A DNA stretch of 64,000 bases from an uncultured Gemmatimonadales bacterium. Its GTDB lineage: Bacteria > Gemmatimonadota > Gemmatimonadetes > Gemmatimonadales > Gemmatimonadaceae. The notes under the pieces were generated by a model. The model was given only the letters and a program-made list of their open reading frames with translations, had not been told where the DNA came from and did not search any database. Within the stretch, counting starts at the first letter, position 1; the number at the start of each line of letters is the position of its first letter. The stretch is taken from NCBI GenBank assembly GCA_963793305.1, contig CAWBZV010000003.1:1472001-1536000 (forward strand), in the 5' to 3' direction. The translations under genes were made by a program, and so were the position numbers. Shown here piece after piece: positions 1 through 64,000 of the stretch.

Positions 1-2
1 GG

Positions 3-797
3 CTGCCGGGTTACTCGACCCGGTTCGTGCGCGTCTCGCCCCATCTCGATATTCGGGTCATAGAAGCGCTGGGCCCCGGCACGGTGCCGGCTCTCTTTAT
101 TCACGGATGGGGATGCTCGTGCTTCGTCTGGCGCCGCAATCTCCCGGTGCTCGCCGCCACTGGCATTCGCCCATTCGCGATGGATCTCCCGGGCCATGGC
201 CTCTCCGACAAACCATCCGGGTCCGAGTACTACACGCCGGACGCCATGGCCGATGTCGTACTCGCGACGCTCGATGCACTCGGTCTCGAACGCGCGGCGA
301 TCGTCGCGCATTCGCTCGGCTCCGTCGTCGCGCGTCGGGTGGCGGTGCGGGCGCCTGACCGCGTCAGTGCGCTAGTGCTATTGGCGCCCGTGAGCATTGG
401 ACGGGTGCCCATCGTGCCGCTCGCGAGGGCGATCTCGCCGCGATGGCTCGCGTCCTTGGTGCCGCATCTCACGTTCCGGTGGACAATAGCCACGGGCCTC
501 TGGCTCTCGCGAGCGGGAAAAACGGCCTTGAGTGCACGAGAAGTGGATGAGTATTGGGCGCCGACCCAGTTCCCGGAGATGACACTGGCGGCCGTCCGCA
601 TGCTCCACGCATTCGACTGGGAGCCCGACGCGAGTGCCATAACGACGCGAACGCTCGTCATACTCGCGGGCGGGGATCGTCTGGTCCACGCCGAGCCCAA
701 GTCGACGTACCACGTTGTACGTGGGGCTGGGCATAATGTGCAGGAACAGGCCCCGGACGAGGTAAACAGCCTGGTGCTATCGTTCCTAGTCGCTTAA
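3..797 (+). CDS. alpha/beta fold hydrolase (frame open to the window edge, so probably 5'-truncated)
   Basis: IHGWG oxyanion motif, DLPGHGLSD, nucleophile elbow AHSLG, C-terminal GAGH; no stop codon between position 3 and the GTG at 27. Confidence 0.85.
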   Translation: MPGYSTRFVRVSPHLDIRVIEALGPGTVPALFIHGWGCSCFVWRRNLPVLAATGIRPFAMDLPGHGLSDKPSGSEYYTPDAMADVVLATLDALGLERAAIVAHSLGSVVARRVAVRAPDRVSALVLLAPVSIGRVPIVPLARAISPRWLASLVPHLTFRWTIATGLWLSRAGKTALSAREVDEYWAPTQFPEMTLAAVRMLHAFDWEPDASAITTRTLVILAGGDRLVHAEPKSTYHVVRGAGHNVQEQAPDEVNSLVLSFLVA

Positions 798-827
798 ACT
801 TAAGTAACTCATAGCAATCGAAGAATT

Positions 828-1979
<1,152 letters not shown>

Positions 1980-1986
1980 CCCGCGC

Positions 1987-4405
1987 GTGCGCCGCCTCGT
2001 TCTGGTGTCGGCTGGGCTGTCGGTCTGCGCCGCTGTTCAGCCGGCCCGCGCGCAGGCGCCGTCGGCGAGTGATACGCTGATCACGTGGGGCGCACTCCCG
2101 CCCGGCACTTCCCACGCCGAGCGGCCACGCACGTACGATCTCAAGCACCAGATCGTGCACGTACGATTCGACTGGCCCCGACACGCGGTAGTCGGCTCGA
2201 CGACGCTGACCGTAGGCACGCTCGCTGGCCACCCGAACGTGCGCGAAGTACCACTCGATGCCGTCGACATGAAGATCGTGAGCGTCACGTCGGCCGCCGG
2301 CGCCGCGCTCCAGCACACGTACGATGGCCGCACGCTGACGGTCCACGTGCGCGTGCCAGCCACGTTCACCGTCGCGTACGAATCCGTGCACCCAAAGAAG
2401 GGCGCGTACTTCATCGACCGCCGCCACGTCGTGTGGACGCAAGGCGACATGGAGGACACGCGCTACTGGATACCGACGTACGACGAGCTGAACGACAAAA
2501 CCACGTGGGAGTTTTTTATTCGCACGCCGCACGGGGAGAAGGCGCTGTCGAACGGCCGGCTGGTGGGGTCTCGCGACGTTGACGGCGAGACGGAGTGGCA
2601 TTGGTCGCTCGACCGTCCCGCGTCAACGTATCTCATGACGGTCGTCACCGGCGACTATGTCGTCGTCCAGGACAAGTGGCGCACGGTGCCCCTCGGTTAC
2701 TGGACGTACCCCGACTCGGTTCAAGCCGCCTGGCGCGGATTCGGTGAGACGCCCCGTGCGGTCGAGCTCTTTTCGACGAAGACGGGCGTCGACTTCCCAT
2801 GGGCAAAATACGACCAAATCGTCGCCCCCGATTTCATCTTCGGCGGCATGGAAAACGTCACGGCCACGACGCAGAGCGATGATGGCATCCTCCATCCCGC
2901 CTGGGCCGAGCCGGAGGGGAACGCCGCGGGCTTGATGGCCCACGAGCTCGGCCACGAATGGTTCGGCGACTACCTCACCATGGAATGGTGGACGGACGCG
3001 TGGCTCTCCGAAGGGTTCGCAACTTTCTTAGAGCAGTACTACACCGAGGCTGCGCACGGTGTCGACGAAGGCACGCGCGATCGCCTCGACGGCAACCGGC
3101 AGGTTGTCCAGTTCGACCGCGAGGCGCGGCGGCCGCTCGTGTATGACCGTTGGGTCAACGATCCACTGGAGCTGTTCACGGTCATCTACCCGAAGGGCGC
3201 AGCGGTCTTGCAGATGCTCCGCCACCAGCTCGGCGATTCCGCATTCTGGGCCGCGTTGCACAAGTACACGGTCGATCACGCCTACGGCGAGGTGACGACC
3301 CCAGACCTCGAGCACGCCTTCGAGCAGTCCACGGGTCGCGACTTCTCTTTGTTTTTCAAGCAATGGGTCTACAACGCCGGGATGCCCGCGTTTCGCGTCT
3401 CGGCCACGTACGACACCGTCGCCAAGCAGGTGACGTTCACCGCACGCCAAGTGCAGCCGCGCGACAGCCTCACGGATTTCTTCGACGCACCTGTCGATGT
3501 CGCCGTCTACACGGACCGTGGCGTAACCCACGGCATCGTGAACGTGCACGGTGAAGAATCAACCGGTATCATCGCGGTCGATGGGCCGCCGAGGGCCTAT
3601 CGCTGGGACGTTGGCCACTGGCTACTGGAGGTCTACGATTTTCCGCGCTCGACGTTGATGCTGACCTATCAGCTGCAGCACGACACCGATGTCGCCGGCC
3701 GGTTGGAAGCCGTAAAGCTCCTGCACGCGGATCCAGCCGTCGCCAATGCGGCCCGGAACGATCCCGATTGGGGCGTGCGCGCGGCGGCCGCGGCCGAGCT
3801 GACCGACGCCAAGAGTCTCGTGGCCGCGCTGCATGACCGCGACTCTCGCGTGCGGTCCGCGGCGGCAAAGGCGCTGGCAGTGGCCGGACTGTCGGGACAA
3901 GACGTGATCGTCAGTCTCAAAGAAGTAGTGAGCGCCGATTCGTCTCTCTTCGTGCGCGGGACCGCGCTCGTGGCGCTAGCCAGACTCGACACCGCGGCCG
4001 CGCTGCCGATGATCCGTTCGATGCTGACGATGGATTCCTGGACGGACGTTCGAGCGATCGGCCGCGCTTCGAGCGCTGACACTCACGCATTCACCCGACG
4101 CGTTCACGTTGGCTTCACGTTTCGTTGCGCCGACCGCTTCGCGATTCGCTCGGCTGGCGGCGATCGAGACGCTCGTGGCGTCCGGCCGCGAGACGAGTCT
4201 CAAGGACAGCGCCGCCAAGGAGCTGTCGCCGGACCTCGACGACCCGGATCTCTTTGTCCGGGAAGCTGTTGCCCGGTCGCTGGGGGCTCTGGCGGTGCCG
4301 TCAAGCGCCCCGGCTCTCGAATCGCGGAAGCGGGTCGAGGCTTCCGGATTCGTGCTCACGGCGATAGATGACGCATTAACGGCTATTCGTTCAGGTAAGC
4401 AGTAA
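1987..4405 (+). CDS. Secreted M1 family aminopeptidase with C-terminal HEAT repeats; +1 frameshift at 4049-4050 (likely sequencing error)
   Basis: Signal peptide from GTG 1987, GGMEN, HELGH followed by WLSEG, YPKG; removing one T from gacgTTcgag joins the 1702..4371 frame to the 4109..4405 frame (DSWTDVERSAALRAL). Confidence 0.9.
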
Positions 4406-4456
4406 CGACTAGTTCTGTAGTTGGCACCGTCAGGAACTTTCGGGGTACCCGTATCC

Positions 4457-5017
4457 ATGTTTGCACGCCGGGGGAGGGTCTGGGGCTTCCTCCTGGCCGC
4501 TCTTTTCATAGCGGTCGGGATGGCGAGCTGCGCCCATCCGGCATTGAGCCAGCACCCGACGCACAACCCGCCGCCGCCCCCACCACCGCGGCCACCGGCG
4601 CACCGCCAGCCTCCGCCTCCGCAGCGCCAGGTCGTCAAACCGGCTCCGCAGAAGGAGGTCCCCCACACGCCGGCGACGGTCGAGGCTCGACCGCAGCAAG
4701 TCGAACAGCCGCCGGTCGGCACGCGAGTGAACACGAACACGGGTGTGCCGCATCCGCCAGTTCGCCCGTGGGAGCAGCGGAACGCCGATATCCCACCGTC
4801 AGAACGCCCGCCGCCGGGCATGTGTCGCGTGTGGCTGGACAAGGTGCCAGCCAGCAGTCAGCCAGCGCCGACGTCGTGCGCCAAGGCTATTCAAACGCAT
4901 CCGGCAAACGGTCACGTGATCTTTGGCGAAGATGGTGGCCGCCCGACCGCGACGCGCGTGCCTCCCGCGACTCCGACTGAATCGCAGCAGAGCCCAGAAT
5001 CACCGTTTCGCGAATAG
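4457..5017 (+). CDS. Proline-rich putative lipoprotein with a two-Cys PPPGMCRVW...QPAPTSC domain
   Basis: Hydrophobic N-terminus ending MASC (lipobox-like), poly-Pro linker, small Cys-containing C-terminal module. Confidence 0.7.
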   Translation: MFARRGRVWGFLLAALFIAVGMASCAHPALSQHPTHNPPPPPPPRPPAHRQPPPPQRQVVKPAPQKEVPHTPATVEARPQQVEQPPVGTRVNTNTGVPHPPVRPWEQRNADIPPSERPPPGMCRVWLDKVPASSQPAPTSCAKAIQTHPANGHVIFGEDGGRPTATRVPPATPTESQQSPESPFRE

Positions 5018-7587
5018 CACCCCCGCGCACCCCGGTTGACCGGTCCCTCCCGCCGGACCGGGATGCGTTCCTTGCCGCGGAGCCGCCGACCGGCCGCGTC
5101 ATTGTCATCGCACCAACGCGCGCGGCGTGCGAGACCATCGAGCTCGCCGTCGGCTTGCACCTGGACACGTTCCTGGAACGCCAGCACGGCAATGATGTCC
5201 GTCGGCTGGCGGCTTCGGGTCGCGGGTTCGGCATCGTCGCCGGCACGGGCACCGGCAAGACGCTCGCGATCCGTCCAATCGCCGAGACGATCTTGCGTGC
5301 GCCGCTCAAGGTCGGCGTCGTCAACCGCGAGCGCGAAGCAACGCCCGAGACGCCGACGTGGAACGTCATCATCGTCACCACCGGCATTGCCCGCCGGTGG
5401 TTCCAAGCCGGTGACATCCTCCGCACCGACACGCTGATCGTCGACGAGATCCACCAGACCTCGGCCGAGCTCGAGCTATGCCTCGCACTCGGCCTCCGCA
5501 CAGGCTGCCGGTTCATCTGGCTCTCGGCAACGGTCGACCCGCGATTCTACGCCCGCTACTTGGCCTCGGCCGAGGTCATCGAGAGCTCGGCGTTCGACCC
5601 CGCCAAGGCTGCTCGCGTGACCGTGGTGCGCAAAGATGTCGCCGAATTCTTCGATGATCGGTTCCTAAAAGATGTCACGCGTGACCGCCACGGCGTCGGC
5701 GTTTTCCTGCCAACGCGTGCCGCGGTCGAATCCGTTGCCGCTGATGTCGGTACGCGATTCCCGCGCATCACCTCGGCGTACTATCACGGCGGCGAGCCGA
5801 TACGGGTCATTCGCCCATTTCTCGAAGCGGATGACGTCCGGCCCTACGTTCTCGCCATGACAGCGGCAGGGCAAAGCGCGCTCAACGTTCGTGGGCTGGA
5901 CACGGTCGTCATCGACGACACGCGATTTACGAACGTGATCGAGCGCGGCCGCAATGTCCTGACGCGCCTCCATCTCGGGGCCAACGAGATCTTGCAGATG
6001 GCTGGCCGTGTGCACGGCCGCGTCGCGGGCGGCCGAGTGTTCATTCTGTCGGATCGCGACATCGATTTCCGCTCGCTCGTGCCACAGGAGCCCGAGTTCC
6101 AACTGGCCGGCGACTCCGAGCGCGTCGCGATCACGTGTGCCGCGCTTGGAGTGCGAGCCGATGAGCTCGACCTCCCGGTGCCACTCGATCGCCCAGCCTA
6201 TCGCCGTGCGGTTGCGTTGCTCGAGCGCCGCGGCATCGTCGAAAACGGTCATCTGACGGCATACGGCCGGGCCATTGAGGCAATGCCGGTCGATCGCCCG
6301 TGGGCCGAGCTGATCGTCAACGCCGACGATGACCTGTTGCCGGTGGTGGCTGTCATGAGCGCGATCGAATCCCTTCACCGGATGACGCGCGAGGAGCGCG
6401 ATCTCGCTGGCTTGCTCGTCTCCGGCAGCGACCATCTCACGGCGTATAACGTTTACGCCGAGGCCTATCGCCTCCACGGTTCCGTTGGCGAGGTCTATGG
6501 CTTGCCACGCCACGTCTTCGCGCCTGAGCTCGAGGAGTGGGCCGAACGGCGTGGCGTGCTGATGAAGGCGATTGAAGATGCCGCTCTCGCCGTGGCCAGC
6601 ATCTATCGCAGCGTCGGGCTCCCATTGCCTTCCGAGCTCTCGCTCGGCCGCAATGCGACGTACAAGAATCTCGCCGATCTGATCGCGCGCTACATGCCGT
6701 TTGATCTCGTGATCGACGAGGAGACCGCGGACGGACAGTCGGCGCGCGTGTCGCGGTCGAGCGTCGCCGGGAGTTGGGGCGCGATCGCGGGAACCATCCG
6801 GTATTTTGCCGACCGCTTCGGGGTCTCTCGCGCCGCGATCGAAGGCACGCAAATCCCGTCGGATGTTATTCGAAAGTATGCCCGTCGTTTGGCCCCGGAC
6901 GTCGTGTACGACCGGGTGCTCAAAGTGCGTCGCCGGCTCGAATATTTTGGTTTTGAATTGGATCGCGAGTCCGAGCCGATCGACGTCTTCCCACCAGATC
7001 TCGCCGACGCGGCGCGTGACGCGCTCGCCGACGCGTTAGCGTCAGGCGAGGCACGCCACCATGCAGTCCGTCGTGACAGCTCCGCGATCCACGAGATCCG
7101 CGCGGCCTACCGTCGCTCGGGCGGCCGCACGCCGCGCCTCAGCGAGGCAGACCTGGCCGCGCTCTATCGCGTGCCACTCGCACAGGTGAACTCATTCACC
7201 GAGTTCCGCTCGGCGCCGTTCGCGATCGACCTGAACGCCGTACTCAGTCCAGAAGCGCGCCACGCCTATGACCACCTGCCGTCCGAGACGATGATCCGGG
7301 GGCAGTCGGTGCCGATCGAATACGATGTGCAGGATTCGGTGGGCATCGCGAGACTTCGGCTACCGGCGAAACTCGCGCGGACGCTGACCGAGGCCGAGGT
7401 GCCGGCGCTCGATCGCCCGGTGCGATTCACCGTCCTGCGCGGCCAGCAGAGCGCGGTCCATGCCGACACGCTCGACCAGCTACAGGACCTGCTCGCTGAG
7501 CCGTGGGAGCCACCGAGGCGGGAACGCCCGAAGAATCAGTCGAAGCAGCACGCGAAGCGCCACCCGAAGCGACGCCGGCGTCGCTGA
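5014..7587 (+). CDS. DExH-box (HrpB-like) SF2 helicase; start codon uncertain
   Basis: GTGTGKT, VTTG, DEIH, SAT, FLPTR, YHGG, QSALNV, QMAGRVHGR; frame open from 4981 and helicase-like sequence (VIVIAPTRAACETI) lies upstream of the first canonical start at 5155. Confidence 0.85.
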   Translation: MAPPRTPVDRSLPPDRDAFLAAEPPTGRVIVIAPTRAACETIELAVGLHLDTFLERQHGNDVRRLAASGRGFGIVAGTGTGKTLAIRPIAETILRAPLKVGVVNREREATPETPTWNVIIVTTGIARRWFQAGDILRTDTLIVDEIHQTSAELELCLALGLRTGCRFIWLSATVDPRFYARYLASAEVIESSAFDPAKAARVTVVRKDVAEFFDDRFLKDVTRDRHGVGVFLPTRAAVESVAADVGTRFPRITSAYYHGGEPIRVIRPFLEADDVRPYVLAMTAAGQSALNVRGLDTVVIDDTRFTNVIERGRNVLTRLHLGANEILQMAGRVHGRVAGGRVFILSDRDIDFRSLVPQEPEFQLAGDSERVAITCAALGVRADELDLPVPLDRPAYRRAVALLERRGIVENGHLTAYGRAIEAMPVDRPWAELIVNADDDLLPVVAVMSAIESLHRMTREERDLAGLLVSGSDHLTAYNVYAEAYRLHGSVGEVYGLPRHVFAPELEEWAERRGVLMKAIEDAALAVASIYRSVGLPLPSELSLGRNATYKNLADLIARYMPFDLVIDEETADGQSARVSRSSVAGSWGAIAGTIRYFADRFGVSRAAIEGTQIPSDVIRKYARRLAPDVVYDRVLKVRRRLEYFGFELDRESEPIDVFPPDLADAARDALADALASGEARHHAVRRDSSAIHEIRAAYRRSGGRTPRLSEADLAALYRVPLAQVNSFTEFRSAPFAIDLNAVLSPEARHAYDHLPSETMIRGQSVPIEYDVQDSVGIARLRLPAKLARTLTEAEVPALDRPVRFTVLRGQQSAVHADTLDQLQDLLAEPWEPPRRERPKNQSKQHAKRHPKRRRRR

Positions 7588-7594
7588 CCTGCTC

Positions 7595-8488
7595 CTATAG
7601 GTTGCTCTTCCCGAGGCCGTCCAGGAACTTCCCGCGCGTGAACGAGACAAGCCCGGTGCTCAGCCCCTCCGGGAGCGGCGCTTCGTCCGTGAGCTTCTCG
7701 GTGTCAGTGACAATCGTGAGTCGCTCAGCCCAGTCTTCCTCGGAGCCCTCCTTCTTCTTCAGCGCCTCCTCGATCCGCGCCTTGGTACGCTTGAGCGCCG
7801 CTTTGCGGCATCGCTGCAGGTACTGCATGGCCGCCACGAGCTGCTCGTGCGTGAGCGGCGATTCGGTCGATAGGAGCGCGTTGATCATCGCCACGAACTT
7901 CGGCGAGACGGTCTTGTCGACCATCAAGTCCACGTAGTTGTGCAGGTCAGACGCGATGCCGACCGCGGCGAACTCCGACGTCACGAGCTTTTTGAGACCC
8001 GGGGTCTCCGTGGGGACCCACGCCTGCACGGGCATGGCGTTCACGTTGACCTGACAGTGCGCGAAATGCGTCAGCTGGGCGCGCTTTTTCCCACTCTTGT
8101 TGAACAGCCAACCCGCCAAGACCAAGTCGCTGGGAAGTTGGCTGGAGAGTGGGCTTTGCACGATCGCGGCGCCGTATGAGCACACGTTGTTACGGTGCCG
8201 ATAGAGTCCCATCTCACCCAGCAGCTTGGTGTACATCATGATCGTCGCCTCGGACTTCTGCCGTGCGAAGTACTGGTACAACGTCGCGGCGGAGGAGGTC
8301 TGCGGGACGTAGAGACTGGAGTACACGAGCGGGGCATCGGCGAGCGGGTTGACCCGCGAGACCTTCAGTTTGTTGAAGTTCAGCATGGTGAAGCCGGCGC
8401 CTTTGGCGACGACCTTGCCTTGCGCGACCTTCTTCGATGCCTCGCTGACTACCTTGGGGCCGAGCTCGGAGAGGAGCATGGAGGACAT
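7595..8488 (-). CDS. Hypothetical protein (297 aa, Lys/Ser-rich, no recognised domain)
   Basis: Long ORF filling the gap between helicase and dacB; amino-acid composition unlike the Arg/Ala-rich shadow ORFs. Confidence 0.7.
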   Translation of the reverse strand: MSSMLLSELGPKVVSEASKKVAQGKVVAKGAGFTMLNFNKLKVSRVNPLADAPLVYSSLYVPQTSSAATLYQYFARQKSEATIMMYTKLLGEMGLYRHRNNVCSYGAAIVQSPLSSQLPSDLVLAGWLFNKSGKKRAQLTHFAHCQVNVNAMPVQAWVPTETPGLKKLVTSEFAAVGIASDLHNYVDLMVDKTVSPKFVAMINALLSTESPLTHEQLVAAMQYLQRCRKAALKRTKARIEEALKKKEGSEEDWAERLTIVTDTEKLTDEAPLPEGLSTGLVSFTRGKFLDGLGKSNL

Positions 8489-8659
8489 AAGTCCCAGTGT
8501 ACCACCAACGCCTCAGTCCGGCAAACGTATGAGTGCGAGCTCGCCGATTGGGTCTCGAATCCGCCCGGTCACGCTTGTGATTGGCGCTGCTGTTATCACC
8601 GTGACGAGCGGTGGCAAGCCCGGCGGGGCGCGCGCCGGCTCGACCGCAATGCTGCGCTC

Positions 8660-10150
8660 CTACGGGCGGATGAACGACGCCAGCGTCGCGCCCATGCCGT
8701 CGATGGTCGACTTCGCGTTCCACCGGTCGTAGCCGTTGTAGATGAAGCTGAACGCGAGCACTTCGCCGTCCATGGCGGTGACGTAGCCCCCGAGGGAGAT
8801 CACGTCGTTGGTGGTGCCGGTCTTGGCGTGCAGGTTGCCCTGGGCAGGCGTAAATCGCATCCGATTTCTCAACAACTCCGATTCGCCAGCCACGGGCAGC
8901 GATGCGTGAAACGCCGGCGCCCACGGCGCTTTGTGCGCATACGCCAGGAGATCGACCATGGCCCGAGGCGTAATGCGATCGAGCGTCGAGAGCCCGCTGC
9001 CGTCGGTCACCGTCACGGCGTCCCGAGGAGCATCGACTTTCTCGTTCAGGAAATCTCTGAGCATTGCCGCCCCGAGATCCGCGGACCCCGATTCCTTTCG
9101 CTCCGGCCCCCGCACCGCGTCACGGAACAAGAGCTCGGCGTAGCAGTTAATGCTCTCCCGATTCATCGCCGCAATGATCCGAGCTAACGGCGGCGAGGGC
9201 AGTGACGCCACCGGGATAGCCCCCGCGGTCGTTTGCCCGAGGCGCACGCTGCCCTGCGTACCGACGCCTTGGGACGTCAGCGCGTCGCGCAAGGCACCGG
9301 TGGTGAACAGCGCGGGATCTTCGATGACCAATTCCACGGTATGCGTCGGCGCCCGCGACCCGATCCACCCGCGCGCGTCGACGCCGCCATCGGCGCGCGC
9401 CAGCACGACCACGTGCGTCCCGTAGCTCCCTTCGACGGTCTTGACCGTATTGGCAATCGGGATCGCGCTCGATGAGGGCAGCAGCCCCACCGCCGCGCGG
9501 TTCGGAGCGCCCGGTGAGACAGCGACCCACGCGAGGTTGTCATTCAGCGACAGCGCCGAGATGCGCGGCGCGTACCCGGCGGTCAACCAGCGAGGTTTCC
9601 AGCCGAGTGGGACGGGCTGATCGACGAACGCGGTCGCGTCGCCGATGATGTCGCCGTCGATGCGCTTGATGCCCGCGGCTTTGACGTAGCGCGCCAGCAG
9701 CTGCATCGGCGCGTCCGGTTCGCCGCGGAGGAAGCGGTTCGACAGCGACGGGTCGCCATCGCCACGCAGAATGAGATTGCCGTGGAGCGTGCCCGCGGAG
9801 TCGACCGGGCCATCGCGCAGCACGTCGGTGCTGAACTGGAACTCGGGCCCAAAACGCTCCAATGCAAGCGCCGACGTGAAGAGCTTCATCGTCGATGCCG
9901 GCTGGAGCGGCTGATCCGCGTTCACCTCGTAGAGGGTGTCGCCGCGCGTGAGCGAGACGACGATCACGCCCCAGTGGCCGCTTCTGACGCGGCTGGACAA
10001 CTGACTGGCGAGGTCGCCGGCCAGTGCGGCGCCGGAGCGGGGGGCATCGTAGCGGACGGCCGGCACGGCGGCGGACACGCTCCGTCGATGCCGGTGCGGC
10101 GGGCGGAGCGGCGCGATCGTCAGCGCCAGGAGAAGGAGGCGAGAGAGCAT
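8660..10150 (-). CDS. dacB: D-alanyl-D-alanine carboxypeptidase/endopeptidase (PBP4, peptidase S13)
   Basis: PASTMK (SxxK), GDGDPSL, SIN (SxN), DGSGLS, AKTGT; signal peptide from ATG 10150, which overlaps the upstream stop. Confidence 0.95.
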   Translation of the reverse strand: MLSRLLLLALTIAPLRPPHRHRRSVSAAVPAVRYDAPRSGAALAGDLASQLSSRVRSGHWGVIVVSLTRGDTLYEVNADQPLQPASTMKLFTSALALERFGPEFQFSTDVLRDGPVDSAGTLHGNLILRGDGDPSLSNRFLRGEPDAPMQLLARYVKAAGIKRIDGDIIGDATAFVDQPVPLGWKPRWLTAGYAPRISALSLNDNLAWVAVSPGAPNRAAVGLLPSSSAIPIANTVKTVEGSYGTHVVVLARADGGVDARGWIGSRAPTHTVELVIEDPALFTTGALRDALTSQGVGTQGSVRLGQTTAGAIPVASLPSPPLARIIAAMNRESINCYAELLFRDAVRGPERKESGSADLGAAMLRDFLNEKVDAPRDAVTVTDGSGLSTLDRITPRAMVDLLAYAHKAPWAPAFHASLPVAGESELLRNRMRFTPAQGNLHAKTGTTNDVISLGGYVTAMDGEVLAFSFIYNGYDRWNAKSTIDGMGATLASFIRP

Positions 10151-11308
10151 CAAATCTTCAGGAAAATCTGGCGACGGTATAACACCGTGAGGACGCCCAG
10201 CCAGAGCAGGACGAAACACACGGCGAAGGTGAGCGAAGCCAATTGCGGCGGGAGCCAGGCGCCGAGGGTCGCGTTGTACAACGCGGTCTCGAGCGACACG
10301 GATTTCCCGCCGACGTTGAGAGTAATCACCGAATAGATCAGTCGTTCCATTGCGGCCGAACCGACGAACGCGACGATCGGGTTCATCCCGAACGCCAGGA
10401 AAGGTGGCGTCCACCGACGGACGTTCTCACCGTCGATCAGCCAGAATGCATACTGCCAGAGTCACGGCCGCCATACCAGCCGTGAACACTACGTACGAGC
10501 TGGTCCAGAGATTCTTGTTGATCGGGAACACCCAATTCCAGACGAGTCCGGCGCACATCCCCATGGCCCCGGCCGCAAACAGCCCATTAAGTCTGTCCGG
10601 AAGAGGCCGCCCCCCACCAATCCATCGCCCAGCCAGGACGCCAATCAGGACGGTTGCCACGGCCGGGATAGTCGACAAAGGACCTTCGGGATCCCAGGTC
10701 TCACTCTGAGCCCAGATGTGATTCCCGGCGGCCCCCCAGTCGAGCAGCGCGCGATCCACGCTAGCCGCCACGGTTGCCGCCGCGGGTTCGAGCGGCCCGG
10801 TGGCCATGACGGCCCAGTATCCAAACAAAATGACCGCGCTCGCGATAATGATCGTGCGCGTACTCGCCCGAAGCGCGATCAGGGCTCCGGCGATGTACGC
10901 CAACCCAATGCGCGGGAGCACGCCCATGATGCGAACGTGGTAGAGTCGGTCGATAATCCGAGCACCGAACGAGGGAAAGTCTCCGCTCCACGTATAAAAC
11001 GGGAACCAATTCACCAAAAGCCCGAACAGAAAAATCAGCGCGCCGCGTCGCAGGATCTGCCGCGTGAGCTCAGCGTCAGTGGCACCGCGAGCGCGCCGGG
11101 CATTGGCCGACAAGTGGGTCGTAATGCCGACAATGAACAAAAAGAACGGGAAGACAAGATCCGTCGGCGTCCACCCGTTCCACGCCGCGTGCTCGAGCGG
11201 CGGATAGATGTGCCCCCAGCTTCCCGGATCGTTCACCAGCAGCATGCCGGCGACGGTGATCCCCCGGAACACGTCCAGCGAGACGAGCCGATCTTTAGGG
11301 CTTGCCAC
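10150..11308 (-). CDS. HGSNAT-like / DUF5009 membrane acyltransferase; +1 frameshift at 10445-10446
   Basis: [53 protein letters not shown]; removing one base gives [14 protein letters not shown]. Confidence 0.9.
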
Positions 11309-11864
11309 TCGGTGGTACTGGTGGCCCGACCAACTTGACGGTCGCCCGCGGACCATGCCATCCGGCGCTGTCGCACGCCAGCGGGTAATCCACCGCCGGC
11401 ACCGTGTGCCCGTCCGCTTTGCCGCTGATGTACGTGCCGCTGAGACGGATCGTCGCATGCTGCGCGTCGGTCCGCTTGAACCCGTGGTAGGCGACGAGGA
11501 GTGACGCGTAGTCGCCGATCGACGTGAGCTTCGTCTTCACGATCGCCTGCTGGTCGCCCGATGCGGGATACATGTACGTCGGCCCTTTGTCTTGCAGCGC
11601 AAGGATGCCGGCGTCCGGTGGCGTGGTGTCGGTACCCGGGACATACAAGAACCGCTGTGGCGTCGGGTCAGCCGCGCTCGTGACGAAATCCCGGACGCCG
11701 CGGAAGACGACCGCGCTGTCGGCCGCGAGCCGGCACGCGTCCCGGTTGTACCGTCCGACCGCTCCCGAATCCGCGCACGCCGCGGTCAGTACCGCGACGC
11801 CGATCAGCTGGGCCGCCAGCCGACCTGGGCGGCCGCCGCGTGATCCTCGCCGCGTTGCGCCCAT
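11295..11864 (-). CDS. Hypothetical lipoprotein
   Basis: Lipobox-like LTAAC after a hydrophobic stretch; fills the gap between ctaG and the acyltransferase; start uncertain. Confidence 0.65.
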   Translation of the reverse strand: MGATRRGSRGGRPGRLAAQLIGVAVLTAACADSGAVGRYNRDACRLAADSAVVFRGVRDFVTSAADPTPQRFLYVPGTDTTPPDAGILALQDKGPTYMYPASGDQQAIVKTKLTSIGDYASLLVAYHGFKRTDAQHATIRLSGTYISGKADGHTVPAVDYPLACDSAGWHGPRATVKLVGPPVPPSGKP

Positions 11865-12619
11865 TTGAAGAACACGATGCTCATGATGATGTAGAACACG
11901 ATCCCGCCGGGGATCCACATAATGAGGCCACCCAACTGCTGATCCTCGAGCGGGCTCAGTCCCCAGATCCTCGGCGCCGCTTCGTACGCCGGGTAGAGGA
12001 CGTGGTCGGCCATCGCGATGTAGATCGCGACGATCGACATGGGAATGCTCATGAGGAAGCAATACAGCATCTGCCCGGGGTAGGCGAGCCGGGGCAGCTC
12101 CGGCAAAGGACTCAGGAATGGCCACCACATGAGCACCGCGGCGACCAGGAACATCAAGTGCTCGACAATGTGCACTGGATGATCGGCCATCGCCAGGTTG
12201 TAGGGGCCTGGGAGATGCCAGCCGATCATCATGAGGTTGAAGATGACGAATGCCTGCTTGGGCCCCGTAAGCCACCGGGCGACGGGTCCTACGCCCGGGA
12301 TCCCGAGCGCCGGCCGCAACATCCAGCCCGGCGTGCCCGCTACCAATAGCGGTGCCACCACGAAGATCAGCACCAGGTGCTGGACCATGTGGGCCGAGAA
12401 CAGGTCGTAGTCCGACAGGTCGTGCAGCGGGCCGTTCAGCGCCAGGAACATCGCCAGCAGTCCGCCGGCGAACGCGATCGTCTGGCCTTTGGTCGGCCGC
12501 TTTCCCTCTACCCGCGACCGCCAGGCATAGAGCGTCCCGAGTCCCGCTATGCCAACGACGGTGCTCCAGTGAACGGAAAAGCCAGCCGCTGGGATCGGCC
12601 CGGCCGGGTGTAGCAGCAC
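11804..12619 (-). CDS. ctaG: caa3-type cytochrome c oxidase assembly factor CtaG
   Basis: LFSAHMVQHL, WHLP, EHLMFL, DQQLGGLIMWIPG; located in the cox operon. Confidence 0.9.
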   Translation of the reverse strand: MLLHPAGPIPAAGFSVHWSTVVGIAGLGTLYAWRSRVEGKRPTKGQTIAFAGGLLAMFLALNGPLHDLSDYDLFSAHMVQHLVLIFVVAPLLVAGTPGWMLRPALGIPGVGPVARWLTGPKQAFVIFNLMMIGWHLPGPYNLAMADHPVHIVEHLMFLVAAVLMWWPFLSPLPELPRLAYPGQMLYCFLMSIPMSIVAIYIAMADHVLYPAYEAAPRIWGLSPLEDQQLGGLIMWIPGGIVFYIIMSIVFFKWAQRGEDHAAAAQVGWRPS

Positions 12620-12622
12620 GAG

Positions 12623-12964
12623 TTACGTCAGGAGGCTCAGGTGAATCGCGAATTTCCCGAACAGGAACATGAGCACGATGATGGTCGCCATCGCAACAAG
12701 GAATGGCCCGGTGAACAACGCGCGATACAGCCGTGCGTCGTACTTGAGGTGCATGTAGAACAACACGACGATAACGAACTTGATCGCCGACAAAATCAGC
12801 AGGGTCGGCACGAAGTAAGCGGTCTCGGGGAAGCCTTTCAGGTAGTAACACCACACTTCGATAACCGTAATGACGGTCAGGATCAGCGCGACCTTCCAGT
12901 AGGTCGACCACGTCGGATGAGCCTCGTGGGCTTCCGCATGTCCCGCAGCGTGTTGATCGCTCAT
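12623..12964 (-). CDS. ctaF: Cytochrome c oxidase subunit IV
   Basis: Three TM helices, KFVIVVLFYMHLKYD motif; ATGA overlap with the subunit III stop. Confidence 0.9.
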   Translation of the reverse strand: MSDQHAAGHAEAHEAHPTWSTYWKVALILTVITVIEVWCYYLKGFPETAYFVPTLLILSAIKFVIVVLFYMHLKYDARLYRALFTGPFLVAMATIIVLMFLFGKFAIHLSLLT

Positions 12965-13623
12965 TTGATGAGATAAATGAGGGTGAAGATCGCGATCCAG
13001 ACGACGTCGACGAAGTGCCAGTACAGGGCCATGATATCGACGTTGAGCGCGTCCTTTGGCCCGAGCCCGCGCTTGAAGTCGATGCCGAGCATGGTGAGCA
13101 GCCACAACACGCCCGCGGTCACGTGCGCGCCGTGGAACCCGGTGAGCGTAAAGAAGGACGAGCCGAAGAGGTTCGTCCTGATCGTCAGCCCTTCATGCAC
13201 GAAGGACGTAAACTCGTACGCCTGAAACGACAGAAACGTCGCGCCGAGCGCCGCGGTCGTAAAGAGCCAGAGCTTGGAGCTCCCGAGGATGCGATCGCCG
13301 AGCGTGTGCTTCGGCACGTCGCGATTCTCGACGGCGGCGAGCGCGAGCACCATGGCCAGCGACGACATGAGCAGCACGAACGTCGAGCACGACGTCACGG
13401 GAATGTTCAGGATCGCCTTGTAGACGTGATGCGTCGACGGATCCGTCCACGCCTCATGCGGGAAGGGCCCGCTGATCGACCGCCCCTTGTAGATGAGATA
13501 CGTCGAGATCAGCGACGCGAAGAGCATGCACTCCGAACCGATGAACGCCCAGATGGCGATCTTCCGGTGCGGCAGCCCGGTGGTGGTATACCCGTGACCG
13601 ACGTCAGCGGCGGTGGCGGTCAT
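12961..13623 (-). CDS. ctaE: Cytochrome c oxidase subunit III
   Basis: WAFIGSECMLF, FFTLTGFHGAHV, LYWHFVDVVW. Confidence 0.95.
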   Translation of the reverse strand: MTATAADVGHGYTTTGLPHRKIAIWAFIGSECMLFASLISTYLIYKGRSISGPFPHEAWTDPSTHHVYKAILNIPVTSCSTFVLLMSSLAMVLALAAVENRDVPKHTLGDRILGSSKLWLFTTAALGATFLSFQAYEFTSFVHEGLTIRTNLFGSSFFTLTGFHGAHVTAGVLWLLTMLGIDFKRGLGPKDALNVDIMALYWHFVDVVWIAIFTLIYLIK

Positions 13624-15510
13624 GCGTGGTGGTGCTCCGGTTCGAGTGGGGTGGTGAGCCACCAGTACAGGCACCCGACCAGCATCGCGGCGCCACCGTA
13701 CATGAAGATGTAATGCGGCAACTTGTTTTCGAGGTGCATCAACATGAGCCCACCGAACATGATGGGCAGCGCCAGCGCGGTGAGCAGCGGCTTGAGCGTA
13801 TGGTACGGCATCGGAATCCCGAGCTCGGCCGCGGTCGGCGCTGGCGCCTCACTGTGCATCGGCGTATTCGGAACCGGCGTCGAGGCGAGCGGCGGCTTAA
13901 CGTCCCACAACGGATAGCGCGAGGTCACCTTCGGAATCGTCGCGAAGTTATACGGCGGCGGCGGTGAGGGGATCGACCACTCGAGCGTGCCCGCTCCCCA
14001 TGGATCGTTGCCGGCGATCCGGCCCGATCTCGCACTCTTCCAGAATGTTGTAGACGAGGATCAACGTCGCCGGGACGAGCAGGTAGGCGCCCATCGTCGA
14101 CAGGAAGTTGAACGTGTCCCATCCCTGGCCGGCGTCGTACGTCCAGATCCGCCGCGGCATGCCGAGCAGACCGGAGAAGTGCATCGGGAAGAACACCAGG
14201 TTGGACCCGAAGAAGTTGATCCAGAAGTGCCACTTGCCGAGCCGCTCATCCAAGAGACGCCCGGTGAACTTCGGGAAGTACGTATAGAGCCCGGCGAACA
14301 GGCCCATGAGCGACCCGCCGAAGATCACGTAGTGGAAGTGTCCGACGACGAAATAGGTATCCGTCTGTTGCAAGTCGGCCGGTGGCGACGAGTGCATGAC
14401 GCCGGAAATCCCACCAATCGTAAACATGGCCACCATCCCAATGGCGAACATGGCGGCCGTGGTAAACCGAATCGATCCGCCCCAGAGTGTGAAAATCCAG
14501 TTGAAGATTTTCACGCCAGTAGGAATGGCGATGAGCATCGTCGTGACGGCGAAGAACGAGTCGGCAATCGGACCCATGCCCACCGCGAACATGTGGTGAG
14601 CCCATACGCCGAATCCGAGCATGCCAATGAGAATGCCCGAGTACACCATGACGGGATATCCGAACAGCGGCTTCCGCGCGAACGTCGGCATGACTTCTGA
14701 CACGAGCCCGAACGCCGGCAGCACGAGGATGTAGACCTCGGGGTGCCCGAAGATCCAGAAGAGATGCTGCCAGAGCAGCGGATCAGCGCCGCGGGCGATC
14801 TCGTAGAAGTTCGTCCCGAAGAACCGGTCGAACAACAAGAACACCAACGCAATGGTGATAACCGGGAATGCCAAAATAATCAGGAACTGCACCACGAACG
14901 ACATCCACGTGAACAGCGGCATCCGCATGAGATTCATGCCGGGCGCCCGCATGTTGATGATCGTCGTGATGAAGTTGAACCCGGCGGCGAGCGACGAGAT
15001 GCCGAGGATCTGGAGACCGATCACCCAGAAGTCGATGTTCAGTCCGGGCGAGTACACCTTGGTCGTGAGCGGCGCGTAGCCGAACCATCCACCGTTCGGC
15101 GCGGCGCCGAACAGGATCGGCAGCGTAATGAAGATGCCGCCGAAGAGATACACCCAGTAGCTGAAGGCATTGAGCCGCGGGAACGCGACGTCACGGGCGC
15201 CGATCTGCAATGGAATCAGCAGATTGAAGAACGCCGCCGACAACGGCATGATCACGAGGAAGATCATGGTCGTGCCGTGCATCGTGAACAGCTGATTGTA
15301 CAGCTCGGCCGAGACGATATGCTGGTTCGGCCGCATGAGCTGCGTCCGCATGATCTCGGCCTCGAGGCCGCCGATCAGCATGAACGTCAGCGCCGTGAAG
15401 AGGTACAGCGAGCCGATGCGCTTGTGGTCCGTCGTGGCGAGCCAGCTCCATACGCCATACGGCTCGTCGGCCGTTCGCGGAACGACCAGCGGCGCGGCGA
15501 TCGTTGCCAT
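13620..15510 (-). CDS. ctaD: Cytochrome c oxidase subunit I (A1 type); +1 frameshift at 14044-14045
   Basis: TTDHKRIG, TMHGTTM, WIFGHPEVY, VWAHHMF, HFHYV, GMPRR; removing one base restores NIWKSARSGRIAGNDPWGAGTLEW and joins ORF 13620..13928. Confidence 0.95.
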
Positions 15511-15525
15511 ATCTGCCTTAGTCTC

Positions 15526-16818
15526 CTACTTGAGTTCCTGCAGATACGCCACGATGTCGGCGATCTGCTGGTCCGTCAGCGTACCCAGCGGCGACACGTG
15601 GCCCGTCTGTGGGTCCATCTGACCTTTGCCCAGGACGGGCATGAGCACATCGGGCTTGTCCATGTGCGCGTTCTTGACCCAGTACCGCAGATGCTGCGTG
15701 TCGTTCGGATAGAGCGCCGCCGCGATCGTGTAGCGCAACCCGACGTGCGTCAGGTTCGGGCCGACAATGCCGACTGATGACGGGTTGCCTTTGATCGTGT
15801 GGCAGCCGATGCAGGCCTGACTGCTGTACGTCTTGAAGCCCGCGACCGGGTCGCCCTTCATGCTCATGTCGAACGTCTCTTCCGTCGGCAGCGGCGTCTC
15901 GGGCGTGAAGTTCGGCGGCAGCTTGTCTTTCGGGAACACGTACCCCGTATCAACCGTCGTCTGTACGACCACGTTAGCAACCGGCCGGACGAGCGAGGCG
16001 GAGCCGGATGCATCCGTGGTCTTCGCGGGAGCCGCCGGTGCACCGGGCGCGGTCGCCGAAGGCGCTGTGTTATTCGCGATGGGGTAAACGGCCGCGCCGG
16101 CCTGATGCCGGGCCCAACTCTCGAAGTCGGCCGGCGGCACGGTGAACACCCGGAACCGCATCTCCGCGTGCGATGATCCGCAGTATTCGTTACACGTCCC
16201 ATTCCAAGCCTGCTCGCCGAGATTCGAATCCGGCGTAAACCACAGATAGTTCGTGTGATTCGAGATGACGTCCCGCTTCCCGCCGAGCTGCGGAATCCAG
16301 AAGCTGTGCAGCACGTCCACGGTGCGCAGCGCGAAGTTCACCTTTCGCCCATTCGGCAGATACAGCTCGTTCGCGGTCACGACATTGTACTGCGGATACC
16401 GGAACTCCCACCACCACTGGTGCCCATACACCTCGACCTGCAACGCACTGGCTTCGGCCTTCGCCTGCGTCGAGAAGATGGTCTTCACCGTGGGCACGGC
16501 GATGAGCGCCAAGATCACCGCGGGTATCGCGGTCCACGTGATCTCGAGCGCCGTATTGCCGTGCACGTGCTCGGGCTCCGGGCCACCATCGCGATGCCGG
16601 TACCGGATGATCGTGTAGACCAGCAGGGACTCGACGAGGATGAACACCGCGATGCCCAGATAGAGCAGGATGTTCCAGATGTGGTCGATTTCCCGGCCGA
16701 ATTCGCTGTGCGGCGCGAACGTCGTGTTGGGATACTTGTCGACGCCGCACGCTGCGAGAGCGACGACGCCAAGCGCCAACGTCGCCAGCCACCAGCGCTT
16801 ACCTGAGAATGAACGCAT
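15526..16818 (-). CDS. ctaC: Cytochrome c oxidase subunit II with fused C-terminal cytochrome c (caa3 type)
   Basis: Lipobox LAAC, HQWWWEFRY, DVLHSFWIP, CuA site CNEYCGSSHAEM, heme motif CIGCH. Confidence 0.95.
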   Translation of the reverse strand: MRSFSGKRWWLATLALGVVALAACGVDKYPNTTFAPHSEFGREIDHIWNILLYLGIAVFILVESLLVYTIIRYRHRDGGPEPEHVHGNTALEITWTAIPAVILALIAVPTVKTIFSTQAKAEASALQVEVYGHQWWWEFRYPQYNVVTANELYLPNGRKVNFALRTVDVLHSFWIPQLGGKRDVISNHTNYLWFTPDSNLGEQAWNGTCNEYCGSSHAEMRFRVFTVPPADFESWARHQAGAAVYPIANNTAPSATAPGAPAAPAKTTDASGSASLVRPVANVVVQTTVDTGYVFPKDKLPPNFTPETPLPTEETFDMSMKGDPVAGFKTYSSQACIGCHTIKGNPSSVGIVGPNLTHVGLRYTIAAALYPNDTQHLRYWVKNAHMDKPDVLMPVLGKGQMDPQTGHVSPLGTLTDQQIADIVAYLQELK

Positions 16819-16900
16819 GAGAAGGGAGAGGAGGTCCACCCGTGCTACGTGCCGCCAACAAACTAATCAGTCCCGCGCCCCCCTGTCACCATGTCGCTAC

Positions 16901-17266
16901 TCAGTGCTCCACTTTCTCCGTATGGAGCTCGATCGTCTTGGCGACGGCGATTTCCAGGGCCGTTCGCACCTGAGCGACGGTCTCTCGGAGGCTCCGGAGG
17001 CGGACCTTGTCACTCCCGGTCCGCCCGGCGACGACCATCGCGGCCGCCAGTTGATCGGAGATCATCCCGAACTGCCCCTTGAGCAGTCCGACCATTGGCG
17101 TTCCCGCTCGCTTGATCTGTGCACCATAGATCGTGGCGGGCTGTGCATTCTTGACCGCCATCGCGAACTGCTCGACGAGCCCATGCACTCGCTGCAGCTG
17201 GGTCTGCGCGGTCTCCAGCGTCTTCATCTTCTCGATGCCCGCTCCATCCATCTTTGCGCCAGCCAT
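16901..17266 (-). CDS. Hypothetical helical protein (121 aa)
   Basis: ATG overlaps the upstream stop (TAATG); amphipathic helical pattern. Confidence 0.7.
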   Translation of the reverse strand: MAGAKMDGAGIEKMKTLETAQTQLQRVHGLVEQFAMAVKNAQPATIYGAQIKRAGTPMVGLLKGQFGMISDQLAAAMVVAGRTGSDKVRLRSLRETVAQVRTALEIAVAKTIELHTEKVEH

Positions 17267-18336
17267 TATCGCACCCGTTCCATTCGAGGGTTCGGCCGCG
17301 ACTCACTGCCTGCTCTCATACGCAGCGGCCCGTCTAACTTGACGAGCGCCGCCTGGAATCCGGTTCGCCCGGCGAGGAGAGCGGCTCCAATCCCGTAGGC
17401 ATCGACCGGCACGCCTTCCTCCTCGAACGCCCGGATGCGCTCGACCGTAAACCCGCTCGACGCGAGGATCTTGATCTCCCCCAGTCCCTCGCCGTCGAGG
17501 GCGTTCCGGACATTCCAGACGAGCTGCGGGTTGACCCCCGTCGGGTCGAACGTCCCCATCGCCGAGATGATGGATGTATCGACCAGGTTTTCCGACGTGG
17601 CGAGCTGGACGCCCCACAGCCTTCCCGCCTCGAGCGCGTGCGCGACGTCGAGCGCGGTACGCACCGAGTCGTCCTCATAATCGACGGGGACTATGATCTG
17701 AACCGCGGGGTCAATGTGGTTGGCGAAGGTCCGTGCGGCGAGCGGCGTATCCCCGCCAAACGCGGCAATGAACGCGTGCGACACGAGCGCCAGGGCAGGC
17801 ATCCCTCGTGGGACCGGCATGGGCGGGTCAGCCGAAATCGGGAGAGCCCCCGCGATGTGAGCCGCCAGCACGTCGCCCGCTTGGGTCAGCCAATGGTCGT
17901 GTCGCGCCGGAAACGCCATGATCGGCTTGGGTCGTGCCGCATCCACAAACGCTCTCGCGTTCGTACTCACCCGCGTCCGCCGCGCGAGCGTGCCCAGGAC
18001 GAGTGGCTCCAAGTGCGCGAACCGCTCGTAAGGCCCCTCGATGGTCATGACCGTCTCGCCGGCCTCGGCGCGGTCGCCGTCGTACAGCGAATGCACGGTC
18101 ACGGACGCCCAGTCGTCGATGCACAATCTCAGCAACGCAATCGACTCGTCGGTCCCACCCATCAGGCACGTTCGCTCAGCGGTGACCTGAACACAGACCT
18201 GGGGAGAGCGACCCTCAGCCAGCAGAATCTCACGGACGCGCGCCGCGGATTTGTCAGTGGAATGCCCCAGACGGAGCCGCTCAACCGGGAGGTTGAAGGA
18301 CGCCGGCTCCAGGCGCTTTCTTCGTCGTGGCGGCAT
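17266..18336 (-). CDS. Nicotinate phosphoribosyltransferase-like protein with degenerate active-site motifs
   Basis: Type II PRTase features (IEGPY, PARHDHW, VDYEDD, VDAYGIG), but GVQLAT in place of GVRLD(S/T) and SSGF in place of SGG. Confidence 0.8.
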   Translation of the reverse strand: MPPRRRKRLEPASFNLPVERLRLGHSTDKSAARVREILLAEGRSPQVCVQVTAERTCLMGGTDESIALLRLCIDDWASVTVHSLYDGDRAEAGETVMTIEGPYERFAHLEPLVLGTLARRTRVSTNARAFVDAARPKPIMAFPARHDHWLTQAGDVLAAHIAGALPISADPPMPVPRGMPALALVSHAFIAAFGGDTPLAARTFANHIDPAVQIIVPVDYEDDSVRTALDVAHALEAGRLWGVQLATSENLVDTSIISAMGTFDPTGVNPQLVWNVRNALDGEGLGEIKILASSGFTVERIRAFEEEGVPVDAYGIGAALLAGRTGFQAALVKLDGPLRMRAGSESRPNPRMERVR

Positions 18337-18365
18337 GCTTGGGCGGAAAGGTAACTTTAGATCTT

Positions 18366-20723
18366 ATGACGGGGCTATCGGCAAACGTCTACCAGCCCGC
18401 CGCGATCGAGCGAAAGTGGCAGGACCGGTGGCGCGACCTGGGCACGAATCACACGGATGTGGACGCGGGGGCGGACCCTTTCTACGCCCTTATGATGTTC
18501 CCATACCCGTCAGCCGAAGGCTTGCACGTCGGTAATCTCTTCGCGTTCACCGGGAACGACATCTACGCGCGGTACCAGCGCCTCAAGGGGCACACGGTGT
18601 TCGAGCCGCTGGGCTACGACGCGTTTGGTATCCATAGCGAGAACTACGCGCTCAGAATCGGCGTCCATCCGACGGTCCTGATCCCGCGGAACATCGCCAA
18701 CTTCCGCCGGCAGTTGGACCGCACCGGTCTCATGGTCGACTGGCGGTACCAGGTCGACACCACCGACCCGCGGTACTACAAGTGGACCCAGTGGATCTTC
18801 TTGCAACTGTACAAGGCCGGTCTGGCGTACAAATCCCAGGGCGCGGTCAACTGGTGTCCGGCCGACAAGACCGTGTTGGCGAACGAGCAGGTCATCGATG
18901 GCCACTGCGAGCGCTGCGGCACGGCGGTCGAGCAGCGGTACCTCGACCAGTGGTTCTTCGCGATCTCGCGCATGTCGGAGCGCCTGCTCAGAAATCTCGA
19001 CTGGCTCGATTGGTCCGAATCGACGAAGACCGCCCAACGCAATTGGATCGGGAAGTCGAGCGGGGCCGAGGTCACGTTCGAGCCGGGTATCACCGTGTTC
19101 ACCACGCGGCCGGACACGATCTTCGGCGCGACCTATCTGGTGCTGGCGCCAGAGCACCCGTTGGCCCGCACGTTGCCGACGCCGGAGAACAGCGCCGCCG
19201 TCGACGCGTACCTGGCCCGTGCCGCCCAGCAGGACGTCGTCAGTCGGAAGATCACGAAGGACAAGACCGGCGTATTCACCGGCGCGTTCGCCACAAACCC
19301 CGCGACCGGCACTCAGATCCCGATCTGGATCGCCGATTACGTCCTGATGGACTACGGCACTGGTGCAATTATGGGCGTGCCGAGCGACGACGAGCGCGAT
19401 AACGAGTTCGCGGTCGCGCATAGTCTGCCCATCACGCAGGTGATCCACGACGATCGCCTGGTAAATTCTGGCCAGTTCAACGGCCTGAGCGTCGAAGACG
19501 CGAAGGGCCGTATCATAGATTGGCTGGCAGAGAAGGGCGCAGCGAAGCGCGTCGAGAACTATCGCCTGCACGACTGGACGATCTCGCGCCAGCGCTACTG
19601 GGGTCCGCCGATCCCCATTATCTACTGCGCGAAATGCGGAATCGTCCCGGTGCCCGAGCGCGACCTGCCGGTCGTCCTCCCGTACATCCAGGATTTCCGT
19701 CCGGATGACTCGGGAACGTCGCCACTGGCGCGCCACGAGGAGTGGTATCGGGTAGCATGTCCAAAGTGCGGCGGCGAAGCGCGCCGTGAGACCGACGTCT
19801 CGGACAACTTCCTCGACAACAGCTGGTACTTCCTGCGCTATCCGAGCACGGATCGCGACAACGTCCCGTTTGACCAGGCGCTGACGAAAAAGTGGTTGCC
19901 GGTGAACTCGTACATCGGCGGCAACGAGCACGCCGTGCTACACCTCATGTACTCGCGGTTCATTACGATGGTGCTGCACGACCTGGGACATCTCTCCTTC
20001 GAGGAGCCGTTCGCGCGCTTCCGGGCGCACGGTCTGATCGTCAAAGACGGCGCGAAGATGTCCAAGACCAAAGGCAACATCATCAATCCGGACGAGTACA
20101 TCAACGCCTGGGGCGCCGACACGTTCCGGATGTACTTGATGTTCCTCGGCGATTACCTGCAGGGCGGGGACTTCCGCGATGCGAGCATCTCGGGCGTCAA
20201 CCGCTACTTGAACCGCCTCTGGTCATCGGTCGCCGACCACAAGACCGACGGCGACCCCGACGGGGCCGTCATGTCGGCGCTCCATCGCACGATCAAGAAA
20301 GTCGGCGACGACATTCCGAAGCTCGGTTACAACACCGCGATCGCGGCGCTCATGGAGTACATGAACACGCTGCGCGAAGGCGAGCGCCATCCCCATCGTG
20401 CGGAGGTCGAGCCGCTGGTGCAGCTCACCGCGCCATTCGCGCCGCATATCGCCGAGGAGCTCTGGGAGCGGCTGGGGCACACGGGGAGTGTGTTCGACGC
20501 TGGCTGGCCGAAGTTCGATCCGGCGTTGATCGCCAGTGACACCGTCACCTATGCCGTGCAGGTGAACGGCAAGCTGCGCGGCACGATTGATTTGGCACCC
20601 GACGTATCCCAGGACGCCGCGGTCGCGGCTGCCCTGGCTGACCCCCAGATTCGCCGCCATATCACCGGCGAACCCAAACGGGTCGTCTTCGTCCCCAAGA
20701 AGCTGCTGAATTTCGTGCTCTAG
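18366..20723 (+). CDS. leuS: Leucine--tRNA ligase
   Basis: MFPYPS-GLHVGN (HIGH), TVLANEQV, FTTRPDT and GTGAIM editing domain, SRQRYWG, KMSKT, VQVNGKLRG. Confidence 0.97.
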   Translation: MTGLSANVYQPAAIERKWQDRWRDLGTNHTDVDAGADPFYALMMFPYPSAEGLHVGNLFAFTGNDIYARYQRLKGHTVFEPLGYDAFGIHSENYALRIGVHPTVLIPRNIANFRRQLDRTGLMVDWRYQVDTTDPRYYKWTQWIFLQLYKAGLAYKSQGAVNWCPADKTVLANEQVIDGHCERCGTAVEQRYLDQWFFAISRMSERLLRNLDWLDWSESTKTAQRNWIGKSSGAEVTFEPGITVFTTRPDTIFGATYLVLAPEHPLARTLPTPENSAAVDAYLARAAQQDVVSRKITKDKTGVFTGAFATNPATGTQIPIWIADYVLMDYGTGAIMGVPSDDERDNEFAVAHSLPITQVIHDDRLVNSGQFNGLSVEDAKGRIIDWLAEKGAAKRVENYRLHDWTISRQRYWGPPIPIIYCAKCGIVPVPERDLPVVLPYIQDFRPDDSGTSPLARHEEWYRVACPKCGGEARRETDVSDNFLDNSWYFLRYPSTDRDNVPFDQALTKKWLPVNSYIGGNEHAVLHLMYSRFITMVLHDLGHLSFEEPFARFRAHGLIVKDGAKMSKTKGNIINPDEYINAWGADTFRMYLMFLGDYLQGGDFRDASISGVNRYLNRLWSSVADHKTDGDPDGAVMSALHRTIKKVGDDIPKLGYNTAIAALMEYMNTLREGERHPHRAEVEPLVQLTAPFAPHIAEELWERLGHTGSVFDAGWPKFDPALIASDTVTYAVQVNGKLRGTIDLAPDVSQDAAVAAALADPQIRRHITGEPKRVVFVPKKLLNFVL

Positions 20724-20771
20724 CGCCCGCGGCCTAGATCGAGGCGCAGCCGAGATCTGTCCAACCGACAT

Positions 20772-20839
20772 GCTTCGTGCAGCGCGTCAGCGCTGCCCCG
20801 AAGCGCTGCTCTAGTCGGTGCGAAGCACGACTAGAGCAG
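20772..20839. terminator. Tandem GC-rich hairpins between convergent leuS and the VIT1 gene
   Basis: GCTTCG-t-GCAGCGC/GCGCTGC-cc-CGAAGC starting at 20772, then a perfect 12-bp stem CTGCTCTAGTCG (20806-20817)/CGACTAGAGCAG (20828-20839). Confidence 0.55.
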
Positions 20840-21940
20840 TTTCCCGACCCAGTTCCCGACGTAGTAGCCAACGACGGCGACGCCCAGGCCGATGACGAAC
20901 ATATCGAGCCCGGACCGAAATACCCCGCGGCCGGTGAAGATGGACCGCGCAGCTCCAACCAAAAAGTGAGATAGCATCGCCAGCGTAAAAGCCGTGATGA
21001 TGGCGGCGTAGCCAGACAAGAAGAAAAACGGAGCCACGGGGATGATGGCGCCGAGCCCTGTCGCGAGCCCGGTCACCCAAGCCTCGCGCATGGGCGACAT
21101 GCCGGGCTCGCCGATCTTGAGCTCCTCCCGCACTTGCTCTTCGAGCATGCGATGCGGATCGGCCATGACGTTCGTCGCCAGCGACTCGGCGGCCTCCCGA
21201 CTCATGCCTTTCGCCTCATAGATGAGCGCCAACTCGTCACGCTCGACCTCGGGCATGAGCGCGACCTCATCGCGCTCCATCGCGATCTCGTGCGCGTACA
21301 CTTCCTGCTCGCTTTTCGCCGCCAAATATCCGCTGGATCCCATCGACAGCGCATTGGCGATGAGCCCTGCGACACCGGCGACGACGACCGCCGAATGCTG
21401 CTGCGCGGCCGAGGCGCCGATGACGCCGGCCACGAGCCCGAAGTTGGCCGTGAGCCCGTCGTTGAACCCATACACGACATTGCGCAGCAGCCCGCCCGCG
21501 CCCGTGCGGTGCCACGGTTCCGCGCTCCGGCCGGCCAGCCCGGCCAGCGTCGACGCGTGGTCCGCGCTCTCCCGCGCCAGGAGTAGCGCCTCGCCACTCC
21601 CCGGCGCGCCCTGCGCCGTAGACCGGTGAAGATCGAGGTACCCTTTGACCTCGCGCCCCTCCTCCTCGAGCAGCATCGGCAACAAAAACCCGGGCCCCAT
21701 CATCCGCCCCAGGCTCGCCAGCATCCGGGTCCGCGTGCTCGGCTGGAACGGGCGCGGCGGATGCCCCTGCTCGGTCAGCAGCTTGCCCCAGATCGCGACA
21801 TGCCGGTCCTCGACCTCGGCCAGCCGAGCATAAACATCCCGCTTGGCCGCGTCCTTCTCGATCTCAGCTAAGAGCCGGTACAGATACGCCGCGTCGGCTT
21901 CGTCCTGCCAATGGTGCTCAAATGTGTGGATATCGGACAT
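20831..21940 (-). CDS. Rubrerythrin-like domain fused to a VIT1/CCC1 transporter (MbfA-like iron exporter)
   Basis: N-terminal DEADAAYLY, EDRH, ESADH di-iron pattern; VYGFNDGL, ALSMGSSGYL. Confidence 0.9.
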   Translation of the reverse strand: MSDIHTFEHHWQDEADAAYLYRLLAEIEKDAAKRDVYARLAEVEDRHVAIWGKLLTEQGHPPRPFQPSTRTRMLASLGRMMGPGFLLPMLLEEEGREVKGYLDLHRSTAQGAPGSGEALLLARESADHASTLAGLAGRSAEPWHRTGAGGLLRNVVYGFNDGLTANFGLVAGVIGASAAQQHSAVVVAGVAGLIANALSMGSSGYLAAKSEQEVYAHEIAMERDEVALMPEVERDELALIYEAKGMSREAAESLATNVMADPHRMLEEQVREELKIGEPGMSPMREAWVTGLATGLGAIIPVAPFFFLSGYAAIITAFTLAMLSHFLVGAARSIFTGRGVFRSGLDMFVIGLGVAVVGYYVGNWVGKLL

Positions 21941-22018
21941 GTTGAAAATCTAGAGGCAACCCGGGCGCCGGGTCCCGGGTCCAACAATAAAATTCCCCGA
22001 CTCCGGAGGTACCGCGCC

Positions 22019-22627
22019 GTGCGTGCTGCCCTGTCTGCCGCGCTCCTGATCCTGGCCCCGCTCCCCCTGGCTGCGCAGGCACAGAAACCGAACGTCTTCT
22101 ACTTCGGTCGAGCCCGGGGCGAGGGCCCGGTGATCGGCCTCGAGACCCGATCCGGGAGCGTCCGCGACACCCTCGGCGTCCTCGTCGTCGGCGTGACCAC
22201 CGATGGTCCCGCGGACAAAGCAGGCATCGAGGAAGGCGATCGCATCGCCTCGGCCAACAGCGTCGACTTACGCCTGACGCCGGCCGACGCGAACGATACC
22301 GAGATGCGCGGCCTCATGTCGCGCCGCCTCGCCCGCGCCGTCCACAAGGTCAAAGCCGGCGACCCGGTCGACCTCCGCGTCTATCACGACGGGCAGTACA
22401 AAACGGTGAAGGTCACGACCGTCAAGGCATCCGATCTCACGATGGATGACGACGTCATGTTCGGCGGGGACATGGAGAACCTGCCTCAGATTCGCGCGGG
22501 GCGGATGCTCGAGGACATGCACCTCGATATGCCCAGGCTCGAGAGCGACCTACAAAAGATCAAATTGGAGATGCGTCCCCGTGCGAGACCGGTCGAGATC
22601 ATCGACAACGGCGTGCACCGGATCTAG
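22019..22627 (+). CDS. Secreted PDZ domain protein
   Basis: GGAGGT RBS at 22005-22010, signal peptide ending LAAQA, GVLVVGVTTDGPADKAGIEEGDRI. Confidence 0.85.
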   Translation: MRAALSAALLILAPLPLAAQAQKPNVFYFGRARGEGPVIGLETRSGSVRDTLGVLVVGVTTDGPADKAGIEEGDRIASANSVDLRLTPADANDTEMRGLMSRRLARAVHKVKAGDPVDLRVYHDGQYKTVKVTTVKASDLTMDDDVMFGGDMENLPQIRAGRMLEDMHLDMPRLESDLQKIKLEMRPRARPVEIIDNGVHRI

Positions 22628-22633
22628 ATCGCG

Positions 22634-23020
22634 CTACTTGGTGTCGTACTTCGCCTGCGACGCTTTATTGCGCGCTTGCATCCCGTCGAAGGTGCGCCGC
22701 TGATCGTCGGTCACGAGCAGCGCCCGGATGAGATCCGTGGCGTGATTGCTGACTGAATCGATCTGCGGCTGCACCGGCTTGACGAGCGTCGCAATCTGCC
22801 GGTGCTTCGCATTGAGGATCGAATCGACGGCCGACCGCTGCTCGCCATTGAGCGCGAGCTCGTCGCCGAACACCCGCCGCATGGCCCCGACGTTGCCCCA
22901 CCGGATGCACCGGTCTCTCGCGACGAAACGATCCGCCGTGAACCCAAGCACGCCGCCGACGAGCGTCGCGCCGAGGAGGAAGGCAAACGCCTGCCGGGAG
23001 CGGTTAGTACCCGTAGACAT
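22634..23020 (-). CDS. Spy/CpxP-like periplasmic helical protein
   Basis: N-terminal TM helix, LALNGEQR and LVTDDQRRTFD (LTxxQ-like motifs); third gene of an ECF triad. Confidence 0.7.
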   Translation of the reverse strand: MSTGTNRSRQAFAFLLGATLVGGVLGFTADRFVARDRCIRWGNVGAMRRVFGDELALNGEQRSAVDSILNAKHRQIATLVKPVQPQIDSVSNHATDLIRALLVTDDQRRTFDGMQARNKASQAKYDTK

Positions 23021-23351
23021 AGCGAAGGGTGGCGTCGTGCACCGTCCCGTCCACGATCCGCTCCCGAAGCTGCACCGGCAGCGACGGCCGCGACTCGACG
23101 ACCGTCTCGTACGCCAACTGCCGCTCGGTCACGCGCTCCCGCCACGCCGTGATGCCGAGTGCAATGAGCGCCACGGCCGCCGCGGCCAACCACGTGCGCC
23201 CCCATGTGCGGAACGCCAGCGACCAGTCGTCTTCGCTGCTCACGCGCGCCATGATCTTCGCCTCGAGCCCCGCCCAATACCCGGGATCACTCGGCCCCGC
23301 ATACTCGGCCTTGAGCGCGCGCAGGATTCGCCGATCGAGGATCTGCCTCAT
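23004..23351 (-). CDS. Putative membrane-anchored anti-sigma factor
   Basis: Coupled to the sigma gene; PGYWAGLEAKIMARV followed by a single TM helix. Confidence 0.65.
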   Translation of the reverse strand: MRQILDRRILRALKAEYAGPSDPGYWAGLEAKIMARVSSEDDWSLAFRTWGRTWLAAAAVALIALGITAWRERVTERQLAYETVVESRPSLPVQLRERIVDGTVHDATLRYVYGY

Positions 23352-23893
23352 GCTGCCGTCCAGAGACTCAAGAGTACCGTGCGCAGCGCCCGCCTCGCGT
23401 GATGGAGGTCCGAGCGTGCCGTCCCCTCGGGGATGCCGAGGAGCAACCCGATCTCCCCATGCCGGAAGCCTTCCACGTCATGCAGGAGGATGACGGATCG
23501 TTGGCGCGGTGTAAGCTGCGACAGAGCCGATCTGAGGCGAGCGCGCAAATCGGCGGTCTCCCCAGGATCGCGGAACTGCGACGCCAGACTCTCCGTCAGC
23601 TCGTCCGCGTCTCGCACCTTGCGGCGGCGCGTAATATCGAGCGCCGCATTGGCTACTATACGGTGCAACCAGGCCCCAAACGCCTGATCTGGTCTGAAAC
23701 GATCCAGCGCACGATACGCGTGCAGAAATCCCTCTTGCACCGCATCTTCGGCATCCTCGTGAGTAGAAACGACGGATCGAGCGACCGCATACGCGCGCCG
23801 CTGGTGCGCGCGAACCAGCGCCCCGAACGCAGCGGTATCACCGCTTTGCGCCGCCCGAATGAGCGCCCCTTCATCCCATGGGATCGACATCAT
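23348..23893 (-). CDS. ECF RNA polymerase sigma-70 factor
   Basis: GDTAAFGALV, DAEDAVQEGF, WLHRIVAN, EIGLLLGIPEGTARSDLHHAR; alternative start at 23953. Confidence 0.92.
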   Translation of the reverse strand: MMSIPWDEGALIRAAQSGDTAAFGALVRAHQRRAYAVARSVVSTHEDAEDAVQEGFLHAYRALDRFRPDQAFGAWLHRIVANAALDITRRRKVRDADELTESLASQFRDPGETADLRARLRSALSQLTPRQRSVILLHDVEGFRHGEIGLLLGIPEGTARSDLHHARRALRTVLLSLWTAA

Positions 23894-23980
23894 GGTCTCT
23901 GATACGATAACGCGTTGAGACGAGGGAGCGTTGGCCGAAACGTGGGACGTCATCTCGTCGTCCTTCGTTACAGGAGCAAT

Positions 23981-26900
23981 ATGGTCGATTTCCGTCCCGT
24001 CCGCTCGGGCCTCCTCCGCGTAGTTACCGCGGGACTCGTGGTCCAGACGCTGGCGACGTGTGACGCACTCACGGCGCCAAAGACGGATGCTGTCTCTATA
24101 ACTTGGGTCGGCGACACGACCGTCACCGCTGGCCTCACGGTTCCGCTCTCCGTCGCCGTGACGGTCGGCGGAAACGCCTACAACAACCCACGGTTCGCCG
24201 TCTCCTCGTCCGACACGACCATCGTCCGCATCACGGGTGCGGACTCCCTCAAGGCCGTCCAACTGGGCAGCGTGACCGTCACGGTCCAGCTCGTCAACGT
24301 GATCCTGACCGGAAACGCGCCGGTTCTCAAGCAGACACTGGTCGTCGCCCCCCAGTCCGTGAAGTTCTCCCGGACCGCCGACACCCTCCACTCGCTCGGC
24401 GAGACGTTCACGCCGTCCATCACGGCGCTCGACGCGAAAGGCGACTCGATCCCCGGCGTTTCGTACACCTGGAAGTCATCGGACACGACCATCTTCAAGG
24501 TCTCGAACCGCGGTCAGATCACCACGGTTGCCAACGGGCAAGGCGTGCTGCGGGCGATAGCGGAAGGCGACACGGCGTCGCTCGGCGTCACCGTCAAGCA
24601 ACTGCTCGTGCACTTCGCGATCACGCCGCCGCTCGAGGTGACGCTCAACGCGATCAATGCCGACACCACGCTGGTCGCCGCGGGGCGCGACTCGCTCGGA
24701 TCGCCGATCATCGGGCCGGGCGGCACGCCGCTCTGGGTCGTGCAGTCCGCGAATGTCGTCTCGATCAATCAAAGCGGGCAGCTCACGGCCATCGCCAACG
24801 GCACGGCGTACGTGTACGCCACGCATGGGCTGGCGCGCGACAGCATCCAAGCCAACGTCATCCAGCAAGCGACGCGTCTGCTCGTGACCGCGCCGAGGGG
24901 TTTCTCGATCGCAGCGGTGGGGGGCGTGGACACACTGAGCGTTGCCGCGTTCGATCGACTCAACAATCCCGTCACGAACGACCAAGCGACGCTCGTCTCG
25001 CTGGACCCCGCGATCGCGCAAGTCCAAACGGCGACGCGCGTCGTCAGCGGCCTCGGCACCGGCATCGCGCGGATCGTGGCGACGCTCGACGGCGTCGCGG
25101 ACACGGTCCAGGTGACGGTCAATAACACGCCGGCGAGGCTCGTCCTCAACGTCGACACGATCACCATTGGAGCGGTTGGCGACACGATCCAACTCACCGC
25201 GACGATCTACAACGGCGCAAACCAGGTGATTCAGGGCCTCAACGCGTTCTGGTATACGACCGACTCGACGGTCGTGACGGTCCTGCAGAACGGCCGCGTC
25301 ATCGCCCTCAAGACCGGCGGTTGCCGCGTGATCGCGGTGTTCAACAGCATCTCGGACACGGCGGTCGTCGGCGTCACCAATGGCGCGACCACCCTCACGA
25401 TTCTGAATCGCAACGACACGCTGCCTTCGATCGGCGACACGATGACCATCCCCGTGCAGATCCTGAACGCCCGGGGGCAGTCACTGCCGGCCAGCGCCGC
25501 GACCTGGAGCAGCAACGACCCGACGATCGCGACGGTGACCTCGAACGCGCTGCTCACCTCCGTCGCCGTCGGCAAGACGGTCATCCACGCCGTCGCCGGC
25601 GTCCTCCGCGATTCGGCCATCGTCGTCGTCACGAACAATCCCACGACGATCGTGCTCAACTCGACGTTGGACACGATGACGGCCCGCGGGCAGTTGCTCC
25701 AGTACACGGCACAGCTCACCAATGGCGCGGGCAATCCGATCATGGGCGCGCCGATCACGTGGAGCTCGAGCAACGCCGGTGTCGCGACGGTGAACGCGAA
25801 TGGCGTCGTCACCGCGCTCACCAACGGAACCACGACGATCACCGCCACGTCCGGGTCGGTCCACGCCAACGCGACGGTCGTCGTGCGCAGCCCGGGAACG
25901 CTCATCGTCGATAACAGCACGCTCGACACGTCGTACTTCGGGACGGGCAAGGCGCCCTATCTTCGCATCGGCGATGGCGTGAACGCCGCGGTGCCGGGCG
26001 ACACGGTCTTCGTGCGCGTCGGCGCGCACCCGTACAGCGAAGAAGTCGTCGTCAACAAGGCGATCATCCTGGTCGGCGACCCCACGGCCTACCTGGCGAA
26101 CGGACGCGACCCGACGAAGCTGCCGCTCCTTTCGCACGACACCGGCACCGCGGGCATTCTGGCCACGAGCCCGGCGCGCGTGGTCATTCGGACGCTGGCG
26201 ATACGCCACACGCTCGACGGACCGGCGATCAACACGAGCACGGCGGCCATCCAGATCAACCAGGTCTACGTCAACCCATCCGGCGACCCGTTCAACGCCG
26301 GCCGCGGCATCCTGATCCAGTCGACGAGCTCCGCGACGATCGATACCAGTGGCGTGAACGCCGTCCACGGCTACGGCGTCACGTTCCGAAACGTGACGAC
26401 GGGGCGCGTGAGCACGACGAACATCGCGGGCGTCACGGCGTCGACCGGCGCCGACAGCACATACGGCGCCGGCATCGCGGTCATCGGCGGCACGGGGAAC
26501 TCGGTTACCAGTGACTACGTCCGCCTCGCCGCCGGCCCGGAGATCTTCATCGATTCGAGCACGTCGGCCACGGTCGCGGCCAATAACGTCGCCGGCGAAG
26601 AGCAACTCATGCGCGTGCTCTTCTCCACCGGTGCGCAGATCACCGGGAACGCGTTCGACACGCGACTGGCATCTGGCGAGACATTCACGGGGAACTCCCA
26701 GTCGGACGGTCGCTCAGGCTTGGAGCTCAACCAGGCGTCCGGGGCGAGCGTGACGATCAACACGTTCTTCGACAACACCGCGAGCCAGATGGATCACATA
26801 CGGATCATTGGCACGCGCTCGCCGATCTCGCTCAGCCGCAATGAGTTTCAGGGCGGCCGCTGGAACGTCCGCAGCGAGAACGTCCGATTGGAACATGTCG

Positions 26901-27926
26901 TTCTCGCACACGATCAACAGTGTCGCGTCCGTGGCCCTCACCAACGCCGACACCGTCACGCTCACGGGCGATACCCTGACGACCGCGTACGGGAACTGCG
27001 TCCAATTCACGGGAACCGCGGGCTATCTGACGGTGTCCTCAGGCATGTTCGTCGACTGCTCGCCCGCCAGAAGTGGCGCGCCGGCCATCGCCATGACCTC
27101 GGTCGAGGGGTCGGTCTCGGTGACGGGCGTCACGTTCATCGGCGACTGGGCGCGGGCGGTTGACGTGAAACAGGGTCACAACGTCTCTCTCCGTGGCAAC
27201 ACGGCGCTCTTGAGCACCACGACGTCGGTATACCCGGGCAGCATCAATGGCGGCGTATTCGATCTGGCAGCCGACTCGTCTACCGTAGTGGGGAACACCA
27301 TCGAAGGGCTCAACGCTTTCACGGGCGTGTTCGTCGATCAAGGGCTGACCAGGGTCGACAGCAACGCGCTGACCGAGAACGGCCTCGGGCTCGCGGTGGG
27401 GAACGTGGCCAGTTTCGAGGGCAGTGGAAACGATATTTTTGACAATGACACGGCGGGCATCGTCGACAACACGGCGTCGCTGGTGAACGCGACGAATAAT
27501 TTCTGGGGGGATTCGCTGGGGCCGCGGCTGTCGACCAATCCGCAGGCGTCCGGCGATAGTGTCGTTGGCACGGTCACGTTCATTCCCTTTAACTCGCTCC
27601 CGACGTACGCCGGCGGGCGGTTGGCCGCCATGCGCGGCGTGTGGGGGTATGGCCAAACGGCGACCGCGGGGACAACGTTGCCTGAGCCATTCAACGTCCG
27701 CGTGGTCGATGGGAATGGGAGGCCGGTCTCGAATGTGCAGGTTACGTTCCAGGTGACAACCGGTACCGGAACGCTCAATGGCTCCGGGAGCACCGTGATG
27801 GTCACGACGGGCCATGACGGGCTCGCGCGAGCGACGCTCACGCTGGGCGCGAGTCCGGGTGGCAACGCGGTCACGGCCAGCGTGCCGGGACTGGGCTCCG
27901 TCGTCTTTACGGCCACGGGTCAGTGA
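23981..27926 (+). CDS. Large surface lipoprotein: multiple Big_2-like Ig repeats, right-handed beta-helix and C-terminal Big_1-like domain; +1 frameshift near 26879-26880
   Basis: AGGAG RBS, LATC lipobox-like motif, repeated W-x-S-S-(D/N)...G-x-(I/V)-T-A repeats, beta-helix cap PYLRIGDGVNAAVPGDTVFV, NNFWG, VVDGNGRPVSNVQVTF. Confidence 0.85.
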
Positions 27927-29599
27927 TCACCTGTCCTGGATGTGAGACCCCGAACGCGGCCGACGCTCGCTTCTGCGAGCGCTGCGGCGCCGCGCTCGCC
28001 GGTCCGTCTGATACCACGCAGCTCATCGATCCAGCCGAAGCGTCGCTCGTGACCTCGGGCGACCCGGTGCCGGTCGACGATGGGGCGCGCCAAGCGCTGC
28101 TCGACCTCGCGCGCCGTGAGTTGGCCGAAGACTATGATGTCCAGAAAGAGATCGGCCGCGGCGGCATGGCCGTGGTCTACCGCGCCAACGAACGCGACCT
28201 CCGCCGCTCCGTCGCCCTCAAGGTTCTCCCGCCCGGCCTCGCGCTCGGCGCCTCGGTCGTCGAGCGGTTCAAGCGCGAGGCCCAGATGGCCGCCTCGCTC
28301 GACCACCCGAACATCATCCCGATCTACCGCGTCGGCCAGACGGCCTCAATGCTGTATCTGGCGATGCGCTATGTCGAAGGACGCCCGCTCGACGGCGTTA
28401 TCGCTCAACAAGGCGCGCTGGCGATCCCCGCGGTCGTCGCGGTCCTGCGCTCCGCGGTCGCGGCGCTGGCCTACGCGCACGAGCACGGGATCGTGCACCG
28501 GGATATCAAGGGCGCGAACATCTTGATCGATACGTCGGGGCGCGTGATCGTGACCGACTTCGGCGTCGCGCGCGCCATCGAGAATGCGTCGATGACGACG
28601 ACCGGGTCGGTCATCGGTACGCCGTACTTCATGAGCCCCGAGGCATGCGCGGGCAAGGTCGCCGGTCCGCAGAGCGACCAGTACTCGCTCGGCGTGGTCG
28701 TGTTTCGAATGCTGACCGGCGCGGTGCCGTTCCACGCGGACACGCTGGCGGCGATCATGAATCACCACTTGATCACGCCCGTCCCCGACATCACCGGCGT
28801 CCGCAAGGACGTGCCGGCCCCGCTCGTCGCCGTGCTCAAGCGCATGCTCATGAAAGATCCGGCGCAGCGCTACGGCACGACGCGCGAACTGCTCGTGGCC
28901 GTGGACGCGATCCCGCTCACCGAGATGGAGCGCGCCGAGGGCGACGCCGCGCTGCGCGAGCTGGCGCAGGGCAGCTCCGTCGACTCGATCGCGACGCAAA
29001 AGCTGCCGCCGTTGGCGGACACCATGGGGATCGTGGCCGCGCACGATGCGCTCTTGCGGTCGACCGAGCGCGCCCGCCGCAATCGCCGGCGCCGCTACAT
29101 TGTCGCCGCCGCGACCGTCGTCGTGTTGGTGTTGTACATGGCCCTTCGCAATCGCGCCAACGCCGTCCCTCGTGGGCAGCCCTCACTGCCGCCGGTAACG
29201 GTCGCCACGACTCCACAGGTCACGCCCACGCCGCCGCCAGCGATCACGCAGCCCGCCGCGACCAAGCCCGCGCCGAGCGCCGCCGACGATGCGCAATCGC
29301 GCCGTGCGCGGGCAGCGCGCCGGCGGGCCGATTCCATTGCGGCGGCGGCCGTCGCACCAGTCGATACGACGCCGGGCAAGATGCGCATCCGCGTCCTCCC
29401 GCTCGACGCCGTCCTCTACCTCGATGGCCGCGAGCTCGGCACCGGCGTTGTCATTGACGCGCCGATCCCGCCGGGTCATCGCACGCTGCGCGTCGTCGGT
29501 CAGGGCTACCAGGAGTTCGACACGGTGCTCACCGTCGTCCCGGGCCAGACGATCAACCTGGGCACGATCACGCTGAAGGACGCGGGTTCTAAACCGTGA
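27923..29599 (+). CDS. Hanks-type Ser/Thr protein kinase with N-terminal zinc ribbon, TM helix and C-terminal PEGA-like domain
   Basis: CPGC...CERC, IGRGGMAVVY, VALK, HRDIKGAN, DFG, GTPYFMSPE; TM YIVAAATVVVLVLY. Confidence 0.93.
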   Translation: MITCPGCETPNAADARFCERCGAALAGPSDTTQLIDPAEASLVTSGDPVPVDDGARQALLDLARRELAEDYDVQKEIGRGGMAVVYRANERDLRRSVALKVLPPGLALGASVVERFKREAQMAASLDHPNIIPIYRVGQTASMLYLAMRYVEGRPLDGVIAQQGALAIPAVVAVLRSAVAALAYAHEHGIVHRDIKGANILIDTSGRVIVTDFGVARAIENASMTTTGSVIGTPYFMSPEACAGKVAGPQSDQYSLGVVVFRMLTGAVPFHADTLAAIMNHHLITPVPDITGVRKDVPAPLVAVLKRMLMKDPAQRYGTTRELLVAVDAIPLTEMERAEGDAALRELAQGSSVDSIATQKLPPLADTMGIVAAHDALLRSTERARRNRRRRYIVAAATVVVLVLYMALRNRANAVPRGQPSLPPVTVATTPQVTPTPPPAITQPAATKPAPSAADDAQSRRARAARRRADSIAAAAVAPVDTTPGKMRIRVLPLDAVLYLDGRELGTGVVIDAPIPPGHRTLRVVGQGYQEFDTVLTVVPGQTINLGTITLKDAGSKP

Positions 29600-30646
29600 G
29601 GCGCTTCGCCGCCTGCGCAGTCTTAGTCGCGCTCGCGACGCCCGCTCTGGTCCAGGCACAAGGCAACACCGACGAGACTCTCAAGAAAGCCGTTCAGCTC
29701 TACGAGGAGCTCCAGGTCGAGCGCGCGCTCGTCCTCCTCCGCCAGGTGATCTCACCGAGCTCCCCATTCGTGGTCTCGAGCGCCCAGCGCGTCGAGGCCT
29801 ACAAGTACTTGGGTGCCGCCCACGCGATCCTGGGCCAGTCCGACTCGGCCTCCGTCTACTTCCGCGCCGCCATCGAGCGCGATCCGTTCGTCGATCTCGA
29901 TGCCCAAGCCTTTACCACGGTCGAGCGCGCCGCCTTCGCCGAGGCGCGCCAACGGACCTTCGCGGTCGCCGTTCGCCCCATCGTCCGGACGCGCATCGAT
30001 CCGCGCACCGAGCGCATGACCTTCGTCCTGCTCTCGACGCACGCGTGCCTGCTACACGCCGAGCTCCGCGACGCGAAGGGAGTCGTCACGCCGATCTTCG
30101 AGTCGGAGAACGAGGGCGTGCGCGAGATCCAATGGGACGGCTTGCTCGCCGACGGCCACGTGGCGCCGGCCGGGCGCTATGAGCTCGTGATTCGTGGCCA
30201 GAGCCATCTCACCGACAACGTCGATTCGGCTCGCCTCTTTCTCGAACGTCGCGCTCGACCGCCCGCCGCTCGAAGACACGCTGCCATCACTCGGCGCCGC
30301 CGACCTGCTGCCCGAGCGCTATCCCGCCTCAGCCTCCAGCATTGAGCTCGCCAAGGGTCTCGGCATCGCCGTCACGGCGCTCGCCATCCCTCTAGCCGTC
30401 GGCGACAACCACATCGGCACCGGCGCCCGCGGTCTCGCCGGCGTCATGGCCGCCGGCGGAATCGCCGTCGGCGTCGGCGGCTTCGTCTGGCGGCGCCAGC
30501 ACAACGAGATCGCGGCAAATATCGCCGAGAACACCCGCCGCAAGGCCGAGCGCGACGCCAAGAATGGCGACATCGAGCGGCGAAACGAGCAACGCGTCGC
30601 CATCACTGCGCTGATCATCACCCCCGCCGCGGGCGTCGGGCCGTGA
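29596..30646 (+). CDS. Secreted TPR-like plus FlgD-type Ig domain protein with C-terminal hydrophobic hairpin; +1 frameshift at 30245-30246
   Basis: Signal peptide, EAYKYLGAAHAILG TPR-like helix, IQWDG...APAGRYEL; removing one A gives ARLFLDVALDRPPLED. Confidence 0.75.
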
Positions 30647-31416
30647 TGACCTGCACCCCGGCCAATCATGAACGCCGCAATCAAGCGAGGCGACGAGCGC
30701 GAACCCGACCGCTAGGTCGGCTCGACACGCAACCGCTGGCGCCGCAGGCGCCTTCCTCAGCGTCAACCGCGAGGAGGGTGTTCCTGGCGCTGGTACTGGT
30801 ATGCGCGCGGCCGGCGGTCGCCCTCGCGCAACTGCAGTGGACCGCGTCGGGCGTCGTGATGGTGGTGACCGACGAGGTGGAGTTCGGCGGACTCCCGAAC
30901 CAGCGGGTGACGGGCGTAGCCGTCGGCGCCGAGCTCGTCGCGGTCCCGCTCCGCATGACGGAATTCCGCGCCCAGATCTCGGCCGGCCACTTGAACAACG
31001 ACACGCCGGCGACCGACAGCCGTGGCTGGACGGACCTCCAACTCGGCGGCAGCGTCTTTGCGACGAACTGGCTGGCGTTCCAACTCGGCGCTGACGCCCG
31101 CGGCTACTCGACGACGATCGGCGATCAACGCTGGATCTCGCTCTCGGCGGGCGCCGAGGCACGCGCGCCGCTATTCGACAACGCGGCGCAAGCGATTTTC
31201 AGGGCGAGTTTTCTTCCGTTGGTCAGCGTCAGCAACCACACGAACCCGGACTTCGCCGTCTCGGCGGCCACCGGTCTGCGCTTCGAGCGCAAGAAGCTCC
31301 AGGGCGCCGTCCTCTTCTCACTCGAGCGCTACAGCTTCCCGAGCACGTCCTTGGGCGCGCACGCCGAGGAGGTAGCGATCCTGAGCCTCCAGCTCGGCGT
31401 GCGCTTCCCGCGTTAG
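30643..31416 (+). CDS. Putative outer-membrane beta-barrel protein (start possibly GTG 30778)
   Basis: Signal-like VFLALVLVCARPAVALAQ, alternating amphipathic strands, C-terminal LSLQLGVRF. Confidence 0.6.
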   Translation: MMTCTPANHERRNQARRRARTRPLGRLDTQPLAPQAPSSASTARRVFLALVLVCARPAVALAQLQWTASGVVMVVTDEVEFGGLPNQRVTGVAVGAELVAVPLRMTEFRAQISAGHLNNDTPATDSRGWTDLQLGGSVFATNWLAFQLGADARGYSTTIGDQRWISLSAGAEARAPLFDNAAQAIFRASFLPLVSVSNHTNPDFAVSAATGLRFERKKLQGAVLFSLERYSFPSTSLGAHAEEVAILSLQLGVRFPR

Positions 31417-32534
31417 CCCTTCGTCGTGACGTGAACCGTCACTGACATACCCGGACGCAGGGGACGATCGGGGCCGAGTCCCTGCGTAATGCGAATACGC
31501 ACGGGCACGCGCTGCACGACTTTCGTGAAGTTCCCAGTCGCGTTATCCGGCGGAAGGAGAGCGGTCTTCGCCCCCGTGGTACCAGCGAGACTCTCGACGA
31601 CACCGTGAGCCGTCGCGCCGCCGTACGCGTCGACGTCGAAGTCGACCGCTTGCCCCACGCGAATGTGGTCGAGCTGCGTCTCCTTGAAGTTCGCGGTCAC
31701 GAACGCCCCCGTATCGGTGACGAGCGCGAACAGCGACTGTCCGGGCTGGACGAGCTGCCCGGATTCGACGCTCTTATTCCGCACGACGCCGTTCGCCGGC
31801 GCCACGATCTTGGTGTAGAACAGCTGAAGCTGTGCATAATCGAGTGCGGCCTTCGCGGCCGCCAACCGTGCGTCCGCCAGCCGCACGCCCGCCTGGGCAT
31901 TCGACACGGTCGAAACGCCGGCCGCTGACTGCTTCTGCGCGGCGAGCCACGTCGCCTCGGCGGCATCCGAGGCCGCCTGCGCCCCGTCGAGCGCTTGGCG
32001 CGAGATGATTTGCTTGTCGGCGAGACTCTGGAACCGCCCCAGGTCAGACTTCGCTTTGTCGTAGTTTGCCTTCGCGGCCACGATCTCGGCGTCGCTCGCC
32101 GCACTCTGCTGCTGCGCCGTCTGCACGTTCGCCAACGCGCCACCGGTCACACCACGTGACCCGGACGCGGCCAGCGCGCCCGCGTAGTCGGCCTGCGCCT
32201 GCGCGATCCTCGCCTTGTACTCGGCGGTATCGATCAACACGGCGAGCGTGCCTTCGGTCAAATGCGCATTCTCTTCCATGTGCACGCCGTCGATATACCC
32301 GCCGACCTTTGCGAGCACGGGGATGATGTGACCGTCGACCTGCGCGTCATCGGTCGTCTCATGTGCGCGCGAGTAAGCGAACGCGCGCACGCCCCACACC
32401 AGGCCGATCACCGCCAAGACGGCGACCACCGGCAGCATGAGGTTGCGCTTCTTCTTCGGCGGAGCGGCAGGGGACGCCGACGGAGCCGTCTGAAGAGGTT
32501 CGACGCGAGGTTCGGGACGAGCAACAGTAGCCAT
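31413..32534 (-). CDS. HlyD/EmrA family membrane fusion protein
   Basis: TDDAQVDG, VTANFKETQL, LLPPDNATGNFTKVVQRVPVRI, LRPGMSV. Confidence 0.93.
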   Translation of the reverse strand: MATVARPEPRVEPLQTAPSASPAAPPKKKRNLMLPVVAVLAVIGLVWGVRAFAYSRAHETTDDAQVDGHIIPVLAKVGGYIDGVHMEENAHLTEGTLAVLIDTAEYKARIAQAQADYAGALAASGSRGVTGGALANVQTAQQQSAASDAEIVAAKANYDKAKSDLGRFQSLADKQIISRQALDGAQAASDAAEATWLAAQKQSAAGVSTVSNAQAGVRLADARLAAAKAALDYAQLQLFYTKIVAPANGVVRNKSVESGQLVQPGQSLFALVTDTGAFVTANFKETQLDHIRVGQAVDFDVDAYGGATAHGVVESLAGTTGAKTALLPPDNATGNFTKVVQRVPVRIRITQGLGPDRPLRPGMSVTVHVTTKG

Positions 32535-32551
32535 AATCCTGATGGTTCCAG

Positions 32552-33892
32552 TTAAGGAAGGTCTTGCACCGCACCGCTCGCGTTAGCGAGCGCCACGCGC
32601 GCACTTTGGTACTCTTGCAACGCATTGATCTCGGCCGTGCGCGCGCTATCGAGATCGAGCGATGCCGTGATGACGTCCGCATTGCCCGCGACGCCAGCCC
32701 GGAACCGCTCCCGCGCCTGATCGACTTCCTGCTGCGCCAACCGCAGCCGCTCTCTCGCCGCGTCGACTTGCTGTCGGGCTGACGCGAGATCGAGGTACGC
32801 CTGCCGCACTTGGATCGCGATCTTCTGCCGAAGGTCGCGCCGCCGCACCTCGATCTCGCGCACGGCCGCGTGCTGCTCCTCGAGGCGCGACTCGCGCCCG
32901 AGTCCGTCGAAGATCGGCATCGAGATCTGCAGCGCCCACGTATAGGTGCGCAGGAGATTCTCGTACCGCGTGCCGTCCGCGGCGTACGCGCCCGCTGCAC
33001 TGAAGCTCGGCAAGCGCTCGGCGCGAATCGCCGAGATCTCCCGCTCGGCGGCCATGAGCCGCAAATCGGCTGTCCTGAGATCCCGCCGGCGCTGAATCGC
33101 TTGCTCGACCGCCTGGGTCTCCGCCGGCAGCGTATCGACGACCGGCAACGTATTGAGCGAATCGCTCAGCGTGAGGCGCGCCGACAGCGGCAACCCCAAC
33201 GCGCGCAAAAGATCGAGCTGCGCGCGATCAAAATCGTTCCGCGCTTGAATGAGCTGCGCGCGCACCGTGGCCAGCTGCGATTGCGCCCGGGTAACGTCGA
33301 GCGCGATCCCGACGCCGGCGCGCAACTGGTCCTGCGCAATGCCGAGCAGATCCGCGGCCAGCACCGAGTCGGCGAACCGTGCGCCGACAAGGGCCTCGGT
33401 TGTCTGCGTGCGCAGGTACGTATCGGCGGCGACGTTCGCGGCCGAGTCGGCCTGATCCGACGCGTCCGCCTCGGCGGCTTTCTCGCTCGCCTGACTCGCC
33501 CGGATACGCGCGATGGCGCCAAAGCTGAACAGCGTATCAGCCGCGACCGCCTCGTACGTGATATCGTGCGCCGGCCCCACGATCACGCCCGTGGGCGGGA
33601 ACAGGTTCTTGCCGTTGAGCGCGAAGTTGAAGCCGAAGAGCGGGGCGGTATTGTACGTCCGCTCGCTCTGCGGCGTGCCGCGGCCCGCAATGTACGGGAG
33701 CAGCGCGGCGCGCGACTCGCCGATGCGGGCGCGCGCCTGCTGCGTGCGCTGGTCGGCCGCCAACGGCCCGGCGTTGTGCCGCGCCGCGAGACGAGCCGCG
33801 GCGCCCAATGTCAGCGGTGGAATGGCTGTCGTATCCTGCGCCCGCACAGCCGGTCCAACCATCAGGATCGCAAGGAGAGCTAGTCGTCGCAT
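32552..33892 (-). CDS. TolC family outer-membrane efflux protein
   Basis: Signal peptide from ATG 33892, [34 protein letters not shown]. Confidence 0.9.
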
Positions 33893-34515
33893 GGGCGAAG
33901 AGCGTGGAAAAAGAAGTCGCGGATTTCCGCGGTGACGCGCTCGTCGGAGTACTTCGCGATCTCCGGCACGTAGTCCCGCATGCCGCACCACACACCGTGA
34001 GCGTGGAACAGCGCGAACAGGAGTCGTGCCGCGACCGCCGGGTCGACCTGGCGAAACTCGCCGGCCTCGACGCAGCGACCAATGAGTCGCGTGACCAGTC
34101 CGTATTTCCGTCGGACCACCTCGTCCATGTAGAACTGCGCGAGCTCAGGAAACCGTTGCAACTCCCCAATCACGAGCCGCGCAATCGTCCGCACGACGGG
34201 CTGGCGCACGAATTCCCAGTGCTCGGCCATATACGACTCGAGCTGCTCGATCGCGGTCCCGGTGTGCTGCTCGAGCGTGCGCTCCTCGTGCTCAATGCGC
34301 GTAATGAGCGTGAGGCGCACCATCTCTTTGAACAGCGCCTCTTTGTTCGGGAAATACAAATAGATGGTGCCTTTCGAGACACCAGCGCGCTTCGCGATGT
34401 CTTCCAGCCGCGCGCCCGCCAGCCCGCGCTCGCCGAAGACCTCGATAGCCGCATCTATGATCTGGTGGGGGCGCTCCTCGGGGAGCCGCCGCCACTTGGG
34501 TTCTTGGAGTGTCAA
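33880..34515 (-). CDS. TetR/AcrR family transcriptional regulator
   Basis: [13 protein letters not shown]...[26 protein letters not shown]. Confidence 0.95.
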
Positions 34516-34537
34516 TGAAGGGGCCTAGAGACCGTAG

Positions 34538-34551
34538 TGACCGACGGGTCA
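34538..34551. promoter_or_regulatory. Putative TetR autoregulatory operator TGACC-N4-GGTCA
   Basis: Perfect 5-bp inverted repeat about 22 nt upstream of the TetR start codon. Confidence 0.55.
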
Positions 34552-34597
34552 GTTAGTACGGTTAAGGCAGGGGAAGTTCCCCCGTCGCCGCCTCCTG

Positions 34598-34631
34598 GTA
34601 GGGCTGCCGAGCTGACGCTCGTCAGCCCGAC
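34598..34631. repeat. GTAG-capped palindrome (REP-like)
   Basis: GTAGGGCTGCCGAGC-tgac-GCTCGTCAGCCCGAC; core stem matches at 11 of 12 positions. Confidence 0.5.
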
Positions 34632-34672
34632 TATTTGAACTGGAAAGGCCTATCGGGACCGCGCTCCAGCGG

Positions 34673-35611
34673 CTAGACCTCGGCGACCATCGCCTTCGCG
34701 AACTGCTCGACGGTTACGACCGGCGCGTCGGTCGGACTGCGTGAGAGATCGGACCATTGGGATTCGAGCGCCGCTGGGTGTTGCTCGATAAGGTCACGCA
34801 ACGCGCTCTCCACCGCGTACTCCGTCACGTGGCGCTCTTGAGCCCCCGTAGTCCAGTCGAGAAGAGAGGCGGCGAAAATAAAGCGAGCCCTCCAGTCTAT
34901 CCATCGTGGCGTTCGGGGTATCAAGCCATCCCACATCGCGCGGACAATGCGGTGGTGAAGCGTGCTGTCGCCGGTAGGGAGCACAGATCTCACAAACGTC
35001 GCTTCGGTAAGATCGCGAGTGGCTTTCCGCACGGCCGCCGGCGTATAGTCCGTCACGGCTGCAATGCCCGCAATTGTTGCTGCGGCCTCATGAGTGCAGA
35101 GCAGAAATGCCAGCAAGTCCGCCTTGATGCCGACCCCGAAAGCGAGGCGCAATCGCAGCGTCAGTGCCGCTGGTTCGTTTGCGGACACACGGACCGCGCG
35201 GGGTTTATTGCGACGACGTTCAATTGGTTCAGTGTCGGCGAGGAGCGATTTCCAGCGATGGTCCTTGGCCTCCTGAAACGCGATACGCGCCAACGCGGTG
35301 AGACGCGATTGTGTCGATAGAGGATAGCGGGACGCGAGGTTGCGCATCCGTTGGACGCTCAAGACGTCCGCATTGATCGCGGTCCAGTCTGAGAGCACGT
35401 CGTAGAGGCGAGGCTCCGAGGGAGCCAACGTAAGCGACATGAGAACGAGCGACTCGGGATCTACGAGCGCATTCGCGCGGACTCGCACGGAAGCCATGCC
35501 TCCAACGACGCTCCACTGGCTCCATACGACCTCCGCCGTCGCGCTCACCAAGTGCTTGCGGAGGTCCGCCAGCAAGGCGCGGCTAGACGAACCCGAGCTG
35601 TTTCCCGGCAT
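34673..35611 (-). CDS. Hypothetical protein with internal HTH-like segment; putative partner (antitoxin-like) of the DUF6036-like protein
   Basis: Overlaps the NTase stop; TIAGIAAVTDYTPAAVRKATRDL HTH-like pattern; VWSQWS, DPESLV, LRLRLAFGVGIKAD. Confidence 0.7.
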   Translation of the reverse strand: MPGNSSGSSSRALLADLRKHLVSATAEVVWSQWSVVGGMASVRVRANALVDPESLVLMSLTLAPSEPRLYDVLSDWTAINADVLSVQRMRNLASRYPLSTQSRLTALARIAFQEAKDHRWKSLLADTEPIERRRNKPRAVRVSANEPAALTLRLRLAFGVGIKADLLAFLLCTHEAAATIAGIAAVTDYTPAAVRKATRDLTEATFVRSVLPTGDSTLHHRIVRAMWDGLIPRTPRWIDWRARFIFAASLLDWTTGAQERHVTEYAVESALRDLIEQHPAALESQWSDLSRSPTDAPVVTVEQFAKAMVAEV

Positions 35612-36186
35612 AGGCGAGGAGCTCGTCGAGTATGAGGTGGAATTCCGGCGAGTCGTTTTGCGGCCGTATCCAATCCGCTGCCGCGGAGAGTTCGTGGCTC
35701 GACGGGGACAGCGCGATCAAGTCCTTGTAGTGCACACTGCGTGGTGTCGCGTGATCGGCGGCGGCGTACAGCTTGAAGAAGATCAGATCAAAGCGCGACG
35801 CGAGCCCAACGTCGAGACCAAGATCAGGAGCGTCCGGGGGCCCATAGTGCCGCCACCGGAGGCGACCCTCGAGGCCATTGGGGAGGCCTTGCTGCCATTG
35901 CAACGAGGGGCCCGTGTTCATCCATCGATCGTCTAGGGCGAGGTCGCGAGCCACCGTAGCGATGGCACGCGCTAGCGCCGCCGGCATGAGCTCTGGTGGC
36001 TCGATCAGTCCCTGCTCCCGAAATGCAAGTATATCGACATTCTGCGGTCGGCCGATCGACAATGCCGAGCAAGTTCAGCGCGGCTCCTCCGATCACGACA
36101 ATCGCGTATTGCTCGCCCGCGAACGCCAAAAGCTCAGCGACGCGCTGGAGTGCTGTCTCGATAGTTACAGTAGATTTTAGCTCCAT
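35583..36186 (-). CDS. DUF6036-like nucleotidyltransferase (type IV TA toxin-like fold); +1 frameshift at 36040-36041
   Basis: VVIGGAAL...RPTADVDIL (after correction), WMNTGP, DLIFFKLYAA, HYKDL. Confidence 0.75.
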
Positions 36187-36216
36187 AATAGATCGCATTA
36201 AGATCTATTATAGAGC
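36180..36216. promoter_or_regulatory. AT-rich inverted-repeat operator overlapping the NTase start codon
   Basis: GCTCCATAATAGATC-gcattaa-GATCTATTATAGAGC: 15-bp arms, one mismatch, 7-nt spacer. Confidence 0.65.
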
Positions 36217-36266
36217 GTCACGCTGGGTGTGTCAATATCCCATGAGAGCCTAGGTTCATTCGGGAA

Positions 36267-36434
36267 TTAGGATGTGGCCGCGGGCGGCGTCTCAGTCGCC
36301 TCGTAATGCTTATTCGTCACGACGACGATCGAATAGAGCAGCGCGAACAAAACGATCGCGCCGAGGATGAGGCCCGTGTACGCCGGCCGCGTGTCCGGCC
36401 CGCCGCTAGGCGCGGCGTCGTGGTGTTCGCTCAT
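36267..36434 (-). CDS. Small single-TM protein (55 aa; below the ORF-track cutoff)
   Basis: [59 protein letters not shown] overlap with the cyclophilin stop. Confidence 0.75.
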
Positions 36435-36892
36435 GCCACCCGTACCTTTGTCATGTGATCGTTCTGCTTGATCTGCCGCATGACATCGAGTCCTTGCGTG
36501 ATCTTGCCGAACACAGTGTGCTTGCCGTTGAGATGCCGCGTGCTGCTATCGTCGAGCACCAGGAAGAACTGTGAGCCACCAGTGTCCTTCCCGGCATGCG
36601 CCATGGACAGTGCGCCGACTTCATGCGTGCGCGGATTGTCCTGGGTCTCGCACTTGATGTGATATCCGGGTCCGCCCGAGCCAATGCGCGTATCGCCGAC
36701 CGGCAAATCGCGCGACTGCGGGTCGCCGCCCTGCACCACAAAATTGGGCACGACGCGATGAAATTTCACGCCGTCGTAGAATCCTTGATTCGCCAGCTTC
36801 TCGAAATTCGCCACGGTCCCCGGCGCGTCCGCATCGTACAGCTCGGCCACGATGGTCCCGCGGTTGGTTTCGATGGTTGCGTGTTTCGTCAT
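36431..36892 (-). CDS. Cyclophilin-type peptidyl-prolyl isomerase
   Basis: [47 protein letters not shown]. Confidence 0.95.
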
Positions 36893-36902
36893 GGGCCGAA
36901 AC

Positions 36903-37586
36903 CTATACCCGGAACGCCGACGGGCAAATGTCGGCCAGGACGCACCCCGCACAGTTGGGCTTGCGGGCGAAGCACACCCGACGCCCGTGGAAAATGAGCA
37001 GATGCGAAAAGATCGTCCAATCGCGCCGCGGCACGACGGGCATGAGATCGTCCTCGATCTTGACCGCGTCGGTATTCGCGGTCAACCCGAGGCGCTTGGA
37101 GAGCCGGGTCACGTGAGTGTCGACGACGATGCCCTCGTTCTTGTCGAAGGCGTTTCCGAGAACGACGTTCGCCGTCTTCCGGCCGACGCCGGGTAAGCCC
37201 ACCAGCTCGTCCATCGTGCTCGGCACCGCGCCGCCATGGCCATCGCTGACGCCCTTCGCCGCGCCGATGATCGACTTGGTCTTGTTGCGAAAGAACCCGG
37301 TCGACTTGATGATCGTCTCGACCTCCTCCGGATTCGCCACGGCGAGATCGGCCGGCGTCGCATACCGCGCAAACAATGCGGGGGTCACGAGATTCACCAT
37401 GCGATCCGTACTTTGCGCACTCAGGATCGTCGCGACGAGCAGCTGCCACGGCGTCGTGAAATCGAGCTCCGTGTGCGCGTCGGGATACGCCTTCTTGAGT
37501 CGACGGACGACCTCGCGGACGTGCGTTTCGAGCCCTTTGCCGCGGAATACCTTCACGCGGGCCACTTTCGCTTTCTTGACCGGCAT
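36903..37586 (-). CDS. nth: Endonuclease III
   Basis: [13 protein letters not shown], Hh[16 protein letters not shown], 4Fe-4S C-x6-C-x2-C-x5-C. Confidence 0.95.
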
Positions 37587-38041
37587 CAGTCCTCGACGCC
37601 CGCGGCGTCCCGCAACCGGTCCACGAGCTCGTGCAACTGCCGCTCGGCCCCCTCGATCTCCTGCGCCGCACCCTCCATGTCCAGCAGGCCGGCCCGCATG
37701 GAAATCGACAGCTGATTCATGTAGCGGATCTTGGCCAGCATCTCATCCGTGACCTTGCGCAGCGCGTGAAATCGGCGCTTCTCGGCCACCGCCCGATGAT
37801 AGCGGTGCACGAGATCGTCTCCCGTCAGCTTCTGCGCGAGCTCGAGGGAATCGTCGGGCGTCCGCCCGCAGAACGCCGCGCGATCGGGAATCCCCGCGTC
37901 ATCCCACGAGGTCTCGGTGAACCACAAGCGCCCGACGTATTCAATGCCGTCGTGCGACACGCGCAACGTGACATCGATCTCCCGGCCGTCGACGGTGATC
38001 GCCGAGACGTGTGGCGGCTGCTCGAAGTGCGAGATCGTCAC
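37586..38041 (-). CDS. Hypothetical protein (151 aa)
   Basis: Coupled to neighbours by overlapping start/stop codons; beta-rich N-terminal half, helical C-terminal half. Confidence 0.7.
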   Translation of the reverse strand: MTISHFEQPPHVSAITVDGREIDVTLRVSHDGIEYVGRLWFTETSWDDAGIPDRAAFCGRTPDDSLELAQKLTGDDLVHRYHRAVAEKRRFHALRKVTDEMLAKIRYMNQLSISMRAGLLDMEGAAQEIEGAERQLHELVDRLRDAAGVED

Positions 38042-38892
38042 GGGTCAGCCTCCGTGGCATCGAGGAAGCGATCGACAGCGGTAAACAGTGCCGCGGGCTG
38101 CTCGACGTAAGGAACATGCCCGCAGTCATCGATGGCCACGAGCTCCGCGCCAAGATCCCAGGCGACGTCCTCCGATGACGCCAGCGGCACCGGGTCCTGA
38201 CGCCCGTGCACGACCAGCGCCCGGCAGTGGATGTTGGCCAGCTGCGGCCGGATGTCGTAGTCCGCGAGGCTCTCCCAGACCGATTGCTGGACTCGTCCCA
38301 TGACTCGAAATGGTGTCAGATCGTGGGCCCGCGCCCGATTTGCGAAATACCCGGCTACGCTCAGTTCGAACGCCCGCTGGCGGTACGCATCGGGGTCGCG
38401 TGCCGCGAGTCCCGACTGTTGCAGCGCGGTGCGCTCACCCGCCACCGCCTGCTGCCGCGCCGACATGTTGGCCTCGAACTCCGCACGATACTGTCGCGTG
38501 ATGGGCGCCGGGTCAATCAGGACGAGACGCCGCGGCCGAACCGCGCCCGTTCCCGCCGCCAGGAGCGCCAACAGCGCGCCCCACGAGAATCCGACGATGG
38601 ACGGCGACTCCAACTGGAATTCGGCGACAACAGCCGCCAGATCCTCGACCTGGGTACGCCAGGTGATCGCGCCTGGCGCCGGCGATCGGCCTCCGCCACG
38701 CTGGTCGTAGAACGTCGTTTCACGGCGCTCGGCCAGGTGCAGCAACTGGGGCTGTAGGTACCGCTGGTCAGCCCCAGGACCGCCGTGCACAACAAGTAAG
38801 CGCGACCCGCCGCCCCAGGAGGCCCAATAGAGCGGGACAGGTGTCGTGGCGGTAAACCCTTCTACCCGCGGCGCCGGGATCGGGAGAGGCAC
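38038..38892 (-). CDS. alpha/beta hydrolase (proline iminopeptidase-like, S33)
   Basis: HGGPG, YDQRGGGRS, GFSWG, HGRQD, CGHVPYVE. Confidence 0.88.
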   Translation of the reverse strand: MPLPIPAPRVEGFTATTPVPLYWASWGGGSRLLVVHGGPGADQRYLQPQLLHLAERRETTFYDQRGGGRSPAPGAITWRTQVEDLAAVVAEFQLESPSIVGFSWGALLALLAAGTGAVRPRRLVLIDPAPITRQYRAEFEANMSARQQAVAGERTALQQSGLAARDPDAYRQRAFELSVAGYFANRARAHDLTPFRVMGRVQQSVWESLADYDIRPQLANIHCRALVVHGRQDPVPLASSEDVAWDLGAELVAIDDCGHVPYVEQPAALFTAVDRFLDATEADP

Positions 38893-38904
38893 CCAACGAA
38901 AATA

Positions 38905-41649
38905 CTATCGGCCGAGCCAGTAACTGAACTTGATGATGAAAATGTCGTCCGGGATCGACCGGAAGAGGGCATTCTCGCCGTGCCCGAGCGCAAAGTCGGC
39001 GGTCGGCGTGTAGAGGTTCGTGTTCGCCCGGGTCTGCTGCCAGACGAGATAGATGGTCGACCCACGCCGATACTCCCACCGGAGCACGGCATTCCCGCGC
39101 AACAATCGCGTATTGAAGTCGGGATTCAACGTCTGATACGCGGTGGCGCCGCCAACGGGGTCGATCTGGACGTTCCCGTTCGACAGCAGCGTCGACGGAT
39201 CGACCGTCATGGCCACCTGTCGCCAATGCGAGAACTCGCTGAAGTCGTAGTAATGCCCGGTGCCGAGCAAGGGCTGGGCGTAGACCTGCAGGGAGAGCGA
39301 CGGCGTGAACGTCACGTTGACGCGCGTGTCCATCGACAGCGTCGACTGATGCAGCGACGAGAAAATGTACCGGCTTCCGTAATACACCCGCGGCGACAAC
39401 ACGTCTTTTCCGGCGACGGCGATCGTCGTGTCGTACTGGTTGTTCGTCCAGTAGACGTCGAGCGTCGGACCAAAGCTCAATGTGACGTTCGATGCGGGCT
39501 TGAGGAGCAGCGTCACTTGCGGCGTCCACTCGCGCTCGGGCGCGTTGACGCCCGCCGGAGTGCTCGACGTTCGCGCTCAACACCATGGCCTTGCGATTGT
39601 CGGTGTTGGCGAAGACGTTGAAGTCGTTGATGCCGCGCTGCTCGAACACGGGCCCGCCACGCGCGATCTGGTCATTGAGCGTCGTCGGCCGGTGGATCAC
39701 GAAGCCCTGGACGTGCCAGAAGTTCGGCAGGTCCATGCCGATGAACGCGTGATATTGGACCATCGTGAGGTCGCCATCGGCGTTGTACTGCCGCTGCGTG
39801 CCGATGGTCGTATAAATGTTCCGATACCACGAGTGCGGATGCGTCCACTGGCGGCCGAGGTTCGCGCCGAAGTACTCGTAGTCCGCTCGCCGCTGGAATG
39901 CCAGGTCGTTCACCTCGAACCCGGGACTCCGAAGGTTCGTCGCGGCTTCCCACAGCCAGTCGCCGTTGTCCTTGGCGAGTCGGAGATAGCTCCCCCAGCC
40001 TCTGAGCAACGTCATCGTCGTATCGTACCGATCGTCGAAGAGCCCACCGACGACAGACTTGCGATCGGGCCGTTGGAAGTAATGCGCGCTCGACTGCATC
40101 GTGTGCTCGATCGCCGTCGGGCTGCCCGCGACGTCCGTGACGGCGACGCTTCCCATCAGCGAGTAGTTCCGATTGTTCCACGTATGCAGGAAGTCGATAC
40201 CCGCGGCCTCGGCGTGCGTGTGCAGGCTGTCGCGGAGCGTGTCCGTATCCAGGCTGCGCGCGGTCGAGGTGACCATTGCGCCCACGACGGTCGCGCCCTG
40301 GCGGAACTCTTGCTTGACGCGACCGACGAAGTAGTTGCTCAACGGCTCGACGATCGTGCGCCAGATCTCGTTCGGGTTGCGTCGGCGTGCCGACGAAGTG
40401 CGCGCTCTCTTGGTTCGTCAGCGCGTCGAGCACGCCGATCGAGAGGCCGTCTTGCGTCCGACCCGTGATCTTCGCGGCGCCGAGAATTTGCGTGTTGGAT
40501 GGCACGCTGTAGTAGGCCGTGGACGAGCTGTTAATGATGTTCCCCGACAGCTGCGGCGTCCGCCCGATCCGGCGCGAGTAGAAGAGGCTCATCGACTCGA
40601 CATTGCTGCAGAACATGCAGTTGAAGCCGCCGTAGTCGAACGCGTTCGCGCCCGACACGAAAAATGGTCGCTTCTCCGGGTAGAACGTCTCGAATGGGCT
40701 CAGGTTGATGACGGCCGGGTCCAGGTCGACCTGCCCGAAGTCCGGATTGACGGTGGCGTCGAGCGTCAGACTCGAACTCAAGAGGTACTTGAGATCGCCG
40801 CCGGCCCGAATCTGTTGCCGGTTGACCGGGTCGATCGGATTGCCCCGATTGAGGCCGGTCGCCTCCTCTTGGGCGAGGGTATAGGGCAGGAGCTCGAGTT
40901 GGCCGGGACGGTGGTCGATGACGAGCCCCGTGAGATGCCCGAAGCGCGACGCGCCACTCGCCTCGTTGCGCTTGTAGAACGCCCACTGATCGCGCTCGTT
41001 GAGCCGATCGATCACGCGCACGATCTGCAAGCCCCACGTCTGGTTCGTATCTCTCGAAAACCGCAGTTGCGAAAACGGGATGCGAATCTCGGCGGTCCAG
41101 CCCAGTGAGTCGATGCGGGTAGCGACCTGCCAGATCGGGTCCCACGACGGGTCGAGACAGTTCTGACCGACCGCGTACTGGTCGCCGATCACGCCCGAGG
41201 GGTTGACCTCGAAGACGTCGCGCGTGAGGTGATCATGATAGGGGTCGAGCGTGATCGTCAGCTTGTCCGATGTAATCTGCGCCTGCGGCCCGCACTCCTG
41301 ATCGAGCAGGTCGTCGCGGCGTGCCAGCCGCGTCCGGACGCCGGGCGCGCCCAGCGAGTCGTACATGCGGGCGCCGATGTACAGCGCGTCATCATCGTAG
41401 AGAAAACGCACTTCGGTGCGCTGCGTCCCGGGTGGGCCCTCGGCCGGTTGCGTTTGCTGGAACGTCGTCGCGGCCGGCGCCGTCTGCCACGCGGGCTCAT
41501 CCAGCTTTCCGTCGAGCGTGATCTCACCCGTGAGTCGCACGGCGCGCACAAGAGGCGGCGGCGTAGCATGGACATATCCGCTCCCGGTCTGAGCGGCAAC
41601 AGAATGACCAAGCGCAGACCAATACGAAACACGCAGCGTTCCGGAGCAC
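38905..41649 (-). CDS. CBM9-like domain plus DUF5916 outer-membrane protein; +1 frameshifts near 39570, 40371 and (predicted) 41603
   Basis: LDGKLDEPAW, RTEVRFLYDDDALYIG, WTAEIRIPFSQLRF, LDATVNPDFGQVD, PEKRPFF, LFYSRRIG, NAVLRWEYRRGSTIYLVW, C-terminal KFSYW. Confidence 0.85.
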
Positions 41650-41720
41650 GCCAACTTGGACGCACGAAACAACTAAAAGGTTTGATAGCCTTGCGGCGCC
41701 GGGGTTGTAAATTGGACCCC

Positions 41721-43055
41721 ATGTCGACCTCCCTCTCACTCGTCGCCGCATCAGTCTTGACGGCGTGCACGCTGGCTGCGCAGCAGCCGAGCGCCCCGGT
41801 TGTCACCGTGCTCCACGCCGCGAAGCTGTGGGATGGCACCGGCGCGCCGCCGATCTCCAATGCGGTCATTGTCGTGACAGGAGACCGTATCACCGCGGTC
41901 GGCCCTGCGTCGAAAGTGTCAATTCCGGCAGGCGCCCACACGCTCGATCTGGGCTCCGCCACCTTGGTGCCGGGGTTTATCGACGCCCACACGCACATTA
42001 TCGGTCGGACCCTGAGCGACCCGGCCGAAGACGAAGCGGTCGTCAAAGATTACCAGAGCTACGGCGCGATCATCGGCGTATCCAACGCGCGAAAGACCCT
42101 GATGGCGGGATTCACGTCGATCCGCAACGTCGGTGCGCCGGGCTTCGATGACATGGCGCTGCGCGCGGCCGTCGACGCCGATGTCGTTCCGGGACCCCGG
42201 ATGGAAAACGCGGGTCATGCCACTGGCATCACCGGCGGCCACTGCGACGAGAACGGCTGGCGCCCCGGCCTCGAGGACCACGACTACCGCGACGGTGTGG
42301 CCGATGGTGCGGATGAGGGACGCAAAGCCGTCCGCTATCAGGTGAAGTACGGCGCCGACGTCATCAAGATCTGCGCATCGGGCGGCGTGCTGTCCGAGGG
42401 TGATGCCGTCGGTGCCACGCAATACACGCTCGAGGAAATGAAGGCCATCGTCGACGAAGCGAGAAAGCTCGGACGCAAGGTCGCCGCACACGCTCACGGG
42501 ACCGAGGCGATCAAGCTCGCCGTGCAGGCCGGCGTCTCGTCGATCGAGCACGGCTCGTTCCTCGACGAGGAAGGAGCGAAAATGATGGTGGCGCACGGCA
42601 CGTATCTCGTGCCCACGCTGTCGGCCGGCGAAGTGGTCGAGAACGCTGCGAAAAGCGGCCGGCTCAAGGGCCTGCGGGCACAGAAGGCCATGGCGGCGGC
42701 ACAGTCGATCCGCAACTCGATCAAGCTCGCCGTCCGGTTGAACGTCCTCATCGCCCTCGGCACCGACGCCGGCGTCGGAGAGCACGGCGCCAACGCACGG
42801 GAGTTCCGCCTCATGGTCGACTGGGGTGGCATGACCCCCACCCAGGCTCTCATTGCTGGCACATCCAGCGCCGCCAAACTGCTCGGATGGCAGGACCGGG
42901 TTGGGACCCTGGAGGCAAACAAATACGCCGACATCGTCGCCGTCCCCGGCGACCCCACGAGCGACATCACGGTAACTGAGCACCCGGTGTTCGTCATGAA
43001 GGGCGGAAGGATCTACAAAGCCCCCGAAGGAACGCAGACTGCCTTGATGTTCTAG
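41721..43055 (+). CDS. Secreted amidohydrolase (Xaa-Pro dipeptidase-like)
   Basis: Signal peptide, PGFIDAHTH, GGHCD, DVIKICASGG, AAHAHG, SIEHG, GTDAG. Confidence 0.92.
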   Translation: MSTSLSLVAASVLTACTLAAQQPSAPVVTVLHAAKLWDGTGAPPISNAVIVVTGDRITAVGPASKVSIPAGAHTLDLGSATLVPGFIDAHTHIIGRTLSDPAEDEAVVKDYQSYGAIIGVSNARKTLMAGFTSIRNVGAPGFDDMALRAAVDADVVPGPRMENAGHATGITGGHCDENGWRPGLEDHDYRDGVADGADEGRKAVRYQVKYGADVIKICASGGVLSEGDAVGATQYTLEEMKAIVDEARKLGRKVAAHAHGTEAIKLAVQAGVSSIEHGSFLDEEGAKMMVAHGTYLVPTLSAGEVVENAAKSGRLKGLRAQKAMAAAQSIRNSIKLAVRLNVLIALGTDAGVGEHGANAREFRLMVDWGGMTPTQALIAGTSSAAKLLGWQDRVGTLEANKYADIVAVPGDPTSDITVTEHPVFVMKGGRIYKAPEGTQTALMF

Positions 43056-43060
43056 GGGGG

Positions 43061-43093
43061 TCCGGGGGGCGTAGTTGGGGTTTGCCCCCCGGA
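43061..43093. terminator. Perfect 10-bp GC hairpin directly after the amidohydrolase stop
   Basis: TCCGGGGGGC (43061-43070)/GCCCCCCGGA (43084-43093); no U-tract. Confidence 0.45.
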
Positions 43094-43192
43094 GGCGAAC
43101 CGACCAGTCGAGCAGCGCTAGCTGCATCGACGAGCCGCGGAGCGGCTCAATAGCCGTTACCTCCCCACGTGGCCGCGGGTCTGTCTTGAGGC

Positions 43193-44791
43193 ATGGATTA
43201 CTCGGTCACGTTCGCCCGTCACTTCTCACGGCTCGTTTGGCTCCTCGCCCACGAACCGGAGTCAGTCGACGAGCAAAAGGCTGCTTTGCGCGCGGCGGTT
43301 ACGGTCTCCCGAACGGGGGTCGTAACCCTCCGCGCTGAGAGCGGTCAACTTGTCGTCAACGGTGCACCGTTACCGGAAGCGTTGACCGGTGTGCAGGACC
43401 TCGTCACGACCTTCACGGGGCACGCGGTCAACGAGATGATCGTCGATATGGGCGCGCTGCCGGCCGACATCCTCGGCACTGCCCGTATCCTCGGCTCCGC
43501 GCCAGTTCAAGCGGGCCCCGACCAGGGGAAAGAGGTCGACGCCAAGCTCCGGGCGCTCGCACCCCGCACCGTGCGGGTGTCGCTGCGCCGCGCGCGCCGG
43601 CAATCGACCCCCCTGGGGGTCCCTGTCATCCCGCCACCCGGGGCGCCTCAGCAGGTGCCCGCCGCGGTAGCCGCCCGGGTCAATGGCCTGCAGCCCGCCA
43701 CGGTCTCGAATCGGGTCAGCGACTTCCAGCACGATGTCACGAACGAGATCGTTCGCGAATTCACGACCCTCGAACGGCAGAAAGAGTCGCCCGAGGAGCT
43801 CCTGGCAAAGCTCAACGTCACGAACTCGGTGTCCGCGACCTCGCGACTCCTCGACGTTGTCGTCGGCATGATCGAAGGCGCCGCGCGCGAGTCGAAACCA
43901 CTCGTGGTCGCCGATCTCTTCCTCCGCGTCGTTCGCGGTGAGGCGAGCAAGGCTGACCCCGAGGTCAAGCGCGCGTATGCCGCGGCCATCCGCCGGCTGT
44001 GCAAGCCGACGACGCTGCGCAGCGTGGCGGGCATCCTGCCGAAGCGGAAAGACCGCGTGAACGACTACCTGGCCATCCTCGCCCGGACCGGCGAAGAAGG
44101 CGCCGAGGCGCTCATCGAGCAGCTCACGGCGGCACAATCGTTGTCCGAGCGGCGCATCTTTTTCGACGCGCTCGTCACGCTCAAATCCGGCACGTCGACG
44201 CTCACGCACATGCTCGGCGACGCGCGCTGGTACGTGGCGCGCAACGCCGCGGACCTCCTCGGCGAGCTCAATTGCCTCGAGGCCGAGGGCGCGCTCGCCG
44301 ATCTCTTGCGGCACGATGATGACCGCGTCCGGCGCGCCGCGACGAACGCGCTGGCCAAGCTCGGCACGCCGCAGTCCCGTGTGGCGCTCAAGAAGGCGCT
44401 CAAGGATACGTCGCCGCAGGTGCGCGCCACCGCCGCCGCGGGGCTCGTCGGCAAGAACGGCAAGGAGACCGCGGCCACATTGCTCCGCGCCCTCGACAAC
44501 GAGCCAGACCTCGAGGTCCAGATCGCCATCCTCGGCGCCCTCGGCCGCATGGCCGACCCCGAATCGGTCGATCGCTTGATCAAGGCCGCCGAACCCGACG
44601 GCCGGCTCTTCAAGCGCAAGCCCCCCGCCTTCCGGATCGCCGCCGTCGCCGCACTCGGCGACGCCCGCACGCCCGCGGCATTGACCGCTCTGCAAGAGCT
44701 CACGAACGATCGCGACAAAGACGTGCGCGACGCCACGGCACGTGCCCTAGGGCAGCGCGCTAGCGAGCCGAGAAGTCTGTCTTCGGCGTAA
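43193..44791 (+). CDS. HEAT/PBS-lyase repeat protein
   Basis: DARWYVARNAADLLG, DDDRVRRAATNALAKLG, DTSPQVRATAAAGL, DRDKDVRDATARAL. Confidence 0.85.
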   Translation: MDYSVTFARHFSRLVWLLAHEPESVDEQKAALRAAVTVSRTGVVTLRAESGQLVVNGAPLPEALTGVQDLVTTFTGHAVNEMIVDMGALPADILGTARILGSAPVQAGPDQGKEVDAKLRALAPRTVRVSLRRARRQSTPLGVPVIPPPGAPQQVPAAVAARVNGLQPATVSNRVSDFQHDVTNEIVREFTTLERQKESPEELLAKLNVTNSVSATSRLLDVVVGMIEGAARESKPLVVADLFLRVVRGEASKADPEVKRAYAAAIRRLCKPTTLRSVAGILPKRKDRVNDYLAILARTGEEGAEALIEQLTAAQSLSERRIFFDALVTLKSGTSTLTHMLGDARWYVARNAADLLGELNCLEAEGALADLLRHDDDRVRRAATNALAKLGTPQSRVALKKALKDTSPQVRATAAAGLVGKNGKETAATLLRALDNEPDLEVQIAILGALGRMADPESVDRLIKAAEPDGRLFKRKPPAFRIAAVAALGDARTPAALTALQELTNDRDKDVRDATARALGQRASEPRSLSSA

Positions 44792-45827
44792 TCGCCCGGC
44801 AGGTGGCAGCGAGCAGCGACGCGGTCCGATCGAGATCGTCGAGACTCACGGTCTCGTTGGGCGAATGCATGTAGCGATTGGGCACGGACACGAGCGCCGT
44901 CGCAACGCCTTCGCGCGCGAGATGGATCGCGTCCGCGTCGGTGCTCGTGTCGCGCCCCGCGGCATGGACACTGTAGGGAATGCCGTCCCGCTCCGCGGTA
45001 TCGCGAAGCAGCGAGAAGAGCACGGGCGAGATGATCGACCCACGCGCCAGCACCGGCCCGCTGCCGAGCTTGTGGTCGCCGTACTCCTTCTTCTCGATGC
45101 CCGGATGATCCGTCGCGAACGTCACGTCGACGACGATGGCGGCCTGCGGGCTCACGCCGACGGCGCCGACGAGCGCGCCACCGCCGTGATAGGCGATCTC
45201 CTCCTGTGTCGTCGCCACGGCGACCACGCGCGCCGCGCCCGGTGACTCGGCGTAGCGCCGCAACGCCTCGAGCACGATAAACGCACCGATGCGATTATCG
45301 ATGGACCGCGACACCAGGCGCCCATTCGGAAAATCGACGGCGCGCGCGTCGATGACGCCGGGATCGCCGACGGCCACTCGCGCCTCGGCCTCGGCACGCG
45401 ACGCCGCGCCGATGTCGACCCACAGGTCGGTGATCTTCGTCGCTTTGTCCCGATCTTCGTTCTTGATGAGATGGATGGGCTTCCGCCCGACGACTCCAAC
45501 GACGTCCCCGGCGCGTCCCAGGAACACGACCCGCTGCCCCACGAGCACCTGCGCATCCCACCCACCGATGTTCGAGAAGTAGAGGTACCCATCGTCGTCG
45601 ATGTACGTGAGGATGAGCCCGATCTCGTCGACATGCCCCGCGAGCATGATCGTCGGCGCCCCCTTCGCGTTCACGGTCGCAATGCTATTCCCGACCACGT
45701 CACCTCTCACGTCCGCAAAACTCTTGGCGCGTTCGCGCCAGACCTGCGCGGGCCGAGCTTCGAAGCCCGACGGTCCTGGACTGTCCAGCAGATGCTTGAG
45801 AAAGGCGATCGAATCGTGATTGAGCAT
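44760..45827 (-). CDS. M42 family aminopeptidase
   Basis: GPSGFE, AGHVDEIG, IGGWD, IDNRIG, QEEI, VDVT, STDAD, RYMHSPNE. Confidence 0.93.
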   Translation of the reverse strand: MLNHDSIAFLKHLLDSPGPSGFEARPAQVWRERAKSFADVRGDVVGNSIATVNAKGAPTIMLAGHVDEIGLILTYIDDDGYLYFSNIGGWDAQVLVGQRVVFLGRAGDVVGVVGRKPIHLIKNEDRDKATKITDLWVDIGAASRAEAEARVAVGDPGVIDARAVDFPNGRLVSRSIDNRIGAFIVLEALRRYAESPGAARVVAVATTQEEIAYHGGGALVGAVGVSPQAAIVVDVTFATDHPGIEKKEYGDHKLGSGPVLARGSIISPVLFSLLRDTAERDGIPYSVHAAGRDTSTDADAIHLAREGVATALVSVPNRYMHSPNETVSLDDLDRTASLLAATCRAITPKTDFSAR

Positions 45828-45828
45828 G

Positions 45829-46713
45829 TCAGGCTATGGGTAGAGCGCATTCGGGGCGCGGAGCACCAAACAGCGCAGGGTGAAAAATCGCGGCCAGCGT
45901 TTCGACTCCATCTATGAGCCGTGGTCCCGGCCGGCTCAACAGCGAGTTTGCGTCAATGGCCCAGACCGGGACCTCGGGTAACCACGCCAACTCGCGCGCC
46001 GCCTGAGCGGCACGGTGTACATCATAGCCGCACGGAGCCACCAGCACAATGTCTGGTTGCGCGGCGATGATCGCTTCACGGGGCACGACCGTGGAATGCG
46101 CCCCCGGGGTGCCCACGACGTCGGCGCCGCCCGCGCGACGAGCCATCTCCGGCACCCAGTGTCCGGCGATGAACACTGGGTCGGTCCACTCGATGACGAC
46201 CACTCGCGGCCGCGGCGCTCTCGCAGCCTTGAGTCTCTGATGGACGTCTTCGACCCTCGCCCGTAGCGCGGCAGCCAATCGCACGCCGGCGTCGGCGTCG
46301 CCGAACGCGCACGCGACGTCACGGATATCGCCAAGGACGCCGTCGAGAGTCGACGCTGAGAGAGTAGCGATGCGCGGTCGCGGCGTCAGCCGCGCTGCGT
46401 ACAACCGGCACTCCGTCTCGCTGACCGCGCACACCTCACACAACGCCTGCGTAACGATGAGGTCGGGCGCGAGAGTCTCCACGAGATCCCAGTCGACTGT
46501 ATACAACGGGTGACCATTGGCGACGTACGTGCGAACGCTCGCGTCGACGCTAGCAGCGTCGGCCGTGTGATCGATGGCTGTCGACGTCACTCGCGGCAGG
46601 TGCTTCACATGAGCCGGGTAATCGCACTCATGACTCACGCCGACGAGTTGGTCAGAACGTCCGAGCGCGGCAACGATCTCGGTGCCGCTGGGCAAAAGCG
46701 AGACGATATTCAT
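45829..46713 (-). CDS. BtuF-like cobalamin/iron-binding fold protein lacking a signal peptide
   Basis: IVSLLPSGTEIV, VGVSHECDYP, TQALCEVCAV, EWTDP, SRPGPRL. Confidence 0.85.
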   Translation of the reverse strand: MNIVSLLPSGTEIVAALGRSDQLVGVSHECDYPAHVKHLPRVTSTAIDHTADAASVDASVRTYVANGHPLYTVDWDLVETLAPDLIVTQALCEVCAVSETECRLYAARLTPRPRIATLSASTLDGVLGDIRDVACAFGDADAGVRLAAALRARVEDVHQRLKAARAPRPRVVVIEWTDPVFIAGHWVPEMARRAGGADVVGTPGAHSTVVPREAIIAAQPDIVLVAPCGYDVHRAAQAARELAWLPEVPVWAIDANSLLSRPGPRLIDGVETLAAIFHPALFGAPRPECALPIA

Positions 46714-46769
46714 GTATTTACAGCGCCGTGACTTTACGATACCGTTTATCCGATCTTCACGGAGGATAC

Positions 46770-48200
46770 ATGACTCACGTTCGTCCGCGCGCGTTGGCCT
46801 TGGGTTTCGCGCTCGCTCTCTTACCCGCGAGCACCTGGGCCCAAGGATTCGGGCTGAACGAGATTGGAACCTGTGCGGAAGCGCGCGGGTTCGCCAATAC
46901 CGGCGCCCCTTGCCACGATGCGTCGTCGATCTACTGGAACCCGGCCGCAACCCCCTCGTTGCCTGGGTTCTCGATATATGGGGGAGCGTCCGCCATACGC
47001 CTGATGGGCGGCTTCAGGCAGGACACGACGGGTCACCAGTACAACTCGAACGTGCCCGTGGTCGTCCCCCCGGCCGTGTTCGTGAATTTCTCCAACATGA
47101 TCGGCCCGAACAAGTACGCCCTCGGGTTCGGCTTCTACGTCCCGTACGGTCTGATCTCGCAGTGGCGCGATGACTTTCCGGGTCGGTTCGCCTCGTCGCG
47201 TGCCTCGATCAACACGTACTACCTGCAGCCGAACCTCGCCATCGAGATCATTCCATCGGTCCTCTCGATCGGCGGCGGACCCGTGATCGGGATCTCGTCG
47301 ATCCGGCTCGACCAGGCGCTGGATCTGTCGACCTTCCCGGTTCCCGGCGCGCCGCTCGGCACCACGTTCGCGGAGCTCGGCATCGCGCCTGGCACCGAGG
47401 CCGGGACGGTGACGCTCAAGAGCGCCAACGAGGTTGCTCCCGGCTTCAATGTCGGCGTGCACGCGAACCTGCTGCCGACGCTGCAGATCGGCGCACGGTA
47501 CCTCTCGCATCTCGTGTTCGACTACAAGAATGGGACGGCGTCGTTCCGTCAGGTCGAAACAGGCCTGGTGCTCGCCGCGAATAACCCGCTCGGCCTGCCC
47601 GGCGGCACGCCGGTCGACGGCGTTCTCGCGCCGTCCTTCACCGGAACCGGGCCGTTCACGAATCAGGGCGTGGCGACGAAGATCACCCACCCCTATCAGT
47701 TCCAGGTCGGGCTCGGGTACACGGGCCTGAGCCAGACGACGATCTCCGTCGACTACGCACTGGTCGGCTGGTCCGAGTTCCAGTCACTGCCGATTGTATT
47801 CCAGGGACCCGCCGCCGCGAACAGTCAGACGATTCTCGCCAACTATACGGACTCGTGGTCGATCCGGTCCGGTCTCGAGCACGTATTCGGCGACCCGGTC
47901 GTCGGATTCATCGGGCGGCTGGGATTCAGCTACGCCAAGACTCCGGTGCCGCGCGATGCGGTCGTCCCACTTCTCCCCGATATGAATCGCTTCAACTACT
48001 CGGCCGGCATCGGCTATCCGCTGAGCAAGCACACGGCGATCGACCTCTCCTACATTCACGTCGGGACGGAAGGCCGGCGCGGCCTCATCGTGCAGCGCAC
48101 GACGACGGTGAACAACAACCTGAATTACACGCAGCTCGACGATGGGTTCTACACGCTCGCCGCGAATGTCGTGTCCTTGAGCCTCAAACTCGGTTTCTAA
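46770..48200 (+). CDS. FadL/OmpP1 family outer-membrane long-chain fatty acid channel
   Basis: GGAGG RBS, signal peptide, GFGLNE, DASSIYWNPA, YVPYGL, C-terminal Phe. Confidence 0.88.
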   Translation: MTHVRPRALALGFALALLPASTWAQGFGLNEIGTCAEARGFANTGAPCHDASSIYWNPAATPSLPGFSIYGGASAIRLMGGFRQDTTGHQYNSNVPVVVPPAVFVNFSNMIGPNKYALGFGFYVPYGLISQWRDDFPGRFASSRASINTYYLQPNLAIEIIPSVLSIGGGPVIGISSIRLDQALDLSTFPVPGAPLGTTFAELGIAPGTEAGTVTLKSANEVAPGFNVGVHANLLPTLQIGARYLSHLVFDYKNGTASFRQVETGLVLAANNPLGLPGGTPVDGVLAPSFTGTGPFTNQGVATKITHPYQFQVGLGYTGLSQTTISVDYALVGWSEFQSLPIVFQGPAAANSQTILANYTDSWSIRSGLEHVFGDPVVGFIGRLGFSYAKTPVPRDAVVPLLPDMNRFNYSAGIGYPLSKHTAIDLSYIHVGTEGRRGLIVQRTTTVNNNLNYTQLDDGFYTLAANVVSLSLKLGF

Positions 48201-48203
48201 GCC

Positions 48204-49418
48204 ATGACTCGATATCTCTCGATGAGCCTCGCCGCCGCGATGATTGCGCTCGCGGCCTGCGATTCCGACAAGATCGTCACTCCGCCCGCGACCTCGCTCA
48301 ACACCGGGATCTTCAAGAGCTACGTCGCGATCGGTAACAGCATCACGGCCGGCTACCAATCGGGCGGCATCGTCGACTCGACGCAGCAGGAGAGCTTTGC
48401 CTTCCTCCTGGCGCAAGCGGCCGGCACCCGATACGCCTATCCCGCGTTCACGGTGCCCGGCTGCCCGCCGCCGATCGCGAACTTCCAGACCGGCGCGCGA
48501 CTCGACAACGGGACGGCCACGACTTGCCTCGGGCGCGACCCGAGCAAAGTCAGCGCGATCCTGAACAACGTCGCGGTGCCCGGCGCCGCCGTCGCGGACT
48601 TGACGGCGCTCACGACCGCGAACTCGAACGCGCTCACGACGTTCATCCTCGGCGGCCAGACCCAGATCCAGAAAGCGCTCGCCGCGTCGCCGACCTTCGT
48701 GACCGTCGAAATCGGCAATAACGATGTGCTCCCGGCGGCCCTCTCGGGCATCCCGGTTCCCACGGCGGGAGTCTCCCCGGGGATCACACCCGTCGACTCG
48801 TTCGAGATCCAATACGCCCGGGCCATCAACCAGCTGACGTCAGCCCAGCCGAAACTCAAGGGCGTCCTGCTCGGCGTCTTCAACGTCACCCTGATCGGCG
48901 CGCTGTTCCCGATCGACAGCGTGATCAACAACCCGCTCCTCGGCGCCGAAGTCGACGCCGCGGCGGGGCACGCGATCACCTACGCGCCCGATTGTGTGAA
49001 CAGCGGCGCGCTCTTGTCGCTTGAGGTGCTGCCACTGATTGCGTCGGGCGAGGTTCCGCCGATCATCGGGTGCGCCGATGCCAACCCCTTCACGCTCTCG
49101 GTGGACAAGATCGGACTCTTCGTCGGCACTGTGCAGGCATACAACGGCTACATCCAGGCGAAAGCCGACTCGATCGGGTTCGCGTACATGGACCCGAATC
49201 CGCTCCTCCTTCAACTGCGAGCGATCGATTCGATTCCGCCATACCCGAACTTCGCCAGCGCGACCCACCCGTTCGGATCCTTCATTACGCTCGACGGCAT
49301 TCACCCGTCGGCAGCCGCGCACCAGCTGATCGCCGCCGCCATGATCGCCAAGATCGACAGCGTGTACGGGCTAACGATCGGCCAGAATATGCTCGCTCAG
49401 CGCGTCGCCCGGCGGTAA
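48204..49418 (+). CDS. SGNH/GDSL hydrolase lipoprotein
   Basis: LAAC lipobox, AIGNSITAG, NNVAVPGA, IGNND, LDGIHPS. Confidence 0.9.
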   Translation: MTRYLSMSLAAAMIALAACDSDKIVTPPATSLNTGIFKSYVAIGNSITAGYQSGGIVDSTQQESFAFLLAQAAGTRYAYPAFTVPGCPPPIANFQTGARLDNGTATTCLGRDPSKVSAILNNVAVPGAAVADLTALTTANSNALTTFILGGQTQIQKALAASPTFVTVEIGNNDVLPAALSGIPVPTAGVSPGITPVDSFEIQYARAINQLTSAQPKLKGVLLGVFNVTLIGALFPIDSVINNPLLGAEVDAAAGHAITYAPDCVNSGALLSLEVLPLIASGEVPPIIGCADANPFTLSVDKIGLFVGTVQAYNGYIQAKADSIGFAYMDPNPLLLQLRAIDSIPPYPNFASATHPFGSFITLDGIHPSAAAHQLIAAAMIAKIDSVYGLTIGQNMLAQRVARR

Positions 49419-49430
49419 AGCGGAATCGCG

Positions 49431-49463
49431 GGGTCGCGCGCTAGCGGGCGAGGCGCGCGACCC
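49431..49463. terminator. Perfect 11-bp hairpin between the convergent SGNH and OPT genes, spanning the OPT stop codon
   Basis: GGGTCGCGCGC (49431-49441)/GCGCGCGACCC (49453-49463). Confidence 0.5.
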
Positions 49464-51426
49464 AGCGATACATGATGAGCATCGTCGCGGTAAATGCGAT
49501 GCAGGACAACGCGACCGCGCCACTCGCGGCAAACTGGTCGCCGACGAGCGACAGGGGGAAGTCCTTCCCGGAGAACGCGACGAGGGCGGCGACCAGCACG
49601 CCCACGAGCCCCTCGCCGACGATCAGGCCCGAGGCGAGCAGCACACCGAGCTGCTTGACGGCTGCCGGGTCGGCACGGTGCTCGGCACGCCGATCGAAGT
49701 ACCACCCGGCCAGAGCGCCGATCACCACCATCAGCGTGACTTGGGTGGGCAGGTAAATCCCCAAGCCAACCGCGAGCGGAGACAGATGGACGCGGCCGTT
49801 CGTGGCTCGACGCAGGGCCGCATTGATGACGATGAGACCCACACCGATCGCGATACCGACACCGATCAAGCTCCAATCGATGTTGTTCTGCAGTACACCC
49901 TGAGCGAGCGCGGAGATCAAGCCCGCCTGCGGCGCCGGCAAGGGATTGGCGCGGGCGACTCCCGGCGCGCCGAGAAACCCGTACGCGTGATTCAACAGGT
50001 CCAGGATGGGGGGGATGATCGCCGCCCCCGCAACGACACCGAAGATGAGCGCCACCTGCTGCTTCCACGGTGTCGCGTCCACGAGTTGCCCGGTCTTGAG
50101 GTCCTGCAGATTGTTGTTCGCGATCGTCGCGGCGGCAAAGACCACCGAGACCACGAACAGGGCGTAGGCGACGAGGGCAGGTTGCGCGGCGGTCGGCAGA
50201 TACGGACGCACGCCGACCACCATGAGCAGCGCCGCTCCGATGACCGCCACGATGCCGATGCCGGACAGAGGACTGTTGGACGCGCCGATAAGGCCAGCCA
50301 TGTAGCCGCAGACTGACGACACAAAGAAACTCATGAGCGCGATGAACACGACGCCACCGATCACGAGCACCGTCATCTTGGGCGCGAGCGCGCCACCGGA
50401 ATCAAAATTCGCCAGCAGGATCGCGATCGGCACCATGCAGACGAGCGTCACGACCGCCACGATGCCGATCGGAATGTCTTGCTCCGTTCGAGGCATCAGG
50501 GCCTGCTGACCCGATCTCCGCGCGCGCGAGGCGGCCAGCGCCGATCGCAATCCGCGGTACACGGGCTGCACCAGCATCAGGAGCGTCCAGATCGCCGCGA
50601 TGAGAATCGTGCCCGCACCGACGAAGCGCACCTGGTGGCTCCAGGTCGCTTGTGCCAACGCGGCCGCTGTTCCATGGCCAGCGTTCAGCGCCGAGTAATG
50701 GGGAACGCCCCACGCCCAGGCGATGATCGTTCCGATCCCAATCGCGACGCCAACCCACAGCCCCACGAGGTGACCAACGCCGAAGAGTGCCACGGAGAAG
50801 AAGAGATCAAACCCGGTCACGGCGCCCCGCTCGCCAAGGCGGAAATACCGCGCCAGATCGCTGGCGAATATTCTGGTAGCCACGATGACCGCGAACGCGG
50901 CGGATACAATCGACCCGGCCGTCACCGCCAACAGGCCGGCGCGAGTGGCGTCGACGCCGCTCTTCTCAGCGGTGCCGCCACTGCCAACCTTGAGCACTTC
51001 GGCGCACGCCACGCCTTCCGGAAACGGCAAGTCCGATTCCGTCACGAGCGCGCGTCTGAGCGGGATAGAGTACATCACGCCAAGCACGCCGCCCAGTGCG
51101 CAAATCGACGCCGAGGTCCAGTACGGGAAGCCGCTCCACCAGCCGATGATCACCAGCCCGGGCAACACGAAAATGATCGCCGAGAGCGTTCCGGCGGCCG
51201 ACGCGACGGTCTGAACGATGTTGTTTTCTTGGATCGTCACGTCCTTGAAGCCGCGCAGCACCGCCATGGAGATGACGGCCGCCGGGATCGAGGTCGCGAA
51301 GGTCAGTCCTGCTTTGAGCCCGAAGAAAACGTTCGCCGCGGTGAAAATCAGCGTGATCAACACTCCGAGGATCACGCTCCGTACGGTCAGTTCTTTTCGT
51401 ACGTCTTCTTTGAGGAGTTGGCCCAT
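49441..51426 (-). CDS. OPT family oligopeptide transporter
   Basis: ELTVRSVILG, GLTFATSIPAAVIS, ENNIVQTVASA, FPEGVACAEVL, NNLQDLKTG, LPAPQA. Confidence 0.95.
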   Translation of the reverse strand: MGQLLKEDVRKELTVRSVILGVLITLIFTAANVFFGLKAGLTFATSIPAAVISMAVLRGFKDVTIQENNIVQTVASAAGTLSAIIFVLPGLVIIGWWSGFPYWTSASICALGGVLGVMYSIPLRRALVTESDLPFPEGVACAEVLKVGSGGTAEKSGVDATRAGLLAVTAGSIVSAAFAVIVATRIFASDLARYFRLGERGAVTGFDLFFSVALFGVGHLVGLWVGVAIGIGTIIAWAWGVPHYSALNAGHGTAAALAQATWSHQVRFVGAGTILIAAIWTLLMLVQPVYRGLRSALAASRARRSGQQALMPRTEQDIPIGIVAVVTLVCMVPIAILLANFDSGGALAPKMTVLVIGGVVFIALMSFFVSSVCGYMAGLIGASNSPLSGIGIVAVIGAALLMVVGVRPYLPTAAQPALVAYALFVVSVVFAAATIANNNLQDLKTGQLVDATPWKQQVALIFGVVAGAAIIPPILDLLNHAYGFLGAPGVARANPLPAPQAGLISALAQGVLQNNIDWSLIGVGIAIGVGLIVINAALRRATNGRVHLSPLAVGLGIYLPTQVTLMVVIGALAGWYFDRRAEHRADPAAVKQLGVLLASGLIVGEGLVGVLVAALVAFSGKDFPLSLVGDQFAASGAVALSCIAFTATMLIMYRWVARLAR

Positions 51427-51435
51427 GCGGCCCAA

Positions 51436-52296
51436 TTATGCTTCACGGCGCTTCACCAGGCTAGGCTTGAGCCGCCGGACCATGAGCCACAGGGCAGCGG
51501 CTATGGCGGCGAGAGGCAGCAAGACCCCGAGCGAAGCGATGCCGGAGGCGACGAACCCGATGAAGTTGCGCCAAGCTTGCCGCGTCGCCTCCCGAATCGG
51601 ATGCTCCCCTGGTGCCTCGGCTAGCACGGTCGCACGCTCGTGCACCGTGACGTCCAAAGCGCTCATGGTCGCATGCGCCTTGAGGTACCTCAGGTGCCCT
51701 TCATAGTGCTCGATCTCCCCTTGCACACGCGCCAACTCCCGCTCGAGGTCGAGCACGTCCTTGAGCTTCCCGGTGCGTGTCGCGAGGAGCACCGTCAGCT
51801 GCTGCTCCTCCCGCTTCGAGTTCACCACGCGCGCCTCGAAGTCGACATACTCTTCGCCCACGTCTCGCGCCGTCATGTTCACCGACTCGACGCGCCCGAT
51901 GGGGTTGAGCTGGCCCAGCACGCCGTCGAGCCGCTCCTCGGGAACATCAATGACGAGGGTGGCCGTCTTCACGTTCTCGGCCCCACGCTGGATCGAGCTC
52001 GATCCGATATACCCGCCAAACGTCGTCGCCAGATTCCTCACGCGCGCGACAGCCGGGTCGATCGAATCCACCTCGATCGACACTTGGCCCGTTCGGATGA
52101 TCATCGGCCCTCCAGATCCCTCGGAGTCGGAGGCCATCACCGGCTGATCCAGCCTTTCTTCGGACAGTGGCGCCGCGGCCATGAATGCGGCTTTACGCGC
52201 GGCGACGGCGGTACGATCACGCTCGTACCGGAGTGCCTTTTGGCCGCAGCCAAGGGTGAGCGCGAGCGCAGTGAGCGCAATAATGGGATATCGCAT
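51436..52296 (-). CDS. DUF4349 domain lipoprotein
   Basis: LGC lipobox, MIIRTGQVSIEV, GGYI, DVGEEYVD, ERELARVQGEIE, C-terminal TM helix. Confidence 0.88.
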   Translation of the reverse strand: MRYPIIALTALALTLGCGQKALRYERDRTAVAARKAAFMAAAPLSEERLDQPVMASDSEGSGGPMIIRTGQVSIEVDSIDPAVARVRNLATTFGGYIGSSSIQRGAENVKTATLVIDVPEERLDGVLGQLNPIGRVESVNMTARDVGEEYVDFEARVVNSKREEQQLTVLLATRTGKLKDVLDLERELARVQGEIEHYEGHLRYLKAHATMSALDVTVHERATVLAEAPGEHPIREATRQAWRNFIGFVASGIASLGVLLPLAAIAAALWLMVRRLKPSLVKRREA

Positions 52297-52361
52297 GCCA
52301 GGGAGACGCCGTGGAGCGCACGACTTGCACACCCGGCGTCACCCAGCCACTGTTTGCGGTC

Positions 52362-54140
52362 ATGAATCTCGTCTTTGCCCTCCAGTTGGCCGCTGTCGCG
52401 TCCGCGCCAATCAGCCATATCCACTACGAGGTCACAGCGGACTCCGCCAACGTGGCCGACCGAACCCTCGGCGTCGTCACGACGTTCGATGTCGACGGCT
52501 CAGGCCAGGTGATGCTCGCGCTCCCGGGTTGGACACCGGGCGCGTACGAGATGTCCTGGTTCGCGCGCTGGGTGCACGATTTCACCGTGACGACAGCCAA
52601 TGGCCGGCCGCTCACGTGGGACAAGGCCGACTACCAGACGTGGCGGATCGAGCCCGCCGGCGCGAAGTCGATCAAGGTCAGCTTCCGCTACGAAGCCGAC
52701 ACGCTCGACAATGCAATGGCCTGGACGGGACACGATTTCGTGCTGTTCAACGGCACGAATCTCTTTCTCTATCCGGTCGGCCGCGACGTGACGTCGCCCA
52801 CGGTGACAGTGCACACGCACGCCGGATGGCGCGTCGCCACCGGCATGGCCGCGGCCGCGACACCGGGCTCGTACGGCGCACCCAACTATCACGATCTGGT
52901 CGATATGCCGTTCTTCGTCGGCCGTTTCGATATCGATAGCGTGCGCACGGTAGACCGCTGGGTCCGGCTCGCCACGTACCCCCTCGGGATCGTCGCCGGT
53001 GCGCGCCGGCAAGCAGCGTTGAGCGCGATAGCGAAGGTGATCCCGCCCGAGTCGGCGGTCTTCCATGAGACGCCCTGGTCGAGCTACACCGTGCTCGAGA
53101 TCGCCGACTCGTCATTCGGCGGCGCGAGTGGTCTCGAGCACCAGAACTCGCACGTCGATGTCATCACGGCCCAGGGACTGGAGAGCGACTTCATCCCCAG
53201 CCTGTACGCGCACGAGATCTTCCACTCGTGGAACGTCAAGCGTCTGCGGCCGGCCGAGATGGTGCCGTATAAGTACGACGCGCCCGAGCCGACGCCCTGG
53301 CTCTGGGTCAGCGAGGGGATCACCGACTACTACGCCGATCTCGCCGAGGTTCGCGGCGGAGTCGTTGGCGACTCGGGCTTCTATGATCTCACCGCCGGCA
53401 AGATCGACCAGGTCGCCGCCGCGCCCTCATCGGCGCTGACGGACGCGTCCCTCACGACGTGGATCCACCCGACCGATGGCTCCGAATACGTGTATTACCC
53501 GAAGGGCTCGCTCGCCGGATTCATGATCGACGTGATCATCCGCGACGCGAGCGACAATCGGCGGTCGCTCGATGATGTCATGCGCGAGCTCTACGAGACG
53601 ACATACAAGAAGGGCCGCGGATTCACGGCCGCGGATTGGTGGGGGGCCGTGAGTCGTGCCGCCGGCGGGAAGTCGTTCGACGAGTTCAATCGCCGGTATA
53701 TCGACGGACGCGAGCCGTTCCCCTGGGACACCATCCTGCCGCTCGCCGGCCTCCGCTTGCAGGCCGACTCGGTCCGCGAGTTGCGGCTCGGCGTCTTCAG
53801 CGCGCCGGATTCGTCAGGGCACGTGCGCGTGGTCAACGTAGAGGCGGGCAGCTCGGCGGCCGAAGCCGGCGTTCATAGCGGCGACGTGCTCGTGTCGATC
53901 GGCGATGTCGCGGTAACCGACGTGAACTTCGGCGCGCGCATCCGCGCCCGGTACGCCGCGGCCACGCCCGGCGCCGTGATTCCCGTGACGGTCGTGCGCG
54001 ACGGGTCGACGATGACGCTCTCGGCTCCGGCCCGGTTTCGAACCCACGTGAGCGCCCACATTTCGGCCGATCCGGCGGCTACGCTCAAGGCGAAACGGGT
54101 GCGAGCTGGGATTCTCCACGGGACGGTCGGCGCCGCATAA
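52362..54140 (+). CDS. M61 glycyl aminopeptidase with C-terminal PDZ domain
   Basis: WTPGAY, GLEHQNS, HEIFHSWNVKRLRP, WVSEGITDYY, YYPKG, AAEAGVHSGDVLV. Confidence 0.93.
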   Translation: MNLVFALQLAAVASAPISHIHYEVTADSANVADRTLGVVTTFDVDGSGQVMLALPGWTPGAYEMSWFARWVHDFTVTTANGRPLTWDKADYQTWRIEPAGAKSIKVSFRYEADTLDNAMAWTGHDFVLFNGTNLFLYPVGRDVTSPTVTVHTHAGWRVATGMAAAATPGSYGAPNYHDLVDMPFFVGRFDIDSVRTVDRWVRLATYPLGIVAGARRQAALSAIAKVIPPESAVFHETPWSSYTVLEIADSSFGGASGLEHQNSHVDVITAQGLESDFIPSLYAHEIFHSWNVKRLRPAEMVPYKYDAPEPTPWLWVSEGITDYYADLAEVRGGVVGDSGFYDLTAGKIDQVAAAPSSALTDASLTTWIHPTDGSEYVYYPKGSLAGFMIDVIIRDASDNRRSLDDVMRELYETTYKKGRGFTAADWWGAVSRAAGGKSFDEFNRRYIDGREPFPWDTILPLAGLRLQADSVRELRLGVFSAPDSSGHVRVVNVEAGSSAAEAGVHSGDVLVSIGDVAVTDVNFGARIRARYAAATPGAVIPVTVVRDGSTMTLSAPARFRTHVSAHISADPAATLKAKRVRAGILHGTVGAA

Positions 54141-55453
54141 GCGTCTCGATCTCCGCGGCTTCGCGTGGGGCGTTCGATATCCGTCGAACGCCCGCGGGCG
54201 TGGCGATGTAATCGTCCTCGATGCGTACGCCGATGTTCGCGTATCGCTTGATCGCCGGACGAATCTTGTCGATCATCGCCCGATTTCTCGGCGTATCGGG
54301 CACGGTCTCTATCAGGTTCGACCTGACATAGAGGCCTGGCTCTATCGTGAACGCGCTGCCGGCGGCGATGCGACCCGTGAAATAAAATTGCTCGGGATCA
54401 TGCACTTCGAGCCCGATGCCGTGCCCCAGACCGTGCATGTAGTACAGTGCGTATTGCGCGCAGAGACGATCAGCGCCGCACTCGTACGTCGCGTCGGCCG
54501 CCTCGATGAGCCCGAGCCGGGCGAGGCCGGCCGCCAGGACTGCCGTGGCGGAATCACTCATGCGCCGCGCCGGCGCGTCGAGCAGAGCCTGTCGCTCCGC
54601 CGTCGCCTGTGCGTCGCGAACGATCTGATACACCGCGCGCTGGTCTGAGGTATAGTGGCCGCTGACCGGTACGGTCCGCGTGACGTCGCCGGCGTATCCT
54701 CGATACGATGCCCCGAACGTCCATGACGACGAGATCACCGGCCTGCATCACGCGATTGTCGATGTTGTAATGCAGCACGGTCGCATTCGGCCCGGAGCCA
54801 ACCGTGCTGGCGAACGACGGCCGATCCGCGCCCTCACTGCGAAACGTGTACTCGATGCGCGCCTGCACCTGATATTCGTTCACGCCGGGCGCGACAACCG
54901 AGAGCGCCGCCCGCTCGCCGTCGGATGTGATCGAGGCCGCCCGCGTCAGGAGGTCGAGCTCGGTGGTGCTCTTCGTTCCTCGCAACTGCTCGATCAGGCG
55001 AGTCCCGTCTGAGACAATGGCGTGAGGGTGCGCGCGAATAAGCGCCGCGACATCGCCGGGCGGTGCAACCACACCGAGCGTCGTGCTGTCCTTGAGCAAT
55101 GAATCGAGGACATCCTCCAGGTCAGCTCGTGGTCGGGCGGGAACGCCGGTGATGTGCGTTGCGCCCGCTGGCCCCATGCGCTGACCACTCCAGACCTCCT
55201 GCGCCGGGTCCTTGGCCTCCACGAACAGCATGCCCGACCCGTGCTTGATGATGAGAACCGCCGCATCCGGTTCGTTCACGCCGGTCAGATACATGAACGA
55301 TGGCGCCTGCTCGAACGACAGATAATCCTCGGCAGGCTCGGGCGCGCCGAGGACCAGGAGATAGTCGCTCGGCATGCTCGCCGCGACCGTGGCGCGACGC
55401 GCGGCGTACTCTCCGATGGTGATCTGCGCGAACAGCGCGATCGCGAGGATCAC
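54085..55453 (-). CDS. pepP: Xaa-Pro aminopeptidase (M24B); +1 frameshift at 54716-54717
   Basis: FMYLTG, GSGPNATVLHY, VMDVGASY (after correction), GDVTRT, HGLGHGIGLEVHD, TIEPGLY, GVRIEDD. Confidence 0.9.
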
Positions 55454-56148
55454 CGATTCGCGGGCACGAACTGCCAGCGCGCGCTGACCGAGACGGAAAT
55501 GGTGATCGGCCCCGCGTCGATTGGCGTCGGCGCCGCCGCCGCGCCCCCGGCCATCGCGCGCGCATACATGATCGGTCGAATCCCGTTGTCCCCGCTCGCC
55601 GTCAGCTCGATAAGCGGCCCGAGCGTGCCCCCGGCGCTTCGCGCCAGCACCTCGGCATCTCCGCGCGCTTGCACCGTCGCCCGCGCGAGCGCCTCACGCC
55701 TGGCGCTGTCCGCGTTCGACGCCGTGAACTGCAAGCTGCCGATGCTATTGGCGCCGCCGGCCAGCGCTGCGTCGATCGCCCGCCCGACGTCGTCGATCTT
55801 CCGGATGTCCACACGCACCGTGTTGCGCGCGAGATATCCGGTGACGTTCCGTTGGGTGTATTGCGGCTGGACACTGTAGCCGGACGTGCCGAGCTGCTCG
55901 CGCGTGAGGCCGATCGCGCGAAGCGTGTCCAGCGTGGCTTTCGTGAGACGGGAGTTCTCGGCGGCCGCCGCCGCCGCGGTCGCGGCGCGCGTCTCGACGG
56001 CGACGAGAACGGTCGCGCGATCGGCCGGTGCGTCGGCATGCGCCTCGGCGGTCGTGACAATCGCCGGTGGTTGCGGCGCCGCGACTTGCGCCCGCAACGG
56101 CAACGCCAACGCCACGGAAAGGAGCAACGCCATGTCGACTATTCGCAT
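55450..56148 (-). CDS. SIMPL/DUF541 domain protein
   Basis: Signal peptide, SVQPQY, GYLARNTVRV, IDAALAGGAN, ARGDAEVLA. Confidence 0.9.
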   Translation of the reverse strand: MRIVDMALLLSVALALPLRAQVAAPQPPAIVTTAEAHADAPADRATVLVAVETRAATAAAAAAENSRLTKATLDTLRAIGLTREQLGTSGYSVQPQYTQRNVTGYLARNTVRVDIRKIDDVGRAIDAALAGGANSIGSLQFTASNADSARREALARATVQARGDAEVLARSAGGTLGPLIELTASGDNGIRPIMYARAMAGGAAAAPTPIDAGPITISVSVSARWQFVPANR

Positions 56149-56215
56149 ATCCGGCCCCTGGGGGTTTGGGGGGGTGACTCACGATTTCGACTATTCGTCC
56201 CGCAAGATATCTTGA

Positions 56216-58067
56216 ATGGCCATGGCCGTGTCCACCCGTGCACTGGAACAAGTCGTCGACGTTGAGACGCCGGAGCAGGTCGTCCTCACGTTCACGATCG
56301 CCGGGATCGGATCGCGGGCCGCCGCGGCAGTGGTCGACTCGCTCATCCTCCTGATCCTGTTCATTGCATCCAGCTTGATCATGGGCAGCTTGGTGAGCCG
56401 GGGGATCCATCACGTCTCCTCGGTCGAGTCCATCATCCTTGCGCTCTGGGTCCTGCTTACCTTCGCGATGGTCTGGGGTTACTACGTCCTGTTCGAGGCG
56501 ATCTGGGACGGCCAGACGCCGGGCAAGCGGGTAATCGGTCTCCGGGTCGTTCGCGATGGCGGATATTCGATCACCTTCGCTGCGTCCGCGGTCCGGAACC
56601 TCACGCGCGCGCTCGATGCGCAGCCGGGTGTCTTCTATTTCGTCGGGCTGGTCAGCGCGATCATCTCGCCGAGTGGCAAGCGACTGGGCGACTATGCCGC
56701 GGGGACGATCGTGGTCAGCGAGCGCGCGGTCACCGAGCGCGGCGCGGCGCCTCCGCCCATTCCCTCCGGCGGCACGGCGATCGCGACCACGACGTATCTC
56801 ACGGACGACGAGTTTGCGCTCCTCGACCGGTATGAGCAGCGACGCGCCTCGCTCGATCGGGTGCATGCGTTCCAATTCGAGTCCGATCTGGCGGACCGGT
56901 TTCGGAAGCGGGCGCCGTCGACCGTCGCGACCGATCGCGTGTTCCTCGCCGAGTTGTGGGCGGCGGAGCGCGACGCGCGCGCCCGCGGCGCGGCGGCGCG
57001 CAGCGACACGGGCGCCGCGCGCGAGCAGTATGCGCTCGTCGCGCAAGGCGGAGAGCGGTGGCGCGAGTTCGCCGCGCGGCTGGCCGTGTTGCGGCGGGGA
57101 GGGCTGGCCAAGCTTCCCGAGGAAGACGTTCTCCGACTTCGTCGCCCGCTATCGCGAGCTCACCACGGACTTGGCGCGCCTGACGACCGCCAGTCGCGGC
57201 CGGGACACGCAATCCCTGTGGTACTTGAACCGCCTGGTCGCCAGCGGTCACGCGATGCTGTATCGCGATCGTCCGATAGCGCCCGGCTCCGTCTGGCGAT
57301 TCATCACGCGGTCTATTCCTAAGGAGATCCGCCGGTCGTGGCGGCCGATCGTCCTCGCCGCGCTGCTGCTCTACGTCCCTGCGGTCGTCGCCTGGGTCGG
57401 TGTCGTCCGGGATCCCGCATCGGCATCCTCGTTCATTCCGTCCGGTATGCTCGACCGCGCGGAAGAGGGCATCACGCGCGCCCGCGAAGGAACGGGATAC
57501 ATCGCCGATGACCCGCTCATGCGTCCGTTGATCTCGAGCACCGTGATCTCGAACAATATCGGTGTGTCATTCAGCGCATTCGCCGGCGGACTCTCGGCGG
57601 GCATCCTCACCGTGGTCGCGCTCGTCTTCAACGGCATCGAGCTCGGCGGCGTCTTCGGCCTCTATCAGTCCAAAGGCATTCTGCCGCTCATCGTGAAGTT
57701 CGTCGCGCCGCACAGCGTGTTCGAGCTGACCGCCATCTGCATTGCTGGTGGCGCGGGCTTCCTGCTCGCGGCCGGTATCCTGTTGCCGGGTTCGCTGACG
57801 CGGCGCGAAGCACTGATCGCGAACGGTCAACGGGCGATTCGGCTTATTGCGGGTGCAACGTTGCTGTTGCTCTGTGCGGGAACGCTCGAGGGACTCATCT
57901 CCCCCATCCCTTGGTGGACGCTGGCACAGAAACTGACTGTATCGGGGCTGACAGCGGTAATCCTTGCTCTTTATATCAGCTTAGGATGGCATGATGATGA
58001 TAAAACGATCACTGGCACTACTGACGGCGTTGCCGGCGCTGCTCCTCACGGCCGATCTGCACCATGA
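56216..58067 (+). CDS. RDD domain fused to a SpoIIM-like membrane domain; +1 frameshift at 57129-57130
   Basis: ETPEQV, AGIGSRAAA, GQTPGKR, KRLGDYAAGT; after correction EEDVSDFVARYRELTTDLA, ISNNIGV, PHSVFELTAI, LEGLISP. Confidence 0.87.
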
Positions 58068-58512
58068 TGTGCTGAAGGCGGTATCGACGTTCAAGATGTT
58101 CGATCCGTCGATGGAAAAATTCTTCGACGCGTCGGCGGGATACGCGGTGTTTCCCGGCGTGACGAAGGGTGCCATTGGTGTTGGCGCTGCTCATGGCGAT
58201 GGCGAAGTCATCGTACACGGCGCGGTGATCGGCACGACATTGCTCACGCAAGTGACCGTGGGCGCACAACTCGGCGGTCAGCAATACTCCGAGATTATCT
58301 TCTTCGACAGCAAGGACGCGCTCGAGTCGTTCAAGGGCGGCCACTTCACGATGGCCGCGCAAGTCAGTGCGGTAGCGGCCGCGGAGGGCGCCTCGGCCAA
58401 CGCCAAGTACAGTCAAGGCGTGGCGGTATTCACGGTCGCCAAAGGCGGCTTGATGTACGAGGCCAGCATCGGCGGGCAGAAGTTCAGTTTCCACCCCAAA
58501 GAAACGAGCTAA
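57991..58512 (+). CDS. YSC84/SYLF-like lipid-binding protein
   Basis: Signal peptide, GYAVFPGVTKGAIGVG, GAQLGGQQY, KGGLMYEASIGGQKFSF. Confidence 0.88.
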   Translation: MMMIKRSLALLTALPALLLTADLHHDVLKAVSTFKMFDPSMEKFFDASAGYAVFPGVTKGAIGVGAAHGDGEVIVHGAVIGTTLLTQVTVGAQLGGQQYSEIIFFDSKDALESFKGGHFTMAAQVSAVAAAEGASANAKYSQGVAVFTVAKGGLMYEASIGGQKFSFHPKETS

Positions 58513-58582
58513 CGCCGCTCTACGGTGGCTGTCTACCCCGGCGCCGTATCCGGGCGCTGGGGCCGCGGGCGAACTTGCCCGC

Positions 58583-58924
58583 ATGCGACTCGTCGTATTG
58601 TGCCTTGCCGTTGCCTGCATTGCGCAGGGCTGCCGGTCCCCGTCATACGCCGAGTCTCCGCTCGCCGACTTCGATGGTCGCATTGATCGCGTCGGCGACC
58701 GGCTTTCGGGTAACGTCATCGCCCATTTGAGTCCCGGCAGCCCGCGTGTGAGCGTCGTGGGCTCGGTCTCTGGCCGAGACGTTCGGCTCTGGTTCGGGTC
58801 GGATTTCGTCTTTTCCGGCACCATTGATGACGCACCGGATGCGGCGACCGGCGCGATCGCCGTCAGCGGCATTCTCATTGGACCGGACTTGGGACCTGTC
58901 CCCGAACGCTTGACGCTTCGCTAG
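58583..58924 (+). CDS. Hypothetical small lipoprotein
   Basis: MRLVVLCLAVACIAQGC signal/lipobox-like N-terminus; beta-rich mature part. Confidence 0.6.
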   Translation: MRLVVLCLAVACIAQGCRSPSYAESPLADFDGRIDRVGDRLSGNVIAHLSPGSPRVSVVGSVSGRDVRLWFGSDFVFSGTIDDAPDAATGAIAVSGILIGPDLGPVPERLTLR

Positions 58925-58936
58925 ATTGCCCAGGGT

Positions 58937-59278
58937 ATGGTGCCGGCTCAAGACGAGCCGACGCTCGCCGCGCTGATCACGCGAGCAGCCGACCACGCGT
59001 CGACCCGTATCCTGCTCACCTGCGCCGTTCTGGGCGCACTGACCGCGCTCACGCCGTGGGTGGTACGGACCACCCCACGCGTCGTGCCGACGGCCCTTGG
59101 CATCTGCCTCGTCGCGTTCGGAGTCCGTGGTCTCGCGACCCATGCCTTGGCCGCTGATCCGGCCGTCACAACACTGCGCGTGCTGGCACGCATCAGTGTC
59201 GGTGTCGGCGTCATATCCGGAGTCGTTGGCGCTTTCTGGCTGTTCTTCCTCGCCTACGGCAGCTCATTCTGGAACTGA
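58937..59278 (+). CDS. Hypothetical three-TM membrane protein
   Basis: Three hydrophobic segments; stop codon overlaps a CTG in the frame of the next gene. Confidence 0.65.
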   Translation: MVPAQDEPTLAALITRAADHASTRILLTCAVLGALTALTPWVVRTTPRVVPTALGICLVAFGVRGLATHALAADPAVTTLRVLARISVGVGVISGVVGAFWLFFLAYGSSFWN

Positions 59279-60468
59279 GCGGCCCGAACGTCCCCGTCAG
59301 GCATTTGGCGTTCTTTCGCGCCGCCAGTGCTGAGCTCGAAGGATCGAGCGAGTACCGGACTCTGCTCGCCGGGGTGGTCGTCATGCGGCTGGTCGATAAG
59401 TGGCGATCGCGCGACGGCGACAGTGAGCGACAGGTTCGCGATTTTGCGCCCGTCCAACAGACGATCGACGCGCTCGATGACAGTACGCACCGGCGGGCGC
59501 TGCAGGCTCTCATCGATGCGATCAGCGCGCATATCGATGGGGCCGCCGATATGCGTGTCGCGAGGTTGTACGACTACGGGCTTTGTCTGGAGCGCGACGC
59601 GCGCTGGGATCCAGCCGCGGACGTCCATCTGACAGCGATCGATCTGACGCCGCAGAACCAGTCGCTCGTCCCTCGGTGCTGTCGACAGGCCAGCGCATGC
59701 TTCCGCAAAATGGGCGATCTCGACCGAGCCGAGCAACTCGCGCTAGATGGACAGCGGGTCGCCCGAGAGATGGGTGACCAGCCGTGGTTGTTGCGGTTGC
59801 GGATCACCGCGTCCAAGATCCCCTGGTATAGGGGCGATCTGTCGACGGCGGAACGATTGCTCGAAAGTGTCATCGCGGACGCCGACGCCATTGGCTTAAC
59901 CGAGATATCCGCGGCGGCGTGCCAAGATCTGGGCGCGCTCGCCAGCGATCGGAACCAGCCCGAGCTCTCGGCGCGGTACTTGTACGCGGCGCTCAAGGGG
60001 TTGGACGACCCGAGCGAGAAAATCCGCGCGATGGGAGATCTCGCGGCCGCGCTTCAAGACTGCGGGTATTTCGAACAGGCGTGGGCGCTGTTCTCGACGG
60101 TCCGTCAGTCGCCATATGCCGATGCCGAGACACGCACCTATGCGTCACTGAACATGTTATACGGCGCCACTCTGTCGGGCGAACGGTCGCAGTTCGATCA
60201 ATTGAGCCACGAGCTCCGCGATCAGCCGCTCAGCGCGCGCCAGCGCGCCAGCTATCACGTATTTCTCGGGAAGGGCTATCTCAGGTTCCATGAGCCGTGG
60301 AAAGCTCGGGTAGAGTTCGCGGAGGCGGCCATGGTCGCCCGTGACGGCGGTGTCGTCAGGTTTCGGCGCGAAGCCGAGATGCTACTGGGAATGGGGCTCG
60401 AGGTGATCCTCGACGACATTCGGCATCGCCGCGGGGCGTTCGAAGAGGCGTTTGTCGCGGTTGGATGA
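59275..60468 (+). CDS. Cytoplasmic TPR-like protein, paralog 1 (probable CTG start at 59275; first canonical start TTG 59305)
   Basis: All-helical TPR-like repeats (RKMGDLDRAEQL, YRGDLSTAERLL, DCGYFEQAWAL); end-to-end similarity to the next gene. Confidence 0.85.
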   Translation: MSGPNVPVRHLAFFRAASAELEGSSEYRTLLAGVVVMRLVDKWRSRDGDSERQVRDFAPVQQTIDALDDSTHRRALQALIDAISAHIDGAADMRVARLYDYGLCLERDARWDPAADVHLTAIDLTPQNQSLVPRCCRQASACFRKMGDLDRAEQLALDGQRVAREMGDQPWLLRLRITASKIPWYRGDLSTAERLLESVIADADAIGLTEISAAACQDLGALASDRNQPELSARYLYAALKGLDDPSEKIRAMGDLAAALQDCGYFEQAWALFSTVRQSPYADAETRTYASLNMLYGATLSGERSQFDQLSHELRDQPLSARQRASYHVFLGKGYLRFHEPWKARVEFAEAAMVARDGGVVRFRREAEMLLGMGLEVILDDIRHRRGAFEEAFVAVG

Positions 60469-60533
60469 GGCCACGGGCAGCCAAGCCCGTCAGTGTCTTG
60501 TTTCAAGTCTGTTGTTTTTCGCAATTACATCAT

Positions 60534-61973
60534 ATGTTCGCGCGCGTGTTCTATTGCTCCGGTCCCGAGCGCCATACGTGGAGCGACGAGGCTGACGCGG
60601 CCCGTTGCTGCAACGGATACCGTCTCGTGCGCGGTTTCGAGGCCGAACCGGACGGGACGTACCGTCTCGTCCGCTCGTGGGAGCCCGCGACGGAGGCCGT
60701 GAACCACTCACCGAGATCCGCCCCCGTGATCGACGCCGACCCGCCCATCAACCCGAACGTCCCGGTCCGCCACATGGCGTTCTTCCGAGCCGCGAGTGCC
60801 GAGACCGAAGGGTCGATGGAGTACAAGACGGTGCTGGCCGGTTTGCTCGTCCTCCGACTGCTCGATAAATGGCGGTCGCGCGTCGACGGCGATCGCGAGC
60901 TCAAGTTCCACGAGTTCGTGGCCGTCAAGCGCGCGGTCGAGGCCATCGCCGATAGTCCGGTGCGTCGGATCCTCGGTGAGCTCGTCAACACGATCAGCGC
61001 GTTCACCGACGGCTCTGCCGACACGCGGGTGCCGAAGCTGATCGCCTACGCGCAACTCCTCGAGCACGACGCGCGCTACGACGTGTCGGCCGATGTGTAC
61101 CTGACCGCGATCGAGCTGGCGAGTGACAAGGAGCTCTTGCCGCTGTGCTATCAGCGCGCGGGCATCAGTCTCCGCCACCTGGGGGAAATCGATCGCGCCG
61201 CGGAGTTGTATCGCGAGGGGTTGGCCATCGCGGTCGAGAATGGCGATCAATTCTGGCTCTTGAGGCTTCGCCTCTCGACGGCACTGCTCGAGTTCCACAA
61301 GGGTGATTTGCCGGAGGCCGAGCGCCAACTCGATGGGATCATTGCCGATGCGGACGTGCTCGCATCACCGGTGGCCGCCGAGGCGCGGCACGAACGTGGG
61401 CGAGTGGCCTATGCGAGAGACCAGGATGCGATCGCCGCCGAGTACTACTATGCGGCGTTGAAGGCGTATGTCGATCCGGCGTTGAAGTTCAGGGTCATGC
61501 ACGACCTCGCGGGCGCGCTCACGGATCTCGGTCACCTGGAGTACGCGCGAACCGTGCTCTCGGCCCTCCACAATGCGGCCCACGCGGACGTTGAGATGGG
61601 ATGCCATGCCGCGCTCAACCTCATGCGCGTCGCCGTGCTGATGGGTGAGCAGGTGAAATTCGACCAGTTGCGGCGCGAGCTCGCCGACAAGCGCCTCACC
61701 GCGCATCAGCGAGCGCACTACCACGTGTTCGTGGGGCAGGGATACTTCCGGTTTGGCGAGCCGGTCAGGGCACGGGACGAATTCGCCCAAGCGTTGGTCA
61801 TCGCGCAGACGCACCGCCTCTACAAGATCCTGATCCAGGCGGACGAGTTGCTCAAGACGACGCCCGAGGAGCGCGCGCCCGCGTGGAAAGACCCGTCGCC
61901 TCGCCCGGGCTTGCTGGCGATACTCGACGAGATCCGGAATCGCCGTGGCGAGTTCGCGGTGGCGACTGAATAG
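60534..61973 (+). CDS. Cytoplasmic TPR-like protein, paralog 2, with a Cys/His-rich N-terminal extension (alternative start 60465)
   Basis: RHLGEIDRAAELY, HKGDLPEAERQL, DLGHLEYARTVL; shares PNVPVRHxAFFRAASAE, WLLRLR, YAALK, FDQL and YHVF with paralog 1. Confidence 0.87.
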   Translation: MFARVFYCSGPERHTWSDEADAARCCNGYRLVRGFEAEPDGTYRLVRSWEPATEAVNHSPRSAPVIDADPPINPNVPVRHMAFFRAASAETEGSMEYKTVLAGLLVLRLLDKWRSRVDGDRELKFHEFVAVKRAVEAIADSPVRRILGELVNTISAFTDGSADTRVPKLIAYAQLLEHDARYDVSADVYLTAIELASDKELLPLCYQRAGISLRHLGEIDRAAELYREGLAIAVENGDQFWLLRLRLSTALLEFHKGDLPEAERQLDGIIADADVLASPVAAEARHERGRVAYARDQDAIAAEYYYAALKAYVDPALKFRVMHDLAGALTDLGHLEYARTVLSALHNAAHADVEMGCHAALNLMRVAVLMGEQVKFDQLRRELADKRLTAHQRAHYHVFVGQGYFRFGEPVRARDEFAQALVIAQTHRLYKILIQADELLKTTPEERAPAWKDPSPRPGLLAILDEIRNRRGEFAVATE

Positions 61974-61983
61974 TCGCCACCGC
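61956..61983. terminator. Perfect 12-bp hairpin between the convergent TPR and peptide genes
   Basis: GCGGTGGCGACT-gaat-AGTCGCCACCGC; contains the TAG stop of TPR paralog 2. Confidence 0.6.
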
Positions 61984-61993
61984 AACGTCTCGA

Positions 61994-62125
61994 TCAGCAG
62001 CTGTTGCCGGAACCCGCGGTAACAGCGCCACCACAATCAGCACTCGTAGGACTCGTCGGCGACGTGCACGCGGCGAGCGCGATGACGGTCGCGAGGATGA
62101 CGAGACGGGCGGTGCGTTGTGACAT
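61994..62125 (-). CDS. 43-aa lipopeptide precursor (absent from the ORF track): MSQRTARLVILATVIALAA-CTSPTSPTSADCGGAVTAGSGNSC
   Basis: GGAGGT RBS (62131-62136) 5 nt before ATG; basic n-region, hydrophobic h-region, LAAC lipobox; TGA at 61994-61996. Confidence 0.85.
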   Translation of the reverse strand: MSQRTARLVILATVIALAACTSPTSPTSADCGGAVTAGSGNSC

Positions 62126-62188
62126 GAACAACCTCCAGTTGGGGTGAGCCCCAACGGTAGGCCGTCATGGCGCTATCGCATATGGTCG

Positions 62189-63322
62189 TTAGGTAGCTGT
62201 CGCCTGTCCGTGCAGGCCCGTCACATCGATGATCACGCCCATGTACTCGGGCTCGCCGAGCGCATTCACAGTGGTGTGAGCCGCGACATGGATGGTGCGA
62301 ACCGTGCCATCACCCGTGAGAAATCGCACGTCATGATCGAGATCGCGACGCCGTTTGGCGGCGGTCGCGACGATTTCGTCCACCCAGGCCTGGTCTTCCG
62401 GATACACGCGTTGTCGAAGCGCCTCAACTGAAGGCTCCGGCTTCTCCGGATCGAGATCGAGAATCCGCAATGCTTCCTTGGAGCACAGGATCCGCCCCGA
62501 CGGGACGTTCCAGCCCCAGCTGCCGGTATGCGTCAGCCGTTGCCCTTCGGCGAGAAACGCCTCGCTGCGTCGCAGCTCTTCCTCGGCCCGCTTCCGGTCG
62601 CCGATGTCCTCGACAACGACGATGCCAAAGCACGGCGCGCCGAGCTCATCGCGGACGAGCGAGACCGCGAGGTTTGCCCAGACCACGCGGCCATCCTTGG
62701 CAAAGCAGCGTTTCTCCAGGCGGTACGAGTCGCGCTTGCCGTGCACGAGCTCCGTGAACACGTTCCAATCGGCTTCGCCCCGCGCCGGGTGCGTGATCTT
62801 CGTGAATTGGAAGGTGCGGAACTCCTGTTCGCTGTACCCGAAGAGGCTGCGGATCTGTCGATTCGTTTTGAACGCGTGGCCGCTCGCGTTCACGAGCGCG
62901 ATCCCGACCGCCGCTTCATCGAAGAGCGCGTGGAGCTGTCGCTCGCTGTCTCTGAGCGCCCGCTCGATTTTCACGCGCCTGGCATTGCTGGCCCAACTCA
63001 CCGCTCCAGCGCAGAGCACGAACACGGCGAGCCGCGGCAGCTGGTCGATGGCCACGGCCAATGAGCCGATGGGCGCCACGAAGAAATAGTCGACGGCGAT
63101 CGCGGCCAGCGCCGCCGCGAGCAACCCCACGCGCCATCCGCCACTCCAGGTCGCGCCGGCGACGGCGACGAGAAAGAGCGTCGTGGGATCGACGCTTGGA
63201 CGAAGCGCAATGGCGACCGCCAGCGCCAGCGTCGTCCATCCGAGCGCAGGCGCGTACCGCGCAACTTCGGTCCGCATGCGGACGACCGGCGCCTGCTGCT
63301 GCGCGATGACCATTTGCGTCAT
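62189..63322 (-). CDS. DUF4118-like TM sensor with two PAS/PAC domains and no output domain
   Basis: FLVAVAGATWSGGWRVGL...DYFFVAP; FDEAAVGIALV...ITHP...KDGRVVW...EDIGDRKRAEEELRRSE; GSWGW...VYPED...IDVT, then stop. Confidence 0.87.
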   Translation of the reverse strand: MTQMVIAQQQAPVVRMRTEVARYAPALGWTTLALAVAIALRPSVDPTTLFLVAVAGATWSGGWRVGLLAAALAAIAVDYFFVAPIGSLAVAIDQLPRLAVFVLCAGAVSWASNARRVKIERALRDSERQLHALFDEAAVGIALVNASGHAFKTNRQIRSLFGYSEQEFRTFQFTKITHPARGEADWNVFTELVHGKRDSYRLEKRCFAKDGRVVWANLAVSLVRDELGAPCFGIVVVEDIGDRKRAEEELRRSEAFLAEGQRLTHTGSWGWNVPSGRILCSKEALRILDLDPEKPEPSVEALRQRVYPEDQAWVDEIVATAAKRRRDLDHDVRFLTGDGTVRTIHVAAHTTVNALGEPEYMGVIIDVTGLHGQATAT

Positions 63323-63371
63323 GGCGCTCGAAATGGTAGCGTCATAACCCGTTACCAGCTAGCTCAGCCAT

Positions 63372-63983
63372 ATGCCGCTTTCGTATAACCGCATCGCGGG
63401 CCAGAGTATCGAACGCCTCGCCGCTTTGAGCGACGGGATATTCTCGGTCGGAATGACCTTGCTGGTGCTCGACCTGCACGTGCCGGCGCGCGAGGTCATT
63501 CACGGCGAGGCCGATCTCCTGCACGCCCTGGTTGGCATCGGGCCGCAGGTCGTGATCTACCTCATGAGTTTTCTCACGCTCGGCATTTTCTGGGTCGGAC
63601 AACAAACCCAGCTCAACTATCTCGAGCGCAGTTCCAAAGGCCTGACCTGGGTCAACCTCGGCTTCTTATTCGCGGTAACGTTGATGCCTTTCTCGACGCG
63701 GCTGCTCGGCGAGTTCCCGACCTATCGCATCGCGCTCATCGCCTACTGGCTCAACCTGTTCCTCCTCGGCCTCGCGAACTACCTGAGTTGGACGTGCTCG
63801 ACCAAGTTAAGCCTGACCAAGGCCGACATGCCGGCGGACGTGCCGCGCGCGATACAACGGCGGGTCCTGGGCTACCAGGCGCTCTACGCGATCGGCGCGT
63901 TGCTGTGCATCGTCGGCAACTCCTGGAGCATCGCGTTCATTGTGCTGGTGCAACTGACAGCCGTAATTGCTCTGCGCCGATAG
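63372..63983 (+). CDS. TMEM175 (DUF1211) family potassium channel-like protein
   Basis: RLAALSDGIFSVGMTLLVLDL, YLMSFLTLGIFW, WVNLGFLFAVTLMPFST. Confidence 0.9.
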   Translation: MPLSYNRIAGQSIERLAALSDGIFSVGMTLLVLDLHVPAREVIHGEADLLHALVGIGPQVVIYLMSFLTLGIFWVGQQTQLNYLERSSKGLTWVNLGFLFAVTLMPFSTRLLGEFPTYRIALIAYWLNLFLLGLANYLSWTCSTKLSLTKADMPADVPRAIQRRVLGYQALYAIGALLCIVGNSWSIAFIVLVQLTAVIALRR

Positions 63984-64000
63984 CGCCCTCGGGCGTGTCC

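Follow-up and report, generated by a model that had tools for sequence, protein, structure and literature searches.

Cytoplasmic peptide-receptor quorum sensing has been placed in Gram-positive Bacillota and small-molecule signalling in Pseudomonadota and Actinomycetota, as outlined in PMC10075063. The RRNPP signature described there comprises a Sec-exported propeptide of 10–100 aa (Sec/SPI in the strict form, Sec/SPII being admitted in the relaxed one) and, encoded adjacently, a receptor of 250–500 aa with TPRs. In the Rap-Phr systems (RapH-Spo0F, RapF-ComA, Rap of pLS20, RapI of ICEBs1), as described in PMC3601965, PMC5199041 and PMC9765709, an all-helical cytoplasmic receptor of ~400 aa, composed of an N-terminal bundle and TPRs without HTH, is paired with an adjacent small exported propeptide. 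Its N-terminus binds a response-regulator-type protein, paralogues have expanded, with orphans among them, and copies occur on mobile elements. For Phr, a repeated signal within the propeptide is described (PMC5199041).

Here we report on a cassette of TPR proteins and a small lipopeptide in a window of 64,000 nucleotides from an uncultured Gemmatimonadales bacterium. It shares each of these Rap-Phr properties, export of the propeptide and binding of a response-regulator-type protein by prediction, and we assign a probability of roughly 0.7 to a Rap-Phr-like system of peptide signalling in Gemmatimonadota, a diderm phylum. Differences from Rap-Phr are the diderm host (RRNPPA systems have been known from Gram-positive Bacillota or their mobile elements), a lipoprotein precursor mostly with a two-Cys loop, the convergent peptide gene, and a dedicated cassette-encoded AraC activator with an apparently degenerate receiver as the target. 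With NprR-NprX, PlcR-PapR, AimR-AimP, Rgg-SHP and PrgX the cassette has in common a TPR receptor, an allele-specific peptide and an inferred feedback on the peptide promoter; there the HTH resides on the receptor, whereas here DNA binding is left to the separate AraC protein. No description of this cassette was found in the literature searched.

Organization of the locus

The features are compiled in Table 1. The original prediction of two paralogous, signal-less TPR proteins was borne out: receptors A and B can be aligned end to end with 46 % identity over 395 columns (E 1e-99), the motif pairs ASLNM/AALNL, CQDLG/RHERG and MGDLA/MHDLA occur in the alignment as claimed, and neither protein contains a hydrophobic segment (best 19-residue means 1.14 and 1.16). 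Both lengths, 387 and 479 aa, as well as the 43 aa of the propeptide lie in the RRNPP ranges. At the start position of TPR-A, ortholog comparison revealed ATG, TTG or CTG in relatives. The predicted convergent lipopeptide gene is present with its RBS (GGAGG 6 nt before the ATG), 20 nt separating its stop codon from that of TPR-B. No Rfam match was obtained in 58400-64000, and receptors, peptide and AraC proteins are without an NCBIfam match near the cut-off.

Table 1. Positions of the features within the window.
Feature	Position	Strand	Description
TPR-A (receptor A)	59305-60468	+	~387 aa from TTG; start codon uncertain
TPR-B (receptor B)	60534-61973	+	479 aa; TPR hits; all-helical predicted model
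Cys/His module (CxGPxxHxW...CCNG)	60549-60617	+	N-terminus of B; possibly metal-binding
N-terminal helical domain of B	60759-61001	+	predicted protein-binding output surface
TPR superhelix of B	61017-61856	+	seven helix pairs and capping helix (predicted model)
Junction hairpin	61956-61983	.	12-bp stem; spans TPR-B stop between convergent genes
Lipopeptide precursor gene	61994-62125	-	43 aa; convergent to TPR-B; lipobox LAA-C20
Variable core CGGAVTAGSGNSC	61997-62035	-	precursor residues 31-43
Peptide-gene leader	62123-62169	-	SD 62132-62136; possible -10 hexamer 62154-62159; hairpin able to cover SD
DUF4118-PAS-PAS gene	62189-63322	-	membrane protein without output domain

The PAS gene (dN 0.018, dS 0.167) encodes the expected output-less combination of DUF4118 and two PAS domains. 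Its proposed role as a core component had to be abandoned: among the loci searched it was found solely beside B orthologues, and it is a neighbour specific to this locus.

Structure of the putative receptors

Receptor B is probably cytoplasmic and cognate to the peptide encoded next to it. Its predicted model is all-helical with a pLDDT of 92, and the TPR superhelix would form the peptide-binding groove, conserved His, Asp and Asn being situated beside hypervariable sites. The conserved Asn amounts to 79 % in A2, and TPR_12 matches 71 of 77 receptor-family members at E ≤ 0.05. Weak matches in the genomes G009 and G006 belong to a different kind of protein, TPR-HD. The Cys/His module, which is missing in receptor A and has no Pfam match, exists in six instances in the genome, every one at receptor-family loci. 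In the tree receptor A is sister to B with a support of 0.91. The sister clade of B is located on mobile elements.

The anticipated structural likeness to Rap was found in part. Rap structures occupy ranks 3, 4, 6 and 7 (Z 20.5–21.2, rmsd 4.6–7.0, 292–320 aligned residues), with two of them reaching the N-terminal helices; lower scores were obtained for NprR (Z 19.6, rmsd 6.0, 283 aligned) and PlcR (Z 15.4, rmsd 7.5, 231 aligned). The best structural match, however, is LGN/Pins (GPSM2), solved bound to partner peptides (Z 23.9 and 23.6; best match with rmsd 4.9 and 288 aligned), and since it outscores Rap the TPR fold is not specific. LGN/Pins differ in being eukaryotic scaffolds without a signalling cassette, and their match starts only at model residue 52–56, skipping the first helices. 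Neither Rap, NprR, PlcR, PrgX, Rgg nor AimR appeared among the best 60 of 143 sequence matches, and no RRNPP-specific model was among 25 of 41 Pfam families listed.

Distribution and genetic linkage of the family

The receptor family is represented by 22 loci in this genome (5.7 Mb), and the cassette is expanded to ~20 copies in this genus. Ten of 14 short lipopeptide ORFs defined by rule are located within 100 nt of a receptor-family member, nine in convergent orientation and one upstream; as a control, a convergent short lipopeptide ORF accompanies only one of 1265 other coding-like ORFs of 380–600 aa. Outside the genus, 64 of 74 receptors possess a peptide: 61 occur with the peptide and an AraC-family regulator with a receiver-like domain in the cassette, three with the peptide only, four with AraC only and six with neither. 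Inside the genus 27 of 64 receptors are without a peptide. The same layout has been retained in two or more families whose receptors are 21–45 % identical. Receptor-lipopeptide pairing is thus family-wide and beyond chance; a general lack of adjacent short secreted ORFs, which would have spoken against the prediction, was not observed, a convergent lipobox ORF being nearly always present. Atlas clusters of the family are commonest in Gemmatimonadota, and the host is not Bacillota. Pattern scans of phage records and two viral-contig scans, sensitive to close relatives only, revealed no phage-borne copies.

Lipopeptide precursor

The precursor consists of a signal peptide, the lipobox Cys20, a TSPTSP-type tether and a Cys-flanked variable core. 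We infer that this core, CGGAVTAGSGNSC, is the mature signal, possibly closed by a disulfide. Exactly two extra Cys were counted in 75 of 105 family peptides, the mature parts of which are mostly 20–29 aa long, and in eight of the 105 precursors the core is tandemly repeated two to three times. As the lipobox was assigned by rule (one family allele, L078, lacks the lipobox Cys), only the relaxed RRNPP export level with Sec/SPII would apply. Lgt and Lsp for lipoprotein processing are encoded in the genome. Sex pheromones of Enterococcus are cut from lipoprotein leaders.

A diffusible signal would have to overcome the lipid anchor and the outer membrane; from established lipoprotein biology both would hold the precursor back, and ordinary larger lipoproteins of the genome begin with the same type of tether, C-[TSA]-[SDN]-[PA]-T-[AG]-P. 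Retention and tether alike would suit a private loop, in which one and the same cell cuts the core in its periplasm and takes it up again, as a timer or a gauge of envelope and export state and not as a message to other cells. We regard such a loop as unlikely, since it would not explain why a single locus has seven or more deep, balanced alleles or why several alleles were observed within one soil library. Toxin-immunity loci, too, typically consist of linked polymorphic pairs. Together with the two-Cys loops and the mobile-element location of B's sister clade, this could point towards an anchored or vesicle-borne kin badge or antibacterial lipopeptide, with the TPR protein acting as immunity or recognition factor. 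This interpretation appears still less probable, because the family cores are short, mostly Gly/Ser/Thr and poor in basic residues, the invariant receptor part fits a transcription factor in the model, and none of five tested proteins matches PADLOC.

The predicted 12-bp hairpin over the TPR-B stop was confirmed (z -3.6 on the + and -5.6 on the - strand), with a compensatory change from T-A to A-T in its stem in relatives, and may serve to terminate or stabilise the transcripts of both genes. A role as intrinsic terminator throughout the family was rejected, the hairpin being absent from the terminator scan and strong (z < -2) in only ~35 % of 106 family junctions. The leader hairpin has a z of -3.5, and similar folds with a weak consensus were obtained in eight of nine clade leaders; covering of the SD, which may still apply to B's clade, was dismissed as a family feature, z < -2 being reached in only ~20 % of 106 leaders.

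Co-variation of receptor and peptide

At this locus seven distinct peptides were found among nine sequences, and the seven peptide alleles track seven C-terminal alleles of TPR-B. The N-terminal part is nearly invariant between alleles (95–100 % identity; dN 0–0.009 at codons 81–200). C-terminal identity amounts to 69–81 % between allele classes, 97 % for cores one residue apart and 100 % for identical cores. Orthologues in the genomes G000, G001 and G004, which are kin, exhibit C-terminal identities of 0.93–1.00 in ten pairs with the same core and 0.75–0.83 in six intact pairs with different cores. Receptor and peptide alleles therefore vary together in both sets, as the prediction of a receptor-propeptide cassette in a diderm lineage would have it; this prediction is also supported by the family-wide linkage. 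Receptor A, an internal negative control, does not follow the peptide: the C-terminal regions of its allele classes are 38–62 % alike, independent of the peptide allele. Judged from these alleles, A is an orphan tandem duplicate of B, and the idea that it also receives this peptide was rejected.

The 3' end of the receptor gene and the peptide core are adjacent in the DNA, so that one recombination tract swaps both, and linkage alone gives receptor-peptide co-variation. Over the TPR-B 3' region dS is raised (0.36–1.0 vs 0.07–0.18) along with dN. Positive selection by dN/dS was not seen, the ratio being below 1 in all regions of B. Neighbours merely hitch-hiking on recombination tracts would agree with this joint rise and with the many orphan receptors in the genus, but the layout retained between families and the tract ends, which leave the N-terminus and the signal peptide untouched in every allele, render an absence of functional pairing highly improbable. 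Equally improbable is a signal derived from the type II signal peptide, or binding of the precursor before export, as the alleles differ in the core but hardly at all in their signal peptides, and tandem repeats are confined to the core.

Predicted AraC partner and promoter repeats

In accordance with the prediction, no HTH hit was obtained for A or B, and none is among the Pfam families listed for 77 members. The ancestral cassette supplies the missing output through a separate gene of the AraC family, which is absent at this locus, where no clear 21-bp repeat was detected either. In five receptor-less genomes only distant AraC paralogues were found (best E 1e-41). The partner combines a receiver fold with HTH_18, similar to AraC-output response regulators and AraC-XylS activators. 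The position of the phospho-acceptor Asp is kept in 79 of 81 sequences, but judging from the alignment neither the acidic pocket nor the Lys found in active receivers seems to have been retained. With such a degenerate pocket, control seemingly comes from the TPR protein and not from a kinase.

Output by protein-protein contact through the N-terminal AFFRAA...LAGxxVxRLxDKW helices had been proposed, and the model of a complex points in this direction. For the relative L142, not receptor B itself, receptor residues 1–55 are predicted to contact residues 81–122 of the AraC receiver with a score of 0.76 (best of three controls 0.00). The mark thereby passed is attained by 116 of 157 solved pairs and by two of 215 mismatched ones, and the result may stem from resemblance to Rap-receiver complexes already solved. 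Between runs, no fewer than 88 % of contacts coincide, and the partner pLDDT is at least 82. Inter-chain mutual information in 81 paired sequences gave no interface signal. The all-helical model of receptor B places N-terminal helices at model residues 6–13, 20–42, 50–61 and 67–81, by which a bundle of the Rap type for binding response regulators is predicted; at two interface positions, 10 and 12, receptor B does not match the consensus of AraC-paired receptors.

Direct repeats at lag 21 occur in 51 of 79 AraC-adjacent promoters vs four of 26 others (shuffles ~2/69), and of 25 loci possessing two exact boxes, 22 show a -10-like hexamer 38–39 nt further on. The fixed distance of these repeats before the peptide promoter suggests autoinduction. 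Direct repeats of 21 bp overlapping the -35 resemble AraC-type operators.

Proposed mechanism

We propose that the small gene gives rise to a lipoprotein precursor that would be exported and lipidated, as its lipobox indicates, and from which a protease would free the C-terminal Gly/Ser-rich core, often disulfide-closed. The core would be re-imported, probably by an Opp-type ABC transporter (two OppA-like genes are present in this genome, and in the relatives L123 and L125 such genes lie directly upstream of the receptor), and, from the co-variation, would bind the groove of its cognate cytoplasmic TPR receptor. The N-terminal helices of the receptor would bind the receiver-like domain of the dedicated AraC activator, as modelled for L142. 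The presumed binding sites of this activator are the direct repeats with 21-bp spacing that overlap the -35 region, both at the peptide promoter and at a small number of other promoters; acting on the peptide promoter, the activator would provide positive feedback. The most likely sign, which we favour with some reserve, is double-negative: the free receptor holds the activator off and the peptide releases it. Receptor B, a peptide-paired copy whose adjacent AraC gene has been lost, would have to act in trans; candidate partners are the lone AraC at C4:145070 of G000, the XRE proteins and the PAS protein next door.

On balance we lean slightly towards a wider reading, a phylum-wide intracellular peptide quorum sensing in diderms, possibly independent of Rap-Phr. 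Its signals would be cut from lipoproteins and often disulfide-closed, and its TPR receptor would gate a kinase-independent, autoinducing receiver-AraC activator. The convergent layout would place both specificity determinants in one swappable tract, and the cassette would have multiplied in one soil genus, one sub-clade being carried by mobile elements next to XRE repressors.

Significance

The hosts are little-studied double-membrane bacteria of soil and water. If the Rap-Phr-like reading is true, peptide communication would extend across an outer membrane and into an abundant, mostly uncultured diderm soil phylum, and how a lipid-anchored precursor becomes a signal is a concrete question. 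All testable parts are in hand, namely receptor, signal alleles, activator, operator and promoter geometry, and a laboratory host would suffice for reconstructing the cassette, with no need to grow the organism itself. Orthogonal switches might be drawn from the receptor-peptide pairs, of which there are more than 100.

Results and Discussion

Every feature that the original prediction had listed for the window locus, i.e. the paralogous receptors, the hairpin, the lipobox gene and the PAS gene, was confirmed in the sequence. The two nearest titled matches are labelled Gemmatimonadaceae bacterium; the Atlas lists hypothetical or TPR proteins as neighbours, with Gemmatimonadota as their commonest source.

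Features of the window locus and its surroundings (window positions)
Feature	Position	Remark
RDD + SpoIIM domains	56216-58067	two overlapping frames
Two short ORFs	58583-59278	lipoprotein-like; membrane protein; immediately upstream of A
Receptor A	59305-60468	TPR-like, 46% identical to B
Receptor B	60534-61973	479 aa
12-bp hairpin		overlaps stop of B
Lipobox gene	61994-62125	43 aa, convergent with B
DUF4118-PAS-PAS gene	62189-63322
TMEM175-family channel gene	63372-63983	past the PAS gene

Receptor and short lipopeptide genes are linked. An iterated profile search of the source genome (G000) revealed 26 receptor frames at 22 loci, five of them frameshifted or truncated. A rule-based scan of its 5.7 Mb, blind to receptor positions, yielded 14 short lipopeptide ORFs, nine convergent directly 3' of a receptor and one directly upstream; an eleventh receptor-linked ORF, with a read-through stop, adjoins a frameshifted receptor. 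In the control, such a neighbour occurred at 1 of 1265 other coding-like ORFs of 380–600 aa. The proposed search for short lipobox ORFs near TPR homologues was positive outside the source genus as well, with a peptide neighbour at 64 of 74 tree receptors: 61 have peptide and AraC genes, 3 the peptide only, 4 AraC only (one with a peptide found by manual reading) and 6 neither. Inside the genus (n=64) these classes number 15, 22, 2 and 25. The tree holds 138 near-full-length sequences; L032, two other architectures, frames below 390 aa, gappy rows and most near-duplicates from the kin genomes G001 and G004 were omitted.

The ancestral cassette comprises three genes: receptor, convergent peptide and an AraC-type gene divergent from the peptide. 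The AraC-type partner (260–270 aa) combines a receiver fold with an AraC HTH, and peptide type groups with receptor clade. Five receptor-less genomes contain distant AraC paralogues only (best E 1e-41); the six G000 copies of cassette type reach 1e-83 to 1e-94, several being in or near the profile training set.

Relatives of B were found in 20 of 31 genomes, with 7–29 matches per genome in the source genus and 1–3 elsewhere. A profile built from 77 receptors matches 76 of 151 Gemmatimonadota genomes at E ≤ 1e-15, strongly in the families f1 (23/31) and f2 (43/72) and weakly outside the order; these genome tallies take in the unpublished G012, G077 and G116, which enter into none of the other claims. 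The 70 loci inspected in the phylum survey (30 returned, 40 picked by rank and for distance) are a subset of all matches. At E ≤ 1e-30 the profile retrieves 1489 representative proteins, generic TPR proteins among them. Distant homologues from another family of the class (L169–L174, 7 matches in the single genome G125) have longer precursors with terminal G-x-x-G-S-G motifs.

The 105 precursors have in common a signal peptide, a lipobox, the tether motif C-[TSA]-[SDN]-[PA]-T-[AG]-P and an end rich in Gly/Ser/Thr/Asn. Exactly two further Cys occur in 75, spaced by a loop of 7–11 residues in 71 of these; 29 have none. Since the same tether begins larger lipoproteins, it is probably a sorting element rather than the message. 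In eight precursors a core of 7–9 residues is repeated two or three times, likely marking the extent of the signal; repeated signals within Phr precursors are described likewise in PMC5199041. One allele (L078) retains signal peptide and core and has no lipobox Cys, suggesting that lipidation is dispensable. We infer processing, import and peptide binding, as well as the sign of control and a cell-to-cell range. G000 encodes two OppA-like genes, Lsp and Lgt, and an OppA-like gene lies immediately upstream of the receptor at L123 and L125.

Receptor and peptide alleles vary together, as had been proposed for checking. At the B locus, flank identity among G000, G001 and G004 is mostly 91–99%, yet three different cores occur. 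Codons 81–200 of B show dN 0–0.009, codons 281–479 dN 0.10–0.18 and dS 0.56–1.0, a pattern that reads as old alleles swapped by recombination and not as recent positive selection. With metagenome orthologues included, nine sequences having a peptide carry seven distinct cores; their N-terminal identity is 95–100%, and the C-terminal identity is 69–81% between classes, 97% at a one-residue core difference and 100% at identical cores. In further sets of orthologues from these genomes, C-terminal identity was 0.93–1.00 in 10 same-core pairs and 0.75–0.83 in 6 intact different-core pairs; excluded were two pairs that involve a frameshifted fragment (0.69) and a further two at a contig end. All these comparisons draw on kin, non-independent sequences, and linkage contributes because the receptor 3' end and the core are neighbours in the DNA. 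Within the seven B alleles, 4 of 89 positions vary in the first six helices. The chemically diverse receptor sites 215, 252, 280 and 283 (numbered along the B core) lie 3, 4 or 7 residues from the conserved H211, D249 and N287, all on first helices of TPR pairs; their helical phase suggests that the diverse sites line the groove. Unlike B, A varies independently of the core: L217 and L020 have near-identical cores and B alleles and A alleles only 42% alike, and A is shared (96%) by L217 and L220, whose cores differ.

The modelled B core (pLDDT 92) is all-helical, with four helices at the N-terminus followed by seven helix pairs and a helical tail. The suggested comparison with Rap and NprR placed both among the matches of a wide structure search, topped by LGN and Pins (Z 23.9, 23.6). 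Rap of pLS20 follows (Z 21.2, rmsd 7.0, 320 aligned, model 23–355); RapH (Z 20.5, rmsd 5.5, 304 aligned, 21–355), phage Rap, RapI, MalT and NprR also match, and Foldseek likewise ranks LGN top. The predicted fold is compatible with Rap and does not prove kinship.

Output by protein–protein contact through the N-terminal helices, as originally predicted, was modelled in a relative, L142, whose core resembles that of the window. With paired alignments its receptor–AraC complex scored 0.76 (best of 3 controls 0.00). The mark it reached is likewise attained by 116 of 157 solved pairs and by 2 of 215 mismatched ones. Contact agreement between runs was at least 88%, partner pLDDT at least 82, and receptor residues 1–55 meet receiver residues 81–122. 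The model supports binding of the L142 receptor to its AraC partner, although the score may owe something to likeness with solved Rap–receiver complexes; according to PMC3601965, the Rap N-terminal bundle binds Spo0F or ComA and is displaced by peptide. B retains the interface residues H5, F8, F9, R33 and D36 but differs at 10 and 12, and the candidates for its own partner are a lone AraC (C4:145070), XRE proteins and the PAS neighbour. Across the loci searched, the PAS gene is seen beside B orthologues only.

Like the linkage and the allele pattern, the operator geometry of the cassette is shown by the sequence data. A lag-21 direct repeat precedes the peptide at 51 of 79 AraC-adjacent loci versus 4 of 26 others (shuffled control about 2/69); among the remaining lags 20 alone stands out (10/69). 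Two exact boxes, present at 25 loci (mostly f2 kin), are spaced by 21 at every one, and 22 of the loci have a −10-like hexamer 38–39 nt past the proximal box. This arrangement overlaps −35, as in operators of AraC-type activators, and autoinduction is probable. A search of five f2 genomes for the two-box pattern yielded 11 matches (reversed control 2), five at the cassette and six elsewhere; four of the six have the same hexamer spacing by eye, three preceding AhpC/TSA-type, SH3-domain and LuxR-type genes. In the window's own peptide promoter a clear 21-bp repeat was not found. Contigs spanning the peptide gene occur in three soil RNA libraries, each from a different study, DNA carry-over being possible; their loose ends carry other alleles.

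Layouts vary among relatives. In one sub-clade (L013, L089, L105) peptide and receptor genes share a strand rather than converging, with the peptide gene upstream. Downstream of the AraC gene, L122–L130 often carry a lone receiver gene together with one of MerR-like or HisKA type, and f2 loci have a pilin-like gene running divergently from the receptor. In G000, the region L205:5655-10914 (C2) holds an OppA-like gene and a permease with a distant AraC-partner paralogue upstream of them, and a peptide-less receptor with AraC is followed by PqqD-like and transglutaminase-like genes (L001:4707-6454, C5), the pattern of lasso-peptide B1/B2 genes and possibly a regulated RiPP cluster.

A is sister to B and absent from the G003 locus, and is therefore a local duplicate. 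B's sister clade adjoins integrases, a phage-type primase, transposases and XRE genes; in G000, a receptor is found no more than about 1.5 kb from 4 of 15 such XRE genes. The sister receptors at L208, L209, L210 and L211 are carried by integrative elements that also bear XRE repressors, integrases or a phage-type primase, and peptide control of element mobility is possible there. Around the window locus, the RDD/SpoIIM frames suggest a single gene frameshifted near 57130; assembly indels are possible, since five receptor loci of the same assembly are likewise broken. The two short ORFs upstream of A gave no Pfam match, and their split recurs in L020. G001 and G004 do not share the sequence of the TMEM175 stretch.

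Among the top 6–20 listings and abstract openings per literature search, no description of the cassette was found; supplementary or subscription-paper family lists might include it. The RRNPP signature of PMC10075063 has five points, a relaxed level admitting lipoproteins and a Gram-positive scope. The system may or may not belong to RRNPPA by descent; the best 60 of 143 sequence matches contain no RRNPP protein. Compared with Rap-Phr (PMC9765709), the Gemmatimonadota system has its own traits: diderm host, lipoprotein precursor, Cys loop, convergent layout, a dedicated receiver-AraC partner and probable autoinduction. We conclude that the system is real and conserved and most likely works like Rap-Phr in a diderm phylum.
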